NCBI GenBank assembly: GCA_951406725.2 | Contig: OX597824.1 | Coordinates: 76,384,001 to 76,448,000 of the forward strand | Length of the DNA stretch: 64,000 bases | Direction: 5' to 3' | Source of the DNA: Octopus vulgaris | Lineage: Eukaryota | Shown here: piece after piece, positions 1 through 64,000 of the stretch | Layout: every line of letters begins with the position of its first letter | Position numbering within the stretch: position 1 is the stretch's first letter | Notes under the pieces: model-generated | The model's input: only the letters and a program-made list of their open reading frames with translations | The model's database searches: none | Told to the model about the DNA's origin: nothing | Made by a program: the position numbers and the translations under genes

Positions 1-57
1 TAGCTACACCACTGGGAAAAGACACACACACATACACACGCCTTCTCTCACTTCCAC

Positions 58-99
<42 letters not shown>

Positions 100-126
100 G
101 TAGACACATGTATATAAATATATATA

Positions 127-540
127 TTTCTTTATTGCCCACAAGAGGCTAAACATAGAGGGGACAAACAGGGACAGAAAAAGGGAGTAAGTCGATTACA
201 TCGACCCCAGTGCGTAACTGGTACTTAATTTATCGACCCCGAAAGGATGAAAGGCAAAGTCGACCTCGGCGGAATTTGAACTCAGAACGTAACGGCAGAC
301 GAAATACCTATTTCTTTATTACCCACAAGGGGGTATACACAGAGGGGGCAAACAAGGACAGACAAACGGATTAAGTCGATTACATCGACCCCAGTTCGTA
401 ACTGGTATTTAATTTATCGACCCCGAAAGGATGAAAGGCAAAGTCGACCTCGGCGGAATTTGAACTCAGAACTTAGCGGCAGACGACATACTGCTAAGCA
501 TTTCGCCCGGCGTGCTAACGTTTCTGCCAGCTCGCCGCCT
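127..540 (-). mobile_element. tRNA-derived SINE, family A (Meta-like central domain), with an internal ~180-bp duplication
   Basis: Minus strand reads GGCGGCGAGCTGGCAGAAACGTTAGC...GAGTTCAAATTCCGCCGAGGTCGACTTTGCCTTTCATCCTTTCGGGGTCG (A-box/B-box-like head plus conserved core). The family recurs many times in the window. Confidence 0.85.
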
Positions 541-1116
541 TTTGTATATAAATATATACGACGGACCTTTACACAGTTTCCGTCTATTAAGTTAATTCAG
601 AATACATTGGCTGCCTCGAAGTGCCGCGCAGTGGGACTGAACCCGAAACCACACAATTGTAATGTAGAGCTTCTTAACCAGTTTATTTCAGTTGAAAATT
701 CTCCAGATTTAGAGTGTTATTGCCGTAGTTCCATTTTGATGGTGAAAATAAAGTGTAACTGTAAAACATGCACGTAAAATGAAAACGTATTCCCCTCGGG
801 TTGTTCATGCCTTTTCTTATGATGTATGAGACGTCAGAAATAAACTCCGTCTTATTAGTCAGAATATCATTATTTTTACCGAGTAGATGGATTACTTGTC
901 TTTTCCACTGCTACATTTGCATGCTTCATTTTCCTGCACTTTTTATGCGGCAAATTTAACTTATTCACTCTCCCATCTAACCATGATTTGGTATTTATTT
1001 ATGTTATTTCTCATTTACGCAGTGGGGCCTTATTTAGTCTGATATCAATATGGCGCGCGTTTTTGGTAACTAGTTCTATTCGAATGTTTGCCAGTACGAA
1101 AATTCATAATAGATAT

Positions 1117-1490
1117 TACTCTTTTTACTTGTTTCAGTCATTTGACTGCGGCCATGCTGGAGCACCGCCTTTAGTCGAGCAAATCGACCCCGGGACTTAT
1201 TCTTTGTAAGCCCAGTACTTATTCTATCGGTCTCTTTTGCCGAACCGCTAGGTGACGGGGACGTAAACACACTAGCATCGGTTGTCAAGCAATGCTAGGG
1301 GGACAAACACAGACACACAAACACACACACACACATATATACATATATACGACAGGCTTCTTTCAGTTTCCGTCTACCAAATCCACTCACAAGGCATTGG
1401 TCGGCAGAAGACACATGCCCAAGATGCCACGCAGTGGGACTGAACCTAGAACCATGTGGTTGGTTAGCAAGCTACTTACCACCTGCGCCT
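1117..1490 (-). mobile_element. tRNA-derived SINE, family B
   Basis: Near-identical to the copies at 6620, 13352 and 61128. It has a tRNA-like head, an internal (CA)/(TA) tract and a GAGTAAAA-type tail. Confidence 0.85.
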
Positions 1491-1719
1491 ATTAGATTTA
1501 TATAATATATATAATTAATAGATATCTCTTAATTATACAAGTACTTTCATGAGGCTCATGTTGCAATCTAGGTACCGGCAGAACGCAAGAACCAGAGCGA
1601 AAGTCATTAGCAATGGCGTTGGTACATGATTCATCGTTATTTTCACGTTAAAGTATGCACAAATTGAACAAGTAAAGGGATGACCTAATTTTTTTACAGC
1701 GTCGATCAACATTATTTTT

Positions 1720-2303
1720 TGGTAGAATCGTTAGCACGCCGGGTGAAGTGCTTAGCGGTATTTCGTCTGCCGCTACGTTCTGAGTTCAAATTCCGCCGAA
1801 GTCGACTTTGCCTTTCATCCTTTCGGGGTCGATTAAATAAGTACCAGTTACGCACTGGAGTCGATATAATCGACTTAATCCGTTCGTCTGTCCTTGTTTG
1901 TCCTCTCTGTGTTTAGCTCCTTGTGGGTAGTAAATAAATAGATATTTCGTCTGCGCTACGTTCTGAGTTCAAATTCGCCGAGTCGACTTTGCCTTCATCC
2001 TTTCGGGGTCGATTAAATAAGTACCAGTTACGCACTGGAGTCGATATAATCGACTTAATCCGTTCGTCTGTCCTTGTTTGTCCTCTCTGTGTTTAGCTCC
2101 TTGTGGGTAGTAAATAAATAGATATTTCGTCTGCCGCTACGTTCTGAGTTCAAATTTCGCCGAGGTCGATTTTGTCTTTCATCCTTTCGGGGTCGATTGA
2201 ATAAGTACCAGTTACGCACTGGGGTCAATGTTATCGACTTAATCCCTTTGTCTGTCCTTATTTGTCCCCTCTATGTTTAGCCCCATGTGGGCAATAAAGA
2301 AAT
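1720..2303 (+). mobile_element. SINE family A with three tandem internal units
   Basis: The GTTCTGAGTTCAAATT...GGGGTCGAT unit occurs three times. The element sits inside a minisatellite, with ATTATTTTTT on both sides. Confidence 0.85.
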
Positions 2304-2305
2304 AT

Positions 2306-2520
2306 ATTATTTTTTTACAGTGCCTATTGACTTTATTTTTACAGCGCCGTTTGACATTTTTTACAGCGTCGAATGACATCATTTTTACAGCGTCGAATGA
2401 CATCATTTTTACAGCGTTGTTTGACATATTTTACAGCATCTATTGACATTATTTTTACAGCATAAATTGACATTAATTTTTAGCTTCGACTCATATTCCT
2501 TGCAGCGTCAATTGACATTA
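2306..2520. repeat. Degenerate ~23-25-bp minisatellite (TTTTACAGCGTCGAATGACATCATT)
   Basis: About 8-9 visible units, plus one more at ~1690-1718 on the other side of the SINE. Confidence 0.8.
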
Positions 2521-2659
2521 TACATGAACTTATTTTGAGACACTGTTTATTTTTTAATACATATTGTTCTTCCATATTTGAATAGAAATATTTTCAACCG
2601 TTGGTACAAAAAACAAAACAAGACAAAACAAAGAAACTTGATATCTAAGGATTGTAAAT

Positions 2660-3408
2660 ATGGGGCTATATAACTGGTTCTTCAAGACCGAGGAGATGGT
2701 AGTGCAGTCACATGTTGAGTTAGTGCGGCACACACTTCCCTGAGACTCATGTTGCTAAATAGGCTTCGGCAGAACATGGGAGTCAAAGCGGGAGTCATAG
2801 GCGATGACATTGACACCTGATTCATCGTAACTTTTGCGTTGAAGTATGCAAAATTTGCTCATGTGAAGGATGACCAGAAACGAGATGTGTGTTGGATGAA
2901 GTATTCGTGGTCATGAAGGTCTTGATAACTCGTATAAACTGTAGAGCCACTGCGGAACTTTATCCCAGCTTGAGTTGAAAAAGAGAAGTGATACCGCTGA
3001 ACAGAGCTGAACATTAAACCTACCTGTTATACACCCGGATGTAAGATTCACTCTAAGGCTTTCGGCCTTAAGGATCGAGAAAACACAGAAGATAAAAGAC
3101 ACTAGCAAACAGCAGCGGTGCCAGTAATAGAAACATGAGGACACATGGAACTGATATTTCCGGAAAACCACATATGATAGCCAAGAAATCTTGTATTGCT
3201 TTCGATTCTGGGAGCTAGCGACTAAGACGAAGAAGACTTTCCGCCCTGTAATATCGAGAAATCGTTTTGCGGTGGGTGAAGATGAAAAGAAATGAAGACC
3301 GGAGGAAGGCAACGAGCTGGCGCTGGCAGCAGAAGAATTATAGTGCGAAAGGAATAAGTAAACTCAAAGAAATGGTTTCCAAGCTTCAAGAGGCACAGGG
3401 AGAAGCTA
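2660..3408 (+). mobile_element. Possible decayed non-LTR retrotransposon ORF1 fragment (L1/Tx1-like)
   Basis: Coding-like composition with stops, and FVVMK...INCRAT resembling a zinc-knuckle remnant. A diverged partial copy lies at ~1550-1690. The family call is inference. Confidence 0.25.
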
Positions 3409-3551
<143 letters not shown>

Positions 3552-3687
3552 GTTGGCCTGCCTATCTTTCCTTTTTACGATCCCTTTTGATCGAAAACCT
3601 ACCCCACTTTTTCTTCCCCCAAAAGAAAAGCTATACTTTGTAATTTGTCCCGTCTATGTGCAGCCCCGTGTGGCTAATAAAGAAAAA

Positions 3688-3763
<76 letters not shown>

Positions 3764-3764
3764 A

Positions 3765-3796
<32 letters not shown>

Positions 3797-4957
3797 GTCT
3801 GTCTGTCTATGATGTACGCACGTACCTGTTTTTGTGTTGTGTGTGTGTGTAGTAAGAGAAGGAATGAATGTGATATTAAAGAGGAAGAAATGAGCGAAAA
3901 AAATGAAAGAGGGAATGGATGGACAAAGGGAGATAGAAAGGAAGAAAGAGAGACAAAAGCGAATAGATGCAGAGAGAAAGAAAGAACAAAATCAAGCGGG
4001 AGAAAGAAATAAGAATGTATTGACGAATGGCAAAATGAAGGAATGATAGAATGATGGAATGATAAAAAAATAATGGATAGCTGGAGAGAAAGAAGGAAGG
4101 AAAGAGAATGTTCTAAATGAAATGAGAAAAGAAAAACCCGAAAGATTTGGAATAAATGAAAGATAAATGAATGGAAGAAGGAGGGGATACTAAATGAAAA
4201 GAAATAAGAAAGAAATGAAATTAAAAAGGACAATTTTGGCTTTAAAGAATAAAAGAGTGGAAGATTGAAGGCGGAATGACGAAGGTATTGTGGGAGTGGA
4301 GGTGTGGGCGGTTATTTTTGGAAAAGACGCAATCACATGTGGGAAGAACGTGCGGGGGCGGAAGATTAAGAAAGAAAGAAAGAAATATTTAAAGACACAA
4401 AAAGTTAGAATGGGAAAGTAAAGATAAATTTAGCGGGGGAGTCGATAGCGATAGCAAGAATACCAGAGGCATGCATATGTGAGGTGAATAACTGTGACTG
4501 CATATATCCACATGCACACACATACATATAAAGAAATACACACATACATATACACGTGTATATATGCGCACGTATACGTGCGTTACGCGCGTTTTGTGTA
4601 GGCATGTATGTATATATATATCAGCAAAATATAGTGTGTGCTTGCGTATTTCTGCAAGTGTATACGTGCCCGAAATTCTGTGTATTGCATACAAACGGGG
4701 AATTTATCATCATTTACGTAGTGATAGTAAGAATCCTCAGGCCATGTATAGAAACGGTGTGTGCATATGTGTGTGTGTATGTGTGTGTGTATGCATATAT
4801 ATATGTATGTATAAATATTTATATATACATACATATACGTATGTGCTTGTGTATGTATGTATGCATGCATACGTATATCTATATATATGTATATATGTAT
4901 ATGTATGTATATATGTATATGTATGTATATATGTATATATATATATATATATATATC

Positions 4958-5097
<140 letters not shown>

Positions 5098-5593
5098 TAC
5101 ATATAAAAGAGGGGGAAAATTGAAACTGTGTCTTTGAATGAGTCTGTGCATGCGTATGTATATGTATCTCTCTTTTACTTGTTTCAGTCATTTGACTGCG
5201 ACCATGCTGGAGCACCGCCTGTACTAAAAGAAGTGTTTTTAAGTATATTTGCAGCGAAGAGGAAAAAACGAAAAGGTAAAAGAGAATGGATGTACAATGA
5301 TGATGAGATTGGTGATAATGATAAGAAGATGAGGAGGAAAGGCGTATACGTACACACAAGTACACACACACGTACTCATGCATACACATTAGGCGAAGAG
5401 CACAAAAACACGATAACCCAGGAAGGAAAGTTTTAACAAATGTTTTATTAGCTAAACGCTCAAAAGAAGGGAGAAAGTATTTACTTTTCGTATGGTTGTA
5501 CTTCATAAGAAAAATAAAACAATGAGAAAAGAAAGATGGTGGGAAACGTAACATGATTGAGAATATACATACATACATACACATATTTATACC

Positions 5594-5659
<66 letters not shown>

Positions 5660-6030
5660 CGTGATCACCGTGACCGACCAGGCTATCAGATGTTGTTACA
5701 CATCGCTGGTCACAATGCGCTTCGCATTGTTTTAGCCTTCAAATGACGCCACCTCATTGGCTAAGCGAGCAGTATATATATATATTTATGTATATAAATT
5801 CATATGTATATATATTTGTATATATATATATATATATACATACATATATACATATATACACACACACACATACACACACACACACACACATATATATATA
5901 CCCGTTCTCGTTCTTCGTTTTTTCCCTCTTAATCCTTTCTGTCAAACAGCGTATGTTCAAAACGTAAAAGACTTTTCTACGTTTCCTGAGCGTTAAACAA
6001 ATACACCTCCTTGTTGTTCCTACACCTCTC

Positions 6031-6091
<61 letters not shown>

Positions 6092-6619
6092 TGCATATAT
6101 GTATGCATGTATATATGAATGTATGTGTATAACAGATATCCGCATAGTTTTCATCTACGAAGTTTCTCTTACCAGTATTGATTGGTAAGTGAGAGTTATA
6201 TCAGAAGACATCCAAAGATCGACGCATTGGTATCAAACCCAGAACAATGTCGTCGTGAAGCACACTGTACAACTCGTATGCAATGGCATAAATGACTAAA
6301 CGTGTAGTAATATTTAGAGCAGGTGTATACCCGCCTGTATTATTCTGTGGAGTAACGCGGATCGGACATACGCAGGACATCCTTAATATCAGATACAAGC
6401 AGCCTTAAAACCAGATACAACCAGCATATGCATTCATTTAATTCCGGAGGTATAATGAATTCCACCTCTCTACTTAAATACTTCGTACATTTAAAGCAGA
6501 AACGAAATGCTATTTTCTTTTTTTTTTCTATATTATATAATAGAACATCAACAGAGGAAGACAATATATCTTCTTTCTACATGAGAAATTCCATAATGTG
6601 GTAGAAAAACACAGATTAC

Positions 6620-7038
6620 TCTTTACTATTTACTCTTTTACTCAATTACTTGCTTCGGTCATTTGACTGTGGCCATGCTGAAGCACCGCCTCTAGTCGAG
6701 GAAATCGACCCCAAGACTTATTCTTTGGAAGCCTAGTACTTATTCTATCGGTCTCTTTTGCCGAACCGCTAAGTGACGGGGACATAAACACACCAGCATC
6801 GGTTGACAAGCGATGTTGGGGGTGGACAAACAGACACACAAACACACGCACAAATATATACATATACATATATACGACGGGCTTCTTTCAGTTTCCGTCT
6901 ACCAAATCCACTCACAAGGCTTTGGTCGGCCCGAGGCTATAGTAGAGGACACTTGCCCAAGGTGCCACGCAGTGGGACTGAACCCGGGACCATGTGGTTG
7001 GTAAGCAAGCTACTTACCACACAGCCACTCCTGCGCCT
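6620..7038 (-). mobile_element. SINE family B, full length
   Basis: Minus-strand head AGGCGCAGGAGTGGCTGTGTGGTAAG...GGTTCAGTCCC, a CCTTGGGCAAGT block, and a (GAGTAAAA)-like tail. Confidence 0.9.
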
Positions 7039-7081
7039 GAATAAACAATCCAAAAGTTTCTCGTCGTTGTCCGAAAATTAA

Positions 7082-7366
7082 AATTTTTATTGTAGTTATT
7101 CAAAACCCGGAGAGGATATCGTAATTCTTATTGTAAATATTGAAAATCCAGATGGAGCAGCTTCTCGTGTAATATTTCCTTCGACTGAATCTAATTCCAT
7201 TTCCATAGTGTCTATTTCCGCCTGCTGGCTAGCTGTAATCATTCTTTCTACAACTGACTCCGAAGAAACTCAAGTCAATTGGGGTCCTCTATGTGACAAC
7301 ACCAAGATCGCATCCTTTCTCATCTTGTCGCTTGAAAGATTACGAGTCGCGATAACCTTCAATTAG
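7082..7366 (+). pseudogene. Stop-free ~94-codon stretch weakly resembling class A GPCR TM1-TM3
   Basis: Translates to PGEDIVILIV...SISIVSISACWLAVII...WGPLCD...ASFLILSLERLRVAI. There is no ATG, and the Cys-to-ER spacing is shorter than canonical. Confidence 0.2.
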
Positions 7367-7439
7367 AGATCGAGTGAATCACAAGCATATACTTGCATGT
7401 ATATATGTATGAATGTCTGTCTGTCTGTCTGTATATATG

Positions 7440-8160
7440 TATGTCATTATTCAGTTTATTTCAAGATATTTTGCCAATAGAGAAAGAATCGGTTTCTAAC
7501 CTAGATCCAAGGCTCATTCATTGGAATTTCAAGGAGGGTACACTTGTCTGTCTGTATTTCTGTCTCTCTCTCTGTATGTATGTGCAGATTTGTATGTTTT
7601 ATGTAAGTATTCTCATGCATATAGTTGCATATCTCATATATATTTAAATGATAAAATCCTTGAAATGTTCGAGATTTTTACAGTTCCAGTGATGGAATGT
7701 ATTTGTAGTCTTCGAATTACCATTCTCCTTTCTGGTTTTTAGAAGCCTAATTTCTCAAGATTGATATCTAGGCAGTGTGTTACATTTCACAGGGCCCCAA
7801 TAATTACAGGTATGGACCTGAACTTGTAATCTGGATAGAGTAACTGCAGATTTCTCAATAGTTCAGTATAGGTAGTCTCTTTTTCACTGATATTCTGCTT
7901 TATGTTAACATCCGCTGGGTAGCCAATTTACACAACTGTGTACAGTTTCTCTTCTCTATCCCAAATCACTATATCTGTTCTGTTGTGCTTACATTCCATT
8001 GAGGTCTTCACTTGTACATTCCACCAGTATTACTTTTTATTATGAGTAGCTATGGCTTTTACCATATTGTGGGTTCTTATTTCTTTGTCCTCGGGAATAT
8101 CTTTGCGACGGATTTCATCATAGTTTCCTAGCTGCAACGCCATGTCTCATCAGTAGATGA
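7440..8160 (-). mobile_element. 3' fragment of a restriction-like-endonuclease non-LTR retrotransposon (R4/Dong-like)
   Basis: Minus strand gives DIVIWDREEKLYTVV...ADVNIK...NLQLLYPDYKFRSIPVIIGA (RLE-type C-terminus), followed by a 3' UTR. It abuts a (TATG)n array. Confidence 0.7.
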
Positions 8161-8161
8161 C

Positions 8162-8164
<3 letters not shown>

Positions 8165-8194
<30 letters not shown>

Positions 8195-8825
8195 TGTATG
8201 TATGTATGTATGTATGTATGTATGTATGTATGTATGTATGTATGTATGTATGCATGCATGCATGTATGTATGTATGTATGTATGTATGTATGTATGTATG
8301 TATGTATGTCAGTATCCAATCTTGCCAATAGAAAAAAGTCCGTTTCTAACCTAGACCCAAGTCTGCTTCAATGGATTTTCAACATCAACAGGGTATTATT
8401 GCATGCACATGTGTATATGTACAGTATTTGGAGCCAGTGCATGTTCAGATTTATTTTGTTTTATCTGTGTATTCTCATGCATATTGTTGAATATCTAGCT
8501 AGGCGTATATATACTTAAATGATAAATTTCTGGAACGTTTTCCAGATTCTTACAGTACCTGTGGTTTATGTATGTATGTATGTATGTATGTATGTATGTA
8601 TGTATGTATGTATGTATGTATGTATGTATGTATGTATGTATGTATGTATGTATGTATGTATGCATGCATGCATGTATGTATGTATGTATGTATGTATGTA
8701 TGTATGTGTGTGTGTGTGTATGTATGTATGTATATATGTATGTACGTATGCATGCATTCATGCATCCATGCCTGCTTGCCTGCCTGCGTATCTATGTATG
8801 TAATTATGTATGTATATATGTATGA
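8165..8825. repeat. (TATG)n arrays enclosing a second R4-like 3'-end fragment (~8310-8560, minus)
   Basis: Tetranucleotide arrays. The intervening sequence is homologous to 7440-7700. Confidence 0.8.
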
Positions 8826-9189
8826 CTACTTTTCAGCCATATGTAATAATTTGTGACTTGCAGTTTGTCTTAAGACTGATTGCAAGTCCAAACTAATCAG
8901 ACGTAGCTTAGTTAATCATGCTACAACCAGCACCAGGCAAGCCATATATATCCCTACACCTGTGTGTCCGGATTATTCTTTAATAGATCCATGATATTGA
9001 ATGGCAAAAGTTAAGTTCTGAGATGCATAAGCGACGATGATTGTCTAACTTTGTAAGTTGTGTTGAAAATATAATGAATATAACTACCGCAGATAGCACG
9101 ACCACAAGTTTTAACTTATGAAATTGTATTTTTCAGTTGATAATTAGGCGTTGGTTAGTAATATTAAAAAAAAAAGTTGGTCGTCCATT

Positions 9190-10120
9190 AGTTTCTACGA
9201 CCTTTGTGTTTCGAGTGTTATTTTCATTCTCAAGGATTTCCTAATATACTGGTGACCGAATGTTGTATGCTACTGTAATATTTTGAGTTGAATGTTTAAT
9301 ACACAAGGCAATGCATTGAGAATATCTGAAGTACTTTTTGTCCATTGCAATTGCTGAATAACTATTGCTTTAGCAGGCTATATATATCGCTATCAATTAA
9401 TGTTGCTGTAAGCTATCTTTAGAGCAATAGTTTCTGTACTTCTTGAAATCGTTTAACCAAAGTTTTTAAAGTGGACGCATTTGTGCAGACTTTTCTTATC
9501 AAATAAAATTGCATATTTCTTCTTGTGTGTTTATAACGGTGAGATGTAAATAACAAATATTGCTTTGTGTTTGGTTGCTTGAAGTAAATATCGGTGTCGA
9601 TATCCGTGTTTCTTCTAATAATAGCAATTTTCCAAGGAGGTAGTCGGTGTTTATTATACTCCGGTGTGAGTTGAATACTATTATTTCTACTATATATATT
9701 AATTAAATATTTTTTTCAACTTACCAGATTGATCGAGACAATGTATTCCCAAGATATAGCAACTATATATCATTTCCAGTTGCTCAATACATATTTATGA
9801 AAGTTGTCACCAGATCTTAATCTGGATTGTCCTTGTATATAGACTTATAAGTACATCATGACTAAATTGGCATAATTCAGAGTAACTTTTGTTACCATAG
9901 TGGACCTAGATATTTTCCCATCAATAATACCTTAGAAATCAAAATAATTGTTTTGTATGTCGAAATTTATTCCTTTAATGAGGATTGTTTTCTCTATTTC
10001 TTCTGGTACTTTGTGATAAATTATTTTCCATCTAGAATTCTATGACCATTTATTTCTATATTACTACATAAACTGAAGCAATGAGCATCTCTTTAGTTGC
10101 TTCTTTTTTCTGGAAACGGT
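9190..10120 (+). pseudogene. Heavily decayed intronless rhodopsin-class GPCR relic (tentative)
   Basis: Across frameshifts: VIFIL/GFPNILV (TM1-like, ~9215-9255), KYFLSIAIAE*LLL (TM2 LAxAD-like, ~9326-9370) and *PFISILLHK...SL*LLL (TM7/helix-8-like, ~10046-10105). The spacing fits a 7TM core. Confidence 0.35.
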
Positions 10121-10559
10121 TTAACAAGTCTGAGTCATCTGTTAAGAAAATCGGTATAAGTTTCAGAATAAGTTTCAAAAGTACATAAAAAATAGTTCAT
10201 GAATCTGTATGCTTCAGAAAACGGACCAGCTACAAATGAAAAGCTAGTACTAGTCTAACATTTAGTTTCTAGGGTTTATATTTCGTACATTTGATTCATT
10301 ATTATTTGATCTGAATATTGGCATGTATTTAGCAATCCTAGAGAAATGAAAGACAACGTATTTCCTGGCAGGATTTGAATCCAAAGCACAGAGACACAAG
10401 ACAAATACCGAATGTCCGATGCTCTCACGATTCTACTAGTTAGTATAATATAAATACTTGTACATATGCATGCGTGTAAAATAAATTTGTAGATATGTAA
10501 GTACACACACATATCTATACATATATTAACATATACATACGTATATATATATATCTATA

Positions 10560-10950
10560 TTTATATGTAGAGGGTTGAAAAGGAACACACGAGTTGATAT
10601 GTATAAGGAAAAAAGTCAAGGTAGAAAATGCTAAAATAATTTTATCATAAAAAAACATTTTAGTACCGGGCTCAGTTATTGAGACTTTTTAAACTCTAAG
10701 TATGGAAAACAATTAAATTTTGGAAAAATTAAACGAAAAATTTTTTAAAAGAATATTTGCATAGTATTCAAATACGTTGGGCATTTTCCTTGTTTCTACC
10801 TCTCTCTCTCTTTCTCTCTCTTGCTTACTCTTGTGGGTTCGAGGTCGTTGTGAATTCTTCGCAGAGAAGAAGAAGAAGAAGAAGAAGAAGAAGAAGAAGA
10901 AGAAGAAGAAGAAGAAGAAGAAGAAGAAGAAGAAGAAGAAGAAGAAGAAT
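10560..10950 (-). mobile_element. Dispersed non-coding repeat with an (AAG)n tract, homologous to 46470-46810
   Basis: Both copies translate to ...YANILLKNFSFNFSKI. This copy carries a degraded version of the HHR-like motif at ~10660-10700. Confidence 0.7.
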
Positions 10951-12173
10951 GCGGGAGTGGTACGATACCGAATGTCCGATGCTCTCACGATTCTGCTAGT
11001 TAGTATAATATAATACTTATACTTATGCATGCGTGAAATATAAATATGTAGACATGGAAGAGTACATACACACATATAACAGTTCAAAACAAACAGTCTA
11101 AAGCAGTCAAAAATAAAAGAGAGATAGACAGCGCAGAGAAAAAGAAGGAAGGAAGACAGTTCAAACCACAACAAATACACTTCCGGCCTCCGGTAATCCT
11201 GTTCGACATGTTTTCCACAAATTAGTACTCCATTCAGGTACTCCAGGTCCAGGAGCAGAAAAACAGAAAATATCATCCACGGTTCGGCAAAAGAGACCGA
11301 TAGAATAAGTACTGGGCTTACAAAGAATAAGTCCCGGGGTCGATTTGCTCGATTAAAGGCGGTGCTCCAGCATGGCCGCAGTCAAATGACTGAAACAAAT
11401 AGAAGAGAGCAAAGAGAAAAGAGAGTCTTATCCCAACTGCAGGCAGACTAGAGTCCACAATCCAGTGAGGACTCCTTGCTTATAAAAAATATTACCACAA
11501 ACAACAAATCCCCACTATACCCCCAAAACAAAAGCCTTACCTTACAGGTGGGCTACTTTTTCACCGGCTAGCCGGCAATCTCCTTCAGTGATACGCACAA
11601 CACAACAACAGATGTGCTCACTCACAACAAACAACACATGCGCTGTGGGAAGTAAGCGAGCTACTTACCACACAGCCACTGCTGCACCTATATATATGTA
11701 TGTATATAATATATATATATATACACATATACATATATGTATATATACATACACATACGTATATATATATATACATATATATATGTCTTTCAAACAACTT
11801 GCACATGCAAGTGCTACTAGTTAAAAGCTCCGTATACCGGAAGCCAGCAAGTGTATGGGGTCATCAGGAGAGAATGCGCGCCATTTCGGGGCCTACCTAT
11901 CGATGGCATCAATGCGCACCGGCCCCCCTCACTGATATGAGGCCCCGCTTGCTAGATCAGCTGGTTATGATCATGTATATATATATGTATATATACATAT
12001 ATATATACATGTACATATATATTTGTATACATATATACATGTACATATATATGTATATACATATATATATGTGTATACATATATATATATATAAATGGCG
12101 GTGCCCCAGCATGGCCACAGCTCATTAGCTGAAACTGGAAAAATCAAAATCAAAATCAAAATCATATGTATAT

Positions 12174-12240
<67 letters not shown>

Positions 12241-12399
12241 TATATATATATATATGTGTGTGTGTGTGTACATACATATGTATATATCGACTAATTCCTC
12301 ATTACCTTGGGAAAAGCTTCTTCTGCTGGTTAAACAGTAATTTAATAAAAATGTGTAATGGACCAACATTTCACAAACCGTTTACTTATTATATAGTAG

Positions 12400-13300
12400 T
12401 TGTAAGAGTTAAATTTTGTTTCGTTAGACAGTAAACTTACTCTGAAATAAACAAAATACATTATTAAAAAAAATTACTAATAATAAATAAAAAGAAAGAA
12501 CTTTGCCAACATAAATGTTGGTTATAAAACGGTATTAGCATAAAAATATTTTTAGTATCGTTATAAAAGAAAGTAATTTGAAAGAAATTATAATTATACA
12601 TTTTGTTTTGAATTTTTTTTGTCTTCAAGGTAAGAAATTTATCGTTTGTTAGCATTTAATGCAAACAGGTTGTGCAGTTTTACACTTAATATCACACATT
12701 CTCTTCAATTACTGTTTATCTCCCAAAATAATCATGTTGGTTGAGGAAATAAGTATTACGTATTTATTACCAAAAATAATCAAAGACAATAAAAACTCTA
12801 TTTATCGAGTTGCCATTTTTTATTCCTGTACAATATTGATTAAACATCTGCCGAATTTATCGTAAATTAAATTTTGCTTTTAAATACGATGTAAGTAGTA
12901 TCGTAAGATAAGTGACATTTTTTCAAACTTAAGTAAATGGTCTTATAATTCTAACATTGATAAATACATTTCTTATATGTCCTTACTAAAATCTCATTAT
13001 CTTTACATTTCTCATGAGGGCCATTTGTCAACTGAATATTTCAGCAGGGTCAAACATTGGGAAAATATCAATTTGTTCCTTTAGGAATAAAATGTCATCA
13101 GTTTCATCAAAATTTGAAACATTCTATATGTAGTAAAGAGAGGTAAATTATTTGAAGTAATTCACCTTAATTGTTGAATAAACGAGTTTCAAAAATGGTC
13201 AATCCCTCGGGATGTATGGTATGTACTAATAAATGGTGAATAAAAGAAACTAATGATTTGTAGGAGCAGCACTCTCTATTTCCTTTTCATGTTGCATGAA
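12400..13300 (-). pseudogene. Decayed leucine-rich-repeat coding relic (tentative)
   Basis: Minus-strand frames give HTIHPEG.. and NNLPLFTTYRMFQILMKLMTFYS*RNKLIF, which fits NxLxxLxxxxFxxLxxLxxLxLxxNxL. Many stops are present. Confidence 0.25.
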
Positions 13301-13351
13301 ATACAAAAGAATTTATATAATCATAGAAGTGTTTTCTATTCTTGTAAAGAT

Positions 13352-13820
13352 ACTCTTTACTCTTACTCTTTTACTTGTTTCAGTCATTTGACTGTGGCCA
13401 TGCTGGAGCACCGCCTCTAGTCGAGCAAATCGACCCCGGGACTTATTCTTTGTAAGCCCAGTACTTATTCTATCGGTCTCTTTTGCCGAACCGCTAAGTG
13501 ACGGGGACGTATACACACCAGCATCGGTTGTCAAGCAATGCTAGGGGGACAAACACAGACACACAAACACACACATACACATACACATACATATATATAT
13601 ATATACATATATATATATACATATATATATATACATATATATATATACATATATACGACAGGCTTCTTTCAGTTTCCGTCTACCAAATCCACTCACAAGG
13701 CATTGGTCGGCCCAGGGCTATAGCAGAAGACACTTGCCCAAGATGCCACGCAGTGGGACTGAACCCAGAACCATGTGGTTGGTTAGCAAGCTACTTACCA
13801 CACAGCCACTCCTGCGCCTA
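13352..13820 (-). mobile_element. SINE family B, full length
   Basis: High identity to the 1117 and 6620 copies. Confidence 0.9.
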
Positions 13821-13976
13821 CTCTGAATGAACATTCAATATTTTGATTGACAACGATCACGTTTTATTTAGAACTTTACGACAGGTACTGTCGATGTAAG
13901 GAGAACAGCTTACACACATATATACATGTGTATACTTGTTTACAGCTTGTAAGTGAAAGAAGAAAACAGTGCTCAA

Positions 13977-14243
13977 TATTCTTTTCTACTCTAGGCACAA
14001 GGCCCGAAATTTGGGGGAAGAGGGCCAGTCGATTAGATCGACCCCAGTGCGTAACTGGTACTTAAGTTATCGACCCCGAATGGATGAAAGGCAAAGCCAA
14101 CCTCGGCGGAATTTGAACTCAGAACGTAAAGACAGACGAAATACCTATTTCTTTACTACCCACAAGGGACTAAACACAGAGAGGACAAACAAGGACAGAC
14201 AGACGGATTAAGTCGATTATATCGACCCCAGTGCGTAACTGGG
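13977..14243 (-). mobile_element. SINE family A, partial
   Basis: Contains the CGACCCC..GATGAAAGGCAAAG..CCTCGGCGGAATTTGAACTCAGAAC core. Confidence 0.8.
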
Positions 14244-14832
14244 CTAAACACAGAGGAGACATTCGGTATCGAGGCGTTAGTCGAACTCTCTTAGTTTCAC
14301 TCGGAGTAGGATAGCAATTAGTCATCTACTAAATAGAGCTTGTTTGGTGCCTGAGACAGGTTTATCTCCCGGATTGGGGATTACGACATATGCTGTAATT
14401 AGAAGTGTGTGAAGAACGTAATGTTAAGGGAAAGAGTAAGAACCGGTGAGAACCGGTTCGGCAAAAGTGACCGATAGAATAAGTACTAGGCTTACAAAGA
14501 ATAAGTCGTGGGGTCGATTTGCTCAACTAAAGGCGGTGCTCCAGCATAGCTGCAGTCAAATGACTGAAACAAGTAAAAGAGTAATGCGAGAGAGAGTACA
14601 TACCTATGAATCCGTATGCATGCAATAAGTACACCTACACGCTAGCAGCCGAATGTATACGGACGCATATTTGTAGAATGATAACCACCTCCCACACATT
14701 TATCCATCCGTGTCACGGAGTATAAAAGCGTAGTTTGTGCAACAATAAAAAATCACCAGATTATTTTCCTACAGATCGTAATATATCGTTAGACTAAGGG
14801 ACTTTTGGCCCACATTGTACGAATGAAAATAT

Positions 14833-15208
14833 GGCACACTCCGTCGCTTACAACGACAAGGGTTCCAGCCGATCTGATCAACGGAACAACCTGCTCGTGA
14901 AATTAACGTGCAAGTGGATGAGCACTCCACAGACACGCGTACCCTTAATGTAGTTCTCGCGGAGATTCAGCGTGACACAGTGTGACAAGGCTGGCCCTTT
15001 GAAATACGTGTACAACAGAAACAGGAAAAGTGAGAGGAAGTTGGGGTGAAAGATTACAGCAGAGTTCGCCACCACCCCCTACCGGAACATCGCGGAGCTT
15101 TAGGTATTTTCACTCAATAAACACTCACAACGCCGGGTCTGGGAATCGAAACCGAGATCCTACGACCGCGATTCCGCTGCCCTAACCACTGGGTCACTGC
15201 GCCTCCAC
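14833..15208 (-). mobile_element. tRNA-derived SINE, family C
   Basis: Minus-strand head GTGGAGGCGCA..CCCAGTGGTTAGG..GGTTTCGATTCCC. The body is shared with copies at 26272, 40563, 41798 and 51828. Confidence 0.85.
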
Positions 15209-15494
15209 ACGAATGAGAATATGTAATAAAGATAACAGAAATACAATCGAAAATACGAATAATAGCATTCTTTAACACGTATTCCCTATAACGCCCTTAC
15301 ATAAACACAGGATGGGCGGCATGGTTTATCTAGAATTTTAAAAATGATTCGAAACCTGTTATTGCATTGATTATAATCAAACATAGCTTTTAAAAGTAAG
15401 CAAAGATTACTTAAGAGGAGCTATGATTGGCAAAATAAGTGAATGCCTAGAAAATAAAAGACGTGCGTATAGAATAAATATAAAATCACATATC

Positions 15495-15923
15495 AGATCT
15501 TTTCGGTTTGAACGGCAGTTTTTAACATAATTTCTAGCTAACTAAAAAATTTTAAACTTCGTTTACTGGTTGAATGTGTTTATAAAACATTTTTTTCTCT
15601 TGGCTTTATTGAGAAAATTCAATGGTTTGTAAGATATTTGTTGTTTTTTTTCTTCAATTTCTGCAATTTCAACCAATCAATGACGTGTATTTGAGGTGAA
15701 AACATTCTGTGCCGTATGAATATGTCCCTCGTTTAAGAAACAGATTGGATTTATTTACATTTGTGAAGACAAAAGATACCTTCCCCCACCCTAACCCTAA
15801 CCCTAACTAACCCTAACCTTAAAACAGATTGAAATGCAATAGATCGATACTAGGGTCATAATTATGGGTGACAATTTCATATGACACCGCTAGAAAAAAC
15901 TGCCGTTCAAACCGAAAAGATCT
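15495..15923. mobile_element. MITE with perfect 29-bp terminal inverted repeats and internal (CCCTAA)n
   Basis: AGATCTTTTCGGTTTGAACGGCAGTTTTT at 15495 and its exact reverse complement ending at 15923. The flanks CACATATC and CACATATA match at 7 of 8 bases, like a target-site duplication. Confidence 0.85.
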
Positions 15924-16174
15924 CACATATATCTCTTGTAGTTTACTTGCTTCAGTCATTGGACTCCGGCCATGCTAGGGCACCATCCTGAAAGATTTTA
16001 GTCAAACAAATCGACCCCAGGTATTATTTTGTCGATTCGCGTACTTCTTCTATCGGTATCTTTTGTCGAAGCTGCTAAGTTACTACAGGGGTGTTAGAAA
16101 ATCAACGTCAGTTGTCAAGCGCTGGTGGGCATAGAACACAAACACTAGGACACACCCACACACAAATCTATCTG

Positions 16175-16219
<45 letters not shown>

Positions 16220-16430
16220 TAATAAATAAATAAAACATATGCATATATACATAGATATATGTACGTACCTACCTCTACATGTATATATACATGCATATAT
16301 GGGTACAGGACACCAAAAAAACGTCGAACACAATGAGAAACGAAAACATAAACACAAAACCAAGGAAATGGACATTTCTTTAAAACAACGAAAAAATAGA
16401 GTACAGGATATACAAAACAAGGAAAATTCC

Positions 16431-16518
16431 CCTTCTTCAGTCGCCTTAATTTCATCTACTCCACGTTTCGAAGGTCATCGAAACGTTGAGTAGATGAAAT
16501 TAAGGCGACTGAAGAAGG
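16431..16518. repeat. Fold-back hairpin with 41-bp arms (1 mismatch) and a 6-nt loop
   Basis: CCTTCTTCAGTCGCCTTAATTTCATCTACTCCACGTTTCGA-aggtca-TCGAAACGTTGAGTAGATGAAATTAAGGCGACTGAAGAAGG. Confidence 0.9.
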
Positions 16519-16715
16519 TAACTTTCTAGGTGCAATCCCGTGGTTATTCATGACCGAAGGGGGGTCACCCATATGTATATATATATATATATATCACAAT
16601 CAAGGAACGGCCATAATAGGCCATTCACCCACTAGAAATAACAGCCAAAAGCTTTAACCGCAAAATAACATTAATACCGTAAACCAGGAGAAAATTGAAA
16701 AACTTTTACCCTGTA

Positions 16716-16822
16716 ATTTCTTAGACGATGCACCGTTTCATCTACCGTTTAATGGTAAACTAACCTGATTAAATTAAATCAAGCCAATCCACCATAGGCC
16801 CTTAGACTCATCAGTAAGAAAT
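16716..16822 (-). ncRNA. Type I hammerhead ribozyme (array copy 1)
   Basis: Reverse complement of the motif at 17956-18062. Confidence 0.8.
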
Positions 16823-17200
16823 AGCCAAATCGGAACAGATATTTTTCACGAGGCATTCCTCTTGCTACCTCGGCAATATCTGACCTAAAATTTTCAAATC
16901 GTCGCACTCGCGCCAAATTTATCGGCAGCAAATAAACCACCGATTCCGTTACGGAACTAACCAGAAAATTCATAATTAATCAATATAGGGTGGCAAAAAA
17001 ATTTTTGTAGAATTCTTTTGCCACCAGCGGCCTAGTAGGAAAAAATTAAATAGTCATAAACCATTTTTACGTTCAACATCACAATCAAGGAACGGCCATA
17101 ATAGGCCATTCACCCACTAGAAATAACAGCCAAAAGCTTTAACCGCAAAATAACATTAATACCGTAAACCAGGAGAAAATTGAAAAACTTTTACCCTGTA

Positions 17201-17307
17201 ATTTCTTAGACGATGCACCGTTTCATCTACCGTTTAATGGTAAACTAACCTGATTAAATTAAATCAAGCCAATCCACCATAGGCCCTTAGACTCATCAGT
17301 AAGAAAT
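17201..17307 (-). ncRNA. Type I hammerhead ribozyme (array copy 2)
   Basis: Same motif, offset by 485 bp. Confidence 0.8.
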
Positions 17308-17955
17308 AGCCAAATCGGAACAGATATTTTTCACGAGGCATTCCTCTTGCTACCTCGGCAATATCTGACCTAAAATTTTCAAATCGTCGCACTCGCGCCA
17401 AATTTATCGGCAGCAAATAAACCACCGATTCCGTTACGGAACTAACCAGAAAATTCATAATTAATCAATATAGGGTGGCAAAAAAATTTTTGTAGAATTC
17501 TTTTGCCACCAGCGGCCTAGTAGGAAAAATTAGTTTACCATTAAACGGTAGATGAAACGGTGCATCGTCTAAGAAAATACAGGGTAAAAGTTTTTCAATT
17601 TTCTCCTGGTTTACGGTATTAATGTTATTTTGCGGTTAAAGCTTTTGGCTGTTATTTCTAGTGGGTGAATGGCCTATTATGGCCGTTCCTTGATTGTGAT
17701 GTTGAACGTAAAAATGGTTTATGACTATTTAATTTTTTCCTACTAGGCCGCTGGTGGCAAAAGAATTCTACAAAAATTTTTTTGCCACCCTATATTGATT
17801 AATTATGAATTTTCTGGTTAGTTCCGTAACGGAATCGGTGGTTTATTTGCTGCCGATAAATTTGGCGCGAGTGCGACGATTTGAAAATTTTAGGTCAGAT
17901 ATTGCCGAGGTAGCAAGAGGAATGCCTCGTGAAAAATATCTGTTCCGATTTGGCT

Positions 17956-18062
17956 ATTTCTTACTGATGAGTCTAAGGGCCTATGGTGGATTGGCTTGAT
18001 TTAATTTAATCAGGTTAGTTTACCATTAAACGGTAGATGAAACGGTGCATCGTCTAAGAAAT
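17956..18062 (+). ncRNA. Type I hammerhead ribozyme (array copy 3), extended stem II
   Basis: Stem I ATTTCTTA/TAAGAAAT (8 bp). Core CTGATGA at 17964-17970. Stem II GTCTA/TAGAT encloses a long hairpin. GAAA at 18039-18042. Stem III ACGGT-gc-ATCGT. Cleavage triplet GTC at 18052-18054. Confidence 0.85.
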
Positions 18063-18440
18063 TACAGGGTAAAAGTTTTTCAATTTTCTCCTGGTTTACG
18101 GTATTAATGTTATTTTGCGGTTAAAGCTTTTGGCTGTTATTTCTAGTGGGTGAATGGCCTATTATGGCCGTTCCTTGATTGTGATGTTGAACGTAAAAAT
18201 GGTTTATGACTATTTAATTTTTTCCTACTAGGCCGCTGGTGGCAAAAGAATTCTACAAAAATTTTTTTGCCACCCTATATTGATTAATTATGAATTTTCT
18301 GGTTAGTTCCGTAACGGAATCGGTGGTTTATTTGCTGCCGATAAATTTGGCGCGAGTGCGACGATTTGAAAATTTTAGGTCAGATATTGCCGAGGTAGCA
18401 AGAGGAATGCCTCGTGAAAAATATCTGTTCCGATCTGGCT

Positions 18441-18547
18441 ATTTCTTACTGATGAGTCTAAGGGCCTATGGTGGATTGGCTTGATTTAATTTAATCAGGT
18501 TAGTTTACCATTAAACGGTAGATGAAACGGTGCATCGTCTAAGAAAT
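18441..18547 (+). ncRNA. Type I hammerhead ribozyme (array copy 4)
   Basis: Identical motif, offset by 485 bp. Confidence 0.85.
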
Positions 18548-18925
18548 TACAGGGTAAAAGTTTTTCAATTTTCTCCTGGTTTACGGTATTAATGTTATTT
18601 TGCGGTTAAAGCTTTTGGCTGTTATTTCTAGTGGGTGAATGGCCTATTATGGCCGTTCCTTGATTGTGATGTTGAACGTAAAAATGGTTTATGACTATTT
18701 AATTTTTTCCTACTAGGCCGCTGGTGGCAAAAGAATTCTACAAAAATTTTTTTGCCACCCTATATTGATTAATTATGAATTTTCTGGTTAGTTCCGTAAC
18801 GGAATCGGTGGTTTATTTGCTGCCGATAAATTTGGCGCGAGTGCGACGATTTGAAAATTTTAGGTCAGATATTGCCGAGGTAGCAAGAGGAATGCCTCGT
18901 GAAAAATATCTGTTCCGATTTGGCT

Positions 18926-19032
18926 ATTTCTTACTGATGAGTCTAAGGGCCTATGGTGGATTGGCTTGATTTAATTTAATCAGGTTAGTTTACCATTAAA
19001 CGGTAGATGAAACGGTGCATCGTCTAAGAAAT
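18926..19032 (+). ncRNA. Type I hammerhead ribozyme (array copy 5)
   Basis: Identical motif, offset by 970 bp. Confidence 0.85.
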
Positions 19033-19709
19033 TACAGGGTAAAAGTTTTTCAATTTTCTCCTGGTTTACGGTATTAATGTTATTTTGCGGTTAAAGCTTT
19101 TGGCTGTTATTTCTAGTGGGTGAATGGCCTATTATGGCCGTTCCTTGATTGTGATGTTGAACGTAAAAATGGTTTATGACTATTTAATTTTTTCCTACTA
19201 GGCCGCTGGTGGCAAAAGAATTCTACAAAAATTTTTTTGCCACCCTATATTGATTAATTATGATTATATATATATATATATATATATGACGGGCTTCCAA
19301 ACAGTTACCACCGACTAAATTCACTCACAAGACATTGTTCGGGCAGGAGCTATAGTGGAAATCCCTTGCCCAAGGTAGCATGCAGAACCCTAAACGATAT
19401 GGTTGCAAAGTGAGCTTCTCACCGAAAGATAGATATTTTCTACCGATAGATAGATATTTTCAAAGTAGCTAAACAACACTTTATTGTAGACACTGGGTGA
19501 GATACTGATTAAAAATGGACAAGAATTTATGCACAGAAAAATAACAATTTTCAAATTAAAGCTTTAATAAAAACAATTTATTAATACAAGATGCAAATAA
19601 ATGTGTTGTAGGAAAAGTATTCATGTATTTTAGAAAATACTTTATGTGTATGGTCGTATTTGTAAAGCCAATGATATAATGTGTGTATTATGTATAATAG
19701 CATTATGCG

Positions 19710-19892
19710 TAGGCGCAGGTGTGGCTGTGTGGTCAGAAGCTTGCTTCCTAACCACATGGTTCCGAGTTCAGTCTTACTCCGTGACGCGTGTGTTCTACTA
19801 TAGCCTCGTTTCGACCAAAGCCTTGTGAGTGGATTTGGTAGACAGAAACAGAAAGAAGCCCGTCGTGTATATATATTTCTCTATATCTATGC

Positions 19893-19938
<46 letters not shown>

Positions 19939-20097
19939 GTGTGTGTGTATTTACGTCCCTGTAACTTAGCAGTTCAGCAAAAGAGAATAAGAACTACGCT
20001 TACAAATAAATAAATCCTGGGGGTCGATTTCTTCGACTATAAAACCCTTTGAGGCGGTGTTCCAGCATGACCGGAGTCAAATGACTGAAGCAAGTGA
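19710..20097 (+). mobile_element. SINE family B, diverged
   Basis: AGGCGCAGGTGTGGCTGTGTGG head and GGCGGTGTTCCAGCATG..CAAATGACTGAAGC tail. Confidence 0.8.
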
Positions 20098-20135
20098 ACG
20101 AATATGATTATGAATTAATGTTCTACTTGGTATCC

Positions 20136-20519
20136 ATGCGTAGAATGAACGGGAAAATATTGCCGAAGAAAATAGAAAGAAGAACGTTATCATTTACGGT
20201 TGAATCTAACGGAACAGTGAATACAGAGAATGGATTTCTTTCATCCAGTTTTACGTGTCCTGTTATTTAAGATAACTTCAAATGTGAGTGTGTGATTGGA
20301 AAAGCGACCAGTTCTGTTACGTGTATTGCTGTAACGGTTCCAGCCGAAAAGATTAACGACAAATTGCCGCGCTTTATCTGTAACCGAGAGCGAGGAGAGC
20401 TAAAGAAGCCAGACAGCTTCAGCTTGAAGTTATGTAACCAGACTATTGACAGAGTAGTATTAATTGTGATCGATTCAAATAAAATCTGTGGAAACTCTAA
20501 AATGTCACCTGTTGCCTGA
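20136..20519 (+). pseudogene. Coding-like relic with weak similarity to a cadherin repeat (tentative)
   Basis: About 127 codons in one frame with one internal stop. SFTVESNGTV and SSVTCIAVTV..KINDKLPRF resemble the cadherin FxVxxxGxI and VxVxDxNDxxPxF motifs. Confidence 0.2.
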
Positions 20520-21989
20520 AGGAACTGCTTCATAATTAAATGCCATAGAATATTAATTGCTATAACACTAGCAATTAGCAAAGCTGTTTAAGGCATACAG
20601 ACGATCGTAAATACTGGTGTCAATTCATCACCCTTTTTTGTTCTCTTTCGTTCTCTTTCGCTCTCTTTCCCTGTCAGAATTGGTCGTGTTGCATTGTGAG
20701 AAGGACGTGAAGGGAACCTGCAAAATATTCATCCCCTCAAGAACTGTTATTTCCATTCCATCTGTGCAAGAATTGTTCACCGAGGATTTAGCAAATTTAT
20801 AACACACTGTGATGATGGGTTATGTTGTGAAAGCAAAAAAGATACCGAAACTGGCTGAATCGTTAGCACGTCGGACAAAATACTTGCCAGAATTTCGTCC
20901 GTCTTTACGTTCTGAGTTCAAATCCCACAGAGGTCAACTTTATCTTTCATCCTTTCAGGGTTGATAAAACACGTACCAGTTGAGCACAAAAATCGATTTG
21001 ATCAACTTACATCCCTCCCTCGAAATTTATGGCATTATGCCAAAATTTGAAACCAATGTTGTGAAAATAAAATAGTCAAATACTCTTTCCTGTAGACATA
21101 AACTACTAAGAATTACTTTATGTTATAAGTTCAAGTCCCGCGAGTGAAAAACTTTGTCTTTTTATCAATCCTCAAAGGACGATTTCTTTCGAGGTTTCTT
21201 TAATTTTTTATTTGTTTTACTTTTTCTTTCTTTCTGGTGCACTTGAAATATTTTGTCAAACAAATCGACCCCCATTTCTTGTTTATTAAAGTCAGGTACT
21301 TATTCTACGGATACCTTTTGTCGAACTGCTAAATTACGGGTGCTTAAACAAACTTACATCGGTTGCCAAGCAATAGTAATGGTGGGGTAACTAATACAAG
21401 CACAATGACATGCACAGGCTTTCGCACAGTTTCCGTCAACCGATTTCCTTCAAAAGGCATCGGTTGTAAACACTTGCCCCTTGGTTGAAACGCGATTTTC
21501 TTAAGCACACGTTCATGCCGTACTTGAGTTAAAACTTACTCCTCCTTTCAAAACTGCTACCCTCCTGTCTAAATTAGAAACGATTTGTAACAGCTCAAAA
21601 ATATCACGGGGGAACTGAGGTGTTGAGTACCATAGTGTAATCAAGGAATGAAGAAATCATCAGTTGAGGGCGACATTTTTCGCATCATATTTGAAACCGT
21701 TCCCTGATGAAGTCCTTACAAAAAATCCCATTAATAATGCGGTTTAAGAATTACAATGAAAATAGTAATTTAATATACCGTTAAGTGCTGTCGCTGCTAT
21801 CGTGTAGAGCTACAAATTATATCAGATGTTACATTTTGGAGATTTTCGCATTCTGATAAAGGACGAAAATCACTCAAAGATTATTGGTGATATTGACAGA
21901 GACAAGATGAAAATTCATGAGCAGCCAAGGTTAATGGAGACAAGGAATCTTGGTTCGCCATTGTGTAATTCAATTCAGTTGCTGTCTCT

Positions 21990-22880
21990 TGAAAACGAAG
22001 CATCTAACGAGTTGCATAAATGATTCTCATATCGCTAGTATATTTATTGCCGTGTTTGAATTCAGCTCAAAGCGACGTCAGTTAGCCAAGAAATGTTTAG
22101 AAGACATATTAAGTTATAAACGACTTTATCTCTGGGTCCAGACTGTTAGTTCGTAAGCAGACACTTTATGGTTTTTATTAGAAAATTTTGTTGATAACGA
22201 GTATGTTGCTTTACACTTTTTACCTCAATATGCTGACACACTTTGATGTATCATTTTTTATCACGCCTCTCAAGTGAAAAATCTTTATTGTATAGACTGC
22301 TAAAATCTTCGATAATTAACTGTTCAGTTTTCTTTCTTCTATTTATGTTATTATACCATTAAGTAGAGAGATCGCCATTTTCCAGCACTTAAAATATAAT
22401 TTGTTATCGATTTGTCTATGGATACTGATAAGCACTCTGTTTATGATATTATCATCTAGTATTCGATTATTTCCTCATATTTCAACAAACTGGGGAAACA
22501 TTTATATTGTAAAATCTTACTTCGGACGTAATTAAATTTGTAGTTCTCTCACTTTCGAACGTTACAATTTCATTCTATATGCATATTCGTGATTATGACT
22601 CAATATTCGCACTCGGTATTGTTACTGATTAACAATTTTAGCATTGTAAGAACTGGTATATGATTAAGTCATTCCAAAGTGTGACAATTCCATTTTTGCA
22701 GACATTGTAGCTGAGACTACGCTAGCTTATAATGTTATTTTAATTCTCTAAATTGTATGGTGTAGTTTGAGAGTGATTAACTTGCAGTTCCTCGCAGGTC
22801 GATGCGTCGAGACCCGTTCGGTATATATTTTCACCGCCAAATACTTAAATTTTCTTCCATGCATTTTATGTGATTTTAAT
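21990..22880 (+). pseudogene. Decayed rhodopsin-class GPCR relic (tentative)
   Basis: Across stops and frameshifts: IASIFIAVF (TM1), LYLW..ADTLWFLL (TM2), SSIYVIIPLSREIAIFQHLKY (TM3/ICL2), SICLWILISTLFMI (TM4 Trp), VLLLINNFSIV (TM5) and DPF/VYIFTAKY (TM7). Confidence 0.4.
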
Positions 22881-22904
22881 ATTTTCGATATAGCTTTACC
22901 TAGA

Positions 22905-22986
<82 letters not shown>

Positions 22987-23113
22987 ATATATATATATAT
23001 GTATGTATATGCATATATGTAGGTATGTACATATTTATGTACATGTGTGTATGTATGAACATATGTATGTATATATATATGCATATGTATATAAATATAT
23101 GAATAAATATACG

Positions 23114-23172
<59 letters not shown>

Positions 23173-23232
23173 GTATATATATATATACGTATATATATAT
23201 ATACGTATATATGTATATATATATATATACAC

Positions 23233-23282
<50 letters not shown>

Positions 23283-24231
23283 GTATATATATAAATATAT
23301 GTACGTATTATTATTTGATTGAACGCCACGCATCTATTTCCAAGTAAGTTTATCTTAAGCTTTTTGATGCGACTCTACGCTATACTATTTTCTCCCCCTA
23401 TCCTTTCTCTCTCATCTATTCTCTAATTCCCCTTTTTCTCCTCTTCACCGTTTTCTACCCGTTTCTCTCTCCCCTCTCTTTCTCCTTTACTCTCTCTCGT
23501 TGCTCACACGTGACCATCGTCCAACTTACTTTTCCTCAAGTGATCATCTTTCTTTTCTTTCAGGGTTGTCCTAAAGACTGGAGTATCCTATCACTCTCTT
23601 CTGTTTTTTCTCTTGTCAAAGAAAATATTTCTCAATGTTTTTCTTCGTTCGGTTTCTTGTATGTCTCCACTGTCCTGTTTTTGTTCCCAACATTGACCCT
23701 CGATAAATCCCAAATTAATCCCAGCAGCACACGGATGTTTTGCAGGAAATAGGTGACGTTGAGGAGGCGGAGGAGGTTATGTCTAAAAAAATGCAATTAA
23801 AGAAATGGAAATGTGGGAGAAACTTTCATACATTATTCGAAAGAAACACACAGAAAAAGATGCAACTGGGTGTGCGACGGCGCTATCTAATGACACTTGA
23901 CTAACTCATTTGAGAAACATTCTGAAAGAGAGGATGAAATAGACCTCATTGGACAGGCTTTTATCGAAAACTCCTGCAGATGAAAGTGAGAAAAGCGTGG
24001 CAAAAAGGGCAAAAATCAGCAAATAAGATTCAGTTATTCAGTTCAGCCTTTTGTCCTCCACCTCCGTCAGTATCCTCAAGCCGTCTGATTTCTAAGCTAA
24101 ATGTTGTACATTATACTTAATGAAACCAGTTTATTGTAGTACATTCTATTGTATTGTGTTTTTTATACAATATTCGTTATATTTAAGTACATTTTCCTTA
24201 TTTAAAAACGTGTAACAAAATAATTGCGGTG

Positions 24232-24334
<103 letters not shown>

Positions 24335-24459
24335 TATACATATATATATATATGTATGTGTGTGTGTATGTGTTTGTGTGTTTGTGTGTATGTATATGTA
24401 ATATATATTTATATATACTGTGTATGTATATGTATATATATATATGTGTGAATATATAT

Positions 24460-24497
<38 letters not shown>

Positions 24498-24568
24498 GTG
24501 TATGTATAGATATGTATATATGTGTATATATATGTATATATATGTATATATGTGTATATATATGTATA

Positions 24569-24611
<43 letters not shown>

Positions 24612-25241
24612 ATTTCTTCAATGGCTTAGTTCCAGTGTGGGTGTTAGAATCGTAGTTACTAGCGAACTCTTATTCGCTTTAGTTCTTTTTCCTTTCCCAC
24701 TGGACACATTTACGGACATATAAATTTGCTGCATAAGAGTTGTTTGACCTCTTGACACCTGCCGTAGTTAGTCGCTTCTTGATGATATTCTTCTGTATGT
24801 TTACAATCTTTTACACATCATTATTACCTTTCCATCACTATTTTCGTCCCCTTCTCTTTCCTTCCCTTTCCTTTATCTCCATTCACTTGTCATGTTAGCT
24901 TGATTTTAAAATTATTCATACAACTTCACTAAGCGCATACATTCGTGTACACCACGTGTATGCGTCAGTATTCTCTATTTGTATACGTGAATTAGTTTTG
25001 ATATATCTTGTTGATGGTACAAATCTATAGAAATTACTTTTTTGTTATGTAGATTAAATTTCACTCCTGTCGTGTAAAAAAGATGGGAGTGCAAATATTA
25101 ATATTGAAAAATTCTAGATAAAAATCAAACCAATACGCATATTGTTGTGTAAATTCACACTCTATGTATGTATAATTAATGTGTGTTCATACGCACAATA
25201 CATATATGTATATATATAGATAGATAAGCCAAACCTCTATG

Positions 25242-25290
<49 letters not shown>

Positions 25291-25867
25291 GAAATGTGTA
25301 GAAAAACAAAGGACGAAGACAGGTGTATTAACAACAAGCAAGTGTATTAGTTTGACGGTCGGGAAAAATGAACAAGCCTTTTACGTTTCGAGCCTACGGT
25401 CTTCAGCAGAAATGAATAAAAGAAAATAAGCAGAGAGAGAATGAAAAAATTTTGTGAAGTTCAGCAGTCCAACATGGCATATATATATATATATATATAT
25501 ATAACTGGCCTCAAATCAAGATGTTAATTACCAGTTAAAGGGGCAAGACGCTAATAAAACCAATGATGATAATACAGAGGAAATTTTATCATGGGGTACT
25601 ACAGGTGATTCATTTAAACAATATTGTTGTGCTGTATAAAGATAAAATTTAGGGTTATCATCAAAAATATCACAATCAAAAAGATAAATTTTGAATAATT
25701 TTGAATATATACCAAAATGTTCAACAATAGAGAGAAAATAAAAATTACATAGAGTTAGTTTAATATTAATTCATATACTTAATTATTTACTTATTAGGTG
25801 GTATCTATAAAGACTGATCACTGGTATTTACTAAAAGAATACTGGGGCGATAGAACATGCTAACTAT

Positions 25868-26054
25868 AGGGGCTAAACACAGAGGGGACAAACAAGGACA
25901 GACAAACGAATTAAGTCGATTACATCGACCCCAGTGCGTAACTGGTTCTTAATTTATCGACCCCGAAAGGATGAAGGGCAAAGTCGACCTCGGCGAAATT
26001 TGAACTCAGAACGTAACGGCAGACGAAATACGGCTACGCATTTCGCCCGGCGTG
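25868..26054 (-). mobile_element. SINE family A with an apparent target-site duplication CATGCTAACTA
   Basis: CATGCTAACTA occurs on both sides of the SINE. Confidence 0.85.
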
Positions 26055-26271
26055 CATGCTAACTACATATTAATTATAAGTTAAGAGGTATATTATAAGT
26101 TGTGAGGTTACCGGTCCTATTATATACAAGTTAATATAAGTTTCAAGGGTAAAAAATTAGGAGGTCTACTTACATAAAGGCTATTATAAAAATAATAATA
26201 TGATCAGTAGGGTAGAACACCATAGAAAGGTATAAATAGTTTAATCCCTAAAACCATGATGAAGTATATAT

Positions 26272-26563
26272 GGGAAGCACTCCGTCGGTTACGACGACGA
26301 GGGTTCCGGTTGATCCGATCAACGGAACAGCCTGCTCGTGAAATTAACGTGTAAGTGGCTGAGCACTCCACAGACACGTGTACCCTTAACGTAGTTCTCA
26401 GGGATATTCAGCGTGACACAGAGGGTGACAAGGCCGGCCCCTTGAAATACAGGTACAACAGAAACAGGAAGTAAGAGTGAGAGAAAGTTGTGGTGAAAGA
26501 GTACAGCAGGGATCACGACCATCCCTGCCGGAGCCTCGTGGAGCTTTTAGGTGTTTTCGCTCA
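26272..26563 (-). mobile_element. SINE family C lacking the tRNA head
   Basis: The body matches the 41798 copy. GAAGTATATA occurs on both flanks. Confidence 0.85.
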
Positions 26564-27152
26564 GTAGAAGTATATATACCATATTATCAACAATAGAAAG
26601 AGAAGATTCTATAGAATTTGTTTAATAATTCTATCATTATACTTAATTACTTACTTATTAGGTTGGCATCTATAAAAAATGATCTAAGTAATTACTAATG
26701 GACTACTTGGGCGATAAAACATACTAATTATATATTAATTATAAGCTAAGAGTTATAATATAAATTATAAATTTTCCCGCGCTAATACATGCATGATAAT
26801 ATAGTTTTCTAGGGGTACATAATTAGGAGAACTACTTGCATAAAGGCTTTTATAAAAAATAATATGATCAGAAGGGTGGAACACTATAGAATAAAAAGTT
26901 TAATTACTAAAACCATGGTGAAGTTAGACTAACTAGGCAGGAATATTTATAGGGTAGTAACTCCATACAACACACCAACTTACTATACTATATAGCTTAT
27001 ATTATATGCAATGTACTTTAATTCATCATGTAACTGAATATCACCTGATTTATATATATATATATACATCTAATATAGGATAAAATTTTTGGAAAATTTT
27101 TTTTTATCAATGGCCAGCATATTAAAAAATACCCTTAAAGGTTAAATTTATA

Positions 27153-27303
27153 AACAACTTATAAACAAGGGCAAAAGAAAAAAATTCTAATGCCAAATAT
27201 GGTGAAACTAGACACAACGTCCAATTATATGGTTATGGACTTTGTGTCTAATTTCGGCATATTTGGCATTAGAAATTTGTTTCTTTTGCCATTGTTTATA
27301 AGT

Positions 27304-27306
<3 letters not shown>
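27153..27306. repeat. Imperfect fold-back with ~70-bp arms, ending in (TA)n
   Basis: ACAACTTATAAACAAGGGCAAAAG...AGACACAACGTCCA pairs with TGGACTTTGTGTCT...CTTTTGCCATTGTTTATAAGTTGT. Confidence 0.85.
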
Positions 27307-27347
<41 letters not shown>

Positions 27348-27639
27348 ATACTTGAGGGTAAGTATAATTAGATACAACACGAACAATTTTAAAGTTAGTT
27401 TCCATCAATCCAGTTCAAGCACAACACCTATAAAACACTAATTTCGCAAATATTTAAGTGTACGTATGACACTATGTACGCATGATGCCCTTAAGTCTAA
27501 TCTATTGTTAATCAGGTTGCTCGTGTCCTTTTGCTTAAAAATCTCATGATCATCAAAAAAATTCTATTTATTTATTTATGCAGTTGAGGATAGCCATGCT
27601 TCTGAATTGATGTAATGATTGCATTGTTTAATTAAATGG

Positions 27640-27897
27640 AGCTGCTGGAAACGGTCGTACGCGCGCACAACACTCGATCTACGAATACTAATACTAACAT
27701 TTGACCTTCCAACTCTCCTCTAACATTCACTAGGACTTATACCTCCCATAACTTGCCTAATAAAAGCGGCGGGAGATGTATTCTCTGGTATACACCTCCA
27801 TTCGCTTTAAATGTTAAGGGCCTCGCTAAAGCATTCTTTAAAATAGTAGAATCTATTTTCCCACATAACCACAAGTATCACTCTATCTTTAACTGAT
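27640..27897 (+). mobile_element. Penelope-like element fragment (RT-to-endonuclease linker region)
   Basis: Translates to RCILWYTPPFALNVKGLAKAFFKIVESIFPHNHKYHSIFN, homologous to the IWFN..P / HSGIFKN region of the element at 36.7 kb. Confidence 0.65.
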
Positions 27898-28339
27898 AGA
27901 GTGGTACTTGGTAATTATCAGATTAACAAGTATCACTCTAATTAACAGATAGAGTGGTATTAGCTAGCTACCTACTTACCTCTCTAGCTACCTTGCTAAC
28001 TATCTGTTTGTATGCCTGCTTTTCTGTGTCTCTCTGCCTGTTTGTGTATCTGTCTATATCTTTATCTGTATGTATGTATGGAGGGATGTATATAAGTGTA
28101 TATACATGTTAAGGGGTCAAAATTCAGGTTGCTCGAGATGCCAGTGATCTCTAGTGTCAGTCGTGATAAAAAGAAATTAAATCTAACCTTCGGGAGAAGC
28201 GATAACGATATTGATCATGTTTCGGCCTTATTAGAACTTCTCAGAAAAAATATAATCTTCACTATGGCTACCAGAACACTAGTAAGAAATGTCTATATAC
28301 ACACACCATTATGCACACTCACCAATCATGTTATGGCTT

Positions 28340-28700
28340 AAATTTGTAAATTTCGTAGATAATAAATACGTTATATTACTCCTATTTTAATATGAGCAAT
28401 TCATTCTGATGCATCACCGTTTTATTACTTCGCTCAAGTGCAAAAATTTTATTATATGAGGTGCTAAAAATCTTCGATAACTGACTGACTTTCAGTAACC
28501 ATCTCTTTCTACTTACTACGTTATTTATATCATGAAGTAACAGATCGTTATTTCCAAGCACTTAAAATATTATTTGTTATCACTTTGTTTATGGATACGG
28601 ATAATAACTCTGTTTATGATCCTATCATCTAGCATTTGATTATCTTCTTATATTTCAAAAAGGAGAACCAAAAAGTGAATGGAAAGATTTATACTATAAG
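28340..28700 (+). pseudogene. Diverged paralogous copy of ~22170-22520 (middle of the GPCR-like relic)
   Basis: Clear nucleotide alignment, e.g. GCACTTAAAATAT(A/T)ATTTGTTATC and CTCTGTTTATGAT. Translates to HLKYYLLSLCLWIRIITLFMILSS. Confidence 0.5.
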
Positions 28701-28758
28701 ATCCCATTTTAGATTCAATTACATCCACCGTTTTCTCAATTTAGAACACTATATATAA

Positions 28759-28805
<47 letters not shown>

Positions 28806-28864
28806 TACACACACATATACATATACATATATAATATCTATCTATCTATCTATTCATCTCTCTT

Positions 28865-28940
<76 letters not shown>

Positions 28941-28956
28941 TAGATAGATAGATAGC

Positions 28957-29448
28957 TACAGTGTACATTTAACCACATAAGATGCATCCATCATAGGATG
29001 CCTGGAACGCTAGAAGGAATAGCCAAAATCCAAACCACTATTAAGGATAAATTTCGAAGGGAATGAAAACTAAAAACATTTAGCATCTATCTCCTGGACC
29101 ATGGTTTCTGACTATATATTAGCAAATAAAATAATTTGCTAAGCGGAGTCTTCATCAACAGGTACGCCAAGATTAAGCATATAAATACGATCACGGGGCA
29201 CATGCTGTAATGCCTCATTTTTATATGTTTAATCTAGGCGTACCTGTTGATGAAGACTCCGCCTAGCAAATTATTTTATTTGCTAATATAGAGTCAGAAT
29301 CCATGGTCCAGGAGATTGATGGTAAATGTTTTTACCTTTCATTCCCTTCGAAATTTATCCCTAACAGTGGTTTGGATTTTGGCTATTCCTTCTAGCGTGC
29401 CAGTTATCCTATGATGGATCCCTCTTATGTGTTTAAATGTACACTGTA
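28957..29448. mobile_element. Fold-back element with ~230-bp arms, each carrying an HHR variant
   Basis: Arms 28957-~29187 and ~29218-29448 are diverged reverse complements. The element is flanked by (TA)/(TAGA) repeats. Confidence 0.85.
29093..29162 (-). ncRNA. Type I HHR variant (C3 changed to U)
   Basis: Minus strand: CCTG-TTGATGA-aGAC..TTAGCAAAT/ATTTGCTAA..GTCa-GAAA-CCATGG-TC-CAGG. The right-arm copy (29243-29312, plus) has GAAT in place of GAAA. Confidence 0.55.
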
Positions 29449-29539
29449 TTTATATAAATAATATATAGTCTATCGACTAATTTTTCTACACGTTAGACCA
29501 CAGGTAGTAAACATGTTTTCTAACCCCGATATTATTAAT

Positions 29540-29632
<93 letters not shown>

Positions 29633-29932
29633 TCTCTATTTCTCCAATGTTCCCCGGAAAGGTTTCCCTACATCGAACTGATACATGATCAAAGGCATTT
29701 AAGCTGAGATCATCCCATCTATTTTCTTGGTCTATCTAGGGTTGCCCTAGGCATAAACAACAACAACAACGAAGTGTTTTCAGATAAGCCCTATATTTTA
29801 TTCGCTTTTACATTGTCGTTTTGTATCTCCAAGGAACTCATTAAAATCTTTAATTTTTGAAACCACTTGATAAGAGGCTGGTCTCTCTGCCTCCCTTTCT
29901 TCTCTCTCTCTCTCCCTATATACTCTCTCATA

Positions 29933-29974
<42 letters not shown>

Positions 29975-30389
29975 TATATATTCCTGTTTAACACTCTAAA
30001 TCCTATTGTTACGTCTCAATTCTATTGAATATAAGTAATTGTAAATATACGGTGCTTGTTGCAGAACTGTTGGCGTTTCAATTACACACACACACAAACG
30101 CACACACACACGAGCGCGTGCAAACACACTAGCTTACATACGTACGTAACACATACATACATAGATACACTGGAACTGTAAAAAATATATACGTGAAAAA
30201 TACGCGTCTGTTTGAGTGCTCAACCACATGCACGTTAATTTCACGAGCAGGTTGTTCCGTGATCGGATCAACTTTGAACACTCGCCATCGTAACCGATGG
30301 AGTGCCAGTTATATTTGAGTATGAGGTTTCAGCGAGAAGAAAACATACACTCTTTGTAAAAATATAACAGATGCTGACCATATGGCTTT

Positions 30390-31024
30390 GAACGAAAAAC
30401 CAACCGCAAATGTTGACGAATGTAACTATCTAGGCACCAAAATAACAATGGCTGGAGACTGCATTCATGGAATAAATACAAGAATCACCAAAGCCAACCA
30501 ATTCGGTATCTTAAACTCAATATGGAAATCAGCAATACACAGTAAGAGCACCAGACTGCGATTTTACAAAAGCAACATACTTGGCATCCCTCTCCATGCA
30601 TCCCAATGTTGGGAAACAACCAAAAGAATTGAAAAGAAATTGGAGGTGTTTTAAAATAAATGTTTCCGAAATATTTTGAAGGTTTAATGACCGAATATGA
30701 TCTTGACTGGCCAGCTACACACCAAGGCTAAGGTGAAACCGATAAGAGAACTATTGTAGCAAGGAGATGGAAATGGCTAGGTCGAATTTGTCGCTATAAA
30801 CCGAATTCAATTATCAGGATCGCTTTGCAATGGGTTCCACAAGGTAAAAGAAGACGTCACTGACCAAAGGATACGTGGCAGAGAACAATAATAAAAGATC
30901 TTAAAAGCAGAGGGTTGATAATGGGACAAGATGTCACGGATGCTTTCAGTGTTTGAAGGTGGAATGATTTTGTTGTCGCCTCAAGTGTCACAAGGCACAA
31001 TGAGAGCCGAATGAATGAATGAAT
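30390..31024 (+). mobile_element. RTE-clade LINE 3' fragment
   Basis: YLGTKIT..GD...INTRITKA..LNSIWKS....TRLRFYKS..W.......KKLEVF (RT C-terminus), then RWKWLG..., and a (GAAT)n tail. Confidence 0.8.
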
Positions 31025-32729
31025 TTCGAGTATATGTATGTGTGTATGAGAATTTAATTTCTTTTATACGCTTCACTTACTCTTAGATCAACAAATATTG
31101 TCCCTCTTTTATATTGATGGAGTAGGTTTTAAATATTAAAGGGTTAAATATTAATATTTTGGTAGATTAGCATAAGTAGTAGTTCTGTGCTGCACAATAT
31201 AATTGACTACGCCCTCCTGAAATACACCCTTTGACCTTGTGCCCATTTTAAAAATCAATATTATAATTGATTCTTAAAATAATAATGGCGGACGATTGAT
31301 TGACATAAACGCTACAGCAAAGTTCCGGATCCTGCAGCGTTCATATAGATCGTCCCCATATCAAGTGAAGTCTTCTGAAATGAATATAACGTCGGAAGGA
31401 ATTCATTATACTGGATTATATTTTTGTTGATTTAATTATATTTGAAGTTTCTTTGTTAATTAATTACAATATCTCAAAAATCCCTTATACAATTTAATAT
31501 ATGCACTTAAAACAGCCTTAAGTAAAATACCGCTGTGTATACAGTTATGTGTATAGAAACGTGGTTTGTGCTAACTGCATTTTATATCAGAGAAACTTTG
31601 GTGTCAAAAACAAACAAAACAAAAAAAGGCAACCCCGTGGTATTCATATCTGAGTAGACCGAATCAGGTTAAAACACTATCTGGCGATCCACCGTTGATC
31701 TGGCGAAGCCCTATGTTTTCAACATATAAGCCTCCGAGCAGTTTCTTTCAGACAAAATATCACAGCCCGTGCCGTATACGCATTATAAACGTTATACACA
31801 CTGGTAGCTTACTTACATCTCATTAGCCGCATTTGTAATTGGTTGTAATCATAACTATGCTTAATGCAGAAATCCAAAGAAATTTTCTCTTCCAACAAAA
31901 AAATTTACACTCAGGTTTTTCTTTTGAAACTCTGCCTATAATTCACATTTTGCTTGAGTATATTTTTATGAGCGGAATAAAGGAAGTATACTGCTGTGTT
32001 ATATCAATCCAAAAATCAATATCAGAGTATTTACGAACTTAAAGTTGGATTAGCACAATAGTTTGAACGTTTGATAAAATACTACATTCGGAGTTGAGTT
32101 CTAAAGCCACCGAAGTCAACTTCGTCTTTAATCCTACCATAAATCGATAAAAAATAAGTACCAGTACTACTATCGATATAAGAGATTATATTGTTTCCAC
32201 AAAAGGTTATGAGCTTCTGTCATTTTACGAGTCGATGGTCCAGCTTTTATAGTTTGGTATTAATAATATCTATACAGAAATCGTATCACTTTTTCTCTGT
32301 ATGGTTTTTCTTCGTATTTATCGTTGGTTATTGATAAAAAGATTAATGCGTTTCCGTCTAATAGTAGACTCGTGGAGGTCAATACGCGGCCCCTACCAAC
32401 AATAGACTATCATTATTTTCCCAATTTTCTCTCAATACTTTGCATAAATTTGCTAAACGTATAACGGGCATCAAAAGAAAATGGTGGCCATGACATATTG
32501 CTAAAACATCAGTAACAGACAGAATGACAACCTGTAACTTTTCTCGTTGGTCACATGACATATCATCTTCTGTATTCATTAAGTCACATAAGGAAATCAA
32601 TATGACACATGATCAGTGAGTGTATGTGTGTGTGTCTATGAATTTATAAAGCCAAATATATATATAACAATTACAGAGTTATAGACAAACTAACACACAC
32701 ATATATACACATATATGTACATAGATACT

Positions 32730-32777
<48 letters not shown>

Positions 32778-32801
32778 TACATACTTACATATATATATAT
32801 A

Positions 32802-32855
<54 letters not shown>

Positions 32856-33076
32856 CATACATTAGACGACATACATATAACATTTGTATATATATATGCA
32901 TGTATATGCATGTATATATATGTGTATATCTATCTATATATCTATCTGCATATCTACCTATCACAGACATAGACACAGACATACACACATACACACATAT
33001 ATACATAATACATATAAATATATATATATACACATATATGCATGTATGTTCATATATATATTTGTATATATAACTA

Positions 33077-33149
<73 letters not shown>

Positions 33150-33499
33150 GTCTATCTGTATATATGCATACATAAATACACACACACATGGCTTCCAAGT
33201 TTTCTGCTGTCTCTTTCAGTATCAATGTCTGGCTTCTCTCTTCCCTATGCTCTCTCAGTAGCAGTCGTCTTCCCGATCTATTGCTCCACTCTCACTTATT
33301 CTCAGAGTAGCAAATATATGTCAAATCTCTCCCTCTATTTTCATCAAGCTACTTTTGTTCTCCGGTTCTTCCACTTTTCAGCTTTCTGAAAAGAAATACA
33401 TACACAAGGTATGTATCCAGGAAGTGCACTTTTCTTGATCACACGACTGGCTAGAATTACCAGCCAAATCCTCTCTACAGCTTAAAAAGACACACACAC

Positions 33500-33599
<100 letters not shown>

Positions 33600-33965
33600 G
33601 ATGTGGTCTATAGGACGAAGCTGCTGATAAGAAAATAAAGACGGTACTTATTTTCTGCTTGTTCCAGCCATTGGACTACGTCCATGCTGGAGCATCATCT
33701 TGAAGGGCTTTTAGTCGAACCAATGGACCCCCAATATTTATTTAAGTTAATTGCTTCTTCTGCGATTAATTCTTCTTTCGGCAAACCGTTAATTTATGGG
33801 GACGTAAACAAGCCAATACCAGTTGTCTAAAGGAGTAGAGGACACAGATAGTTAGACACATACACTCATACACACACATACACTTTCACACATATTTATA
33901 TACTTATACATACATACATGTATGTGTGTGTGCGTGCAGTATATACGATGACATTCTGACGGTTT

Positions 33966-34183
33966 CTTATTTCTTTACAGCCCACGAGAGGCTAAACACA
34001 GAGGGGACAAACAAGGACAGACAAACGGATTAAGTCAATTATATCGACTCCAGTGCGTAACTGGTACTTAATTTATCGACCCCGAAAGGATGAAAGGCGA
34101 AGTCGACCTCGGCGGAATTTGAACTCAGAACGTAGCGGCAGACGGAATACCACTAAGTATTTCGCCCGGCGTGCTAACGTTTT
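33966..34183 (-). mobile_element. SINE family A inserted in an old family B copy
   Basis: Core motif as above. The diverged family B sequence continues on both sides. Confidence 0.8.
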
Positions 34184-34200
34184 TGCCTACTAAAATCACT

Positions 34201-34854
34201 CACAAGGAAGGCATTCGTTTGCTCGGGGTTATAGCAAAAACATTTGCCCAAGGTGCTATACAGTGGGACATTTGCTTGCAAAGCGAGCTTCTTAATCACA
34301 CAGGCATGCCAGCGCCTATGGCTTGGAGTTTAGTGATGGTTTTGAATATTCTGGAGTTAAACCAGTAGTAACCTATCCCTAAATGGCAGCACTAAGATCA
34401 GCGCACTTAACCTAAAATTAGAAGCACACGCAATGAACGGCTGCCATCTTGTAACAGATGCCAGCCAGACAAAATGGAAATGCATTGTTGGACTAAGAAC
34501 ATAATTGAAGACGCCAATGCTGCTCTAAGTCGAAGGTGCATGGTTTAGTGGTTAGGGTGCTGAAATCATGATCGTAAGATTGTAGTTTCGATTCTTGGAG
34601 CGACTGCTAAAAATGAGTAATTCTATGTCGGCCCGGAGTCCCGTCTAGCTGGGGAATATATACGCTGGACCCCCACCCAGGAAACCGGCCCTCTGCTCCT
34701 TGCCATCACTAAACTCCATGCTATAGGCGCTGACATGCCTGTGTGATTAAAAAGCTCGTTTGCAAGCAAATATTTCCGGGTTCAGTCCCACTGTATGGCA
34801 CCTTGGGCAAGTTGTTTTTGCTATAACCCCGAGCAAACGAATGCCTTCCTTGTG
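34201..34854. repeat. Local inverted duplication with ~140-150-bp arms and a ~360-bp spacer
   Basis: 34201-34339 is the reverse complement of 34703-34854, including the non-SINE flank TGGAGTTTAGTGATGG. Confidence 0.85.
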
Positions 34855-35644
34855 CAGAGTAACGTGGACTAACCTAATAACGTCTTAATAAATGGGGTAT
34901 GGTTCGTCTAATGACATAAAATGAGATTGTCGAGTATAAAATCATACATTATTTAACACCTGTAGTCAACATAACTTCATTACACTAGAGTTTATCTCGA
35001 ATTTCTCTTCATGGCTAACGTTTTGGTTGTGATGACAATCCGTAGCCATCTAGAGGTTGCTAGTGTCCATTTTCGGCTGAGCGGACTGAAATGTATTGAA
35101 ATGAAGAGCCTTGCTCAACGACACAATGTACCGTCGGAGATAGCTATCAAATAGGAATATATGAATAAAATCTTCTAGACGTATTATTTCTTTTATTCTT
35201 TTTTAATTCTTTCATCATCACAATGCGACCATAGGGGTGCACCGCCTTGATGAATTTTAGTCCAAAAAAATCGACTCCAGTACTTATTTTTATTTGAAGT
35301 TTAGTAGTATCGGTCGTTTTTTGACACACTGCTAGGTGACAGGGACATGAACGCACCAACACAGTTTGTCAAGAGGTGGTGAGAGACAAACAGACACAAG
35401 GACACACACACGTAGATACGTATATGTATATGTCCGGCAGTCGCCATGATAGATCGATAGCCACTACACACAATCTTTTTCTCTCCTTGTTTCTTTTTGT
35501 GTTCCTTTCTGTGGAAGAGCGTAGGCTCGAAACGTAAAAGACTCTTTCAATTCCCGAGCGTTATACTAATACATCTGTTTGTTTTCTACACCACCTGTCT
35601 TCCTCTTTTGTTTTTTTTCGTGAATTCTCCCTATATATATATAC

Positions 35645-37572
35645 GATCTGAAAAGGGAGGAAAAACAACAAATAGAAGTGTGTCTGTTGTGCTAAATAGC
35701 CATTATTTAATTAATAAAACAAGGTGAGTAGGTTTACAGCTGTTTCTATGTACCAAAGTTGAGGTAAACAGGTGTTTACTCGTTGCAAATGGTAGACGTC
35801 ATCAGAACGAAGAAGGCAGAGATAGACAAAGAGGGGAATAGGGCAAAAGATAGAGGGAGAAATTGGAAAGGAAAAGTTCAATGATTCGAACGTCTTACAT
35901 TTTAGTTGTGTTCAAAGTTCATTAAAATAATTGTGGGGTAGTTCAATAATAGAGGATGGTTGAATCCGAAGTCACGTAGTTAGTTATTATCATTAACGAA
36001 TTATAAGTTTAGCGAAACTTAGAGAATACAAATCTGCCTTTATGCAGACAAAAATATCATTTTAATATTTCTTATTGAGTGGAGGTGAATTGGCCATTAA
36101 TATTAATAGCTATTCTGTTTCACAGAGCTGACAGTGCTTACTGTTAATAGCATAAGACGAAGCTTTTTCTAGGATACGCCATTCTAAACTATAGTTGATT
36201 TTTTTGTCTTTTAGTTCCCAAATGTAGCTACTAAGTCCTGTAGAGTTTGCTTTACTTCTATTTCTAAATGTAGATTGTTGGGAAATCTATCTAAGTATTA
36301 TTTCATTTTTCGTGGCTCCTACATAAGATTTCGTGTGGCTATTTGTGAGTATGTCGCATTGGTATATTACGTTTTTTTTGTTATACACCTATTGGAGAAT
36401 TGATACTTATTACGGTATCTGCAACCACAAAAATTATTCGGTTTATCTGTGCTTATGTTGTGTTGAGGATGGTAATTATTTATCAGGTTCGTGTTGTTTG
36501 CGGGTGGGCCAATAGGGACGAGATTAATTCCATTTGTTTTTTGGCTGTTATGTTTTATGCTGGTATTTTTTCTAGTTTCGTAGAAAGCGTCTAGCTTATT
36601 ATTGATGATCGAGGCTATGATGGTAGCTAGGTTACTAACAAGGATATGACCTACTCTAATTTTATTCTTAAAGATTCCTGAGTGTTTGTTATTTAAGTTC
36701 AAGTGCTTATCTATAAGTCTCATTATGGAGTGAACTATGTTAGATTTAGGCTGTATCGCGTAGGGGATTATTAACCAGATCTTATCGCTATTTCGTTTAT
36801 TTTTAATATTATTATTTTTGGCGTAGAAGCTATCCTCAGTATTCGTGTAGAGTGTAAAGTTGCTGTTATAATTATTATATTCTTTCTATAATTACTTTTA
36901 TTTTTATTATTGTTAGTGTGGGTTTTATTGGGGTTATTTATGTACGGTTTTTTAAAGTTATATGGCTTGGTGTTATCAATCGTCACTGGGGTTATATTAG
37001 CTCTTTGAGGTTCGTTGTTTGTATTCTTCTTCTTCTTCTTCTTCTTCTTCTTCTTCTTCTTCTTCTTCTTCTTCTTCTTCTTGTTATTATTATTGTTATT
37101 GTTGTTGTTGTTGTTATTTTTGTTGTTGTTGTTGTTGTTGTTAGTCGTGTTAGTATTCTTAATTTTCTTACTTTTTACATTTTTAGTATTAGTTTTATTA
37201 TCATTTTTAATGTTGTTAGTTATCTTAGTTTGAATCTTAGCTTTATTTCTTCAGCTTTTTTTTTTGATATCATTGTTATTAATCTTATCTATGCTGTTCA
37301 TATTGTTAATGTGGTTATTAGTTTCGACTGGAGTGTGGCTAGTGTTGTGATAATTGTCTTGGGCGTTATTGTTATTCCGGTTATTTGTATAGTGTTCTAA
37401 GTCTAGGTATTTCAATTTTTGTTCGTACCTTGCTTTTTCGAATGTGCTATTGTAGAAATCCTTATACTTATTGAAGATATCTAGGTTAGAGGAGAGGCGT
37501 AAAATTATTTTGCTAACGCTATGTACTAATCCTCTTTTAATAAAGTTTGGATGGTTTCTGGATGCGCTTATA
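35645..37572 (-). mobile_element. 5'-truncated, decayed Penelope-like element (RT thumb, GIY-YIG endonuclease, 3' repeat region)
   Basis: Minus strand: [12 protein letters not shown]...RLSSNLDIF (thumb), IWFN.P, and IYQC..SYVGAT....WELKDKKINYSLEWRILEKA...CQLCETE (GIY-YIG region). Internal trinucleotide expansions. Both ends abut (TA)n. Confidence 0.8.
35732..35808 (-). ncRNA. Type I HHR (degenerate) at the 3' end of the Penelope-like element
   Basis: Minus strand: GTT-CTGATGA-..TACCA..GAGTAAAC/GTTTAC.CTC..TGGTA..-GAAA-CAGCTG-TA-AAC. Stem III is palindromic, the triplet is GUA, and the stem II closing pair is broken. Confidence 0.6.
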
Positions 37573-37595
37573 TGCACATATACATATATATATAC

Positions 37596-37680
<85 letters not shown>

Positions 37681-37686
<6 letters not shown>

Positions 37687-38210
37687 TTTATAAAAATATG
37701 GTAAAGTAAAAAAGTTCCCTTTACCACACACCGAACTTTTCAGAAATAGCAGCCAAAAATATTGCTATTTCTTCAACTGCAAATAAAAGTCTCCAGACAA
37801 TGCATACTCAGAAAATAACTCACATAGGTATAAGGGAAAAACAATGAAAGATCACATCCATATACGATACCCGAGGACAGTCTGTTTCTGGATTTGTGGG
37901 TAAAACGCCACTTTTCCTTCATCAGCTCAGAGATTTCTTCTGATTTAGATTTGAAAATACTAAGAATCAAACATACCCGTCCGATATCTGTAACATCGGA
38001 CAAACCATGCCAGACACCCAGTACTAGCGAATCCAAAAATACGAATGAGATCTATTATTCTCCCTGTCCACCCACGTGAGTCATAGAGCATTACATTTGC
38101 AGTTTTATTTGCAGTTGAAGAAATAGCCATATTTTTGGCTGCTATTTCTGAAAAGTTCGGTGTGTGGTAAAGGGAACTTTTTTACTTTACCATATTTTTA
38201 TAAATTAATA
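37681..38210. mobile_element. Fold-back element with ~108-bp arms and an HHR in the spacer, flanked by (TA)n
   Basis: 37681-37788 and 38103-38210 are near-perfect reverse complements. Confidence 0.85.
37870..37931 (-). ncRNA. Type I hammerhead ribozyme
   Basis: Minus strand: TCTGAG-CTGATGA-aGGA.GTGG/CCAC.TCCa-GAAA-CAG-a-CTG-TC-CTCGGG. Stem I has 6 bp with G.U pairs, and the triplet is GUC. Confidence 0.7.
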
Positions 38211-38300
38211 CTTCAAATATACCGTAAATGGTCTTTACATACCGAATACTGCTTGGTCGAATTTATTAACAATTAATTAATTCTACCCCCTTTTTTGATG

Positions 38301-38351
<51 letters not shown>

Positions 38352-39299
38352 GTATATATATTTATATATATGCATATAAATATTAATACGCACACACCAG
38401 CAATGCATCCCGGCGTTGCCCAGTTGTTATGACCTACAGCCACATTGTATTATTTGTTCCTTTCTTATGGACAGAATCAACACAGCTGATATATATTGAA
38501 GTGGATTACTGGCGTAATTGAAGTTATTATTTGTTTAAAAGTGAAGAGGGGAGGGTACAATTTGTATAGGTTTGCATGAAAGTGCTTACTGTTTTTAAGA
38601 AGAATCACAAACTATTTATTGATTCATCGCATAAAAGGAGTTAATGCGAATTTGTCCAGAAAACACATTACGTCGCCATCGTAATTTCTTAATTTGTAAC
38701 TTTTCCCGAATTATTTGTTATCCACGTACAACCAAACTAAACTAAACTAAACTCTTTCACTGTTGGTTGGTAGAGCCACATACACATACTGAGACAGACA
38801 CACACAAACATACATTCACGCACACCTCAGACCTGTCTCTGTCCCTCTGTCTGTCGCTGTCTTTAGATATGTGTGCGCGTGAGTGTGTGTTTGTTTGTGT
38901 GTGTGTGTATGTATATCAGTTGTTACAAAAATGAATGTATACTGACAGACACATATACCGTCAAACACATATATTTCTCATTCATCGGCCTAACGTACGT
39001 AACGAATGTGCAAACACATTCAAATAGAAAATGTGACGTCATCGTCGTCGTTGTGGTGGTGGTATAAAATTTCGTTTACAATTGGTGACTAAAAGAAAAA
39101 TTATAAAGTTAAATTTTTGTAATGGAAATATATAAGTGAAAATAAAGTTCATTTGCTAGCCGAAAGATTACTAAATCTTTTGATACCCCATAGTCAAAAT
39201 CAGCATCTCAGTTTTCGAATGCATATGGAACATACGCACTCACACATACGCATACAAACTCTCTTTTATATATATAGATGTACATATGTATATATGTAT

Positions 39300-39380
<81 letters not shown>

Positions 39381-40156
39381 CACACACTCACACTCTCTCT
39401 TTCTCCTTCTCTCTCTCTCTCTCTCACTCACACACACGATGGGTTTCCTTAAGTTTCTGTCTAGTAAATCCACTGACAAGGTTTTGGTCAGCCCGAGGTT
39501 ATGGTAAAAGACACTTGCTCAAGGTAGCACGCAAGGGAACTGAACCCTGGATCATGTGGTTGGGAAGCAAACTTCTTACCACTGAGCCACGCCTGCGCTT
39601 GTGTGTACTATTTTAAGTTAATAAATTTAACGGCACACATTCCCAAATAAACACACATACACACACACGGATATACAAACACATACGCACAATTATGCAT
39701 ACACACATATATACATATGCCTACACTTATACCCGCATATATAAACATATGCACCCGGACATATACACACATACATTTGCTTGTATATATGGAAACTGAG
39801 ATACGCATACAAACGTCTATAAATACGTACACACATATACTCACAAATGTATTTATTTGTGTGTGTGCACCTGTGCGTAAATGGATCAGTTTTCTGTTAA
39901 AAACGTTATATTAAAGAGAGGATTGTGTCCATGTTTAATCATGTTTTTATTAAACATTTTTGAGATTTCTCAATTAAAAGTTAGTGTTTAGTGCAGAACA
40001 ATAATACTTCCAAGTCCAACAATGTAACAAGATCTTCTAGTACCCATCCTCTTAAAGATATTATAATATATGTATATGTATATATATATATGTGCGTGTG
40101 TGTGTGCGTGTGTGTATATGTATTTTTATGTGTATATATATATATGTATATATATG

Positions 40157-40199
<43 letters not shown>

Positions 40200-40397
40200 C
40201 ATATGTGTGTGTGTATATATATATATATTTATGTATATATATATGTATATATATATATACATATGGATATGTACATTTAGATATATATGTATATTGATAT
40301 AAAATCACACACATATATATCATCACATTCATATAAGCTCCATTCTGTATACACATCCATATATTCATACACATGCATATACATACATACATACATC

Positions 40398-40431
<34 letters not shown>

Positions 40432-40562
40432 TGTATGTATGTATGTATGTATGTATGTATGTATGTATGTATGTATGTATGTATATGCATGCATGTGTAT
40501 GAACATATGGATGTGTATACAGAATGGAGCTTATATAAATGTGATGATATATATGTGTGTAC

Positions 40563-40929
40563 GGAAGCACTCCGTCGGTTACGACGACGAGGGTTCTGGT
40601 TGATCCGATCAACGGAACAGACTGCTGGTGAAATTAACGTGTAAGTGGCTGAGCACTCCACTGACACGTGTACCCTTAACGCAGTTCTCGGGGATATTCA
40701 GCGTGACACAGAGAGTGACAAGGCCGGCCCTTTGAAATACAGGTACAACAGAAACAGGAAGTAAGAGTGAAAGAAAGTTGTGGTGAAAGAGTACAGCAGG
40801 GATCACGACCATCCCTGCCGGAGCCTCGTGGAGCTTTAGGTGTTTTCGCTCAATAAACACTCACAACGCCCGGTCTGGGAATCGAAACCGCGAGTCCGTT
40901 GCCCTAACCACTGGGCCATTGCGCCTCCA
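40563..40929 (-). mobile_element. SINE family C
   Basis: High identity to the other family C copies, with a short deletion in the head. Confidence 0.9.
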
Positions 40930-40974
40930 TATGTGTGGGATTTTATATGAATATACATATATATCTAAATGTAC

Positions 40975-41007
<33 letters not shown>

Positions 41008-41797
41008 TGTATGTATGTATGTATGTATGTATGTATGTATGTATGTATGTATGAATATGTATGTATGCATGTATGTATGTATGTATGCATGCATGCATGT
41101 ATGTATATATACAGATGTACGTAGCCTGCTGAATTATTCAATTATATATTTCTATCCATACATACATGTATGTACGTATGTATGTATGTATGTATGTATG
41201 TATGTATGTATGTATGTATGTATGTATGTATTTATGTATGTATGCATGTATGTATGTATGTATGCATGCATGCATGTATGTATATATACAGATGTACGTA
41301 GCCTGCTGAATTATTCAATTATATATTTCTATCCATACATACATACGTACATACATACATACATAGTAGATACCGATGTGTGTGTATTTATATATATATG
41401 CATGTGTATGAACATATATGAGTATGAATATATATGTGTGTGTGTGTATGTGTATATATGTATTGGGCGTGTGTATACATGCGTGTGTGTGTTACATATT
41501 TGTATCCCTCTGTTCGTTGGTAGAACTAACAAAGATGGCAGCTACCTTTTTTTTAGGATGAAAATACGTAAATGATAATCATTATCTTCTATAATAAACT
41601 TCTTTGTGCATTATATGTATATATACGAGTTGAAGAAAGAAGTAATGATGAAGGAAATATATGCGGAAACAGATTCTTCCATGCAAAAAACTTGTACTAA
41701 AAGACCTGCTTAATTAAACATGGAAATGTATATTTTTCGCAAAAAAACAAACAAACAAAAAAAAACGGCCGAGGATACGGCTTACAATTTCAGTGGA

Positions 41798-42181
41798 TGG
41801 AAGCACTCCGTCGGTTACGACGACGAGAGTTCCGGTTGATCCGATCAACGGAACAGCCTGCTCGTGAAATTAACGTGTAAGTGGCTGAGCACTCCACAGA
41901 CACGTGTACCCTTAACGTAGTTCTCGAGGATATTCAGCGTGACACAGAGAGTGACAAGGCCGGCCCTTTGAAATACAGGTACAACAGAAACAGGAAGTAA
42001 GAGTGAGAGAAAGTTGTGGTGAAAGAGTACAGCAGGGATCACCACCATCCCCTGCCGGAGCCTCGTGGAACTTTAGGTGTTTTCGCTCAATAAACACTCA
42101 CAACGCCCGGTCTGGGAATCGAAACCGCGATCCTACGACCGCGAGTCCGCTGCCCTAACCACTGGGCCATTGCGCCTCCAC
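41798..42181 (-). mobile_element. SINE family C, full length
   Basis: Complete head and body, flanked by a duplicated TACAATT(T/G)CAGT. Confidence 0.9.
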
Positions 42182-42227
42182 TACAATTGCAGTAAAAGAA
42201 GACTCAATGATGGAGCGTGTAATTTAT

Positions 42228-43140
42228 GAAGCACTCCGCCGGTCACGACAATGAGGGTCACAGCTGATATGATCAGCGGAAGAGCTTGCTCGTGAAGTAA
42301 ACGTGCATGTGGCTGAGAACTCCACAGACACGTGCACCCTTAACGTAATTCTCAGGCAGATTTAGTGTGGCACAGAGTGTCCCACTGCGACAACGCTGGC
42401 CCTTTGAATTACAGGTACAACTCATTTTTGCCGGACTGGTGCAGCGTGAAATAAAGTGTTTTGCTCAAGGACACAACGGGTCGCCTGGAATTGAACTCAC
42501 GACCTTACGATCGTCAGCCGAATGTCCTAACCACTAAGCCACGCGCCCTCACGTCTGATACGATCAACGGAACAGCTTGCTCGTGAAATTAATTTGCAAG
42601 TGGCTTAGCACTCCACAGACATGCATACCCTTAACGTAGTTCTCAGGGAGATTCAGCGTGACACAGAGTGTGACAATGTTGGCCCTTTGAAATACAGGTA
42701 CAACTCATTTTTGTCAGCTGAGTGAACTGGAGCAACGTGAAATAAAGTGTCTTGCTCAAGGACACAACACGTCGCCTGGAATTGAACTCACGACCTTACG
42801 ATCGTCAGCCGAATGTCCTAACCACTAAGCCACGCGCCCTCACGTCTGATACGATCAACGGAACAGCTTGCTCGTGAAATTAATTTGCAAGTGGCTTAGC
42901 ACTCCACAGACATGCATACCCTTAACGTAGTTCTCAGGGAGATTCAGCGTGACACAGAGTGTGACAATGTTGGCCCTTTGAAATACAGGTACAACTCATT
43001 TTTGTCAGCTGAGTGAACTGGAGCAACGTGAAATAAAGTGTCTTGCTCAAGGAAACAACACGTCGCCGGGAATTGAACTCACGACTTTACGATCGTCAGG
43101 CGAATGCCCTAACCACTAAGCCACACGCACTCACGTCTGA
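42228..43140 (-). mobile_element. Tandem trimer (291-bp period) of SINE family D
   Basis: CACGTCTGA recurs at 42550, 42841 and 43132. Each unit has a tRNA-like head, CCTTGAGCAAGACAC and a family C-like tail. Confidence 0.85.
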
Positions 43141-43199
43141 TTTATGTACAGCAATGTATGAAGTACTCTGCCAAATTTGAAATGCATATTATTGTATTG

Positions 43200-43600
43200 G
43201 CATCCTTTCTGTCTCGGGAGACAATGGAGTTGCGCATGTTTTTTTTTTGTTTTTTTTTTTGTTTTTGTAGTCTAGCCCGGCTTTTATATTTCATGTCCTG
43301 ATACATTTCCCGCTGTGGCTGTATAGTCCTATCCTGGACAAACACTCCCTCTGGCAGGTACCGCAAATGTAGCGAAGACTGTTCCTGGCTGGTTGTAGTG
43401 CCATAGTCTCTTGTTTACGTCTCTTCCTTTCTTTCCATTTCTCCTCTATCTCTCTGTCACTCTTTTGTATTCCCTCTTTTACTGTACGTCGTCATTTTCC
43501 ACGGTTGCCGGCAACTGCCTCCCAACCGCTAATATTGATGTTGCAGGCCTTCATATCCCTTTTGCAAACATCCCTGTAACGTAAGATCGGTCTGCCCACT
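43200..43600 (-). mobile_element. RTE-clade LINE 3' fragment
   Basis: GRPILRYRDVCKRDMKACNI..WE.VA.NR and CLSRIGLYSH are typical of the RTE C-terminus. Confidence 0.75.
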
Positions 43601-44037
43601 AGCATATTATATACGTATATTGTTAATATGCATATTTTAGTACATGAAAATTGTAATTCATTTATATTAAATATAAATGTGTCGTGAATGTACATTGAAT
43701 AAAATATGTATATTATGACGTACACAGGTTTCGCAGTCATAACTTTATATATAGGATTGGTCATAATGATATTTATATTATATGTGTTTGGAATACATGC
43801 TGCATTGATTATTGACAAACTATATTGCTTTCCGTAAATCTACATGCAGCAGAATATAACCTGATGGTATATCACATGCTGTAACAAGCTTATATCAAAT
43901 ATACAGAACGTATGTTAAGCTGAAGATTTATCAAATATCCAGTCCAGCATATTTCTTTTATGTCATCACTTTTAATGCTAGAATATTCTAGCACACGCAT
44001 ATTCACACACACGCACATATATACATTGGTATACGTA

Positions 44038-45568
44038 CAGAGTGTCCCCCAAAACGCATTAACAAAATGTAATAAAGCACTAAAACCCACAAGCAATTTA
44101 ACTATTCATAACTCACTGAATATTTCGTATCTTTTCAGATGAAATTGACTCGAATGATGGCAGAAGTACGACTAAGTTTCGAAGAAAGAACATTTATCAT
44201 TTATCATAAAGTGCAAAGACAATTTAGACGCACCAACGCGATGCACCATTGTTTGAGTCCGAGGTAAATTGTAATCAGATGGAACAATGCATGACCCCAT
44301 AAGTAGCTTTGAGAAAGACCACAGGAAAAACAATTGCTGGAAACCCTCCAAAGGGAAAACAGTTGCTGGAGCCCTCCACCAATGCCCACAGAAGTCTGCA
44401 CGTCAAATGTCTCGTGAGATACGAATCTCAAAATCAAGCGCCCATCGCTTTTTGAAGCGAATTCATTGAAAAAATTACATTCCAACATTAATCTACGCTC
44501 TAAAGACAGACCATTCTGACAGGAGAGTTGAAATTTGAGAGGGGCATGTAGGCAAATGTCAAGGCGCATGGCTCAGTGGTTAGAGTGTCAAGCTTACGAC
44601 AGTGAGGTTGCGAGTTCGAATCCTGGACCGAGCTACGTGTTGTGTTCTTGAGCAAGACACTATTTCACGTTGCTCCAGTTCACTCAGCTGTAGAAATGAG
44701 TTGCGACATCACAGGGGCCAAGCTGTATCGGCCCCTTTGCCTTTCCCTTGGATAACACTGGTGGCGTGGAGAGAGGAGGCCGGTATGCATGGGCGGCTGC
44801 TGGTCTTCCATAAACAAACTTGCCCGGACTTGTGCCTGGGAGGGTAACTTTCTAGGTGCAATCCCATTGTCATTTATGACCGAAAGGGGTCTCAGCATGT
44901 GGGCAAATGCGAAGAAGAGGCAGAATTTCCATCCAAAATTGTCTGAAGCGATGAGGCCAGCTTTAAGTTAAATTGTTCAATTAACAGACACGCTTGCACC
45001 TACTGGGATCCTAAAAATCCATATGTTTCTATGGGAATATCAGCAGTGGACACCCTAATACCCTTCTTTTTTAACCAAACTGTCATTAGGAATGTTTAGC
45101 TAAACTTGCTGCAGGAATCTATCATTTCAAATATCGAAGAGACTTTCAGCAAAATGGGGCACTTCGAAACTACCATCGTGATGTAAAGGCCTATCTCGAT
45201 GCAGCTTTTCCGAACAGATGGATTTGGTGAAGAGGTAATCTTGAATTCCCTGCGTGTTTCCCAGACTTCATTCCAATGGACGTCTATTTGTGGCGGTTTC
45301 TCAAAAATAAGGTTTACGGCTCAAAACCAGCAACAGTCAAAGAAATTGAAAGACGATGTCTCGCAGTTTCAAATAAAACTATTCGCAATGTTGTTGAATA
45401 TACTGATCCGTTTTATCGGCCGTTTGGAAAACGGTGATCGCCAGTTTGGACATTTTTAAGCATGCATTTATCCATTTATACATTTAGCCATTAATGTTGT
45501 CTCTAAGTCAATAAACAATGCATTAATTGTCATTTAAAAAAATGAGTACAGTTTCAGGGGATACTCTG
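44038..45568 (+). mobile_element. Decayed Tc1/mariner-superfamily DNA transposon interrupted by a SINE
   Basis: Termini TA|CAGAGTGTCCCC ... GGGGATACTCTG|TA. Relic motifs include [32 protein letters not shown]...YW..KNP and FLKNKVY.SKP.T. Confidence 0.8.
44562..44893 (+). mobile_element. SINE with a family D-like head, nested in the Tc1-like element
   Basis: GGCGCATGGCTCAGTGGTTAGAG..GAGTTCGAATCC head and CTTGAGCAAGACAC block. Confidence 0.8.
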
Positions 45569-45596
45569 TATTTTCATATATCTATATCTACCAAAG

Positions 45597-45900
45597 TGTG
45601 GCGGCGCAATGGCCCAGTGGTTAGGGCAGCGGACTCGCGGTCGGAGGGTCACTGTTTCGATTCCCAGTCCGGGCGTTGTGTGTGTTTATTGAGCGAAAAA
45701 AACTAAAAGCTCCACGAGGCTCCTGCAGGGGGTGGTAGCGATCCCCGTTGTACTCTTTCGGCACAACTTTCTCTCAGCCTCTCTTCCTGTTTCTTGAGTA
45801 ACGCTGCAATGGACTGGCGTCCCGTCCAGCTGGGGGAAACACATACGCCATAGAAACCGGAAAACCGGGCCCATGAGCCTGGCTAGGCTTGAAAAGGGCG
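45597..45900 (+). mobile_element. SINE with a family C head and an alternative tail
   Basis: Same head as family C. The tail GACTGGCGTCCCGTCCAGCTG is shared with 58300-58545. Confidence 0.8.
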
Positions 45901-46714
45901 ACGTTTATCGTGATATCTACCGAAGTGAGGGTACGTGGCCTAGTAGTTAGAGTGTTGAATCAATAGTCAAAACATCTAAGTTTCGATTCTCAGATCAGGT
46001 GTGTCTTATTCTTGAGCAAAACATTTCGTTTCGTATTGCTCTGCGATCTATTCGACATCTGACATTTAGCGTACCGTGTTAGTTTGAGTGGCACTTAACA
46101 TATTTGGTAGAAGTTATATTCACACATGTATACATGTAAATATATGAATATATAAGTACATATGTATATCTAACTATCTATCCTTTTATATCTATCTATC
46201 TGTCTATATTTTTATATATATCTTTCTCCCTCTCTCTCTTCCCAATTGTACTAAACAGATATTTGATCACAATAAACAAATCATGTGTGCAGGTTGTTCA
46301 GTAAGAATTTGTGGAACCCCCATCGGTCGTCTATGATAGGAGAGACCAACATCATCCATCACATCTACCAATCTATCGATCTACATCTGTTTACAAACAC
46401 ACACAAACACAGACACATGCACAAGCGCACACACATATACATACACACAGTGATATATATATATCTTCTTCTCTTTTTCCCTCTCCTCATCTTCCCCTTC
46501 TTCTTCTTCTCCGTCACTTCCTCCTCCTCCCCTTCTTCTCCTTCCTCTTCTTTCCTACCAAGAATTCACAACGACCTCGAACCCACACGAGTAAACAAGA
46601 GAGATAAGAAACAGGCAGAAACAAGGAGAATGCTACTTGTATTTGAAGATTATGCAAATATTCTTTTAAAAAACTTTTCTTTTAATTTTTCCAAAATTTA
46701 ACTGTTTTCCGTAC

Positions 46715-46756
46715 TTACAGTTGAAAAAGTCTCAATGATTGAAACCGGTACTAAAA
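46715..46756 (+). ncRNA. Minimal HHR-like motif with a U3-A8 core variant (tentative)
   Basis: AG-TTGAAAA-AGTC-tcaat-GATT-GAAA-CCGG-TA-CT. Stem I is weak. Confidence 0.35.
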
Positions 46757-46804
46757 TGTTTTTTACAAAATTATTTTAGCATTTTCTACTTTGACATTTT
46801 TTCC

Positions 46805-46837
<33 letters not shown>

Positions 46838-46875
46838 GGTTTGGAGATGATGTACAGGTATTATATATTAGAAGA

Positions 46876-47062
46876 AATGAGGTACTCAGAAATCTGGATG
46901 GTTTTATATTTATAAATATTTATTAGTATGTTACATGTTTTTATAAATCATATAGCATATATATGGACGAAAGCGCTAATATATGATATATGATTGATAA
47001 AAACATGTGACATACTAATAAATATCTGTAAATATAAAACCATCCAGATTTCTGAGTACCTC

Positions 47063-47066
<4 letters not shown>
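46876..47066. repeat. Fold-back with ~85-bp arms between (TA)n tracts
   Basis: AATGAGGTACTCAGAAATCTGGATGGTTTTATATTTA... pairs with ...TAAATATAAAACCATCCAGATTTCTGAGTACCTCATT. Confidence 0.85.
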
Positions 47067-47105
<39 letters not shown>

Positions 47106-47236
47106 ACTCATTATCTTTCATTAAACTTTTAATACTTTAGATATATATTTAAAATAATATAAATTAATTATTTTTATGTATTGGCTTAAGTTTTTCATTG
47201 TTTGATTTGCCTAATAGTGGTTTTATCTCTAATTTA

Positions 47237-47279
<43 letters not shown>

Positions 47280-47670
47280 ACACACATACACACGCACACA
47301 CGCATGTATATGAGATCTTCCCTGATGTTTTCTCTAAGTTTCGCAGTGTCGCTTCTTCAAAACTGCATTACATCTTAATTTTAAGATGAATATTGTGAAG
47401 TGCTGGTAAGACGTAGGTCAAAGAGAGGCTCGTAAATATCGATATTCTAATACCTAAATATATAATATGAATATGACGGGTGATCAATATATTGTAACAT
47501 AAACAACGGAAAAAGTGAAAACCCATTGAAAAGTGTCAATTTAACGTCCAAAAGATGGAAAGAAAAGTCGTAACGCATCGGACTTTATTCTTTCATTAGA
47601 AGAGATGAATGGGGAGAGAGGGAAAAGGGTAAAAGTGTTTGAGAGGAATAGTAAAAATAAAAAAAAAGAC

Positions 47671-47702
<32 letters not shown>

Positions 47703-47704
47703 CG

Positions 47705-47912
47705 TGCACACCGTCGATTACGACGATAACGGTCCCAGTTGATCCGATCAATGGAATGGCTTGATCGTGAAATTAATGAGCAAGTGGCTGAGCACTCCAC
47801 AGACACGTGTATCCTTAACGTAGTTCTCGGGGAAACTTAGCGTGACACAGTGTGTGACAAGACCGACCCCTTGAAATCCAGGTACAGCAGAAACAGGAAG
47901 AAAGAGTGAACG

Positions 47913-47991
<79 letters not shown>

Positions 47992-48154
47992 GTTGTAGTG
48001 AAAAGTAGAGCAGAGTTCGTCACCCCGCCTGCCGGAACATCGTGCAGCTTTAAGTGTTTTCGCTCAATAAACACTTACAACACTTTGGGAATCGAAACCG
48101 AGATTCTACGTCCGCGAGTCCGCTACCCTAACCACCGGGCAATTGCGCCTCCAC
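47705..48154 (-). mobile_element. SINE family C, diverged, with an internal (GATA)n expansion
   Basis: The family C body is interrupted by (GATA)n at ~47913-47990. Confidence 0.8.
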
Positions 48155-48650
48155 TATGTAAAAAAAAACAGGCACACACGCATATGTTCTGGCCCAAGGC
48201 GTGGCTGTGTGGTAAGAAGTTTGCTTCCCAACAACATAGTTCTGATATCAGCCCGACTGTGTAGCAGCTCGAGCTAGTGTCTTCTAGTATAAGCTCGGAT
48301 CGACTAAAGTTTTGTGAGTGGATTTGGTAGATGGACAGAGAAAGATACCCGTCGTATACACACACGCTACAGAGGAGTGGTTCGCTCCCGATTCGCAATA
48401 TAGCAGACACGGGTTGTGTACCGTTAACCATCTGGTGAAGATGATTATCTGGAGCTAAAATTTAGTAACATAGGTCTGTATTGAACAGTCACGCTGAAAT
48501 GGCAACAAACATTACTGTTTAGTATCGTTACTACTTGTATCTCTTTCAAAAATTGTAGAACCACCTACTTTAGCTTATATATATATATATATATGTTTCG
48601 TTTTTGGATTTGGTTCGCAAGATACTTTATATGAGTTCATGTGTTGAAGC

Positions 48651-48916
48651 ATATTCCGTTGTGTCTAGGGAGAGTCATTTTCTTGTGCCCTATAATGTAA
48701 CACACTCACCGGTAAAATTTCCACCTATTACTTCTTTTTATTTTCCTAAAATTTTCGTTGCGTCTCGCAACCTTTTCAAGTCTTCACTCTCAAAAGGTTG
48801 CAAGGCGCAACGGAAATTTTTGGAAAATAAAAATAAGAAATAAGTGGAAATTTTACCGGTGAGTGTGTTAAATTATAAGGCACAAAAAGAAAATGTCTCT
48901 CCCTAAACACAACAGA

Positions 48917-48920
<4 letters not shown>
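48651..48920. repeat. Fold-back with ~125-bp imperfect arms between (TA)n tracts
   Basis: ACACACTCACCGGTAAAATTTCCAC pairs with GTGGAAATTTTACCGGTGAGTGTGT. The centre is GCAACCTTTT..AAAAGGTTGC. Confidence 0.85.
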
Positions 48921-48957
<37 letters not shown>

Positions 48958-49390
48958 ACTCCAAGAAAGGGGTTGTGAATCCAACCCACTAAGGGATAAT
49001 AACTATCCAATATACTGCTGGTAGAATACCCAATTACTAATCAGCGCATTATGGTATGATAATATTTATAATTGTAACGATATAAACTAATACACTGATC
49101 CTACATTCCAAAAACACATATAATACGTATGTATATATAAGTATGTTTGGATGGAAAAATATATATGTATATATATTTGTGCGTGTATGCATGTGTGCAT
49201 ATACATATATACGTTCCTCATGTGTATGCAGTTTCGTTCTGACATAACTGTACTAACTTTATGATATATTGATTGTAAAATTACTATCCTTATAACTTTC
49301 AAAAATAGCTGTTTATATATTATATTCTATATTATATCTAATGTGGATAATAGAATACATCTAATATCAATAATATTAGTAATAACTGAT

Positions 49391-49454
<64 letters not shown>

Positions 49455-49562
49455 TTATGTATATCTATATATATATATAAGTATTTAAATGTGTGTTTTA
49501 TTTTTATTTATTCATTTTATATTTATATTTATATTTATTCATAACTTAACATTATGGACTTT

Positions 49563-49692
49563 ATAATCTCTGACGTAGCCTAGAGAAATACACAAGTACC
49601 TCAATTTCATCTACCTATTACTTCAGTCTACTTGAGTAATAAAGGTAGAATGAGGTATTTTTACCTCTTGTCTGAAACAGCTGTAAGTTATT
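49563..49692 (+). ncRNA. Degenerate type I HHR-like motif with a long stem II
   Basis: CTGACGTA (core with an extra T), a long hairpin TACCTCA..CTACCT.ATTACTT/GAGTAAT.AGGTAG..TGAGGTA, then GAAA-CAGCTG-TA as in the Penelope-associated HHR. Confidence 0.45.
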
Positions 49693-49902
49693 TTCCTAAT
49701 TTATATTTATGTATGTTATTTTGTAATAATTACTGGTATCATTATATATTAGTATGTTTTATATCTTATATATTAAAGCATAATATGTTATACATGTATG
49801 TATATTATTATAATTATCAGTTTAGTAAATAAATAAATAAGTTAACATAATATAATGCCTAAAAGTTGATGAACCACCTATTGATCCCCACCATTTTCTT
49901 AT

Positions 49903-49984
<82 letters not shown>

Positions 49985-50473
49985 CTGTATATATATATAT
50001 ATATATATACGTATGCAAGGTATGCACGTAGCTTATACACATATATTTACGCAAGCACATCCAAACACTTACAGCCACAAATCGAATAATATCGTTTGCT
50101 TGCCAGCAACCAGCCTTCCAGCCAACCAACCAACCAGCCGACAAGCTCTGCGAAAACGATCTATTTCATTCATCCGTCAGTCATTATTGCCATTAATTGA
50201 ATCTAATTATTTTTCATAATGAAAATTTATTTTTCATTCATAGCTATCAATTGAGCATAATATATGTATATCTATTTAGTAATTGATTGTCGAACGCTAT
50301 TTTTCTTTTGTTTGTTTCTGCTATCTCTTTCTTTCATTACTCCATTAAAAAACAAACAAAACATCTTTTATTTATTTATCAAGAATTCTTATTCATCTAC
50401 TTATATAAATATAATTTCATAGTGTAAATCTAATTTAGAGTAATAATGAAGATAATGATGGTGATGACGGTAC

Positions 50474-50540
<67 letters not shown>

Positions 50541-50749
50541 GATAAAGAGTATATTTTATAAAATTGTTAAATTAGACTTATTCTAAATTGATTTTGATAA
50601 CAGAATCAATAAAACAAAGTGCTAATGAATTATTTCTAAATTACATTCGAACTGTACTGAGAAAATGTTGTCAAATTAACACTATTTAAAGAAAAGTTAT
50701 ATATACATTCGTTATTTTTTTTGTTTGGAATAAGTATAAGTGTGACATT

Positions 50750-50985
50750 CGGTAAACTGGCATGAACGTTAGTACGCCGGGCGAAATGCTTAGCGGTATT
50801 TCGTCCGCCATTACGTTCTGAGTTTGAATTCCGCCGAGGTCGACTTTGCCCTTCATCGTTCCGGGGTCGATAAATTAAGTACCAGTTACACACTGGGGTC
50901 GATGTAATCGACTTAATACCTTTGTCTGCCCTTGTTTGTCTCCTCTATGTTTAGCCCCTTTTGGGTAATAAAGTAATAGGTATTC
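50750..50985 (+). mobile_element. SINE family A
   Basis: Core motif as above. Confidence 0.85.
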
Positions 50986-51301
50986 CGTTCGTGAGAGAAG
51001 ATAGCAGCTAGTAAGACTGTGTATGTTTGTAGCTGTGCAGGCATTAGACTGCTATGTGTATATATAACAGTCAGCATCAGAGCTCTTTAGCTCTTCTTTC
51101 TAGCATACTATCTATTCTATTACCCATTGTCATATTTAATGAAAATTATAGTTCTCTTTTTCGGTGATACATTGCTTAACTACTGCCGAATTTAAATTAT
51201 TTGTATACACATTAGCGATTCACTAAATTATCCATAGATTTTTGTGGAGCAGGTATATATACTGGTAGTGATCTTGTCCGGAATCCGGTGTATTGTGCCG
51301 A

Positions 51302-51352
51302 CCCTACTGAAGAGGCTTCGATCTTAAAGCCGAAACCGTCGTCGGTATAGGG
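51302..51352 (+). ncRNA. Canonical type I hammerhead ribozyme
   Basis: CCCTA-CTGAAGA-GGCTT-cgatctta-AAGCC-GAAA-CCG-tcgt-CGG-TA-TAGGG. All three stems pair, and predicted cleavage follows the GUA ending at 51347. Confidence 0.85.
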
Positions 51353-51827
51353 ATATCACGACTGACACTTTCAGCCGTTTACGATCACTGTCAGTATATA
51401 TGTATACAATTATGTGCGTTTGACCGCAGGATCAAACACTTTAACTCTTATTTCTAGCGTTGTAGGTGTTCTAGCATCCGCTGTCATATTCAATGATAAT
51501 TATATATATAAATATATATATATCATCACTAGTTCATATATCCGAAAATCTGTTGAGTTAAAATCTTCCTTGGATATGTGGGTTCGAAGGGAGTGGTAAT
51601 TAGGTTGTAGGTTCCCTATCTTCATCCAAAATTCCCACAAAAATTTTCTAATATTAGAGCACAAACCTAAATGCACACCCATAAAAAACATACAATCATA
51701 TGCAAGCAAGCTGGAAGGACTCTTCTCCTTTCTTCTGAATTTTTTGGGAAGTTTGTCAAGATTTAAAATTTAAAATTTAATCTTTTAAATAAAATCTTAT
51801 TTATATTCTCATATTCTTGTATGGGGA

Positions 51828-52212
51828 TGGAAGCACTCCGTCGGTTACGACGACGAGGGTTCCGGTTGATCCGAATCAACGGAACAGCCTGCTCGTGAAA
51901 TTAACGTGTAAGTGACTGAGCGCTCCACAGACACGTGTACCCTTAACGTAGTTCTCGGGGATATTCAGCGTGACACAGAGGGTGACAAGGCCGGCCCTTT
52001 GAAATACAGGTACAACAGAAACAGGAAGTAAGAGTGAGAGAAAGTTGTGGTGAAAGAGTACAGCAGGGATCACCACCATCCCCTGCCGGAGCCTCGTGGA
52101 GCTTTAGGTGTTTTCGTTCAATAAACACTCACAACGCCCGGTCTGGGAATCGAAACCGCGATCCTATGACCACGAGTCCGCTGCCCTAACCACTGGGCCA
52201 TTGCGCCTCCAC
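51828..52212 (-). mobile_element. SINE family C, full length
   Basis: Near-identical to the 41798 copy. Confidence 0.9.
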
Positions 52213-52419
52213 ATTCATGTATGAACGTATACACGCGTTTTATAATGGCTCTCTTACACACATATCTAAAAGAATCTATTATAAAATATCCACGTTTCAA
52301 ACAGAATTGGAGAAACATTTATAAATGCATAGGCAACAAGCACGGCCTCATAAAACACAAATGTAAAAATAACACTCTCCAGCAAATGCACACATACACA
52401 AAAACACACGCTCATATAC

Positions 52420-52464
<45 letters not shown>

Positions 52465-52725
52465 CACACACATATACATATATATAGATATTCGTATATA
52501 TATAAATATATATACATATATATAAATACATACATATATATATATGCACCCCCCCAGCACACATATATATACATATACATATTCCAGTTTGACTAGAACG
52601 AAGAATAGGCCGCTTGCTGCTAGCTCCCAGGATACCAAACCACAAAACTGACTTAAATAAACTTTTTCCCTTACCTTCACTCTCTCCTTTCTTTCTACAC
52701 ACACACACGCACACACGCACGCACG

Positions 52726-52794
<69 letters not shown>

Positions 52795-53647
52795 ATACAT
52801 ATATACATACATACATAAACACAAAGTCATTTGTGCATGTATTTTTTTTTGAAGTATTTATAACTATACCTTCACACAGGAAGCAGGAAAAAGTTTACAT
52901 TATCATATACAACATATGAATAGTCCCCACCTGCCAGATCAAAATCACACATACACAAAATAAAAACAAAAAAAAACATGACGAACTACTAATATATTTT
53001 TTTCTAAATCTTCACTGTAATTCGTTCATAACAATATGTCTGCCGAGAAACGTCAAAACTCCAGCAGAGATCCGTGTGCATTGTGTGTATATCTGTTTAA
53101 ATGCGTTGGCTACGTGTGGTCTTCTGAAACAGAACTGGTTCGCTGTGTTTGTTCAGAAATATATAAATTCGTAGCATGTGGTTTCCGGCCCGGTTACATC
53201 TCCTTCTCAGTTCACATCCTGCAGGTAACGCCTAGCACTAACAGCAGCGACAGAAGCATCAGTACAAGCGTACCCAGAGTAACCTCGTAACCAGTATGAC
53301 GACAGCCAATAATACCACTGCAGATAATACCAATACTGCTATTTCTATCGTCCTCATAGCCACTGCCAACGTTGTACTTGTTATTATCATCACCACCATT
53401 GTCGTCGTCGTCACATCGCCATTGTCACATTTAAAAACAAAATTTTTCTTATTTCAGTCATAAGACTGCGGCCATGCTAGAGCACTGCTTTGATATTTTA
53501 GTCGAAAGAATTGACCCAGTACATCATTTTTAGGTCTGGTACTTATTCTATCGGCCTCTGTTGCCGAACCTCTAGGTTACAGCGAAGCAAATACACGAAC
53601 ACTGGTTGTCAAGTGGTGGGACAAACATAGACACAGATACACACGCG

Positions 53648-53709
<62 letters not shown>

Positions 53710-53899
53710 CACACACACACACACACACACAGACACACATATATACATATATATGTTTGCATGTATGTATATATTAATATAAATAAGGATAAGAGCGTTA
53801 TTTAAATATCGATCTTACCAAGTGGCCGGCATGGGAATAAAAACCTTCAAAGGTAATAATAATTATTATTATTATAATTTAGGGTATCTAAGACAGACT

Positions 53900-54101
53900 A
53901 CCACGCTGGAAATAGCAGCCAAAACGTGACTCTAAAACCACATTAAATGTTCATACAACACCAGGAGAGAAGACAAGAGACAAAATAGACTAGAAAAAAT
54001 TTTTTTTTGCTAGTTTATTCTCTTTGTTTTCTCTCCTGGTTCTGTATGAACATTTAATGTGGTTTTAGAGTCAAGTTTTGGCTGCTATTTCCAGCCGTGG
54101 T
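53900..54101. repeat. Fold-back with ~95-bp arms, related to the HHR-element family
   Basis: CTGGAAATAGCAGCCAAAA..CACATTAAATGTTCATACA..ACCAGGAGAG is mirrored on the right arm. It ends in (TA)n. Confidence 0.85.
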
Positions 54102-54111
54102 GATATATATA

Positions 54112-54183
<72 letters not shown>

Positions 54184-54514
54184 GGGCTTCTTTCAGTTTC
54201 CGTTACCAAATCTAGTCACAAGGCTTTTTCGGTCGGCTTGAGGTTATAGTAGAAGACACTTGCCCAAAATACACTTTGTCGGACCGAACCTGTAACCACG
54301 TGGTTGTGAAGCATCAACCTCTATCACCTCCACCATCATCATTAACAGTATCAACATCAACGACATCGTCGTCGTTGTTAAGCGCGTGGGCGCATGAGCG
54401 TATTTATATGTGATTGAATTTGAATACACCTACACACACATACATACAGACATGCGTATATACATACATAGAAACACACATTCGCACACAAACACACACA
54501 AACATCTATATATG

Positions 54515-54558
<44 letters not shown>

Positions 54559-54622
54559 TCCCGGGTTGAGTCGGGGTTAACCACAGTAAATAAGGTACTC
54601 AATACATAGCAGAGTAAAGTAA

Positions 54623-54734
54623 TTTATTTTATAGAAGGAGCTTCTACAGGACTAGAACTGTTTCATTCAGATGAAATCTTCCATGAAATCTGAATGAAAC
54701 AGTTCTAGTCCTGTAGAAGCTCCTTCTATAAAAT

Positions 54735-54737
<3 letters not shown>
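54623..54737. repeat. Perfect fold-back with ~50-bp arms between (TA)n tracts
   Basis: TTTATTTTATAGAAGGAGCTTCTACAGGACTAGAACTGTTTCATTCAGAT and its reverse complement. Confidence 0.9.
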
Positions 54738-54785
<48 letters not shown>

Positions 54786-55233
54786 ATGTATACATATGAA
54801 TATACATAATACATATATTATGCATGTCTATATGTATGTATGTATTTCCTCGAGATAAGCTCATATAAATCTTTGATTTTGTTGGAAATGCCATATATAT
54901 TATCTCATGTAAGTCACACGTCTTTGGGCGCTCATGCACGTGTGTTTATGTGACAGTGTAATTATAATTCTATGATTCCTTGATGATTTATTACTGTATC
55001 TGCGTGATAAACACACACACACACACATGTATGAGTATAGAGGAGCTGTTTGTTGTATATATATGTGTTAATATAACATACATACAAAGATAGACACAGA
55101 CACAGACACACACGCACACACTCTCACACACGCACACACACATATACATATATAAATATGCATAGAAACATATATGTATGTATCAGTGTATGTATGCCAT
55201 TATTCAGTTTTATTTCAAAATTTCTTGCCAATA

Positions 55234-55724
55234 AGGTGGCGAGCTGGTAGAATCGTTAGCACGTTGGGCGAATTGCTTGGTGGTATTTCGTCTGCCGACG
55301 TTCTGAGTTCAAATTCCGCCGAGGTCGACTTTGCCTTTCATCCTTTCGGGGTCGATTAAATAAGTACCAGTTACCCACTGGGGTCGATATAATCGACTTA
55401 ATCCGTTTGACTGTCCTTGTTTGTCCTCTCTGTGTTTAGCCCCTTGTGGATAGTAAAGTAATATGTATTTCGTCTGCCGTTACGTTCTGAGTTCAAATTC
55501 CTCCAAGGTCGACTTTCCCTTTTATCGATTCGGGGTCGATTAAATAAGTACCAGTCATGCACCTTAAATCCCATTATCTGTCCTTGTTTGTCGCCTCTAT
55601 ATTTAGCCCTCTGTGGGCAATAAAGAAACGTTTCTTGCCAATAAGGCGGCAAGCTGGGGTCGATGTAATCGACTGGCTCCCTCCCCTAAAATTTCGGGTC
55701 TTGTGCATAGAGTAGAAAAGAATA
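55234..55724 (+). mobile_element. SINE family A composite inserted in an R4-like 3' UTR
   Basis: CTTGCCAATA is repeated at the junctions. The flanks match the 3' UTR at 7440-7530. Confidence 0.8.
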
Positions 55725-55816
55725 TTGCTTGCCAATAGTGAAAGATCCGGTTTCTAATCTAGATCCAAGGCCCCTTCATTAGAAATTCCACAACGACAGT
55801 ATTTTTGTACATATTA

Positions 55817-56382
55817 TTGGGTTGTACGGAAAGTTCGTGCCGATTTTTAAACGAAAGAAAAAGGTCAATAAATACTTGCCATTACATTTTTAATCAATCA
55901 AATATGAACCATTTTGTTGCACAATGCGTCTCCATCTTTCCTTTAACGTGATAATACCCTCTTCCCAGAATTGAGGTGGTTTCATGGCAAAGAATTCATC
56001 AAGGAATCTTTTTACGTCATCCAAGGAATTGAAATTTTTACCATTAATACTATTCTGCAGAGACCTGAATAAGTGGAAATCCGAAGGAGCAATATCTGGC
56101 GAATATGGAGGGTCGGGTAACACATCCCAGCCGAGCTGCAGCAATTTTTGTCTGGTTCCCAAAGCATCAAGTACCGAAAATGAACTTTCTTATCTTCCAT
56201 TTTAAAGGGTTACAGAATGAACACAGGTTATAGGAACATAAATCTTCTTCCACGAAAATATAGCTTAAACTGTGCTCTAAATGGAGGTGTAGTCAAATCC
56301 TATCTTATGGACTCAACCATGTTCTAAAATAAGTCGAAAGGTAAGCTACTATAAATCGGCACGAGCTTTCCGGACAACCCAA
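55817..56382 (-). mobile_element. Internally deleted mariner transposon
   Basis: Terminal inverted repeats TA|TTGGGTTGTACGGAAAGTTCGTGCCGATTT ... AAATCGGCACGAGCTTTCCGGACAACCCAA|TA. ORF 55890-56162 contains PPYSPDIAPSDFHLFRSLQN. Confidence 0.92.
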
Positions 56383-56524
56383 TAATTAACGAACTGAAAG
56401 GCGACATTTTCAATCCACCAATATTCAGAGATTCACATTTGACAAACCATATGCTTAGATTTATGCAGTGCAAATATTTCTGGGTGTCTCTTCATTTGCC
56501 ATTTTCGGATTAACCAGAACCTAA

Positions 56525-56907
56525 TCTCTCTCTATATAAACGGCAGTTTGTCTGTCTGCGTGTCTGTGTGTCTGTTTGGTTGTACCCTCACACTGACCAC
56601 AGCTTTCAACCGATTCTGATGAAACTTGACACACACATAGCCCAATATCATAATTCAAAACTAACGCAGAAAAAATTTTGAAAAGTTCCCCCAGTTCTGA
56701 AAAAAATCGATAAATTCGACATGGCGTCGAGAATCAGAAATACAAACCACAGACTGTCTAGGGGACGCAACTCGACCTTTTTAACTCGAAAAGATTTACC
56801 ATCATTTTTTCCCCCATTTTTTTTGCTATTTTTTGGCTATAACTCTCTAAAAATGCTTTATAGTTATTTCCCTTACAAACCCGAGCAATGCCGGGCGATG
56901 CTGCTAG
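56525..56907 (+). mobile_element. Non-autonomous Helitron-type element
   Basis: A|TC start, subterminal hairpin CCCGAGCAATGCCGGG and CTAG|T end. No target-site duplication. Confidence 0.75.
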
Positions 56908-57281
56908 TCAATTCCATAAATGTTTCCCCAACGCACATTAGCAAACAAGCTTGCTAGATATTCTAAACTATAGCAAGTAGCTGAGCCACTTTCGTACGAA
57001 CTTCCTAGCGCACTTTTTCACTTTCTTTGCACATGTTAACGGCATTCCATGCAGATGGGTTAGCCATGAGTGCTCAATGCCGTTAACAACATATCTTGAA
57101 AGTCCTTGTAAAATTGCAGTTGTCAATGACAGTTATGCCTTGGCTTTGAAGACAGTATTCCGCTTGGCATCACTTAAAGATACTCTGTAGATTGAACCAA
57201 CCAAAGCAAGTGCGCACACACATACACATATATAATATGTATATATATATAATTATTTTTCTGTATGTATATACATATACG

Positions 57282-57313
<32 letters not shown>

Positions 57314-57624
57314 TGTATGTATGTATGTATGTATGTACATATATATATATATATATAATATATATATACACACACATATATAATATATATATATGTGCGC
57401 ATATACATATAGATCGATAGACAGATATATATATATATATTCATTTAAATACATATGTATATATTACTATAAATATCTGTTTATCAATATATCTATCTAT
57501 TTGATAAACAGATATTCACACGCCTATATACGTAATTATAGACATATGTATTTAAATAAATATATATATATATATAGCTGTCTATCGATCTATATGTATA
57601 TATATATATATATATATGTGTGTG

Positions 57625-57729
<105 letters not shown>

Positions 57730-57783
57730 TACATACATACATACATACATTCATACAAACATACATACATACATACATATCTA

Positions 57784-57839
<56 letters not shown>

Positions 57840-58015
57840 AATTTGCTCTTACTTCTGAGTACATACACGTTTGTGTGCGTGTATAGATACAAAGATCAAT
57901 AAATAGATAAATAAATATGCGTATGTATGTCAATATGCATACATTTATATATTATTTATATTATTATATGATCGAACGGCATGCATGCTTTTCGAAGTAT
58001 ATTTTATCACTCTTA

Positions 58016-58100
<85 letters not shown>

Positions 58101-58299
58101 CGTTGCTACTATGTTAAATTGGCGTATGTCTAAACTTGGTAAAATGCGTTCTATTCAATATCTCTTGTTACTTGGAATAACCTATTCTTTTGGTCAAACT
58201 ATCGTATTTCCAGCTGCTTCAGATGCCAAAATATCAAAAATGCTCAAAGTGTAGCATAAGGGTGTTGTAATGAAATGATGAAACTATTTTTTTTTTGTT

Positions 58300-58545
58300 T
58301 CTCGGTTTCTGTGGCGTATGTGTCCCCCCCCTCTCAGCTGGACGGGACGCCAGTCCATCGCAGCGTTACTCAAGAAACAGGAAGAAAGAGTGAGAGAAAG
58401 TTGGGGGCGAAAGAGTACAACAGGGGTCGCAACCCTCTTCCCTGTCGGAGCCAATAAACACACACAACGCCCGGTCTGGGAATCGAAACCGCGATCCTCT
58501 GACCGCGAGTCCGCTGCCCTAACCATTGGGCCATTGCGCCTCCAC
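58300..58545 (-). mobile_element. SINE with a family C head and an alternative tail
   Basis: Matches 45597-45900. Confidence 0.8.
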
Positions 58546-58589
58546 AAGGCAATAACGAACGATATCTTCTTCAAGCTAGGCTGTTGTAT

Positions 58590-58810
58590 TTATTCTTTCA
58601 TTCTTTTACTTGTTTCAGTCATTTGGCCGCGGCCATGCTGGAGCACCACCTTAAAGGGTTTTAGTCGAAGAAATAGAACCCAGGACTTATTCTTTGTAAG
58701 CCAGGTACTTACTCTAACGGATAATTTTGCCGAACCGCAAAGTTACGGGGACGTAAACACACCAGCACCGGTTGTCAAGCGGTGGAGTGGGGACAAACAC
58801 AGACACAAAG

Positions 58811-58841
<31 letters not shown>

Positions 58842-59008
58842 CATATATACGACGGGCTTCTGTCAGTTTCCGTCTAAGAAATCTGTTCACAAAGCTTTGG
58901 TCAGCCGGGGCTAGACTAGAAGACAAGGTGCCATGCAGTGGGACTCAACACAGGACCATCCGGCGACAGGGAAGCAGGCTTCTTACCGCACTGCCACGCC
59001 TACGCCTA
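58590..59008 (-). mobile_element. SINE family B, diverged
   Basis: Family B motifs throughout. Confidence 0.85.
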
Positions 59009-59258
59009 TAAAAATTCCCTTACTGCGGTGTTTGGTTTGTTGCATGTACTTTTATTACGATTAAATATGACCTGCGTACTTAAAGCTGTTTATTTCAATG
59101 TTTTGATCTCTGATGATATTGCGATAATACCAGTGTAACAGTCGCGTGGCAGTAAGGTCAGAATTCCTATTAATAAATACATATTCTATATTTGAAATAT
59201 ATTCAATTTTATTTATTGAAGTGTGGTCTTCATCGTTTGATCAAGATTTATTATCCGG

Positions 59259-59308
<50 letters not shown>

Positions 59309-59342
59309 TACAGACACAGACACACACACATACACACACACA

Positions 59343-59387
<45 letters not shown>

Positions 59388-59729
59388 ACACACACACACA
59401 CGAAGGCACACAAACACACACACAAATACACACACAAACACACATACACACATGTATATATGTGTGTGTGTCTGTGTGTAGGCATGTATCACTTTCTCTC
59501 TCTTTGACTCTCTCCCTCACTTTCTCTCTCTTTCCCTCCCTCTCTCTCCCTCACTCTCTCTCCCTCACTCTCTCTCTTTCTCTGTATACCAAAGGTGTAC
59601 GCGTGGCTGAGTGGTAAAAAGTTTGCTTCCGAACCACATGGTTATGGGTTCAGTCACACTGCGTGGCACCTTCATTATCTTCTACTATTGCCTCGGGCCG
59701 ACCATAGCCTTGTGAATGGATTTGGATAC

Positions 59730-60200
<471 letters not shown>

Positions 60201-60246
60201 ATCTGTTTCAACACACGAATTCACATAAAAAATCTTGCACAACAAA

Positions 60247-60292
<46 letters not shown>

Positions 60293-60329
60293 GCAAAAAT
60301 GCTAGTTCCAAAATCTCTCTAAGAGATCA

Positions 60330-60712
60330 ACACACTAGTTGTATTAATTTCTTGAGAAATTAGGCTTCTCAAAGCCAGAAAGGAGAACACTAATTCGAAG
60401 ACTACAGATCCAATCCATCACTGGAACCGTAAAAATTTGTAAAACTTTGCAAGTTTTTCATTGAAATATATATGTACAAGTCGAGATATACAATTATATA
60501 CATAGGAATACATACATAAAACAAAACATACCAATCTTTACACATACATACATAATACATACATACATAATACATACATACATACAAACAAGAAATACCC
60601 TGCTGTTGAAGTTGAAATTCCAACGAAGTAGCCTTGGATCTAGGTTAGAAAGGGCTCTTTCTCTATTGGCATGAAATCTTGAAATAAGCCTGAACAATGG
60701 CATACATACATA
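60330..60712 (+). mobile_element. R4/Dong-like LINE 3' end with a CATA tail
   Basis: LEKLGFSKPERRTLIRRLQIQSITGTVK, followed by the same 3' UTR as 7440-7700. Confidence 0.7.
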
Positions 60713-60902
60713 AAAAGTGTTCTATAATCAGCCGCACGTATGCAATTATACACGCACAGAGTCACAAACACACAAGCCCATACATATGTGCCTGCATATG
60801 TATACATGTATATGAACGCATATAGATTGATTACTAAACAGACAAATAAATAAACAGATAGATAGACAAATAGCTAGCTAGCTAGCTAGCTAGCTAGCTA
60901 GC

Positions 60903-60943
<41 letters not shown>

Positions 60944-61127
60944 GCATGTATAATATGTCTGTTTCATTACCATATTTTTAATATAGTCAGTTTACGTATA
61001 GCGAAACCTATATAATTGAACAGATTGAATTCTGATGATACTGTGAAACTCAGAAACCAACTATACATGTCCGTTTGTGTATGTGTGTGCACGCGCATGC
61101 GTGGTGTCTGTGCGATCATACATATAT

Positions 61128-62064
<937 letters not shown>

Positions 62065-62338
62065 CATACATATATATATTATTTCTCGAGTGCCACGTCT
62101 GTTGCTCGGTTTCTATGACACTACAACATTGCTGATTCGTTAAAGGTCAGCAAATTTTAAATGGCGGAGTTAAATCTATCACATAGATCCTAGTATTTGA
62201 CGACAACTTTATTTTGTCGAATCCGAACGGATGAAAGGCAAAGTTGACCCCAGTGTGGTTTGAACTTAGAACGTAAAGAACCGGAAGAAAACCTGTTAAG
62301 CGTTTTGTCGACTTGCTAACGATTCTGCCAGCTCACCA

Positions 62339-62371
62339 ATACATACATACATACATACATACATACATACA

Positions 62372-62402
<31 letters not shown>

Positions 62403-63172
62403 GCATACATACATACATACATACATATACATACATACATACATACATACATACATACATACATACATACATACATACATACATACATGCATGCATGCAT
62501 ACATACATACATACATACATACATACATACATACATACATACATGCATGCATGCATACATACATACATGCATGCATACATACATACATACATGCATGCAT
62601 ACATACATACATACATACATACATGCATACATACATATATACATACATACAAACATACATACATACATACATACATACATGCATACATACATACATACAT
62701 ACAAGCATACATATACATACATACATACATACAGGCATACATATACATACATACATACTTGCACACATACATACATACATACATACATACATACATGCAT
62801 ACATACATACATACATACATGCATACATACATACATACATGCACACATACATACATACGTACGTACGTACATACATACATACATACGTACATACATACAT
62901 ACATGCATACATACATACATACATGCATACATACATGCATACATACATACATGCATACATACATACATACATACATGCATACATACATACATGCATGCAT
63001 ACATACCTACATACATACATACATACATACATGCATACATACATACATACATGCATACATACATACATACATGCATACATACATACATACATACATACAT
63101 GCATACATACATACATACATACATACATACATACATACATACATGCATACATACATACATGCATACATACAT
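62339..63172. repeat. ~830-bp (CATA)n/(CATG) compound microsatellite
   Basis: Directly visible. It is the source of the long HTYI/MYVC ORFs. Confidence 0.95.
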
Positions 63173-63174
63173 AC

Positions 63175-63425
63175 TCCTTGAGCAACATTCTTTGTCTGAT
63201 AACCGAGAATACATGCCCAAAGGTATAGCACGACTCTACCCTAACGTATCATCAGATGAAAGGATGAGCCTATCATATGACTTCCTCTATCCAGATTACA
63301 AGTTCAGGTGCATACCTGTAATTATTGGGTCCTTGTGTTATGTAACACACTGCCTAAATGCCCATCTTGAGACATTAGGCTTCTCAAAATCAGAAAGGGG
63401 AAAGCTGGTTCGAAGACTACAGCCT
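63175..63425 (+). mobile_element. R4/Dong-like LINE fragment
   Basis: LYPDYKFRCIPVIIGSLCYVTHCLNAHLETLGFSKSERGKLVRRLQ, homologous to the 7.7 kb and 60.3 kb copies. Confidence 0.7.
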
Positions 63426-63514
63426 TTGTGTTTGTGACTCTATGCCTATATTTGCATGCGTGCGGCTGTTTACAATATATTGTATGATATGGATAGAGAA
63501 TCCTCTTCTTGTTT

Positions 63515-63790
63515 GTATGCATGTATGTATGTATGTATGTATGTATGTATGTATGTATGTATGTATGTATGTATGTATGTATGTATGTTTGTTTGTATGT
63601 GTGCATGCATGTATGTATGTATGTTTGTTTGTATGTGTGCATGCATGTATGTATGCATGTATGTATGTATGTATGTATGCATGTATGTATGTATGTATGT
63701 ATGTATGTATGTATGCATGTATGTATGTATGTATGTATGTATGTATGTATGCGTGTATGTATGTATGTATGTATGTATGTATGCGTGTAT
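63515..63790. repeat. (TATG)n microsatellite
   Basis: Directly visible. Confidence 0.95.
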
Positions 63791-63920
63791 GTGCATATAT
63801 GTATGTCAGTCTACATGTGTCTATCTTTGCAAGGTTGTTGGTTTATATGCATTTTTGTATGCACGAATATATGCAGATGTAAATGTATGCATGCATACAT
63901 ATGCACGCATACATATGCAC

Positions 63921-63968
<48 letters not shown>

Positions 63969-64000
63969 CAAAGGAGAGAGTAAGACAGAGAGAGAGAGAG

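Follow-up and report, generated by a model that had tools for sequence, protein, structure and literature searches.

Long stem II of a predicted type I hammerhead in a two-armed, non-coding Penelope-type retrozyme of Octopus vulgaris

Introduction

A hammerhead motif in the genome of Octopus vulgaris has a stem II that is drawn out into a long hairpin rich in G.U pairs. It lies within a stretch of 64,000 nucleotides (assembly GCA_951406725.2, contig OX597824.1, forward strand, 76,384,001 to 76,448,000), here called the window; all positions below are those of the window unless stated otherwise. Is this hairpin maintained as RNA, how did its G.U pairs arise, and what does it do for the ribozyme? 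Helix II has been given as about 4 bp in canonical hammerheads and as 6-8 bp in those of Penelope elements (PMC4209133; statements from the literature here and below refer to the available parts of each source). The class of element and cleavage as a dimer are already known. Our reading, to which we assign a probability of roughly 0.65, is that the hairpin forms the outer part of stem II in a type I hammerhead motif, carried by a two-armed repeat in (TA)n that is young and non-coding; an internal loop of stem II would pair with the flank beside helix I and would likely be held in place by the hairpin.

Results

Anatomy of the hammerhead

The 68 nt at 17971-18038 of the plus strand were confirmed as stem II of a predicted type I hammerhead (Table 1). 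The motifs CUGANGA, GAAA and NUH were found around a three-way junction with helix I open, and covariation was observed across relatives for helices I, IIa and III. By direct reading and by script, stem II was resolved into a 5-bp helix IIa, a 7x7 internal loop and a 19-bp hairpin; the sequence-only reading from which this work started was correct in counting six G.U pairs among the 19 bp and in naming G.U as the first pair of stem II (17971/18038). It had also described a stem III with a 2-nt loop. The quasi-palindrome at 18042-18053 is real, but a 2-nt loop cannot be closed within one strand, and the single-strand form would instead have 4 bp and a UGCA loop.

An Rfam search of the whole window gave no hit at gathering level. 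Each of the five copies of the hammerhead scored 22 bits with Hammerhead_1 (RF00163) compared to a gathering threshold of 34, and stem II was scored as an insertion. Elsewhere in the unit, a GGGTAAAYGT-like motif just 3' of helix I (18064-18077 and equivalents) was found to be kept across the clan of relatives. A second, GC-clamped hairpin is present at 18228-18275, between the two fixed 3' ends described below, with its pairing kept in relatives as judged by eye.

Table 1. Features of the host insertion and of its hammerhead, in window coordinates.
Feature	Position	Strand	Remarks
Whole insertion	16593-19263		Two back-to-back arms of the 485-nt unit, in a (TA)n microsatellite
Inverted arm	16593-17529	-	1.9 units, ending (outer 3' end) at unit position 230; complete hammerheads 17307-17201 and 16822-16716
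Tandem arm	17530-19263	+	3.6 units, beginning within stem II at unit position 60 and ending (outer 3' end) at 338
Complete hammerheads of the tandem arm	17956-18062, 18441-18547, 18926-19032	+	
Predicted pseudoknot strand, GGCU	17952-17955	+	Putative; directly 5' of helix I
Helix I	17956-17963/18055-18062	+	8 bp; 5' strand 17956-17963; covaries among relatives
Catalytic core box, CUGAUGA (DNA CTGATGA)	17964-17970	+	Intact
Helix IIa	17971-17975/18034-18038	+	5 bp, opens with G.U; pairs 2-5 are alternative Watson-Crick pairs in other subfamilies
Internal loop, 5' strand	17976-17982	+	GCC at 17979-17981, predicted partner of the helix I flank
Distal hairpin	17983-18001/18008-18026	+	19 pairs, six G.U, 6-nt loop, (UUUAA)n-like tip
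Internal loop, 3' strand	18027-18033	+	
Core GAAA	18039-18042	+	
Stem III	18042-18053	+	12-nt quasi-palindrome
GUC triplet and predicted cut	Cut between 18054 and 18055	+	

The host insertion

The host of the hammerhead is a Penelope-type retrozyme. Present as dispersed copies, it is built from non-coding tandem units that all carry a type I hammerhead, as in non-LTR retrozymes, and it has tandem and inverted 5'-truncated arms, two fixed 3' ends and a microsatellite target, as in non-autonomous Penelope elements. The core of the window hammerhead was found to have 427 matches in the 2.8-Gb assembly (control, 0), and the 100 matches listed were nearly identical. No coding frame of at least 200 aa arising from the unit was detected in 100 loci. 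In the sample of 32 insertions, 25 were two-armed, one arm ended at unit positions 227-235 and the other at 331-338 in 21 of these 25, and 51 of 54 3' ends fell within one of these two ranges. The remaining four two-armed insertions comprised two with an end outside the analysed stretch and two with a shortened arm.

Since both fixed ends are 3' ends in the hammerhead orientation, the hammerhead strand was likely the template. The unit would be transcribed on this strand, and reverse transcription into (TA)n DNA at a nick would start from two internal points (unit positions ~230 and ~336). An anole element has been shown to prime internally at two sites (PMC11167929), a layout of tandem copies, inverted copies and tail is typical of Penelope-like elements (PMC8557442), and the retrozymes of animals have been suggested to descend from Penelope elements as non-autonomous forms (Li, Clavereau and Pollet 2026, bioRxiv 10.64898/2026.07.22.740005). 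Twelve variants private to one insertion were found to occur in all of its units, often in both arms; such uniformity fits a single circular template and also a uniform donor array. The unit was also present in contigs of runs that are only guessed to be RNA. Spliced introns, suggested by GT...AG stretches in the unit, were discarded, as no such joint was detected in four contig sets, although contigs cannot prove absence. Apart from the insertion, the window contains a 291-nt tandem repeat of three copies, 91% alike, at 42264-43141.

Variation of the hairpin across relatives

The sequence-only reading had proposed a covariation check across genomic copies. The hairpin was aligned in 28 of 52 distinct variants, with near-duplicates, junction-truncated copies and single-copy mutants excluded. 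By this approach, 96.8% of the cells of the 19 hairpin pairs were found to be paired, compared to 24-48% in slid controls. Six pairs were invariant, nine varied on one side only, one changed on both sides (A-U/G-C) and three departed by unpaired cells, and toggling between G.U and Watson-Crick pairs was observed at nine pairs. The percentage paired, the number of both-side changes and the covariation score, all three inflated by relatedness, were above all 500 shuffles; two pair-count measures were not (433/500 and 491/500). Unlike these subfamily differences, the changes confined to single insertions among 32 young insertions broke a pair in four of four cases within the hairpin stem, a count for which 17 alignments below 96% identity, all outside the ribozyme, had been skipped.

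Across the clan, stem II ranges from 54 to 78 nt, and the hairpin varies in sequence and length. The layout of a 4-5-bp proximal helix followed by an internal loop and then a hairpin was kept in 94 variants. The number of G.U pairs per relative was found to be 0 to 7 among 40 relatives, with the window copy at 7; thus, the six wobbles represent the upper-range state of a toggling helix and not a fixed signal. The G.U pairs would be tolerated single-step toggles between Watson-Crick states, kept for RNA pairing and individually dispensable.

The first pair of stem II (10.1-11.1) was GC in 25, AU in 20, GU in 18, AA in 18, AC in 11 and GA in 2 of the 94 variants. The window copy has G.U in place of G10.1-C11.1, a pair also present in a distant branch; as one of six states in the clan, it is unremarkable there. 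Catalysis may be weak in the 31 of 94 variants with a first pair of A.A, A.C or G.A. Natural exceptions to G10.1-C11.1 have been published in the form of U-U (PMC3088659, PMC7229834).

Origin of the G.U pairs

Five sites were found to be fixed in the insertions of the family, with a state seen in none of nine uniform sister loci. At four of them the sisters have A and the family has G (17971, 17988, 18032 and 18306, the first three within stem II), the fifth is C in the sisters and T in the family, and none is T in the sisters and C in the family. This pattern raises the possibility, tentative and on balance doubtful, that some of the G.U pairs are scars of A-to-I editing, in which an ADAR-edited founder RNA would have fixed G at 17971, 17988 and 18032. 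Such an origin is compatible with the best explanation of the hairpin, as it concerns only how the pairs came about. Among the 70 changes confined to single insertions only 4 are A>G, contigs from two DNA runs mostly show A at the three positions in stem II, and the sister contexts, for which the neighbour preference of ADAR serves as yardstick, have A, U, C and A on the 5' side and never G, with one UAG. The argument is weakened by the small number of sites, five only and picked out after the fact, and by selection for pairing, which likewise favours a change from A-U to G.U. Editing would account for just one of the six hairpin G.U pairs in addition to the first pair, and the alternatives to the six G.U in relatives are A-U (three pairs), G-C (two) and both (one). 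Furthermore, A>G is absent from the hairpin among 32 young insertions, an A>G excess is absent from the putative RNA contigs, and the direction of change is read from the sister copies alone. Ongoing hyper-editing of young copies was dismissed, as it was seen neither in the 32 insertions nor in the putative RNA contigs. A literature search on RNA editing in retrozymes returned no description of this design. If the A/G diagnostic sites are edits, RNA editing feeds heritable change into an active mobile element.

The internal loop and likely role of the arm

The proximal helix has the length of an ordinary helix II, which places the internal loop where loop 2 normally meets helix I. Across the clan, the internal loop was found to carry RCC and the flank just 5' of helix I to carry GGY. 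Among the 94 variants, the combinations of flank and loop were GGC:GCC in 48, GGT:ACC in 27 and GGT:GCC in 7 (pair-compatible in 82 of 94), with two incompatible and ten missing a partner. In a set of 40 relatives drawn from the 94 variants, one per lineage and with rows failing the pseudoknot pairing left out, the upstream partner was Watson-Crick in 34, one of the misses (L063) being a script artefact. The downstream GGG was Watson-Crick in 12 of the 40 and was rejected as a partner for this poorer fit. In a tree inferred from the remaining sequence, the base in the loop changes once and that in the flank five times, never giving A.C. The case for pairing consists of two near-invariant dinucleotides and a single independent covariation (sign test p 1), too little for significance. 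Taken together, these comparisons tip the balance slightly towards a pseudoknot of 3-4 bp that joins the internal loop to the flank 5' of helix I. Pseudoknots between stem I and stem II have been predicted for ~40% of hammerheads and raise rates (PMC3088659).

In the proposed mechanism, the hairpin would fold first and close the internal loop, and GCC of the closed loop would pair with GGC 5' of helix I, drawing helices I and II together. The internal loop likely replaces loop 2, the added hairpin likely keeps this loop in register and, according to this model, the arm likely braces the ribozyme. Alternatively, the hairpin could be a tolerated passenger on loop II, a harmless extension in which mismatches are purged only for misfolding and which forms no pseudoknot. 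We consider this unlikely. Free variation in length and sequence, a tip that slips in 5-nt units and the lack of statistically supported covariation in the pseudoknot are as a passenger would have them; GG and CC, however, are kept amid otherwise variable single-stranded stretches, and a short-armed member of the clan was not seen, though the searches had demanded long arms.

Somewhat less probable is that the distal hairpin is gripped by the Penelope protein, or by an RNA-binding protein of the host, which would chaperone the ribozyme or choose the RNA for copying, with the AU-rich tip as signal. The tip does not vary in sequence across 28 relatives chosen without regard to it; unrelated families, coding ones among them, also have long arms; and the anole Penelope hammerhead cleaves only with its protein added (PMC11167929). 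Yet the RNA required in the anole element sits downstream of the ribozyme, this tip is absent from the other long-armed families, and the Hydra hammerheads in print have a short stem II (PMC8557442 File S2). Arm 5' ends, moreover, show no excess within stem II (7 of 58, compared to 6.7 expected), a count, from a sample biased by the choice of loci for carrying the core, on which the hairpin was also rejected as a stop for reverse transcriptase.

The bracing and editing readings may be joined: loop 2 would be the pseudoknotting internal loop, the hairpin grafted on as its cap would double as a substrate of ADAR, and editing of a founder RNA would have written G.U pairs including 10.1-11.1. We regard this combination as a long shot; if true, an edited founder family spread to hundreds of copies, and RNA editing would drive the germline evolution of ribozyme variants. 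The possible pseudoknot and the possible editing scar are the parts most worth testing. The clan provides a natural mutagenesis series of ~94 variants, in which the contact between helices I and II, tolerance at 10.1-11.1 and dependence on a dimer become testable. In another long-armed family (L088, L089, L096 and L098-L100; ~585-nt units), helix I was observed to be bulged and stem II to open after 4 bp into a small internal loop rich in purines, an arrangement that resembles the canonical loop-loop contact.

Strand-specific folding

Stem II was found to fold at -26.3 kcal/mol as sense RNA (z -5.96; 0 of 200 shuffles), at -9.5 kcal/mol as antisense RNA (z -1.35) and at -5.3/-4.4 kcal/mol as DNA. 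The longest unbroken helix in the unit is 19 bp on the sense strand versus 6 bp on the antisense strand, and was never above 15 bp when the unit was shuffled 1000 times. In the set of 40 relatives selected as above, the sense strand was more stable than the antisense strand in 39. Thus, the pairing is specific to the hammerhead-sense strand, as had been claimed from the sequence, and the strand-specific fold together with the pair-keeping variation in relatives supports the further claim that the structure of stem II is selected at the RNA level on that strand. A decayed DNA inverted repeat, with no function at the RNA level, is highly improbable and already refuted by the strand asymmetry: inverted repeats form readily in these elements and the insertion is itself inverted, but neutral decay would yield G.T and A.C equally, whereas G.U was observed at nine hairpin pairs and A.C was confined to two, once in a subfamily and once in a single copy, and stem II does not fold as DNA. 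In a two-unit context, the hairpin alone was found to persist, with helices I and III at ~0 probability (ViennaRNA).

Stem III and predicted dimer cleavage

Stem III is self-complementary in nearly all of the 94 variants, and its pair 3/10 was found as G-C, U-A, A-U and C-G around a central UGCA. The predicted energy of stem III is about -0.1 kcal/mol in the monomer and -17.5 for the intermolecular 12-bp duplex. The lowest monomer fold sequesters the core and is more stable than the active one by 4.2 kcal/mol, and the fold of the alignment likewise sequesters the core. From these models, cleavage of a dimer through a shared helix III is plausible, in line with the inference of the sequence-only reading. 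A single copy, its core sequestered, would be mostly inactive, and a pair of copies would cleave by forming a common helix III of 12 bp, perhaps aided by a protein. Dimeric cleavage is the known mode for animal type I hammerheads (PMC4209133; PMC6155905), and the published Penelope hammerheads are slow or protein-assisted. A cleavage footprint at arm 5' ends was discarded as a candidate, as 0 of 58 ends were at unit position 100 (the predicted cut) and the nearest were at 108, 110 and 113. A search for further stem III variants gave 2 matches versus 3 in the control search. In a sister array (L061), the stem III site that matches 18045 was found to be G in two units and A in one.

Long stem II in the genome and in coding elements

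When one core pattern was searched across the genome, 471 matches had their boxes 35-64 nt apart (control, 1) and 14 had them 5-34 nt apart (control, 5). For two further patterns, the counts were 199 (control, 0) and 831 (control, 50). Thus, a long stem II is the rule in this genome; its description as unusually long holds relative to most published examples but not within this genome, where 471 long arms compare to 14 short ones. Long arms hide such motifs from Rfam and standard descriptors, and ribozyme counts are thereby too low in genomes of this kind.

Long arms were also found in coding elements. In a coding Penelope-like family of 894-908 aa, the hammerhead has a stem II of 55 nt (150 scored of 16,413 candidates). 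One locus (L141, G000:C1:119513500-119523499) carries tandem 3.6-kb copies with an intact 894-aa element of reverse transcriptase and GIY-YIG type, in which DKT, CxxC, CxH and YRDD are present, RWL replaces RWK and the flanks are (TA)n; no Pfam or PDB hit was obtained for this element. The DKT, CxxC and CxH motifs point to the Hydra clade as the likely group of this family, which is apparently very active. Neptune was dropped as the coding partner after the motif check (DKT, CxxC, CxH). Two more coding remnants with long-armed hammerheads were detected, one of them at ~36 kb in the window. The latter (35735-37574, minus strand) is Penelope-like, has decayed, and matches the intact family at up to 42% identity; behind it lies a type I hammerhead whose stem II measures 52 nt (core 35805-35735).

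Comparison of the window unit with the coding family and other families gave no sequence match, and the clan hammerhead was not found behind a related ORF in the loci examined. As the unit has no sequence match to these coding elements, we infer its mobiliser, which was likely a Penelope-like enzyme and likely one of the Hydra clade. At another locus (L101, 4600-7020), a clan retrozyme array was observed beside a 5'-truncated coding element in the same (TA)n tract. Three long-armed cores spaced 5.1-5.4 kb were found at L081 and L082 (G000:C1:159094433-159105047), where no open frame of at least 250 aa was detected.

Comparison with known hammerheads and elements

Like the host described here, animal non-LTR retrozymes consist of tandemly repeated non-coding units, a few hundred bases long, that each carry a type I hammerhead (PMC7229834; bioRxiv 10.64898/2026.07.22.740005). 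They differ from it in stem II, given as ~4 bp and a loop (Cervera and de la Pena 2020, PMC7229834) compared to 68 nt here, and the window element is set apart by regular two-armed insertions with two fixed ends and by the lack of a detected sequence link to a coding element. The hammerheads of Penelope elements (Cervera and de la Pena 2014, PMC4209133) likewise are of type I with a palindromic helix III, predicted dimeric cleavage and a helix II that exceeds the canonical length. Their palindromic helix III is described as small, whereas that of the window copy is 12 nt, and stem II here has 24 pairs and an internal loop, with G10.1-C11.1 not conserved (25 of 94 variants).

Elements of the Hydra clade (Craig et al. 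2021, PMC8557442) share with the window insertion the (TA)n target, the tandem and inverted layout and a terminal tail, although their tail is 30-40 nt compared to ~106 nt here and the window unit is non-coding. The coding family of this genome shares DKT, CxxC and CxH with that clade (PMC8557442) and carries a long-armed hammerhead. In the 26 rows of Hydra hammerheads in File S2 of PMC8557442, stem II and its loop are at most 24 nt, compared to 68 nt here. A partial precedent is found in two spike-moss PLE-X rows of the same file, with stem II regions of 53 and 37 nt. A description of this long-stem-II design was not found in our literature search, and could be held in figures, most supplements or Arkhipova et al. 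2017. As in pseudoknot-braced hammerheads (Perreault et al. 2011, PMC3088659), the base pairing predicted here would fasten helix I to helix II. The PK hammerhead has a pseudoknot of 6 bp in place of helix II (Zhan et al. 2024, PMC11300833); here the predicted pseudoknot would be of 3-4 bp and would start from an internal loop of the long stem II, with helix II retained.
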